In this document: positions 1 through 19,398 of the stretch, piece after piece | Layout of the letters: the number at the start of each line of letters is the position of its first letter | Position numbering within the stretch: position 1 is the stretch's first letter | NCBI GenBank assembly: GCA_963792965.1 | Contig: CAWBYW010000002.1 | Location: 1 to 19,398 of the forward strand | DNA: 19,398 nucleotides | Direction of reading: 5' to 3' | Source: an uncultured delta proteobacterium | GTDB taxonomy: Bacteria; Desulfobacterota; Zymogenia; Zymogenales; Zymogenaceae | Program-made: the position numbers and the translations under genes | Notes under the pieces: generated by a model | What the model was told of the DNA's origin: nothing | The model's input: the letters and a program-made list of their open reading frames with translations, nothing else | Databases searched by the model: none

Positions 1-32
1 TATGTCCTCTACTTCGACGGTTCGGTCTTGCT
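1..32 (+). other. Probable Oxford Nanopore ligation-adapter remnant (technical sequence)
   Basis: TATGTCCTCTACTTCG...GTCTTGCT resembles a mis-called adapter (CCTGTACTTCGTTCAGTTACGTATTGCT). SecD-like sequence (...TLMTGE) stops at base 33 and an unexpected stop codon follows at 9-11. Confidence 0.65.
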
Positions 33-828
33 CTCGCCCGTCATGAGGGTCTTATTCTCGATCAGGTACGGCTTTTCCTCGATGACCTGTCCCGTATCGG
101 GGTCCCGAACCTTCTCGTACAGGATCTCGTCTCCCTCGGGGATCTCGCCGGCCAGGGCCTTGTTGATGTCTCCTTTGGTATCCACGAGCTTGAACTCGAG
201 AAGCGCCACCTTCTTGATGAGTGATTTTGCCGCCTCGGGGTCCGTGAGGCCGGGAAGCTGCACGAGGATGTCATAGTCGCCCTGACGGGTTATCTCCGGC
301 TCGGCAAGTCCCAGCTCGTCCACGCGGTTTCTGATGGTCTCCAGCGTCTGCTCGAGGGTCCTATCCTTGAAGGCAATGAGCGCCTTGTCCGTATAGGTGA
401 AGGTGATGTCGGTCTTCCCCTCGCTGGTGACCGAGTCGGTCACTTCGAAGTAATTGTACTGCTTGGCGACGTAGGTCTTTACGGCGTCTTCCTTGGTCGG
501 ATCGGTGATGACGACGTGTATCGCCTTGTCTCCCTTTCGCTCCACGACGGTATAGGGGATCTTCTTATCGTCGAGATACCCCTTGATGTCGGAGCATGAC
601 CCTTTCCAGCGAGTTCGTGAGGGCCTCGTCGAGGTTCAACCCCAACAGCAGGTACATGCCGCCCCTGAGGTCGAGCCCGAGGTTCAGCGCCTTGGTGGGG
701 AGGGGTGCTTTCCAGTAGTCGGGCAGTTTGAAACCATAGTAGCTGGAAAGGGTCGGCATCAGATAGAAGAGGCTGCCCAGCAGCACCACGAGTATAATGG
801 CAAATCTGATACGTAAGTCCTTGATCAT
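33..828 (-). CDS. secD: Protein translocase subunit SecD, N-terminal part (3' truncated; one apparent indel near 595)
   Basis: ORF 565-828 has the N-terminal TM helix and the LNLGLDLRGG motif. ORF 9-545 has IRNRVDELGLAEPEITRQG..ILVQLPG. The gene lies directly downstream of yajC. Confidence 0.95.
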
Positions 829-1000
829 AGTAATTCTCCCAAGAAAATTCAGGGTTTGGGAAAAGCACCGCCGCGTGCCGTCACCGCCCTATCCGGGACG
901 CCGTCGTCCACACGCTCGGCATACCGAGAATGCGCACCAGAGCCCATGACGGGCGTCCCCATAGACGCGGGGGCTCCCGGACGGCTCGGGACCGTCCGGT

Positions 1001-1342
1001 CTATCCCTGTTTTCCCGTATCGCCCATGTTGTTGACGGCGGCGATGGAAGATTTGGTGACCTTTACCTTGACGTTGGGCGCGATTTCGACGGTGGCAATA
1101 TTCTCCGCCACCCCGACCACCGTCCCGTGAATCCCGCCGGCGGTGATTACGTTGTCGCCCCTCTTGAGCTCGTTGATCATCCGCTGATGCTCCTTCTGCC
1201 GCTTCTGCTGCGGACGGATGAGGAGGAAATAAAAGATCACGAAGATCAGGATGATCGGCAGAAACGCGGTAAGGCTGTCCATGAGTCCCCCCGAGCCGCC
1301 GGAGGGTTGTCCCATTGCGTAAAAGATCTCAATCGGCATCAT
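1001..1342 (-). CDS. yajC: Preprotein translocase subunit YajC
   Basis: Motifs [16 protein letters not shown] and [17 protein letters not shown]. An AAGGAGA RBS precedes the ATG at 1342. Located between tgt and secD. Confidence 0.95.
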
Positions 1343-2460
1343 CTGTGTTATCTCCTTTTCGTCTTTCCAAGAAATCGTTTTGAAACTTCGCATAGTCATC
1401 TTTCACGATCGCCTCCCGTATCCTGCCCATCAGGGAGAGGTAGTAGGAGAGGTTATGGATCGTGTTCGAGCATCGACGAGAGGATCTCGTGCGCCATGAA
1501 GAGGTGCCGGAGATACCCCCGTGAGAAGTTGGTGCAGGCATAACAGCCGCACGTCTCATCGACCGGGCCTGTCGTCCCTCAGCGTACCGCTCGTTCTTGA
1601 TGACGAGCCTTCCCGTCGAGGTAAAGAGCGTCCCGTTTCTCGCGTTGCGCGTCGGCATGACGCAGTCAAACATATCGGCGCCGAGCCCCGAGAGGATGAC
1701 GAGGTCTTCCGGCGTGCCGACCCCCATCATGTAGCGGGGCTTATCCTCGGGGAGAAGCCCCAGGGTCATGGCCGCCATCTCGTACATGAGGCCCTTGGCC
1801 TCCCCCACCGAAAGCCCGCCGACGGCATAGCCGGGAAAACCGATGTCGACGGTGGCCAGCGCCGACTGGCTTCTCAGATCGCCGTACATTCCCCCCTGCA
1901 CGATGCCGAAGAGCGCCTGCTCGTCGTGGGTCCGGGCCTCTTTGCATCGCCGGGCCCACCCGAGCGTCAGCTCCATCGAGCGGCGTGTCTCCTCGCGTGA
2001 AGAGGGGTAGGACGTGCACTCGTCCAGACACATCGCGATGTCGGCGCCGAGGGCCTCCTGAATGGCCACGGCGTCCTCCGGGCGGATGAAGTGGAGCGAC
2101 CCGTCCAGGTGAGACGTGAACTTGACCCCCTCCTCCGTGAGCTTTCTGAGCTCGCCCAGGCTGTAGATCTGAAAGCCGCCGCTGTCGGTCAGGATGGGGC
2201 CGCGCCATCCCATGAAGGAGTGGAGCCCCCCCAGCTCGCGGACCATGCTGTGGCCGGGCCTCAGGTAGAGGTGATACGTGTTTGAAAGAACAATCTCGGC
2301 GCCGATCTCGTCCAGACGATCCGGGCTTATCGCCTTGACGGTCCCCTGGGTGCCGACCGGCATGAACGCCGGTGTCTAAAAAAGCCCCGTGGGGGGTCGT
2401 AAACTCACCCCTGCGGGCGGCCGTCCGGCTGCTTTTGTGCGTTATCTTGTACGAGAACAT
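1329..2460 (-). CDS. tgt: tRNA-guanine transglycosylase (queuine tRNA-ribosyltransferase); about 4 apparent indels
   Basis: N-terminus [17 protein letters not shown] is in the frame of ORF 1741-2490. [24 protein letters not shown] and [13 protein letters not shown] are in ORF 1329-2363. The Zn site CGCYAC..YLRHLF is in a shifted frame at about 1470-1560. Confidence 0.95.
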
Positions 2461-2536
2461 CGGCCCGCATGCCGCATCGCCGTCCGCCACGCGCGCTCTG
2501 TTGCAGGGTGCGACGCGATACCCGCGCGAAGAATGA

Positions 2537-2854
2537 TCATTGGAAAAATTTCCACGGGCCGCCCGCCTTATCTATCTCTTCCTCCGACACGAAGGTGATC
2601 CTGCCGGGCCAAGGGGGATACCCTTCGTCATCGAGCGCCTTGAGCACGCTGCTTCTGATTTGCTCGGTCTCGCCGCTTTTCTGTGCGGCTCTCAGTGATC
2701 TTGTGTCTTCGTAGGCGAGGTATATCACGAACCGAGCCGGATTTTCCTCTTCGAAAAAAATATAGTTGACGATGTGCGACGCCACCTCTCGTCCGGAATC
2801 GATGGCCGACCGTATCGCCCGCGAGACAAGCTCATATTTGTCATCTTGGGACAT
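2537..2854 (-). CDS. Hypothetical protein (105 aa) between queA and tgt
   Basis: Uninterrupted ORF, co-oriented with its neighbours, filling the gap. Globular-like composition. Family not recognised. Confidence 0.75.
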   Translation of the reverse strand: MSQDDKYELVSRAIRSAIDSGREVASHIVNYIFFEEENPARFVIYLAYEDTRSLRAAQKSGETEQIRSSVLKALDDEGYPPWPGRITFVSEEEIDKAGGPWKFFQ

Positions 2855-2884
2855 CGTGTCGTTTCTTGTGCCCCGTACGGGCGA

Positions 2885-3923
2885 TCAAAGTATCAACATG
2901 GCGTCGCCATAGCTGTAGAACCGATAGCGTTCTATAACGGCTTGCCGGTATGCCGAGAGGATGAAGTCGCGTCCCGCAAAGGCCGAGACAAGGAGCAACA
3001 ACGTCGATCTCGGCAGGTGAAAATTCGTGATGAGACCATCCACCACGCGAAACGTAAAACCCGGCACGATGAAAAGCGACGTTGTCCCTGTCCCCGGCGT
3101 CACGCGGCCGGTATCGTCGGCCGCGCTCTCGAGGGCTCTCGTCGTGGTCGTCCCCACGGCAATGACCCGGTCTCCCTTCGCGCGTGCCCCGTTGACTGCC
3201 GCGGCCGCCTGTTTGCCGATGCGGTAGCGCTCGCCATGCATAACGTGCCCCGCGATATTCTCACTCTTTATCGGCAGAAACGTCCCCGGGCCCACGTGGA
3301 GGGTGAATCTTCACGAAACGCCCCCCCCGGCCCTCAACGGTCCGGATCATCTCGTCGGTGAAATGGAGGCCCGCCGTCGGCGCGGCGACCGACCCGGGGG
3401 GATCGGCATAGACCGTCTGATACCGGAGCCGGTCCTCCCGAGGATCCGTGTCCGCCTTCCGCTTGATATAAGGCGGGAGCGGGGGCTTTCCCCATTTCTC
3501 CAGATAGTCAAAGAGCCCTTCCGGGAAGCTGGCCTCAAGGGACCAGGTCTTTTTCCGGCGTCCCGTCAGCTCGGCCAGAACGCCCCCCGGGAGGATGAGC
3601 CGGGTGCCGGGTGCGATCCGCCGCCCCGGGAGGAGGCACGTGCCCCCGTTTTCGGTTTCCTCAAGGAAGAGGATCGAGATCCTCCCTCCCGTCTCTTTCT
3701 GCGCGTCAACGCGGGCCGGGATTACCCGGCTGTCGTTGACGATCATGGCATCTCCCGGACGAATGAACCGACCGAGGTCGGCAAACCGGGAGTGCTCGAT
3801 CGTTCGGCCCGTCCTTGAGAGGACCATTAGACGGCTGTCCTCGCGTCGGGTGGGCGGGTGCTGAGCGATCAGTCCCTCGGGGAGGTCATAGTCGAAGTCG
3901 GAGAGGTTCACGGCATAAGGCAT
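2885..3923 (-). CDS. queA: S-adenosylmethionine:tRNA ribosyltransferase-isomerase QueA (indel near 3305; start may be GTG at 3911)
   Basis: [44 protein letters not shown], then after the shift [22 protein letters not shown] and [10 protein letters not shown]. Confidence 0.96.
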
Positions 3924-4044
3924 CGGCGCGCCGCATACGGCGCGTCGTTTTCATAATTTAGGTCACGAGGTGACCCTGTCCCCGGTCTCGACATCCTTCT
4001 TTTCCTTCCCCGGCCCCCGAGCGAAAATGGATGTAAATTTAATA

Positions 4045-4073
4045 ATTTAACCAAATTTCCACTCTTATGTCAA
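4045..4073 (-). promoter_or_regulatory. Putative sigma70 promoter for the queA-tgt-yajC-secD operon
   Basis: TTGACA (4073-4068), 17-bp spacer, TTAAAT preceded by TG, in an AT-rich patch. Confidence 0.6.
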
Positions 4074-4078
4074 GATAA

Positions 4079-4279
4079 TTAGTGGAGGACCCGGGTGCCG
4101 AGGTAGACCAGGAACAGACCGACCGCGAGCGCGCCGATGCCGATGGCGCGAAGGGTGGTGTCGGGGACCGTGCCGATTTTCTCCATGAAGCGCTTGACGG
4201 CCTCGGGAGACGCGACGTACGGGATGCCCTCGATGATGAAGACAAAACCAAGGGCGACGATGATGACGGAAAAACTCAT
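4079..4279 (-). CDS. DUF2065 (YjeT-like) small membrane protein
   Basis: 66 aa, two hydrophobic segments, ALGFVFIIEG.PY..SP and LRAIG patterns. Sits upstream of queA. Confidence 0.85.
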   Translation of the reverse strand: MSFSVIIVALGFVFIIEGIPYVASPEAVKRFMEKIGTVPDTTLRAIGIGALAVGLFLVYLGTRVLH

Positions 4280-4320
4280 AACGTGGGCTAATTCCTTTCT
4301 TAGGGTGGTTCCTTTGTCGT

Positions 4321-4350
4321 ATGGTAGGAGGAATATACGCCGGTTGTCAA
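4321..4350 (-). promoter_or_regulatory. Putative sigma70 promoter upstream of the DUF2065 gene
   Basis: TTGACA, 18-bp spacer, TACCAT. Confidence 0.4.
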
Positions 4351-4482
4351 GGGTTTTCTTGAGGGATTCTTACCGCTCATCTTATTTCGACCGCTCAGGA
4401 AGCATAGGAAAGCAGGTCGGGCGGGTGGTCGCGCCCGATCCGTGATGCCAGGTATATCTCGATCCTTTCCTTGCCCCTCAGA

Positions 4483-4556
4483 TGTTGGTCGGCTTGTGCC
4501 GGGTTCGGACGAGCCGCCTCGGAGCCGACTTCACACCCCCGGCACGTCGACCTACA
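4483..4556. repeat. Imperfect inverted repeat with GTAG/GTTG ends (REP-like), just downstream of the ThDP-enzyme stop
   Basis: TGTTGGTCGGCTTGTGCCGGG pairs with CCCGGCACGTCGACCTACA. Confidence 0.45.
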
Positions 4557-4565
4557 AGTTCGGGG

Positions 4566-6285
4566 TTACTTCATCTTAGAGGTCTTTCCTTTCTTCAGCA
4601 TGGCCATCGCGAGAGACGCGGGTCCCACAATCTGGGGATCTGTCAGGACGTTGATACAGGTGGTCTTCTCTGAGCTGAACGCTTCTACCAGGGCGGGCCT
4701 GATTTCGTCCAATTTAGTGACCAGGATCCCCTTCCCCCCGAGGGCCTGTACCGCCTCATGATACGGAACGTACCCTATCTCAACCGTTCCGCGTACAAGC
4801 TTCTTGAAATCCATCTTCATGGCGTTGGACGTCATGCCCCAATTCGCGTTATTGTCGATCACCACGACGATAGGAAGTCCTCTCCTGATCGATGTCTCAA
4901 TCTCCATGAAATTAAAGCCGACCGACCCATCCCCCGTATAGACGAGCACCCGCCGGGCGGGGTTAACGAGCTTGGCCGCGTTTCCGTAGGGGAATCCCAC
5001 CCCGAGACACCCGAAGAGTCCCGCATCCATCATATTCAGCTCGGCCCGGCATGTCCTGGTCGTTAACATCCAGGACACCGTGTCGCCGCCGTCCAAGACG
5101 ATGATGTCATTTATCCTGTCCATGAACTCGTTGACCTCTCGCGCGAGCCTGCCGGGATGAATCGTCGCCGACTCCTTATCTATTTGCTGTCGCGACGATA
5201 GTTTTGCCGCTTTCTCATTTTCTCTCAGGGCGTCCACCCAACCCGTAAACTGCGAGCCGGGGCTTGGTGCCCGGGCCTCTTTCTCGATGATCCGGTTGCA
5301 CTGCTTGCAGAAGGGCTTTGACGTCGGCAAAGACCGCATGATCGATGGCCCGGTTGCGGCCCATTTCTTCAGGCTCAATGTCTACCTGTATCAGCTTCGC
5401 GTCTGTGCGGAAATAATCGCCAAAGACGGAATAGAGGCCGATACGAGTTCCCAAAAGAATCACGAGGTCGGCGCAGTTATCGCCATGCCCGCGCACCCCG
5501 GGGTGACGATGAGAGACGATCCGAAACAGAGGGGGTGGGTATCGGGGATTATCCCCCTGGCCATGTTCCCGGTGAAGACCGGGATCCCGGTCTTTACGAC
5601 GAACTCCGCCAGATCTGTTCCAGCGTCCGAGTAGTAGGCCCCGCTGCCCGCCATGATAATGGGTTTTTCGGAGGCCTTGATCATCTCGATCATTTTTCGT
5701 GCGTCGTCCGGATCAACGGGTCTGGACACGGCGCGCGTGCTGATCTTCTTTACCTTGCTCAGGTCTACGTCTGCCTCGAGGACGTCGAGCGGAAGCTCGA
5801 GGAACACCGGGACCGGATCGACCCTCGATTGCATATCGAAACGCCATGTCGATATACTCGGGGATCCTTTCCGCCTTACGACATACGAGGCTCTTTTTAA
5901 CGATGGACTCGATAATGGGCTCCTGCTTCATATCCTGAAGGCCCAGCTTCTCCGCGGCCCCGGCCTCATGGCCCCCCGCGATCAGGACGAGGGGAGTGTT
6001 TGACAGCCGCGCATTGACGATGGCCGAGATCGTGTTGGTGAATCCGGGGCCGACCGTGACCAGAACCACGCCCGGCTTTCGCGTCATCCTGCCGTAGGCC
6101 TCGGCCATGAAGGCCGCCGCCTGCTCGTGTCGTGTCGAGATGATCTCGATCGGCCCGCCTTCCACCGCGAACTGTATCGGTATGATGCTCTCGCCGGGGA
6201 GCGAAAAGATATACTCAACCCCGGCATCCAGCAGTGCCTCGCCGATGAGCCTCCACCCTTCCTGTACGTCAGCCTGTTTATTCAT
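4566..6285 (-). CDS. Thiamine-diphosphate-dependent enzyme (acetolactate synthase-like / 2-hydroxyacyl-CoA lyase-like); about 3 apparent indels
   Basis: Pieces 5713-6285, 5460-5834, 5215-5496 and 4566-5378 join into one protein. Motifs: TRHEQAAAFMAEAYGR, GPGFTN, GPVFLELPLD, DGGD, FGCLGVG and the ThDP motif GDGSVGF-x-NNANWG. Confidence 0.9.
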
Positions 6286-6326
6286 TCTTATCCCCCCATT
6301 CTGTTATCAGACATTTCCGGACTCTT

Positions 6327-6337
6327 ATTATACCACA
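6327..6337 (-). promoter_or_regulatory. Extended -10 promoter element for the ThDP enzyme
   Basis: TGTGGTATAAT about 40 bp upstream of the ATG. No good -35 seen. Confidence 0.5.
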
Positions 6338-6526
6338 GTAAATTCAGGCTATTCTGCCACTCGCCGGGACCGGGCCCTGCGCCTTGGTGAGTCTCGTTGT
6401 TATGAAGAATGAGTCTGAGGGAAATGAGGAGTTCAGTAAGTATCCTGGGTTGACGCGGCCTCCTTTTTGAGGTCGGTGCGTATCAGGTTGGGGGAGAGGA
6501 GTGGAATACCGAGATATCGAGTCTTT

Positions 6527-7177
6527 TCACTCCTTTGATTGCAGATATATCTCGATCCGCTCTTTGCCGCCGCCGATGTTGTTCCTCTTGAGCATGATCG
6601 GGCCGATCTCGCCGGTTTTCTTCAGGTGCGTTCCGCCGCAGGGGACTCTTGCGAACCCCACGATCTCCCAGTACCGCTGTTCCTTTGCTTCGTCGGCAAA
6701 CGCGCTGATGATGTCGAGGTCGGCGTCGATGAACCCTTTTGCCTTCGCGGTGAGCAAGGGGAAGGTCTCCGAAATATTTCCCTTCCAGTAAAAGTCGACT
6801 CGCGCCTTGTCGACGGTGATGTTCGCCCCGATTTTTTCCGGCCGGTTGTAGTGCCGATAGACCAATTCGAGGATAAGCTCCGCCGCGAAATGGAGCCTCA
6901 TGAGTCGATACCGCTTGTTCCAGTCGATGGCCACCGTTACGGTATCGCCGGTTTTCAGGGTATGGTCCTTGGGTATCGTGTAGAGAATCTCCGTTCCTTC
7001 CTTTTTTGCCTCAAGGATTTCATATCCCCCTATCGTCCCGGAGTCGGACTGCTGCCCCCCGGAGAAGGCGAAGGCGATCGTCCTGTCAAGGGTCACGACA
7101 TCACCGTGGACGCCCGTCACCGTCGCCTCGATCTCGGTCAGGTACGGGTCTTCCCAAAAGACTTTCTTTACAGCCAT
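6527..7177 (-). CDS. Free-standing alanyl-tRNA editing protein, AlaX-M-like
   Basis: FWEDPYL, LDRTIAFAFSGGQQSDSG, IDWNKRYRLMRLH, PCGGTHLKKTGEIG and GKERIEI; 216 aa. Confidence 0.9.
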   Translation of the reverse strand: MAVKKVFWEDPYLTEIEATVTGVHGDVVTLDRTIAFAFSGGQQSDSGTIGGYEILEAKKEGTEILYTIPKDHTLKTGDTVTVAIDWNKRYRLMRLHFAAELILELVYRHYNRPEKIGANITVDKARVDFYWKGNISETFPLLTAKAKGFIDADLDIISAFADEAKEQRYWEIVGFARVPCGGTHLKKTGEIGPIMLKRNNIGGGKERIEIYLQSKE

Positions 7178-7220
7178 CCAAGAACCTCTATCTTATGACG
7201 TATCGCAGTGGCAACGCCGA

Positions 7221-7366
7221 CCAACGGCGATCAGTTGTATCGAGACTCTTTTATCGCGGAGATCTTTTCTCGTCTACCAATCCTTTCTTTCCGGCTCCGT
7301 TACTATACTCGCACAGCAACGCAGACGGCAACAATAAAAGAGTCCCACGATACGATGAGGCCTTGG
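7221..7366 (-). other. Long imperfect inverted repeat / candidate structured RNA upstream of the alaX-like gene
   Basis: Perfect 11-bp arms GACTCTTTTAT (7244-7254) and ATAAAAGAGTC (7334-7344), with further flanking and internal helices. Confidence 0.4.
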
Positions 7367-7596
7367 GCAGCCTCCTCCGCGCGGAAAGTAGCCATCGATC
7401 GTACTTTATGCTTTACATCAGTTCAAAATGGTCTTAGAGTATCTACACTGCTCAGAAGAGGATCACAAAATCGGCCCCCTTTTGCGTTTCGTGAGATACC
7501 GGATAGAAGAGTAGACAGATAATAATCGGACTTACCCGGACGTAGTTTCCGGTAAGCCTAAGATTCCAATTAGAAGATCATTTTTCGGAGTTTCAG

Positions 7597-8339
7597 ATGA
7601 GAAGGCTGCTCCACGTACTCTATCAGCCGTATAAATGGCTTTTCTTTTTCCCATTCCTGGCGATCTCGACGCTCTTCTGGGGATTTCTCGCGGTCTTTCT
7701 CGTGTCGATCTCAGTTTCGCCCAAATTCGTCAGCTGGCTGTGCGGCGTCTGGTGGTCGAGGATCAACAGCTTTTTGACACCCATGCCGGTTTCGGTATCG
7801 GGGAGGGAAAACATCGACCCGAGACGCTCGTACGTGATCGTATCCAACCACCAGAGCCACTACGACGTATTCGTCCTCTACGGCTGGCTCGGGGTCGACT
7901 TCAAGTGGGTGATGAAGAAGGAGCTCAGAAAGGTTCCCGCGCTCGGGATCGCCTGCGAGAAAGCCGGCCATATCTACATCGATCGATCGGACAAGCAGGG
8001 CGCGCTTAATTCCCTCAACGCGGCAAAGAAGATAATCAAGAACGGCACCTCCGTGATATTTTTCCCCGAGGGGACAAGGAGCCGGACGGGCCAGATGGGA
8101 GATTTCAAGAAGGGCGCCTTTTATATGGCGTTGGACCTCGGAATCCCGGTGCTTCCCATAACGATCATTGGAACGGGCAAAATCCTCCCCCCCACACGAT
8201 GGATCTCTTCCCCGGGCGGGTCCGGATGATCATCCACGAGCCCGTCCCCGTCGAGGGATATACCATGAAAAACATTGAGGAGCTGTCGTCCCGTGTGCGG
8301 GCCGTCATCCAACGGGATCTCGACGCACAGGCTGCGTGA
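7597..8339 (+). CDS. plsC: 1-acyl-sn-glycerol-3-phosphate acyltransferase (PlsC family); indel in the C-run near 8190
   Basis: SNHQSHYD (HX4D), IYIDRS and FFPEGTRS motifs. The C-terminus MDLFPGRVRMIIHEPV... continues in another frame to TGA at 8339. Confidence 0.9.
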
Positions 8340-8453
8340 CGGTTTAGTTCCAAGCGCGTGTCGTCGGCAAAGGAGGGTAGGGGGATAAAAGGGGTTCTCG
8401 AATACGCATCTGAGGTGATACCCCTTTTGAGGCTTCCCGACTATGAGTCGAAT

Positions 8454-8490
8454 AAAAAAGGCGGCGGGCCAAAACCCGCCGCCTTTTCTT
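8454..8490. terminator. Bidirectional rho-independent terminator between convergent plsC and thiolase
   Basis: AAAAAAGGCGGCGGG-CCAAAA-CCCGCCGCCTTTTCTT: GC-rich stem with a T tract on each strand. Confidence 0.9.
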
Positions 8491-8506
8491 GTCACTCGGT
8501 ATCTCT

Positions 8507-9697
8507 CTACGATACTCTTTCCACAATCAGCGCCGTTCCCTGGCCGCCGCCGATACACAGCGTCGCCAGCCCGTATTTTGAATTCCGCTTCTTCATCTCA
8601 AACAGCAGCGTCGTGAAAATCCGCGCGCCGGAGCCGCCGATCGGGTGGCCGATGGCGATGGCCCCGCCGTTTACGTTGACCCTATCCATGACGCTTTCAA
8701 GCCCGAGCTCCTTGATCACCGCCAGCGACTGGGCGGCGAAGGCCTCGTTGGCCTCGACCAGGTCCATGTCCGTGATCTTGAGCCCCGCTTTGGCCAGCGC
8801 CTTTCTCGTCGCCGGGATGGGGCCCGTCCCCATGATCGCCGGGTCCACGCCCGCCGACGCGTAGGAGACGACCCTGGCCATCGGTTTGAGTCCCATCGCC
8901 TTTGCCTTCTCGGCGCTCATGACGACCATCGCCGCCGCGCCGTCGTTAATCCCCGACGCGTTGCCGGCCGTTACCGTCCCGTCTTTCCTGAAGGCGGGCT
9001 TGAGCCCCGCCAACCCTTCGGCCGTGGAGCCGAGGCGCGGGAATTCGTCGGTGTCGAAGGCCTTGGGCTCGCCCCTCTTCTGGGGGATCATGACCGGGAT
9101 GATCTCGTCTTTGAACCGACCCTCCTTGATGGCCTTTTCGGCCCGCTTCTGGCTCTCCAGCCCGAACGCGTCCTGGTGCTGGCGGGTGAGCTTATACTTG
9201 TCGGCGACGTTCTCGGCCGTCACGCCCATATGATAGTCGTTGAAGATGTCCCACAGGCCGTCCTTGATCATGATATCGATGACCTTGGCGTCGCCCATTC
9301 GGTAGCCCCAGCGGGCGTCCATCAGCCCGAAGGGGGCGTCGCTCATGCACTCGGTGCCGCCGGCGATCACCACGTCAGAGTCGCCCGCCTTGATGATCTG
9401 GGCGGCCAGTGACACGGCCCTGAGCCCCGAGCCGCAGACCTTGTTTATCGTGAGGGCCGGCACCTCCTGAGGAATGCCGCTTTTCATGGCGACCTGACGC
9501 GCCACGTTCTGCCCGAGTCCCGCCTGAAGCACACAGCCGAGCACCACTTCCTCCACGTCCGACGGCTTGATGCCCGCGCGCTCCATCGCCGCCGTAACGA
9601 CGATCTGGCCGAGCTTAACCGCGCCAATCCCCTTCAGCGACCCCCCGAAGCTCCCGACCGGGGTACGCGCCGCCGATACAATTACCACATCTCTCAT
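8507..9697 (-). CDS. Acetyl-CoA C-acetyltransferase (canonical thiolase)
   Basis: All catalytic motifs are intact: NKVCGSG, NEAFA, GHPIG and CIGGG. Confidence 0.96.
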
Positions 9698-9755
9698 CAG
9701 TATCCTCCCTTATGAGTTATTAGCCTTCATGATTTCATTGAGTATAGTATGCCGG

Positions 9756-9784
9756 AGTATATCTTAATTGATCGATGAACTCAA
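9756..9784 (-). promoter_or_regulatory. Putative internal sigma70 promoter for the thiolase
   Basis: TTGAGT, 17-bp spacer, TATACT in the 220-bp gap. A GGGAGG RBS precedes the ATG. Confidence 0.55.
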
Positions 9785-9917
9785 GGATGTTTTGGCATCA
9801 CCACCCATGAGGACGCGCTGAAACTCTCTCTAAAGGCCGGGATTGGTCGTTATGAGGGAAAAGGTGGAGTGTTGCGCGGCCGGCGAAAATAACGATCGAC
9901 GACATGTTCCGGGCGCG

Positions 9918-10889
9918 TTATGAGCCGTGCGGCTTTTTGAAGACCTCGGACATGATCCGGTTGACCTCCGTGTAGGGGTCCGTCTTGCGCCCGGCCATCG
10001 CCTCGTAGAGCTGTGCCAGCCCCTCGTCACCCCCCCGTTCGTCCAGTACCCTTGAGAGGAGGCGGTCTTGCAGCAGCTCGAGGAACTCGTAGCGCGCCCG
10101 CTCGACCCGCTTTCGCGCGAGCCCCTTCCCACCCTCGGTGTATGCCCGGTGCGCGACGACGGCCGCCATCAGCTCTTCGATCCCTTCTCCGTAGAGGGCT
10201 TCCGTCTTGACGACCGGCGGCCGGAGCTCGCCCTCGGCGTAGCGCTTCATGTCGAGCATGGCCGCTATATCATGCACGGCGCGGTCTGCCCCTTCCCGGT
10301 TGGCCTTATTGACGACGAAGACGTCCCCAACCTCCAGCACCCCCGCCTTGATGGCCTGGATCTCGTCGCCCAGCCCGGGCGTGAGGACAACCACCGTCGT
10401 GTGCGCCGTGGAGACGATCTCCGTCTCGTCCTGTCCCACGCCCACCGTCTCTATGATGATGATGTCCTTTCCCATCGCGTCCATGACGTTGATGACGTCG
10501 TTGGTGCTGGCGGAGATGCCGCCCAGATGTCCGCGCGTGGCCATGGAGCGGATGAAGACGCCCCGGTCGGTGAAGTGACGAGACATGCGGATCCGGTCGC
10601 CGAGGATGGCGCCGCCCGAAAAGGGACTGGTGGGGTCAACCAAGATAAGGCCGACGGTGAGATCCCGCTTTCGGTACCACTCCACGATCCGGTCGACGAG
10701 CGTGGATTTGCCCGCACCGGGAAGGCCGGTGATTCCTAAGAGATAGGCCTTCCCGGTGCAGGGGTAGAGTTTTTTGAGCTGTTCTGCCGCGCCGGGCATC
10801 TCGTCGTCGATGTCGCGCATCAGCCGCGCTGCGGCCCGCACATCGCCCGCAAGCACCCGCTCGGCAAGTGACGTCGTGTTATAAACCAA
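9918..10889 (-). CDS. meaB: Acyl-CoA mutase-associated G3E GTPase chaperone MeaB (start uncertain, probably TTG at 10889)
   Basis: GITGLPGAGKST, VDPTSPFSGGAILGDRIRM, ETVGVGQ, GDEIQAIKAG and VVNKA. Confidence 0.94.
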   Translation of the reverse strand: MVYNTTSLAERVLAGDVRAAARLMRDIDDEMPGAAEQLKKLYPCTGKAYLLGITGLPGAGKSTLVDRIVEWYRKRDLTVGLILVDPTSPFSGGAILGDRIRMSRHFTDRGVFIRSMATRGHLGGISASTNDVINVMDAMGKDIIIIETVGVGQDETEIVSTAHTTVVVLTPGLGDEIQAIKAGVLEVGDVFVVNKANREGADRAVHDIAAMLDMKRYAEGELRPPVVKTEALYGEGIEELMAAVVAHRAYTEGGKGLARKRVERARYEFLELLQDRLLSRVLDERGGDEGLAQLYEAMAGRKTDPYTEVNRIMSEVFKKPHGS

Positions 10890-12030
10890 GGTACCTCGAA
10901 ATAACGATGCGCTGCACTTCGCTGGTTCCTTCGCCGATCTCAAGGAGCTTCTGATCGCGGTAGAACCGCTCCACCGGATACTCCTTCATGAGCCCGTATC
11001 CGCCGTGAAGCTGTACCGCCTGATTGACAACCCGGCTCATCACCTCGCTGCAATAGAGCTTGGCCATCGCCGCCACTTCCCCGAAGGGCCGCTTGTTTTC
11101 TCTCAGCCAGCAGGCTTTGTAGAGCATGTTCCGGGCGGCCTCGATCTCCATGGCCATGTCGGCCAGCTTGAAGGCGTTGACCTGGAACTTCCCGATGGGC
11201 TTGCCGAACTGCTCACGCTCTTTTGCGTACTTGAGCGCCTCCTCGAAGGCGCCCTGTGCGCCTCCCAGGCCCATCGCCGCGATGGAGAGCCTGCCGCCAT
11301 CAAGCGTCTGGAGCATCTGGTGGAATCCTTCGCCCCGCTTGCCCAACAGGTTCTCCTCGGGAACCTTTACGTCGTCGAAATAGAGCTCGCCGGTGTCTGA
11401 GGCCCGCCACATCATCTTCTTCTTCATCGCCACCTTTTTGAACCCGGGGGTATCCGAAGGTACGAGGATGCAGGAAATCTCCTTCCTCCCATCGGGACGC
11501 GTCCCCGTCGCCGACTGGACGACGCAGATGCCCGCCATTTCGGACGTGGAGTTGGTGATGAAGATCTTCGAACCGTTGATGACCCAGTGGCCGTCCTTGA
11601 GGACGGCCGCTGTTTTGCTTGAGCCGGCGTCCGACCCCGCGTTGGGCTCGGTCAGGCCGAAGGAGGCAAGGATCTCGCCGGAGCAGAGCCTCGGAAGCCA
11701 GATTTCCTTCTGTTTCTTGCTGCCGAAGTAGTTGATGGGCCCGATGCCCAGCGAATTTGCCGCCGCCACCGTTGCCGCCTGTGAGCCGTCCACCCGGGCG
11801 ATCTCTTCCACCGCGATGATGTAGGAGATGTAGCCGACATTGGAGCCGCCGTACTCTTCGGACACGAACATGCCGAAGAGCCCCAGCTCGCCCATCTGTT
11901 TGGTGATGTCCGTGGAGAAGACGGCCTTTTCGTCCAGCTCCTCGGCCTTGGGTTTGATGACCTTTTCGGCGAAGTCACGGACGGTCTTTCGGAGTATATT
12001 CTGTTCTTCGGTAAGGTCGTAGTTCAACAT
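10879..12030 (-). CDS. Acyl-CoA dehydrogenase (short/branched-chain type)
   Basis: FGLTEPNAGSD, INGSKIFITN, QLHGGYG and EIGEGTSE (catalytic Glu position). ATG at 12030 follows a GAGGT RBS. Confidence 0.95.
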   Translation of the reverse strand: MLNYDLTEEQNILRKTVRDFAEKVIKPKAEELDEKAVFSTDITKQMGELGLFGMFVSEEYGGSNVGYISYIIAVEEIARVDGSQAATVAAANSLGIGPINYFGSKKQKEIWLPRLCSGEILASFGLTEPNAGSDAGSSKTAAVLKDGHWVINGSKIFITNSTSEMAGICVVQSATGTRPDGRKEISCILVPSDTPGFKKVAMKKKMMWRASDTGELYFDDVKVPEENLLGKRGEGFHQMLQTLDGGRLSIAAMGLGGAQGAFEEALKYAKEREQFGKPIGKFQVNAFKLADMAMEIEAARNMLYKACWLRENKRPFGEVAAMAKLYCSEVMSRVVNQAVQLHGGYGLMKEYPVERFYRDQKLLEIGEGTSEVQRIVISRYLGL

Positions 12031-12058
12031 ATACCTCTTCTTTGTCCTGCCGCTTGGG

Positions 12059-12690
12059 TTAGGCCGGCTCAAACCACATGAGAAGCATCGGGTGCCCCAC
12101 CGGCTCCTTGGTGTAGGCAACCTTGACCGGCATCCCTGATCTTGATCTTCGTCCGGTCGGTTCCCCAGTTCCTCAGCTGATGGGTGAACAGAGAGTCGGC
12201 CCCGTCAAGCTTGACCATCGCCAGCACGTAGGGCATCTCCACCTTCATGAAGGCCGGGACGAACTCGCGAGATCGAAAAGCTCATCAAGCGTCCCGTGCC
12301 GGGCAGCTCCTTCCACTTAGTGATGGCCAGGCAATCGGGGCAGACCGGCCGCGGGATCGCCCAGACGTAGCCGCACTTGGGGCATTCGGTGGCGAAGAAC
12401 TTCTTGTTCTCCAGCTCGATGAAGAACTTGGAGTATTTGCCAAGCGAGTGGCGGTAGGTGAGTTCCATCTTCCACTCGATGCGCATGATCTCGCGGAAAT
12501 CCTTCCACGGGTCCTGGTCCGCCCGATGGATGGGGTCAAAGGCGAGCTTCGGTCCGATGGGATCGTCGGCCTTGAATACCTGTAGTTTCGTAGAGACGAG
12601 GCCCCGGGCTTTCCCCGGCGCCAGATCGGCTATCTTCGGGAGCTTGGGGTATAACGTCTTCTGGGGATCGTCGAAAACACTTTTAGCCAT
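12059..12690 (-). CDS. DUF35-type Zn-ribbon/OB-fold protein; 2 apparent indels (near 12267 and 12138)
   Basis: CPKCG..PRPVCPDC, LPGTGRLMSFS, then PYVLAMVKLDGAD and IGMPVKVAY..MWFEPA* in shifted frames. Preceded by an AAAGGAG RBS. Confidence 0.9.
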
Positions 12691-12708
12691 GGTCGTTTCT
12701 CCTTTCTG

Positions 12709-13921
12709 TTAGTCGACACGCCGGAAGATGTTGATGGCCACAAAGGTCCCGGTTCCGCCGTGGGAGTCCATGCCGCCCTGCCCGTTGATGATCTTGGCCT
12801 GGCGCTGGGGATGTGACCTCCTCGCGCAACTGCTTCATGACCTCGATGCCCTGGTTGACGCCGGTGGCGCCGACTGGGTGGCCCATGCCGATGAGGCCGC
12901 CGGAGGTGTTGATGGGGAGCTCGCCGCCGAGGTCGAAGTAGCCCTCCTCGTAGAGCTTGCCGCTGCGCCCCAGCCCGCAGAGGCCGAGGTCCTCGCAGCT
13001 GACCATCTCCACGCCGGAGTAGGCGTCGTGCACCTCGAAGCAGTCGAGCTCCTTGGCGGGGTTCTTGATGCCGGCCATCTTATAGGCCTGCTCGGAGGCG
13101 ACGCGTTTCGACCGGAAATGGGCGATGCCGGGATAGGGGTAGGGCCGATCGGCGATACGCATATAGTCGGTCCCGCATCCGGTTCCCACCACCTCGATGC
13201 GCGGCTTGCGGTACCACGAGGTCGAGTGGGCCTTTGCCCACTCTTCGGTGGCGAAGACCAGGCACGACGCACCGTCGGAAAGGAGGCAGTTATCCAACAC
13301 CTTATAGGGCGAGGTGATCAGCGGGGAGTTCATGACGTCCTCCACCGTGATCCTCATGGGGCTCTGGGCGTACTCATTGTAGATGGCGTTGCGGTGGTTC
13401 TTGACGGAGACCAGCGCGAACTGCTCTTCCTTGGTCCCGTACATGTCCATATGTGCCCGCATCATCATGGCGTAGTAGGCGATATAGAAGCCCGCCACCT
13501 GCACCTCCCAGTCCGTGTCGGAGGCCAGCGCGATGAACTGCTGGGCCACGTCGGACGGCACGTGCCGGCCCATGTTCTCGGTGCCGTACACGATCATGGA
13601 ATCGCAGAGGCCCGACTTGATGTAGGCATAGGCGTTCCTGATGGCCAGGCCGCCGGTGCCGCCGCCGCCCTCGACGCGAACGTTGGGCTTGGGGCACATG
13701 CCGACGCAGTCGTGGAAGATGGCGCCCTGCTTCAACTGCTTGTCGAAGTGGTCGGAGAAATACGAGGTCGTGGCATGCTCGATATCGGCGATCTCGACGC
13801 CGGCGTCACAGACCGCTTCCATTACCGCTTCTACGACCCAGTCGCGAATGTTGCCGTCCGGGCGCTCGGAGGCCATCTTGGAGATGCCGCCACCCAGGAC
13901 GAAGACCCTTCTGTCGCTCAT
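12709..13921 (-). CDS. Thiolase-fold (SCP-x-like) protein lacking the nucleophilic Cys; indel near 12810
   Basis: RVEGGGGTGG at the Cys loop, KNHRNA..N.YAQ, SDGA, EVHDAY and SGGLIGMGHPVGATG. The true C-terminus SHGGTGTFVAINIFRRVD* is in another frame. Confidence 0.9.
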
Positions 13922-14126
13922 AGAAATCCTCCTTATCTGTTTCCTGTCACAGTAACATTGCGCATCATAATAAATCCCGGCGCCTCTCGCCGAGCCGGAG
14001 CTCTACCGAAGGCGCCAGCCTGAAGACTTGTCATATCGCTTTCTGAAAGCCATACCACCCGAGCCGCCCGTGCGGGTCTTCTCGCTCGTGTCGAGACCAC
14101 CCACGAACGCCGCGTGCGCGGGGTGG

Positions 14127-14531
14127 CTACTTCGGCTTGATGTTGCCGTTGATCCAATTTACGATCCGCTCGGTGCTGTCCCCGGGCAGGAAGATCTCTC
14201 CCACCCCGGCCTCCTTGAGCTTCACGATGTCCTCCTCGGGGATGATACCGCCGCCGAAGACCGCGATGTCGCTTGCACCCTCCTCTTTGAGAAGATGAAT
14301 GATCTGCTTGAAGAGGTGGTTGTGCGCCCCGGAGAGAATGGAAAGCCCGATGCCGTCCACGTCCTCCTGGACGGCCGCCGCGACGATCATTTCGGGCGTT
14401 TGATGGAGCCCCGTGTATATCACCTCGATCCCCGCGTCGCGCAGGGCGCGAGCGACGACCTTGATGCCCCGGTCGTGGCCGTCGAGCCCCGGCTTTCCGA
14501 GAAGTATCCTGATTTTTCGTCCTTTGGTCAT
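14127..14531 (-). CDS. Cobalamin-binding small subunit of an acyl-CoA mutase (IcmB-like)
   Basis: [10 protein letters not shown] (DxHxxG), GLSILSGAH and GGGIIP; 134 aa. Confidence 0.95.
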
Positions 14532-14639
14532 GATATGGATCTCAATAGTTCGTGTTGGTTATAGGTCTTCGCGGCCCGCTAAAAGAGACCGTGCCGACGG
14601 GCCGAGCATACCTCACGTGACGCGCGACGCACGGGCGGC

Positions 14640-16315
<1,676 letters not shown>

Positions 16316-16398
16316 ATACCCCCCGTATATCTTTCAGGTTCTTATTAACTTTTCCAAACGCTCCCGGTGGTGAGACGAAAGAAGACATCTCCCCTCGT

Positions 16399-16944
16399 TT
16401 AGCGCTCAATTCCGAGCCGTGCTTGTGTACCGTTTGCATAAGGATGTTTTATTTCCACCATCTCGGTGACGAGGTCGGCGCGCTCAATGACCTCGGGCCT
16501 CGCGTACCTGCCGGTGAGTATGAGCTCGGTCTCGGAAGGCTTCGTATCGATCAGGGCAAGGACGTCGGCAAGCTTGATGAGCCTGAAATCCAGCGCCACG
16601 TTGATTTCGTCAAGTACGACGATGTCGTATTCCTTACCGGAGATGATCTTTTTGGCCAGCGCCAGCGCATCCTTGGCGAGCTTCACATCGATCGACTCGG
16701 GATTGTTCTTGTCCACGAAGTCGGGCCGCCCCATCTGGATGATCGTGAGGTAGGGGGCAAGGTACTTTGCCGCGCCGAGCTCGCCGTAGTAGATCTCGCC
16801 CTTCATGAACTGAATGACGCAGGTCTTCAGGCCGTGGCCCGCGGCTCTGAGCGCGAGCCCGAGGGCGGCCGTGGTCTTGCCCTTACCGTTTCCGGTGTAG
16901 ACCTGTACGAGGCCCTTTCGATCTTTTTTCGCGTCGTCTCCCAC
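16399..16944 (-). CDS. cobO: Cob(I)yrinic acid a,c-diamide adenosyltransferase (CobO/BtuR type)
   Basis: VYTGNGKGKTTAALG, QFMKG, VVLDEIN, LILTGR and ADLVTEM..IKHPY. Confidence 0.94.
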   Translation of the reverse strand: MGDDAKKDRKGLVQVYTGNGKGKTTAALGLALRAAGHGLKTCVIQFMKGEIYYGELGAAKYLAPYLTIIQMGRPDFVDKNNPESIDVKLAKDALALAKKIISGKEYDIVVLDEINVALDFRLIKLADVLALIDTKPSETELILTGRYARPEVIERADLVTEMVEIKHPYANGTQARLGIER

Positions 16945-16969
16945 GATATCAACCCGTCTCCCGTTACGT

Positions 16970-17026
16970 CCTGCAGGGGGCGCGTTATGTCGCGCCCGCG
17001 AGTGGTATACATGCCGCCCCTACAGG
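16970..17026. repeat. Degenerate GTAG-family REP doublet (REPIN-like)
   Basis: Outer arms CCTGCAGGGGGCG and CGCCCCTACAGG. Left unit has the hairpin GGGCGCG-TTATGT-CGCGCCC. Right unit reads GTAGGGGCGGCATGTATACCACTC on the minus strand. Confidence 0.55.
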
Positions 17027-17041
17027 TTTAACCCCGTGGAC

Positions 17042-17051
17042 ATTACGTAAT
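17042..17051. promoter_or_regulatory. Palindrome ATTACGTAAT, candidate operator upstream of cobO
   Basis: Shares the TTACGTAA core with the site upstream of the MerR gene. Confidence 0.45.
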
Positions 17052-17065
17052 ACGATGAGCTTATC

Positions 17066-17528
17066 TCACTCCCGCTCCTTTTTGAGCTTATCGCGCATCC
17101 GTTTCTGGAACTCCTCGATCTCGACCCTGAGGAGCCTGAGCTCGTCTATACGGTGGTCTATCTGGCGCCGGTGATTGTCGAAAAGTTCGATGATCCGTGG
17201 GAAGACTTTGGAGTTCTTGCGGTGCGTCTCGTAGATGGCGTTGAGCTCCTGCATCTCGGCAAGGGTCAGGCCGAGGATCTTGAGCTTCTGGATGAACCGG
17301 ATGCGCCTTAGATCGTTTTCGGTGAAGACGCGCTTGCCTCCCTCCGTCCTCCTGATCGAGTCAAGCAGGCCGATCTCCTCGTAGTAGCGGATGGTGCGCG
17401 GCGAGACGTCGAGCTTCTTCCGAGAGCTCGCTGATGTTCATGTGGAGCAGCGTCGCCGGGGAAGCCGGCCGCGTCAGATTCTTGCCGCCGTTTCCGAGGG
17501 AATTTGCATTGTTCTTCTTGACGGCCAT
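17066..17528 (-). CDS. MerR-family transcriptional regulator (LiuR-like); indel near 17421
   Basis: Manual translation gives MNISELS-KKLDVSPRTIRYYEEIGLL..RTEGGKRVFTENDLRRIRFIQKLKILGLTLAEMQEL followed by a coiled coil. The ORF track shows only the C-terminal 62 aa. Confidence 0.9.
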
Positions 17529-17561
17529 GTCTCTCGTCTCACCCGTTATCTGGCGGTCTTG

Positions 17562-17626
17562 TCTGCCATGTTACGTAAACTGGCAGATCATGTCCCGTTT
17601 CTATCAAAGGCGGGGCGGCTTGTCAA
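17562..17626 (-). promoter_or_regulatory. Promoter plus palindromic operator of the regulator/mutase cluster
   Basis: TTGACA (17626-17621), 17-bp spacer, TG-n-TAGAAA, followed by the near-perfect palindrome TCTGCCA-TG-TTACGTAA-AC-TGGCAGA (17562-17587). Confidence 0.65.
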
Positions 17627-17755
17627 GAAAAATGTGAATGATTTGTCAGTCAATCATTGTTCTCGGTCATGTCCCTATTGCTGACGTGGTGGGGTCCAAT
17701 GCCTGAGATGCGGTGATCGAGGAGGAAGGCTCGCCGACGGGGATGCTCTGTTATG

Positions 17756-17784
17756 GCCCCGCGAGATCTAAGATCTCGCGGGGC
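17756..17784. repeat. Perfect 14-bp inverted repeat with a 1-nt spacer
   Basis: GCCCCGCGAGATCT-A-AGATCTCGCGGGGC, 4 bp after the stop of the 17789-18490 gene. No U-tract. Confidence 0.8.
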
Positions 17785-17788
17785 GCTG

Positions 17789-18490
17789 TTACGCCCATCC
17801 CTCCCGGGCGAGGGCGTCGTGGAGCTCGTCGGGGTGATGGCGGCAGCGATATTCGAGCTTGCTTGAATCGACATGGGCCCTCGAATAGGGCCACCCTTTG
17901 GCCATCTTGTTTCGCTCGTGCAGCTCGTGCAGGAGGACGAAGGGGCGCTCGGCCTCAACGAGGTCGTCGTCGATCCAGACCTCCCCCTTGGGGACGAACT
18001 CGTAGACGTGGTCGTGCCCCCCCTCGGTGTAGTCGATGTCAAAGACGCTGCGGACGAGCCTCCCGTTCACGATCCAGACCTCGACGCCGCTCTCCAGCCG
18101 CTTCCAGAGCCGCACGTGCACCTGTCGCGGGTCGGGGAGGTCGTCGCCGGTCAGGACGCGCTTCGCGTCGCTGGATTTGCGGCGCTCGGCCCGCTCGGCG
18201 AGGTCGGCGGCGTCGATCGCCTTGTCGTATGGGGTCCCGGCCGCCATGAGCCGGTGCTCTACGAGGAGGTGGTCGATGAAGAACCTGATCTCGCCCTGAT
18301 CGGCGTCCGGGGGGATTTGGTCGATCCAGAACTCATTTTGCGGGATGAAGGGGAAGCGGTAGTGCTGGCCGTAGTTGGTGAACTCCTCGTCGATGCGGCT
18401 GCGCACATATGCGCCATCGACCATAAAGATGCCGATATCGCCCCGCTCCTCGACCTTCTTCAGATATGGTGGCTTTAATTGCTCATCCAT
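17789..18490 (-). CDS. Hypothetical protein with a two-fold internal repeat and an HExxE...H putative metal site
   Basis: Intact ORF; likely ATG at 18490 (MDEQLKPPY) after a G-rich RBS. The two halves align by eye. Confidence 0.85.
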   Translation of the reverse strand: MDEQLKPPYLKKVEERGDIGIFMVDGAYVRSRIDEEFTNYGQHYRFPFIPQNEFWIDQIPPDADQGEIRFFIDHLLVEHRLMAAGTPYDKAIDAADLAERAERRKSSDAKRVLTGDDLPDPRQVHVRLWKRLESGVEVWIVNGRLVRSVFDIDYTEGGHDHVYEFVPKGEVWIDDDLVEAERPFVLLHELHERNKMAKGWPYSRAHVDSSKLEYRCRHHPDELHDALAREGWA

Positions 18491-18580
18491 AGGCTGCCCC
18501 CCACGATATGGGTTGGAGTCACTTACAGATTCGTGCGGATTTCCTCTCTCCTGAAGCAATCGACGATATGATCATTGACG

Positions 18581-18630
18581 AAGCCCGTCGCAAAGCAGTA
18601 TGTTCCCGGACTGAATACTGGAACGGGCTT
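18581..18630. other. Bulged hairpin (50 nt)
   Basis: AAGCCCGT/ACGGGCTT outer stem and CAGTAT/ATACTG inner stem, followed by TT on the plus strand. Confidence 0.45.
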
Positions 18631-19398
18631 TTGCACTTGAGGGGACACGTCCTTGTAACCGTTAGGAGCCGGGCAATTAGGAGTTGGCCATCAAGGGACT
18701 GCCGGACTCATGCCTCGCTCCTCAATCCTTTTTCTTCAAGGTTGAGCACTCTCCAGCATGGCAACGCCTTCTTAATTTCTTTTTATGAAGGCTCCAAGGC
18801 AGTTGATAACTTTTCGTAAAGATCATAGGTCAAACCCGGAAAGATGTCAATGCCGAAGGTGCCCGGAAACCTTGCACTATATAGAGCGGCTAAGCCAGAA
18901 GAAGTCATGGCCATTTTGACCAAATACCCGCATGACGCAGGACATCGCTGCGGACGACTTCCATTTCTTTCGATGAGCAGATTCAAAATTGGACATTTGA
19001 GTCACCGCTGCATCAACAAAGGCAAGACACTGTAATTACGACTGAGTTTGTGAAGATTGCTAACACTTATAGCTTGTGGTGAGTCAGCATTGCATCAGCA
19101 GGGTAATTTCGAGTAATGGCCGTTTAGGTCAATGAGTTTCAAGAATGACATAATCTTCCCATAAGATCAGCCTGTTATTAATGTCCAGCCATGTATAGGC
19201 TAGTCTGGCACATTTGGTGCATCTCCTTTGACGCAGAAGGGCTGGCCCGCTGAAGCAATAGAATTTGCTGTTCTTGTCGCAGTGGTTGCAGATCGGGTGG
19301 ACCGCCGACACAAGCCTTGCCCCTTCCTCCGATCTGGACCGCTCACAAAAGTCAACTAACAAAATAAGCTCGGTGCTGGCGTCGATAGCCAACGATAA

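Follow-up and report, generated by a model that had tools for sequence, protein, structure and literature searches.

Organization of the Gene Cluster

The window analysed (the whole stretch of DNA, 19,398 nucleotides) was found to possess nine genes, all encoded on the minus strand between 8507 and 17528, in the order MerR, CobO, mutase large subunit, mutase small subunit, thiolase-fold protein, DUF35 protein, acyl-CoA dehydrogenase (ACAD), MeaB and canonical thiolase. The names are backed by Pfam and NCBIfam, and both names and order agree with an earlier reading made from the letters alone (the sequence-only reading). The source organism is an uncultured sediment bacterium.

The MerR-family regulator (17066–17528) has one frameshift near 17420–17441, and its intact orthologue (L014:5714–6187) matches MerR-family models with scores under their cut-offs. 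It is followed by a CobA/CobO/BtuR-type ATP:corrinoid adenosyltransferase (16399–16944; PF02572, E 2.3e-62), the orthologue of which scores 191.6 bits against TIGR00708, above the cut-off of 167.75. The large subunit of an acyl-CoA mutase of the Phe/Gln type (14640–16315) matches PF01642 in two pieces with a break near 15355, and the small B12-binding subunit (14127–14531; PF02310, E 4.8e-25) carries the DxHxxG motif as DGHDRG. Next come a cysteine-less thiolase-fold protein of the SCP2/archaeal type, here called thlLike (12709–13921, break near 12814), and a DUF35 protein (zinc ribbon plus OB fold) with an N-terminal extension (12059–12690, breaks at approximately 12250–12266 and at 12141–12148), whose intact orthologue passes both PF01796 and PF12172.

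The short-chain ACAD (10879–12030; start MLNYDL) contains four ACAD Pfam domains and reaches the equivalog level of none of the NCBIfam models; its catalytic glutamate is presumably that of the GEGTSE motif. Orthologues with 70–76% identity sit downstream of Phe/Gln mutases in other families. The MeaB G-protein chaperone (9918–10943; PF03308, E 9.6e-85), with an orthologue that passes TIGR00750, probably starts near 10889. The last gene (8507–9697) encodes a canonical acetyl-CoA acetyltransferase of the thiolase II type (Thiolase_N, E 1.5e-108; Thiolase_C, E 1.7e-51; TIGR01930 passed). Epimerase, carboxylase and hydratase genes were not found within the window, as had been noted previously.

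The cluster had been described as bounded by a promoter/operator and a terminator. An intrinsic terminator on the minus strand (8450–8489), consisting of a hairpin of −30.1 kcal/mol (z −5.72) and a U-run, lies ~18 nt past the thiolase stop, and none of 200 shuffled sequences folded equally well; the hairpin is not among the elements listed by a pattern scan of the window. Upstream of merR on the same strand (17556–17630), TTGACA, the dyad TCTGCCA-N12-TGGCAGA and TTACGTAA palindromes can be read by eye. Because a consensus promoter scan listed nothing upstream of merR, this promoter/operator is regarded as putative.

Integrity of the Reading Frames

Five frame breaks occur across four of the cluster genes, namely those for MerR, the mutase large subunit, thlLike and DUF35 (two breaks). 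They are absent from the sequence-only reading. In the mutase large subunit, frames −3 and −2 join at 15323–15374; its orthologue is an intact protein of 567 aa, and the contig of a related organism has one additional G behind 15355, exactly at the break. With four genes broken, the operon could be dead in the source genome, that is, a decaying pseudogene cluster in which the frameshifts are real. This is highly improbable, as beyond the breaks the proteins retain 74–94% identity to intact orthologues with stops and deletions absent, and breaks are also present in relatives whose genomes lie in few contigs (L013 and L015). Since relatives hold unbroken orthologues and splits also affect housekeeping genes of the window that have no relation to the cluster (queA and the gene for a TPP enzyme), the five frameshifts are most likely assembly errors.

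Type of the Acyl-CoA Mutase

The large subunit has Phe and Gln at the positions of Tyr89 and Arg207, in the motifs RQFAGF and KEYIAQK (RQYAGF and KEFMVRN in human MCM), in line with the type assigned in the sequence-only reading. We take the Phe/Gln pair to be the signature of isobutyryl-CoA-type mutases, and the Ile90/Asp117 pair to be the marker for HCM; at the Asp117 site the mutase reads SVAF vs. STDF in HcmA. No second acyl-CoA mutase turned up in the source genome (88.9% complete).

Split subunits and Phe/Gln at the substrate positions are likewise found in IcmA/IcmB of Streptomyces and in Slip_0757–0760 of Syntrophothermus lipocalidus. The latter cluster, which has been assigned to isobutyrate isomerisation, also shares the dedicated CobO-type adenosyltransferase and MeaB (PMC5017805). 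What distinguishes the present cluster is the insertion of a cysteine-less thiolase-fold protein, DUF35 and an ACAD between the small subunit and MeaB, a trio which is not listed for the S. lipocalidus cluster in that report (PMC5017805). In addition, the mutase has His in place of Asp in AF(D/H)MPT, unlike known isobutyryl-CoA mutase clusters.

The Thiolase-Like Protein and Its DUF35 Partner

The key motifs of thlLike are RVEGGGGTGG, HDAY, GHP and DSHGGT. Glycine occupies the nucleophile position (RVEGGGGTGG) and HDAY stands in place of HDCF, which bears out the earlier description of a thiolase-fold protein without cysteines. Because both catalytic cysteines are missing, thlLike is predicted to be incapable of thiolysis and hence unable to act as a thiolase.

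Among solved structures, thlLike matches the archaeal thiolases 7yvy (5.4e-66) and 6esq_A (2.7e-53), with weaker matches to Ltp2 (7.1e-25) and 9myr_A (9e-21), while the DUF35 orthologue matches the DUF35 chains 6esq_E (2.5e-08) and 6ok1_B. The nearest solved relatives of both proteins include the 6esq chains, and in that complex, as in the cluster, a thiolase-fold protein is accompanied by a separate DUF35. However, 6esq-type enzymes have a nucleophilic cysteine (veaaCasG) where thlLike has glycine, and the cluster, unlike the 6esq system, has no HMG-CoA synthase gene. A further likeness is found in the benzoylsuccinyl-CoA thiolase BbsAB (PDB 7pxp; 8.7e-35), where an SCP2-type thiolase fold and DUF35 are likewise encoded in an anaerobic catabolic operon. 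The deposited BbsB chain is, however, annotated as a thiolase subunit, whereas thlLike lacks the cysteines and stays far under the cut-off of the BbsB model (132.7 vs. 750 bits).

A thiolase fold with a DUF35 partner is also described for the aldolases Ltp2-ChsH2 and Sal-Shy (PDB 6ok1; PMC12329534). Ltp2 and Sal share with thlLike a glycine where the nucleophilic cysteine would be, and an acyl-CoA dehydrogenase is encoded nearby in both settings; CtSal is stated to require its DUF35 partner (PMC12329534). From this likeness to solved complexes of DUF35 with thiolase-fold proteins, thlLike and DUF35 should form a complex. There are also differences. The motif HDAY corresponds to YDHF in Ltp2 and YDCY in Sal (PMC12329534), so that it starts with His instead of the catalytic Tyr and has Ala at the essential Cys of Sal, which argues against a lyase, and the sequence is much nearer to archaeal thiolases than to Ltp2 or 9myr_A. 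The DUF35 of the cluster is free-standing with a conserved N-terminal DPWxxFRE extension, whereas that of Ltp2 and Sal is fused to a MaoC hydratase, and the context is one of short-chain acyl-CoA genes in anaerobes, Ltp2 and Sal being steroid side-chain aldolases. In favour of the aldolase analogy, active sites are described as heterogeneous among the thiolase-fold aldolases (PMC12329534), and one of the mutase-linked module types, tandem type C2, reads YDPF at the YDHF/YDCY position.

Conservation and Recurrence

The cluster order is identical in six genomes of the same family (with meaB included in five) and is kept in 11 genomes of two further families, in which the thiolase-like protein is 43–48% identical; a twelfth genome, of a third family, keeps it partly. 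The trio lies between mutase and chaperone in distant lineages too, and the sequence-only reading, which had named loss of gene order in other genomes as grounds for its own rejection, is therefore not refuted on this point. In families f29 and f51 the row is longer, running thiolase-HBD-crotonase-ACAD-ACAD-cobO-large subunit-small subunit and continuing with thlLike-DUF35-ACAD-meaB-CoA transferase A/B. The three ACADs of these extended operons suggest several substrates. In the two most distant members of the family, no gene of the operon is better conserved than thlLike (88–89% identity, vs. 75–77% for the mutase large subunit).

Within a phylum sample of 401 genomes, 22 have a close thlLike homologue, and the mutase adjoins it in 20. 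The search of gene neighbourhoods that had been proposed was carried out on an unbiased sample, with regions picked by the mutase alone (42 Phe/Gln and 20 Tyr/Arg loci). A cysteine-less thiolase-like/DUF35 module follows the small subunit directly at nine of the Phe/Gln loci (five of 24 families) and at none of the Tyr/Arg loci; no module was seen at the other 33 Phe/Gln loci, where some contigs stop just past the small subunit. Both cysteines are absent from all 31 thiolase-like ORFs beside Phe/Gln mutases. The mutase-linked modules fall into four sequence types, and linkage to the mutase, mapped as a label on a 105-protein tree, requires at least three changes. The pairing of a B12 mutase with a cysteine-less thiolase-fold protein thus recurs in many anaerobes; no description of this theme was found in literature searches. 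In five of five genomes with an unlinked thiolase-like/DUF35 pair, a Phe/Gln mutase is encoded elsewhere. The Chloroflexota clade of the thlLike family has another setting, its neighbours being genes for sugar transport, dihydroxyacetone kinase and DeoC aldolase.

Fold, cysteine loss and DUF35 partner are features of all four module types, but the former active site has no residue that every type keeps, a pattern compatible with a scaffold and an enzyme alike. The thlLike-DUF35 pair could accordingly lack catalysis of its own and serve as a scaffold, or as an adaptor binding acyl-CoA, that joins mutase, dehydrogenase or thiolase into a metabolon. The very high conservation of thlLike would fit many interfaces, both histidines are lost in remoter family members (ELYDSY/GRGAP and EVADTY/GQGAP), and there is a precedent in archaea, where DUF35 is described as bridging thiolase and HMG-CoA synthase (PMC12329534). 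However, His298, His348 and the family-specific His387 are retained in types A and B, and the pair is common without an adjoining mutase (78 of 80 loci in a family-alignment search lack an adjoining Phe/Gln mutase). A fusion of small subunit and DUF35 was not found either, with no B12-binding domain in the 21 proteins scanned from the best 150 DUF35-profile matches and neither PF01796 nor PF12172 listed for the 120 best longer relatives of the small subunit. A purely structural role is therefore considered unlikely.

Many of these 120 relatives list the glyoxalase-fold domains PF13669/PF00903 and some are named methylmalonyl-CoA epimerase. As MCM systems often fuse an epimerase domain to the small subunit, and the module directly follows that subunit, thlLike-DUF35 might be a counterpart of methylmalonyl-CoA epimerase, an epimerase/racemase or isomerase exchanging the alpha proton of a 2-methyl-branched acyl-CoA (e.g., 2-methylbutyryl-CoA) to prepare it for mutase or dehydrogenase. 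The thiolase fold is suited to stabilising acyl-CoA enolates, which would favour such a role. To our knowledge, though, an epimerase with this fold is without precedent, isobutyryl-CoA is achiral and needs none, and the argument is one of position alone; we consider this role very unlikely.

Proposed Pathway

The favoured reading is an operon for isobutyryl/butyryl-CoA with beta-oxidation and a non-thiolytic accessory enzyme. The split AdoCbl-dependent mutase, serviced by CobO and MeaB, would turn isobutyryl-CoA into n-butyryl-CoA and back, and other non-carboxylated acyl-CoAs that are small and branched may be substrates too. In the presumed direction of flux, the straight-chain product would pass to ACAD for oxidation. 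Genes elsewhere in the genome would supply crotonase and 3-hydroxyacyl-CoA dehydrogenase, and the terminal thiolase would cleave acetoacetyl-CoA. Homologues of crotonase/HBD and of CoA-transferase are present elsewhere in the source genome, and the canonical thiolase, together with crotonase/HBD in the extended operons, makes butyryl-CoA beta-oxidation the simplest main route. This frame of isomerisation plus beta-oxidation is likely, and the reading as a whole, accessory enzyme included, moderately so. Counting against it are the 33 Phe/Gln loci at which no module was seen, the 78 family loci with no adjoining Phe/Gln mutase and the setting of the Chloroflexota clade. Within it, thlLike would act through an acyl-CoA enolate, its most likely reaction being retro-aldol cleavage of a 3-hydroxyacyl-CoA not handled by dehydrogenase plus thiolase. 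The retro-aldol role put forward in the sequence-only reading thus stays plausible, and is advanced here tentatively.

The example given with it, a route from pivalyl/isovaleryl-CoA to acetone, fared less well, as nothing points specifically to either substrate or to acetone. Here ACAD would yield 3-methylcrotonyl-CoA, a hydratase encoded elsewhere 3-hydroxyisovaleryl-CoA, and thlLike-DUF35 acetone and acetyl-CoA, without carboxylation. Some Phe/Gln mutases do act on isovaleryl/pivalyl-CoA, IcmF being stated to carry out both reactions (PMC10481361), and a tertiary 3-hydroxyacyl-CoA is not oxidisable, which is the logic described for the Ltp2 aldolase (PMC12329534). The cysteine-less thlLike with its DUF35 partner and the three ACADs of the extended operons would also suit this route. 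However, an acetone-handling gene is absent from the operon. The ACAD has its catalytic Glu in the usual place (GEGTSE), presumably without the arrangement of isovaleryl-CoA dehydrogenase. The acetone route is thus quite improbable, and the canonical thiolase, with the HBD and crotonase of relatives, suits straight-chain beta-oxidation.

Gene organization and integrity of the operon

The source genome is a bin of 3.36 Mb in 42 contigs (88.9% complete), and the window is one entire contig of it. On the minus strand, from 17528 to 8507, nine genes run in one direction, in the order given by the sequence-only reading: a MerR-family regulator (merR), a CobA/CobO-type adenosyltransferase (cobO; PF02572 in the window, with its orthologue at 191.6 bits for TIGR00708 against a cut-off of 167.75), the large and small subunits of an acyl-CoA mutase (mutL and mutS), a thiolase-fold protein, a DUF35 protein, an acyl-CoA dehydrogenase (ACAD), MeaB (PF03308 in the window, with its orthologue at 319.5 bits for TIGR00750 against a cut-off of 240.75) and a canonical thiolase. 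The thiolase-fold (thiolase-like) and DUF35 genes are together referred to here as the module. The sequence-only reading had noted no epimerase or carboxylase in the cluster and no hydratase in the window, and the Pfam and ORF search of the window likewise found none of the three.

The operon had also been described as bounded by a promoter/operator and a terminator, of which the latter stands. A hairpin followed by a U-run was located at 8450-8489, approximately 18 nt past the thiolase stop (-30.1 kcal/mol, z -5.7); none of 200 shuffles folded as well, and the hairpin is absent from the output of the terminator pattern scan. The promoter/operator, in contrast, is putative and consists of motifs identified by eye upstream of merR (TTGACA, the dyad TCTGCCA-N12-TGGCAGA and TTACGTAA palindromes), and no site was returned there by the consensus promoter scan. 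The Rfam scan of the window gave no family at its gathering score, and thus no cobalamin riboswitch. A promoter-like site (9756-9784, minus strand) lies in the 220-bp gap ahead of the thiolase gene, and the 206-bp gap between mutS and the thiolase-like gene holds a weak terminator-like site (13976-13994, minus strand); given these internal sites, the nine genes may not form one transcript. Upstream of merR, a 256-aa ORF (17789-18559, minus strand) is without Pfam or NCBIfam match and was not seen in any of the loci fetched from relatives.

Five frameshifts affect four of the nine genes, namely merR, mutL (near 15355), the thiolase-like gene (near 12814) and the DUF35 gene (twice). These are read as probable assembly errors, as the gene pieces share 74-94% identity with intact orthologues and are free of other lesions, unrelated frame-split genes occur outside the operon (queA, 2888-3923, in two ORFs; a TPP enzyme, 4569-6285, with the N and C domains on different ORFs), similar breaks occur in two relatives assembled into few contigs, and in a related organism's contig, from a peat metagenome, a single additional G stands exactly behind 15355. 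A SecD piece (12-545) is also among the split genes outside the cluster, so that indel errors appear to be spread over the whole contig. With the breaks taken as assembly errors, the intact cluster of a relative (locus L014 of genome G005) was used as reference. The sequencing-run search yielded no RNA runs, and small shares of the window in five DNA runs of three studies; assembly of four DNA runs gave short, low-depth contigs which bridged none of the frameshift sites except that at 15355 (in a relative's contig).

The mutase

PF01642 matches the window mutL at profile positions 2-285 and 288-512, one match per frame piece. The intact orthologue is a protein of 567 aa with no fused B12 domain (TIGR00641, 815.8 bits against a cut-off of 303.8), and the B12-binding subunit is the separate mutS (PF02310, E 4.8e-25), in which DxHxxG reads DGHDRG. 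At the substrate positions the window has RQFAGF and KEYIAQK (YIAQK) as against RQYAGF and FMVRN in human methylmalonyl-CoA mutase (MCM), and the Phe/Gln pair, already noticed in the earlier reading, is kept in all mutL orthologues. We take Phe and Gln in place of MCM Tyr89 and Arg207 to be the signature of isobutyryl-CoA mutase (ICM), and by these residue rules the window mutase is predicted to be of the ICM type. No residue rules for mutase specificity were found in PMC2847961.

Assignment to MCM itself is not borne out, with the Tyr/Arg pair missing and 672 bits for the NF006944 equivalog, below the cut-off of 876. The Tyr/Arg pair of MCM binds the substrate carboxylate. A decarboxylase role, as in alkylsuccinate pathways, was rejected as the principal reading, since the carboxylate-binding Arg is missing from the mutase. 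The closest solved sequence to the window mutL is the 2-hydroxyisobutyryl-CoA mutase HcmA (4r3u_A, 8.5e-105), which differs in having RQIAGF for the window's RQFAGF and STDFDMPT for its SVAFHMPT; Ile90 and Asp117, presumably the marker residues of HcmAB, are thus not those of the window enzyme. No acyl-CoA mutase other than that of the window was found in its own 88.9%-complete genome. A mutase/adenosyltransferase/MeaB cluster of Syntrophothermus lipocalidus has been assigned to isobutyrate-butyrate isomerisation (PMC5017805, in the part available).

Residue 117 of the reference mutL (L014; window about 15965) is the His of AFHMPT, with Asp at this place in MCM (AFDLAT) and HcmA (DFDMPT). In an exploratory count across genomes that are not independent, AF(H/D)MPT has His in 24 of 25 module-bearing Phe/Gln mutases, while those with no module divide into 18 with His and 15 with Asp. 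The His may be a marker of a mutase subtype.

The thiolase-like protein and its DUF35 partner

The thiolase fold of the thiolase-like protein (12709-13921) is indicated by matches to PF22691, PF02803 and PF00108 and by PDB matches, the closest solved sequences being the archaeal-type thiolases 7yvy (5.4e-66) and 6esq (2.7e-53). Its description as cysteine-less proved correct: Gly replaces the nucleophile in RVEGGGGTGG (xxCxSG loop; veaaCasG in 6esq and 7yvy, RVEGACASGS in paralogues), and HDAY is found for HDCF, the acid/base Cys motif named for SCP2 thiolases (PMC12329534, in the part available). His298, His348 and a family-specific His387 are retained. In the two most distant members of the window's family it is the best-conserved gene of the operon, with 88-89% identity against 75-77% for mutL, and it is under strong purifying selection. 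Names in the protein atlas are those of a generic thiolase only, and NCBIfam has no equivalog for the thiolase-like protein, the DUF35 protein or the ACAD.

The DUF35 gene (12059-12690) has an intact, free-standing orthologue of 209 aa that matches PF12172 (27.4 bits, cut-off 23.2) and PF01796 (43.0 bits, cut-off 27.1), while the broken window copy reaches only 21.2 bits. Its Cys4 ribbon (CPKC...CPDC) and OB fold are intact, and it has an N-terminal extension with DPWxxFRE, a motif kept in most of the wider family.

Thiolase-fold aldolases provide a precedent for a protein of this kind. The bile-acid aldolase Sal has Gly at the nucleophile position (stated for CtSal), needs a DUF35 domain and uses Tyr302 and Cys304 of YDCY, and the steroid aldolase Ltp2 uses Tyr294 of YDHF together with Tyr344 (PMC12329534, available in part). 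The thiolase-like protein likewise has Gly in place of the nucleophilic Cys. However, the catalytic Tyr, first residue of YDHF/YDCY, is His in module types A, B and B' (YDPF at this position was found only in the tandem type C2, in other genomes), Ltp2 is much further away (7.1e-25) than the archaeal thiolases, and the DUF35 part, which comes from a MaoC hydratase in Sal and Ltp2, is here a separate protein in a window with no MaoC domain. The protein shares the logic of the Sal/Ltp2 aldolases yet fails their residue test, since neither Tyr nor Cys stands at their catalytic places.

A purely structural role, with the module as a scaffold, is considered unlikely. No B12-binding domain, as in a mutS-DUF35 fusion, was present in the 21 Pfam-scanned proteins of the best 150 of 6,483 DUF35-profile hits, the fusions among these 21 being double DUF35, acyl-CoA synthetase-DUF35 and thiolase-DUF35. 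Likewise, PF01796 and PF12172 were absent from longer mutS relatives among the 120 matches listed, and re-scanning of 18 had the same outcome. Two public single-member proteins (P0411 and P0447) have a B12-binding small-subunit domain joined to a truncated ACAD; as the ACAD part is truncated in both, these may be merged gene calls or artefacts.

Conservation of the linkage

Gene order was set beforehand as the point on which the proposed cluster could fall, and it was found to be kept. The same nine-gene order occurs in six genomes of the same family (with meaB included in five). In the phylum sample, homologues of the thiolase-like protein (E <= 1e-90) were present in 22 of 401 genomes, with a mutase beside them in 20; the two exceptions, both of family f43, have thiolase-like-DUF35-ACAD only. 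Identity of the thiolase-like protein drops to 43-48% in families f29 and f51, where the order cobO-mutL-mutS-thiolase-like-DUF35-ACAD-meaB is nevertheless unchanged and the operon is extended to thiolase-HBD-crotonase-ACAD-ACAD-...-CoA transferase A/B (HBD, 3-hydroxyacyl-CoA dehydrogenase). In family f77 the stretch is rearranged but still holds mutL-mutS and the thiolase-like gene.

A second sample was chosen by the mutase alone, which avoids selecting loci by the feature counted. It comprised 60 regions, taken by rank and family in the mutase search, with 62 mutase copies (42 Phe/Gln copies from 24 families and 20 Tyr/Arg copies from 15 families). The module directly follows mutS in at least 9 of the 42 Phe/Gln copies (5 of 24 families), a lower bound because some of these contigs stop just past mutS, and in none of the 20 Tyr/Arg copies. 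Four sequence types occupy the slot: type A in the window's family, type B in f29, f51 and f77, type B' in two f12 genomes, and type C, found in other families and consisting of two tandem thiolase-like genes and two DUF35 genes (L117:10554-13882 and L134:10849-14365, also L130, L149 and L158; motifs YDPF/GNP and DDSF/GNL). Both cysteines are missing in all 31 thiolase-like ORFs adjoining Phe/Gln mutases. Cysteine-less thiolase-fold/DUF35 modules thus recur after small subunits of the Phe/Gln type, irrespective of module type. In a tree of 105 family members (quick maximum likelihood with a short search and no bootstraps, on kin that are not independent) the mutase-linked label changes at least three times; type A is nested among Actinomycetota and Bacillota, and type B lies beside Dehalococcoidia and Thermoplasmata.

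Thiolase-like/DUF35 pairs away from a mutase

Other counts speak against an obligate co-occurrence of mutase, cysteine-less thiolase and DUF35, the combination that the sequence-only reading proposed to look for. A family-alignment search of contigs from one genome per species returned 80 loci, in 71 of which DUF35 directly follows the thiolase-like gene (the contig ends there in the other nine), and a Phe/Gln mutase lies within 10 kb in only two, both of the window's family. In the nearest clade (72-82% identity; Actinomycetota, Bacillota and f43) the arrangement is mostly thiolase-like-DUF35-ACAD, which in a Syntrophothermus bin lies inside a CoA transferase-EtfBA-FeS oxidoreductase-ACAD-thiolase cluster. 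In each of five unlinked-pair genomes checked, a Phe/Gln-type mutase is encoded away from the pair, which is weak evidence for a link because such mutases are common.

In a Chloroflexota clade (L047-L081) both histidines are lost as well (YDSY, GRGAP) and the DUF35 partner is kept. Genes for Dak1/Dak2 dihydroxyacetone kinase, DeoC/LacD aldolase, aldehyde dehydrogenase, family III CoA-transferase, nucleoside hydrolase-like proteins and a sugar ABC transporter are found nearby, a carbohydrate-like context quite different from the mutase operon.

The thiolase-like family occurs in Bacteria and Archaea and numbers more than 5,000 proteins at E <= 1e-20 among 8,000 candidates tested, thiolase paralogues included. 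It is annotated throughout as 'acetyl-CoA acetyltransferase', a name that cannot be right for the members examined here. The window's own genome holds further DUF35-thiolase-thiolase-DUF35 modules away from any mutase (C7:615343-618752, C13:195180-198434, C14 and C15). The hits on C14 and C15 have the same coordinates with a 2-base offset, and the apparent copies of one such module on three contigs are possibly an assembly duplication.

Proposed function

Amino-acid fermentation releases isobutyrate and other branched acids, and in digesters as well as in methanogenic and sulfidogenic sediments these intermediates form a bottleneck. To our knowledge, a mutase followed by ordinary beta-oxidation is the sole route described for isobutyrate. 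In the operon, the mutase would interconvert isobutyryl-CoA and butyryl-CoA, in either direction, and butyryl-CoA would then pass to ACAD, crotonase/HBD and thiolase; the crotonase/HBD genes lie elsewhere in the genome, outside the window. This frame of ICM, chaperones and beta-oxidation is already known. The inserted module, on the other hand, has no description in the literature searched (DUF35 with thiolase and mutase, or with syntrophic isobutyrate or butyrate metabolism), which was judged partly from titles and abstracts.

The module is a putative non-thiolytic accessory enzyme. Among possible activities a retro-aldol lyase is our first choice, tentatively and at less than even odds, because Sal and Ltp2 set a precedent, active sites of aldolases are heterogeneous and type C2 carries YDPF. 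The route from pivalate to acetone, offered as an example in the earlier reading, would be a special case of such a lyase and is improbable. The literature search found nothing on a pivalyl-CoA mutase. HMGL-like matches are present in the genome but say nothing for or against a leucine-type route.

It is also conceivable, if rather doubtful, that the modules are dedicated partners of a Phe/Gln mutase subtype marked by AFHMPT and catalyse an undescribed step in anaerobic branched short-chain fatty-acid metabolism, several lineages having recruited them to the same operon slot (four sequence types, at least three label changes on the tree). The step would be either the cleavage of a C-C bond in a 3-hydroxyacyl-CoA, independent of thiolysis and giving an acyl-CoA together with an aldehyde or ketone, or an alpha-epimerisation, perhaps physically coupled to the mutase or ACAD; that the module is an alpha-epimerase seems very improbable. 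A conserved extra enzyme between mutase and dehydrogenase, recruited several times, would imply either gaps in the textbook route or substrates as yet unassigned to these operons. A new thiolase-fold lyase for small acyl-CoAs, if real, would be of interest for the engineering of pathways to ketone, aldehyde or branched-chain products.

Approximately 2 kb beyond the operon, past an AlaX-like gene, the TPP enzyme (minus strand) belongs to the acetolactate synthase/2-hydroxyacyl-CoA lyase/oxalyl-CoA decarboxylase group. Its neighbourhood is absent from the fetched parts of three relatives (G005, G007 and G002) and is the same in a fourth (G009, locus L015).

Follow-up and report, generated by a model that had tools for sequence, protein, structure and literature searches.

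A cysteine-less thiolase-fold protein and its DUF35 partner in a short-chain acyl-CoA operon: a candidate aldol-type acyl-CoA lyase

The window, by which we mean the whole 19,398-nucleotide stretch of DNA analysed here, encodes a Cys-less thiolase-fold protein (TLP). It belongs to a family in which all of the thiolase cysteines have been lost and whose gene is obligately paired with a gene for a DUF35 protein. Judged by its sequence, TLP cannot be a thiolase, as it has neither the nucleophilic Cys nor the HDCF Cys nor the CxG Cys; with no Cys at the nucleophile position there can be no acyl-enzyme, which is needed for thiolysis. By analogy with the steroid side-chain aldolases we infer an aldolase function for the pair, and consider the chances evenly balanced that TLP and DUF35 act as an acyl-CoA lyase of the aldol type, non-thiolytic and equipped with a new catalytic set. 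A literature search, with most subscription journals outside its coverage, found no paper on this TLP family. The features of the window are listed in Table 1.

Table 1. Features of the operon and its neighbours in the window
Feature	Coordinates	Strand	Evidence or remark
Classical Cys-bearing biosynthetic-type thiolase (PhaA-like), 396 aa	8507..9697	minus	TIGR01930 508 bits, cut-off 240.55
MeaB-type G-protein chaperone of B12 mutases	9918..10943	minus	TIGR00750 313.7 bits, cut-off 240.75
Short-chain (Bcd/SCAD-like) acyl-CoA dehydrogenase (ACAD), 383 aa	10879..12030	minus	structure-sequence matches
DUF35 partner, about 209 aa intact	12059..12690	minus	translation, Pfam on orthologue
Cys-less thiolase-fold protein (TLP), about 403 aa	12709..13921	minus	Pfam, NCBIfam, homologue alignment
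Acyl-CoA mutase B12-binding small subunit	14127..14531	minus	PF02310 88.2 bits; TIGR00640 153.9 bits, cut-off 57.45
Acyl-CoA mutase large subunit	14640..16315	minus	split by indel frameshift ~15323-15434
CobA/BtuR-type ATP:cob(I)alamin adenosyltransferase	16399..16944	minus	TIGR00708 176.7 bits, cut-off 167.75

The thiolase-fold protein and its DUF35 partner

Translation of the minus strand yields NVRVEGGGGTGGLAIRN, in which the nucleophile loop reads VEGGGGTGG, just as the initial annotation had it. The third Gly codon of this loop (GGC, 13663..13661) encodes Gly87, which aligns with the nucleophilic Cys of the solved archaeal thiolases 6esq and 7yvy (RVEAACASG); the VExxCxSG Cys of the Nβ3-Nα3 loop is thus missing from TLP. 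The HDAY and GHP histidines are present in the window protein (EVHDAYS, MGHPVG), as are the other motifs that had been pointed out (TSYFSDHF, QQFIALASD and AYYAMMM). The absence of a C-terminal catalytic Cys also holds, with SHGGTG readable only in the frame that is entered past a one-base indel in a CCCC run (~12813-12818). The intact C-terminus is QAKIINGQGGMDSHGGTGTFVAINIFRRVD, followed by a TAA stop at 12711..12709. An acid/base Cys is found neither in the HDCF position, where TLP has HDAY, nor in the CxG loop, where it has SHGGTG.

The fold itself is that of a thiolase, and the GHP histidine goes with it. Thiolase_C_1 (98.6 bits), Thiolase_C and Thiolase_N (35.3 bits) all exceed their Pfam cut-offs, and an AF2 model (pTM 0.85) shows the thiolase fold. 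The best NCBIfam match is NF004982 (PRK06365) with 380.1 bits (376.3 bits on the genome), below the curated cut-off of 695, so that TLP is not assigned to that family; the Ltp2-related lipid-transfer model NF005924 gives 41 bits. The archaeal proteins of this uncharacterised NF004982 group, named 'thiolase domain-containing protein', are 420-490 aa long and match TLP in two stretches, indicating an insertion past about residue 262. Public records label the proteins of the TLP family acetyl-CoA C-acetyltransferase or thiolase, the mis-annotation that had been predicted, and an ESM Atlas look-up returned generic thiolase names only.

A DUF35 gene follows with its own ribosome-binding site, its ATG at 12690 lying 8 nt past a GGAG. 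In the encoded protein an N-terminal part of 95 residues precedes a C4 zinc ribbon (CPKCGYVWAIPRPVCPDC) and an OB fold. Two indel frameshifts (~12250-12266 and ~12141-12148) keep the window copy below the Pfam cut-offs (zf-ChsH2 21.2/23.2, OB_ChsH2_C 16.4/27.1). Both domains pass in an intact orthologue, P0124, of 86-93% identity (zf-ChsH2 23.4/23.2, OB 40.8/27.1), which places the partner among the DUF35 proteins. Cys103, Cys106 and Cys117 are invariant in 30/30 aligned partners. The DUF35 gene comes directly after the TLP gene in 73/80 related genome loci, and in the remaining seven the contig breaks off no more than 72 nt from the TLP gene.

Conservation of the old active site and placement of the family

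An alignment of homologues, which had been proposed as a check on the missing Cys, was made with 117 full-length sequences of 50-90% identity. Gly occupies the nucleophile position in every one of them, and in 119/119 when all homologues covering the loop are counted. As these sequences come from independent assemblies, Gly87 is not a read error, which refutes the concern that GGC stands for a misread TGC. The window operon does hold at least four indel frameshifts. Contigs of relatives from other sequencing runs have, among the differences listed, one base fewer at 12813 and further indel differences at 12268, 12286 and 12292, suggesting that the errors in the window are indels and not substitutions. 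Comparison of the sequences thus confirms that the Gly is genuine, neither chance nor misread. A single homologue, P0045, has a Cys one position before the Gly87 site.

The initial annotation had proposed a His-based, non-thiolytic enzyme. Its premise that no thiolase Cys is left stands, but the histidines it named are poorly kept across the family. His298 of HDAY is found in just 20/117 homologues (Ala 54, Tyr 40, His 20, Met 3) and His348 of GHP likewise in 20/117, position 348 being Ala in 91. A third histidine, His387 of the SHGGTG loop, is invariant instead (117/117), as are Asn338 and Asp299, and Tyr301 is kept in 109. At position 300, the site of the HDCF Cys, we find Ser (43), Thr (30), Ala (21), Pro (20), Asn (2) and Val (1), and the CxG Cys is absent throughout the 117. 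The xDxY loop of other clades reads YDSY (Chloroflexota clade) or ADTY, again with no Cys. Two other cysteines of TLP, Cys106 and Cys249, are nearly invariant (115/117 each). The mean frequency of the top residue is 0.87 in the Cys loop, 0.87 in the GHP loop and 0.80 in the CxG loop, compared with 0.73 for the whole protein. Such conservation of the former active-site loops above the protein average is a pattern that would not be expected of a dead enzyme.

The window TLP lies in a tight bacterial family that forms one cluster at 50% identity. Its sister clade is PRK06365-like and archaeal (Asgard, Bathyarchaeia, Syntrophoarchaeum and Methanolliviera), which agrees with the largely archaeal resemblance suggested earlier from the motifs; organism names, given in 6/10 looked-up clusters, are all archaeal. 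Gly at the nucleophile position, SYFSDHF, HDAY/F, GHP and SH[GA]GTG recur in this sister clade. In a set of 141 representatives drawn from the nearest 50%-identity clusters (63 non-Cys, 78 Cys-bearing), His at the 387 position is found in 17 of the 63 non-Cys proteins, all 17 with Gly, versus 2 of the 78 Cys-bearing ones (Fisher 2.5e-5, taken without phylogenetic correction). HDCF is present in 54/78 Cys-bearing representatives. The tree unites the Gly+His proteins in a single clade, of whose 22 tips they make up 19, and its two subclades have supports of 1.0 and 0.975.

Gene context in the window and in other clades

The TLP-DUF35 pair lies in a tight unit with the Bcd-like ACAD and MeaB, while the mutase and the true thiolase adjoin it. 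The ACAD gene starts 28 nt beyond the DUF35 stop, and the listed MeaB ORF overlaps the end of the ACAD gene. The TLP gene and the mutase small subunit are separated by 205 nt, within which a hairpin with a T-rich tail (13994..13976) was noted that is not significant. Scans of the window gave no Rfam family reaching its gathering score, 3 promoter-like sites (2.2 expected) and 6 terminator-like sites (7.5 expected), neither above chance. A V4R/XylR_N protein is encoded upstream of the operon in three related loci (L002, L003 and L019), with no match in the window.

The mutase large subunit has Phe at the Tyr89 site and Gln at the Arg207 site of methylmalonyl-CoA mutase (MCM), and Ala at the Asp site of HcmA. 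The corresponding motifs are RQFAGF and EYIAQKSW, as against RQYAGF and EFMVRNTY in MCM, and RQIAGF and ISTDFDMPT in HcmA. With the Phe and Gln residues, separate large and small subunits and a MeaB-type chaperone, the enzyme is isobutyryl-CoA-mutase-like. An acetone/2-hydroxyisobutyryl-CoA pathway (TPP lyase plus mutase) was considered and rejected, since the mutase, although nearest to HcmA overall, differs from it in carrying Phe and Ala in place of Ile and Asp, and since the TPP enzyme (4566-6285) accompanies the operon in only 2/7 instances (the window and L002). A pivalyl/isovaleryl-CoA route is also not favoured, as the ACAD matches butyryl-CoA and short-chain dehydrogenases (2.5e-106 to 8e-89; 5ol2 2.5e-106, 1buc 8e-92) better than isovaleryl-CoA dehydrogenases (about 1e-69 to 6e-72). 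For the pivalyl-CoA mutase signature, PMC2847961 gives no residue data. The window has no HMG-CoA synthase gene and no MaoC or steroid genes, and the operon has no hydratase.

Gene context was surveyed by tblastn on the 80 related genome loci. In the clade of the window an ACAD is found near the pair in 21/80 loci and a classical thiolase in 16/80. The mutase is linked in only 6/80 loci plus the window. The Proteobacteria/Gemmatimonadota clade has CoA ligases and enoyl-CoA hydratase, and one of its loci an ACAD as well; tblastn found no thiolase or further ACAD there, and no dehydrogenase is present among the annotated ORFs of three of its loci (L059, L062 and L071). In the Chloroflexota clade the context consists of a CaiB-type CoA-transferase, aldehyde dehydrogenase and DhaK/DhaL (dihydroxyacetone kinase), with Dak1 in 22 loci. 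These contexts supply enzymes that would make a 3-hydroxyacyl-CoA or take up an aldehyde or ketone product, which supports an aldol reading. As the context differs among clades, one substrate common to the whole family is unlikely.

Relation to known enzymes, proposed chemistry and its alternatives

The nearest solved relatives of TLP are DUF35-binding archaeal thiolases, the acetoacetyl-CoA thiolase from the thiolase/HMG-CoA synthase complex of M. thermolithotrophicus (6esq/6et9) and PFC_04095 of P. furiosus (7yvy), at 2.5e-65 and 8.3e-53 and with TM 0.82-0.85; Foldseek places 6et9 at 4e-35, TM 0.85. They have in common with TLP the length class, the SD.EWE and NxSGGL motifs and the DUF35 partner. 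However, their nucleophilic Cys is still in place (EAACASG), in 6esq along with HDCF, whereas TLP has neither.

More distant are two steroid side-chain aldolases. CtSal-Shy(DUF35), the bile-acid C5 side-chain retro-aldolase of Comamonas testosteroni (PDB 9myr), has a thiolase fold; in PMC12329534 it is described as DUF35-bound, with Gly at the thiolase nucleophile position and retro-aldol cleavage via its xDxY loop. This loop (YDCY) sits at the place of HDAY in the window and of YDSY in the Chloroflexota clade. The TLP family likewise has the nucleophile Gly, and a DUF35 gene adjoins that of TLP, its product presumably binding TLP; a CoA-ester substrate handled with no acyl-enzyme would be a further common trait. 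The catalytic residues proven for Sal, Tyr302 and Cys304, are His and Ala in the window; those proven for Ltp2 are Tyr294 and Tyr344 (PMC12329534). Sal has its DUF35 fused to a MaoC hydratase and a steroid context, in contrast to the separate DUF35 protein and the short-chain acyl-CoA/B12-mutase context of the window, and it is distant from TLP (Foldseek rank 26, phmmer 2.7e-18). TcLtp2-ChsH2(DUF35), the steroid C3 side-chain aldolase (PDB 6ok1), is likewise a Cys-less thiolase fold with a DUF35 partner. As stated in the initial annotation, its catalytic residues are different: YDHF stands where TLP has HDAY, with His298 and, by the +50 spacing that matches Tyr344, His348 in the window. Its DUF35 is carried on the MaoC hydratase subunit in a steroid cluster, unlike the stand-alone DUF35 here, and the match to TLP is only 1.7e-21 (Foldseek rank 31). 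A third Cys-less relative, TbSLP of Trypanosoma brucei (5ab4-5ab7), differs in having a YDCF with Cys, no DUF35 partner and a eukaryotic origin, and is more remote still (3.8e-11). Its physiological function is given as unknown, with an aldolase role proposed, in PMC12329534.

On these analogies, TLP and its zinc-ribbon/OB DUF35 subunit may form a heteromeric, catalytically active, non-thiolytic thiolase-fold enzyme, probably as a TLP dimer with a DUF35 subunit on either side. In the most likely chemistry a short 3-hydroxyacyl-CoA would undergo a reversible aldol/retro-aldol reaction that yields acetyl-CoA (or propionyl-CoA) and an aldehyde or ketone, as in Sal and Ltp2. Backbone amides of the glycine-rich loop (VE-G/A-G-G87-G/A-T/S-G) could interact with the hydroxyl or carbonyl of the substrate. 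His387, located in the Cβ4-Cβ5 loop where classical thiolases have CxG, might polarise the thioester and stabilise the enolate, or act as a base, while Asp299 and Tyr301 of the xDxY loop might shuttle the proton. In this organism the pair is presumably co-transcribed with the butyryl-CoA-dehydrogenase-like ACAD and MeaB. The substrate is probably a C4/C5 (branched) acyl-CoA intermediate of the operon's pathway, given these two genes in the unit and the isobutyryl-CoA-mutase-like mutase and true thiolase beside it.

Several observations speak against the aldol reading. The proven catalytic residues of Sal and Ltp2 are not conserved. Both classical histidines are gone in 97/117 homologues, which could equally mean catalytic decay. 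The operon has no hydratase for making a 3-hydroxyacyl-CoA and already possesses a real thiolase. Cys106 and Cys249 are nearly invariant, the gene context varies with clade, and the mutase is linked in only a few loci.

An improbable alternative is that TLP-DUF35 is a non-catalytic pseudo-thiolase, only a scaffold or adaptor that assembles the ACAD, the true thiolase and perhaps the mutase into a channelling complex. KT/DUF35 pairs are known to nucleate multi-enzyme assemblies in two archaeal cases, the thiolase/HMG-CoA synthase complex and the S. acidocaldarius fatty-acid synthase complex with its reductase and dehydratase (PMC12329534 and bioRxiv 10.1101/2024.07.05.601840), and the thiolase and ACAD genes near the pair in the window's clade, like the scarcity of the HDxY and GHP histidines, would suit such a role. 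However, the scaffolding complexes known so far contain a thiolase that is itself active, no thiolase is there to be scaffolded in the Chloroflexota and proteobacterial contexts, and the old active-site loops, with the invariant His387 and the glycine-rich loop, are conserved above the rest of the protein.

It is equally doubtful that the pair performs other enolate chemistry on an acyl-CoA, be it cleavage of a 3-ketoacyl-CoA by water, loss of CO2 from a malonyl-type CoA ester, or epimerisation/isomerisation at C2. The oxyanion-hole elements and the invariant His would serve such reactions too, and the neighbouring mutase yields branched/linear isomers. Yet we know of no thiolase-fold hydrolase or epimerase paired with DUF35. 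In methylmalonyl-CoA mutase Arg207 binds the substrate carboxylate, and with Gln at this site of the window mutase, malonyl-type substrates are not expected in the operon. A decarboxylase precedent does exist in the Cys-less TbSLP, which acts on malonyl-CoA very slowly (kcat 0.005 per s), but CtSal is without malonyl-CoA decarboxylase activity (the former as cited, the latter as reported, in PMC12329534).

That TLP is still a thiolase, through a misread Cys codon in an error-rich window or through Cys106 or Cys249 (the latter perhaps near the active site, as its position is often His or Gln in Cys-bearing relatives) having taken over as nucleophile, is very improbable: the invariant Gly87 and the indel nature of the errors refute the first route, and against the second the HDCF acid/base Cys is gone too, Cys106 would by homology lie at the far end of the helix that the nucleophile starts, and Cys249 is missing in two members.

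An aldolase function of TLP-DUF35 with a Gly/His/Tyr site would add a third independent catalytic solution to those of Ltp2 (Tyr/Tyr) and Sal (Tyr/Cys) among the thiolase-fold/DUF35 aldolases. In that case the pair would be the first of these aldolases to be linked to short-chain, non-steroid acyl-CoA metabolism, and a potential biocatalyst for building C-C bonds from acetyl-CoA. A wider reading, which we regard as unlikely, is that the whole Gly87/His387 clade, comprising the bacterial family and its sister in Asgard, Bathyarchaeia and alkane-oxidising archaea, is a new class of CoA-ester aldolases that interconvert acetyl-CoA plus small aldehydes or ketones (acetaldehyde, acetone, glyceraldehyde or dihydroxyacetone) and 3-hydroxyacyl-CoA directly. 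Were it true, such enzymes would provide a C-C forming or cleaving entry to beta-oxidation-like pathways with neither thiolase nor NADH, and the operon's B12 isobutyryl-CoA-type mutase and butyryl-CoA dehydrogenase would be linked to a carbonyl compound, not to acetoacetyl-CoA. As the records name these proteins acetyl-CoA acetyltransferase or thiolase, a thiolase step of which they are incapable may be counted when the metabolism of anaerobic bacteria, Chloroflexota and Asgard or alkane-oxidising archaea is reconstructed.

The thiolase-fold gene and its nucleophile position

The nucleophile loop of the Cys-less thiolase-fold protein (TLP) reads NVRVEGGGGTGGLAIRN, and its third Gly (Gly87) aligns with the nucleophilic Cys of RVEAACASG in two solved archaeal thiolases, 6esq and 7yvy. 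The motifs EVHDAYS, MGHPVG, TSYFSDHF, QQFIALASD and AYYAMMM, listed in the initial annotation, could all be located in the TLP reading. The listed ORF is out of frame past about residue 369 because of an indel frameshift, and the true C-terminus, ...QAKIINGQGGMDSHGGTGTFVAINIFRRVD, lies in the neighbouring frame. A DUF35 gene follows with its own ribosome-binding site, as described before; its intact orthologue in locus L019 of a relative is 209 aa long and scores above the cut-off of both Pfam DUF35 models. Single-base indels split many genes of the window (TLP, DUF35, mutase large subunit, queA and TPP enzyme), a pattern which is that of an unpolished long-read assembly. The window is the entire contig C2 of a 42-contig genome.

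Locations of features in the window, in the same genome (C, contigs) and in loci of relatives (L)
Feature	Location	Strand	Details
TLP gene	13921..12709	minus	stop TAA 12711..12709
Codon of Gly87	13663..13661	minus	GGC
DUF35 gene	12690..12059	minus	GGAG 8 nt before ATG 12690; two further frameshifts
B12 acyl-CoA mutase (split) with own adenosyltransferase	14127-16944	minus	
G-protein chaperone MeaB	9918-10943	minus	
TPP enzyme	4566-6285	minus	several frameshifts
ORFs within 17000-19398, examples	17789-18559; 17873-18478	minus; plus	no Pfam or NCBIfam match to ORFs of this region
Indel sites, examples	near 12813, 12250-12266, 12141-12148, 15323-15434, 3261-3295, 5215-5834		whole window affected
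Indels against relatives' contigs	12813; 12268, 12286, 12292		one base fewer in relatives at 12813
V4R/XylR_N-type protein	L019:4313-4999; L003:5385-6071; L002:4993-5679		228 aa
Tandem Cys-less pairs	C7:616-618 kb; C13:195.6-198 kb; C16:281-283.3 kb		loops VTTGGTTG, ITTGGTTG, VLSGSYKN; C13 pair repeated on C14 and C15
Cys-bearing paralogue	C7:318.5-319.7 kb		loop YEGACASA
Chloroflexota operon	L039, L046, L051-L056, L058, L060-L069, L072-L074, L077-L079		about 4-17 kb

An earlier caveat, that GGC might be a misread TGC, is refuted by the homologue alignment. Among the best 120 homologues listed from 5.8 billion proteins searched (identity 52-90%), Gly occupies the nucleophile position in 119/119 that cover the loop, and in all 117 members left once the frameshifted translation from the window and three partial sequences (P0023, P0072, P0076) are excluded. 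The differences listed against contigs of relatives, which come from other sequencing runs and from organisms other than that of the window, include several indels and fit indel errors in the window rather than substitutions. The loop of P0045, one sequence from a 1.8-kb contig, is VEGCGSTGG, with a Cys one position ahead of the invariant Gly87; this Cys may be erroneous or result from local reversion.

Family placement and conserved residues

Pfam detects only thiolase domains in TLP. The best NCBIfam model is NF004982/PRK06365 (380 bits; cut-off 695), followed by PRK06064 (325 bits) and the M. thermolithotrophicus thiolase model (251 bits), while the lipid-transfer model NF005924 (PRK07937) reaches 41 bits. 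The closest solved sequences are the P. furiosus thiolase 7yvy (2.5e-65) and 6esq, the thiolase of the archaeal thiolase/HMG-CoA synthase/DUF35 complex (8.3e-53), whereas the steroid aldolases Ltp2 (6ok1; 1.7e-21) and Sal (9myr; 2.7e-18) are distant. Foldseek with the AF2 model (pLDDT 78, pTM 0.85) agrees in order, with 6et9, 7yvy and 6esq at the top and Sal and Ltp2 at ranks 26 and 31. TLP has therefore lost its Cys independently of the steroid aldolases.

When 1.84 billion cluster representatives were searched with a profile, a single 50% cluster (743 bits) took in the entire TLP family, and the next match scored 431 bits. In the 141 nearest representatives having residues in both columns compared, the nucleophile residue is Cys in 78, Gly in 33 and another residue in 30, and His at position 387 accompanies Cys loss (17/63 non-Cys vs 2/78 Cys-bearing; Fisher 2.5e-5, ignoring relatedness). 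Proteins with this Gly and the His of the SH[GA]G loop fall into a single 22-tip clade (19 tips being Gly+His) in a midpoint-rooted FastTree tree from which fragments outside 340-520 aa were dropped; support for the common node is weak (0.52) and that for its two halves is 1.0 and 0.975. One half consists of the TLP family plus a few unnamed relatives, and the other of 420-490-aa proteins sharing SYFSDHF, HDAY/F, GHP and HSH[GA]GTG. Ten clusters were looked up across the clade, seven in the archaeal-type half and three in the other; four have no organism names and the six named ones are all archaeal (Methanolliviera, Atabeyarchaeum/Njordarchaeum, Syntropharchaeales, two of Bathyarchaeia, and Thorarchaeota). 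Asgard proteins are thus among the members of the sister clade. Given these names and the shared motifs, the likeness to an archaeal PRK06365-like group noted initially holds.

Within the 117-member set, Gly87, Asp299, Asn338 and His387 are invariant, Tyr301 is found in 109, and Cys106 and Cys249 in 115 each. The HDAY and GHP histidines, on which the initial annotation had based a His-based aldolase, are indeed present in the window protein, but they are not the conserved ones: position 298 is His in 20 members, Ala in 54, Tyr in 40 and Met in 3, and position 348 is His in 20 and Ala in 91. The former catalytic loops remain above the average column in conservation (0.87, 0.74, 0.87 and 0.80 vs 0.73 overall). 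TLP residues 298, 348 and 387 are spaced as Tyr302, Gln352 and Gly391 of Sal (+0, +50, +89), whose oxyanion hole is built by the backbone of Gly391 (PMC12329534); this spacing, rather than an inspected alignment, would place His387 at the oxyanion-hole loop.

The DUF35 gene follows the TLP gene in 73/80 genome loci (tblastn), the other seven contigs breaking off no more than 72 nt from that gene; in L042 two genes separate TLP from DUF35. The partners are 169-209 aa long, with a longer N-terminus than minimal DUF35 proteins. All 30 aligned sequences share Cys103, Cys106, Cys117 and a C-terminal His-Pro, and the fourth zinc ligand is substituted in some members.

The same genome carries three more tandem pairs of SCP2-type thiolase-like paralogues without the nucleophile Cys, the loop of one member of the C7 pair not being covered, and one paralogue which keeps it. 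The pair repeated on C13, C14 and C15 is probably an assembly duplicate.

Operon settings

The window carries on its minus strand, in this order, cobA-type adenosyltransferase, mutase large subunit, B12-binding small subunit, 205-nt gap, TLP, 18 nt, DUF35, 28 nt, acyl-CoA dehydrogenase (ACAD), MeaB (overlapping), 220-nt gap and classical thiolase, flanked by housekeeping genes. Six relatives match this order (L001-L004, L019 and L038, labelled Thermodesulfobacteriota, delta proteobacterium or Ca. Zymogenaceae). Since MeaB, the chaperone of B12 mutases, lies inside the tight TLP-DUF35-ACAD unit, the pair is tied to the mutase pathway in this lineage. The mutase is closest overall to the 2-hydroxyisobutyryl-CoA mutase HcmA (4.3e-107) and departs at two sites from HcmA (RQIAGF, ISTDFDMPT) and methylmalonyl-CoA mutase (RQYAGF, EFMVRNTY); it has Phe and Gln at these specificity sites, the isobutyryl-CoA mutase signature. 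It also has an unusual His at the site of an Asp in relatives. The ACAD is closest to butyryl-CoA/short-chain dehydrogenases. The mutase pathway probably handles branched and linear C4/C5 acyl-CoAs. The operon contains neither a hydratase nor a 3-hydroxyacyl-CoA dehydrogenase.

The TPP enzyme, with PRK05858 and an actinobacterial 2-hydroxyacyl-CoA lyase model as best NCBIfam matches, is found again only in L002, downstream of the operon, and is thus probably not part of it. In three relatives, the region upstream of the mutase operon encodes a stand-alone V4R/XylR_N-type small-molecule-sensing protein, for which the window showed no counterpart.

Distinct neighbourhoods accompany the motif clades of TLP. 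The HDAY/GHP clade (Thermodesulfobacteriota, Actinomycetota and Bacillota including a Syntrophothermus MAG) has classical thiolases and Bcd-like ACADs in its vicinity, to which L032 adds ETF and an Fe-S oxidoreductase. In the YDSY/GAP clade of Chloroflexota, the pair lies within a conserved sugar or nucleoside-type operon of ABC transporter, ADP-ribosylglycohydrolase, nucleoside-hydrolase-like, PNP-like, aldehyde dehydrogenase, LacD-type aldolase, TLP, DUF35, DhaK, DhaL, a relative of the sulfoquinovose isomerase SftI (4e-40), MFS transporter and CaiB-type CoA-transferase genes; Dak1 and the SftI-like gene each occur in 22 loci. This operon appears to be a hitherto undescribed branch of sugar, deoxy-sugar or nucleoside catabolism that depends on CoA. 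The ADTY/GAP clade (Paracoccaceae, Anderseniella, Gemmatimonadales and Acidiferrobacteraceae) has two acyl-CoA ligases and a TRAP or ABC transporter nearby. Of its loci, L059, L062 and L071 have an enoyl-CoA hydratase near the pair and L062 an ACAD; tblastn found no thiolase and no further ACAD in the three, and no dehydrogenase is among their annotated ORFs.

Function of the pair

Every setting combines conversion of an acid to its CoA ester with 3-hydroxyacyl-CoA formation or aldehyde/ketose handling, and the gene settings therefore favour an aldol-type lyase over the alternatives, although this evidence is circumstantial. Both Sal and Ltp2 are aldolases that have a thiolase fold without the Cys and bind DUF35, and a Gly at the nucleophile site is common to Sal and TLP (PMC12329534). 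By this analogy TLP and DUF35 may well be a non-thiolytic aldol/retro-aldol lyase acting on short 3-hydroxyacyl-CoAs, a reading in which we place middling confidence; the Gly-rich loop, His387 and Asp299/Tyr301 would form its new catalytic set. That the pair is a scaffold or pseudo-enzyme seems unlikely, though two things speak for it: most members have lost both classical histidines, and DUF35-mediated complexes are described in bioRxiv 10.1101/2024.07.05.601840. Other enolate chemistry is similarly doubtful. A thiolase with a relocated Cys, or a read error, is highly improbable, the latter having fallen with the homologue counts.

Cys-less thiolase-fold/DUF35 enzymes are already known for steroids, and our literature search, whose coverage mostly excludes subscription journals, found no paper on the TLP family. 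New here are the delimitation of a bacterial family marked by Gly87/His387, the observation that its conserved histidines do not include those of HDAY and GHP, and the operon link of the TLP pair to an isobutyryl-CoA-mutase-like B12 enzyme.
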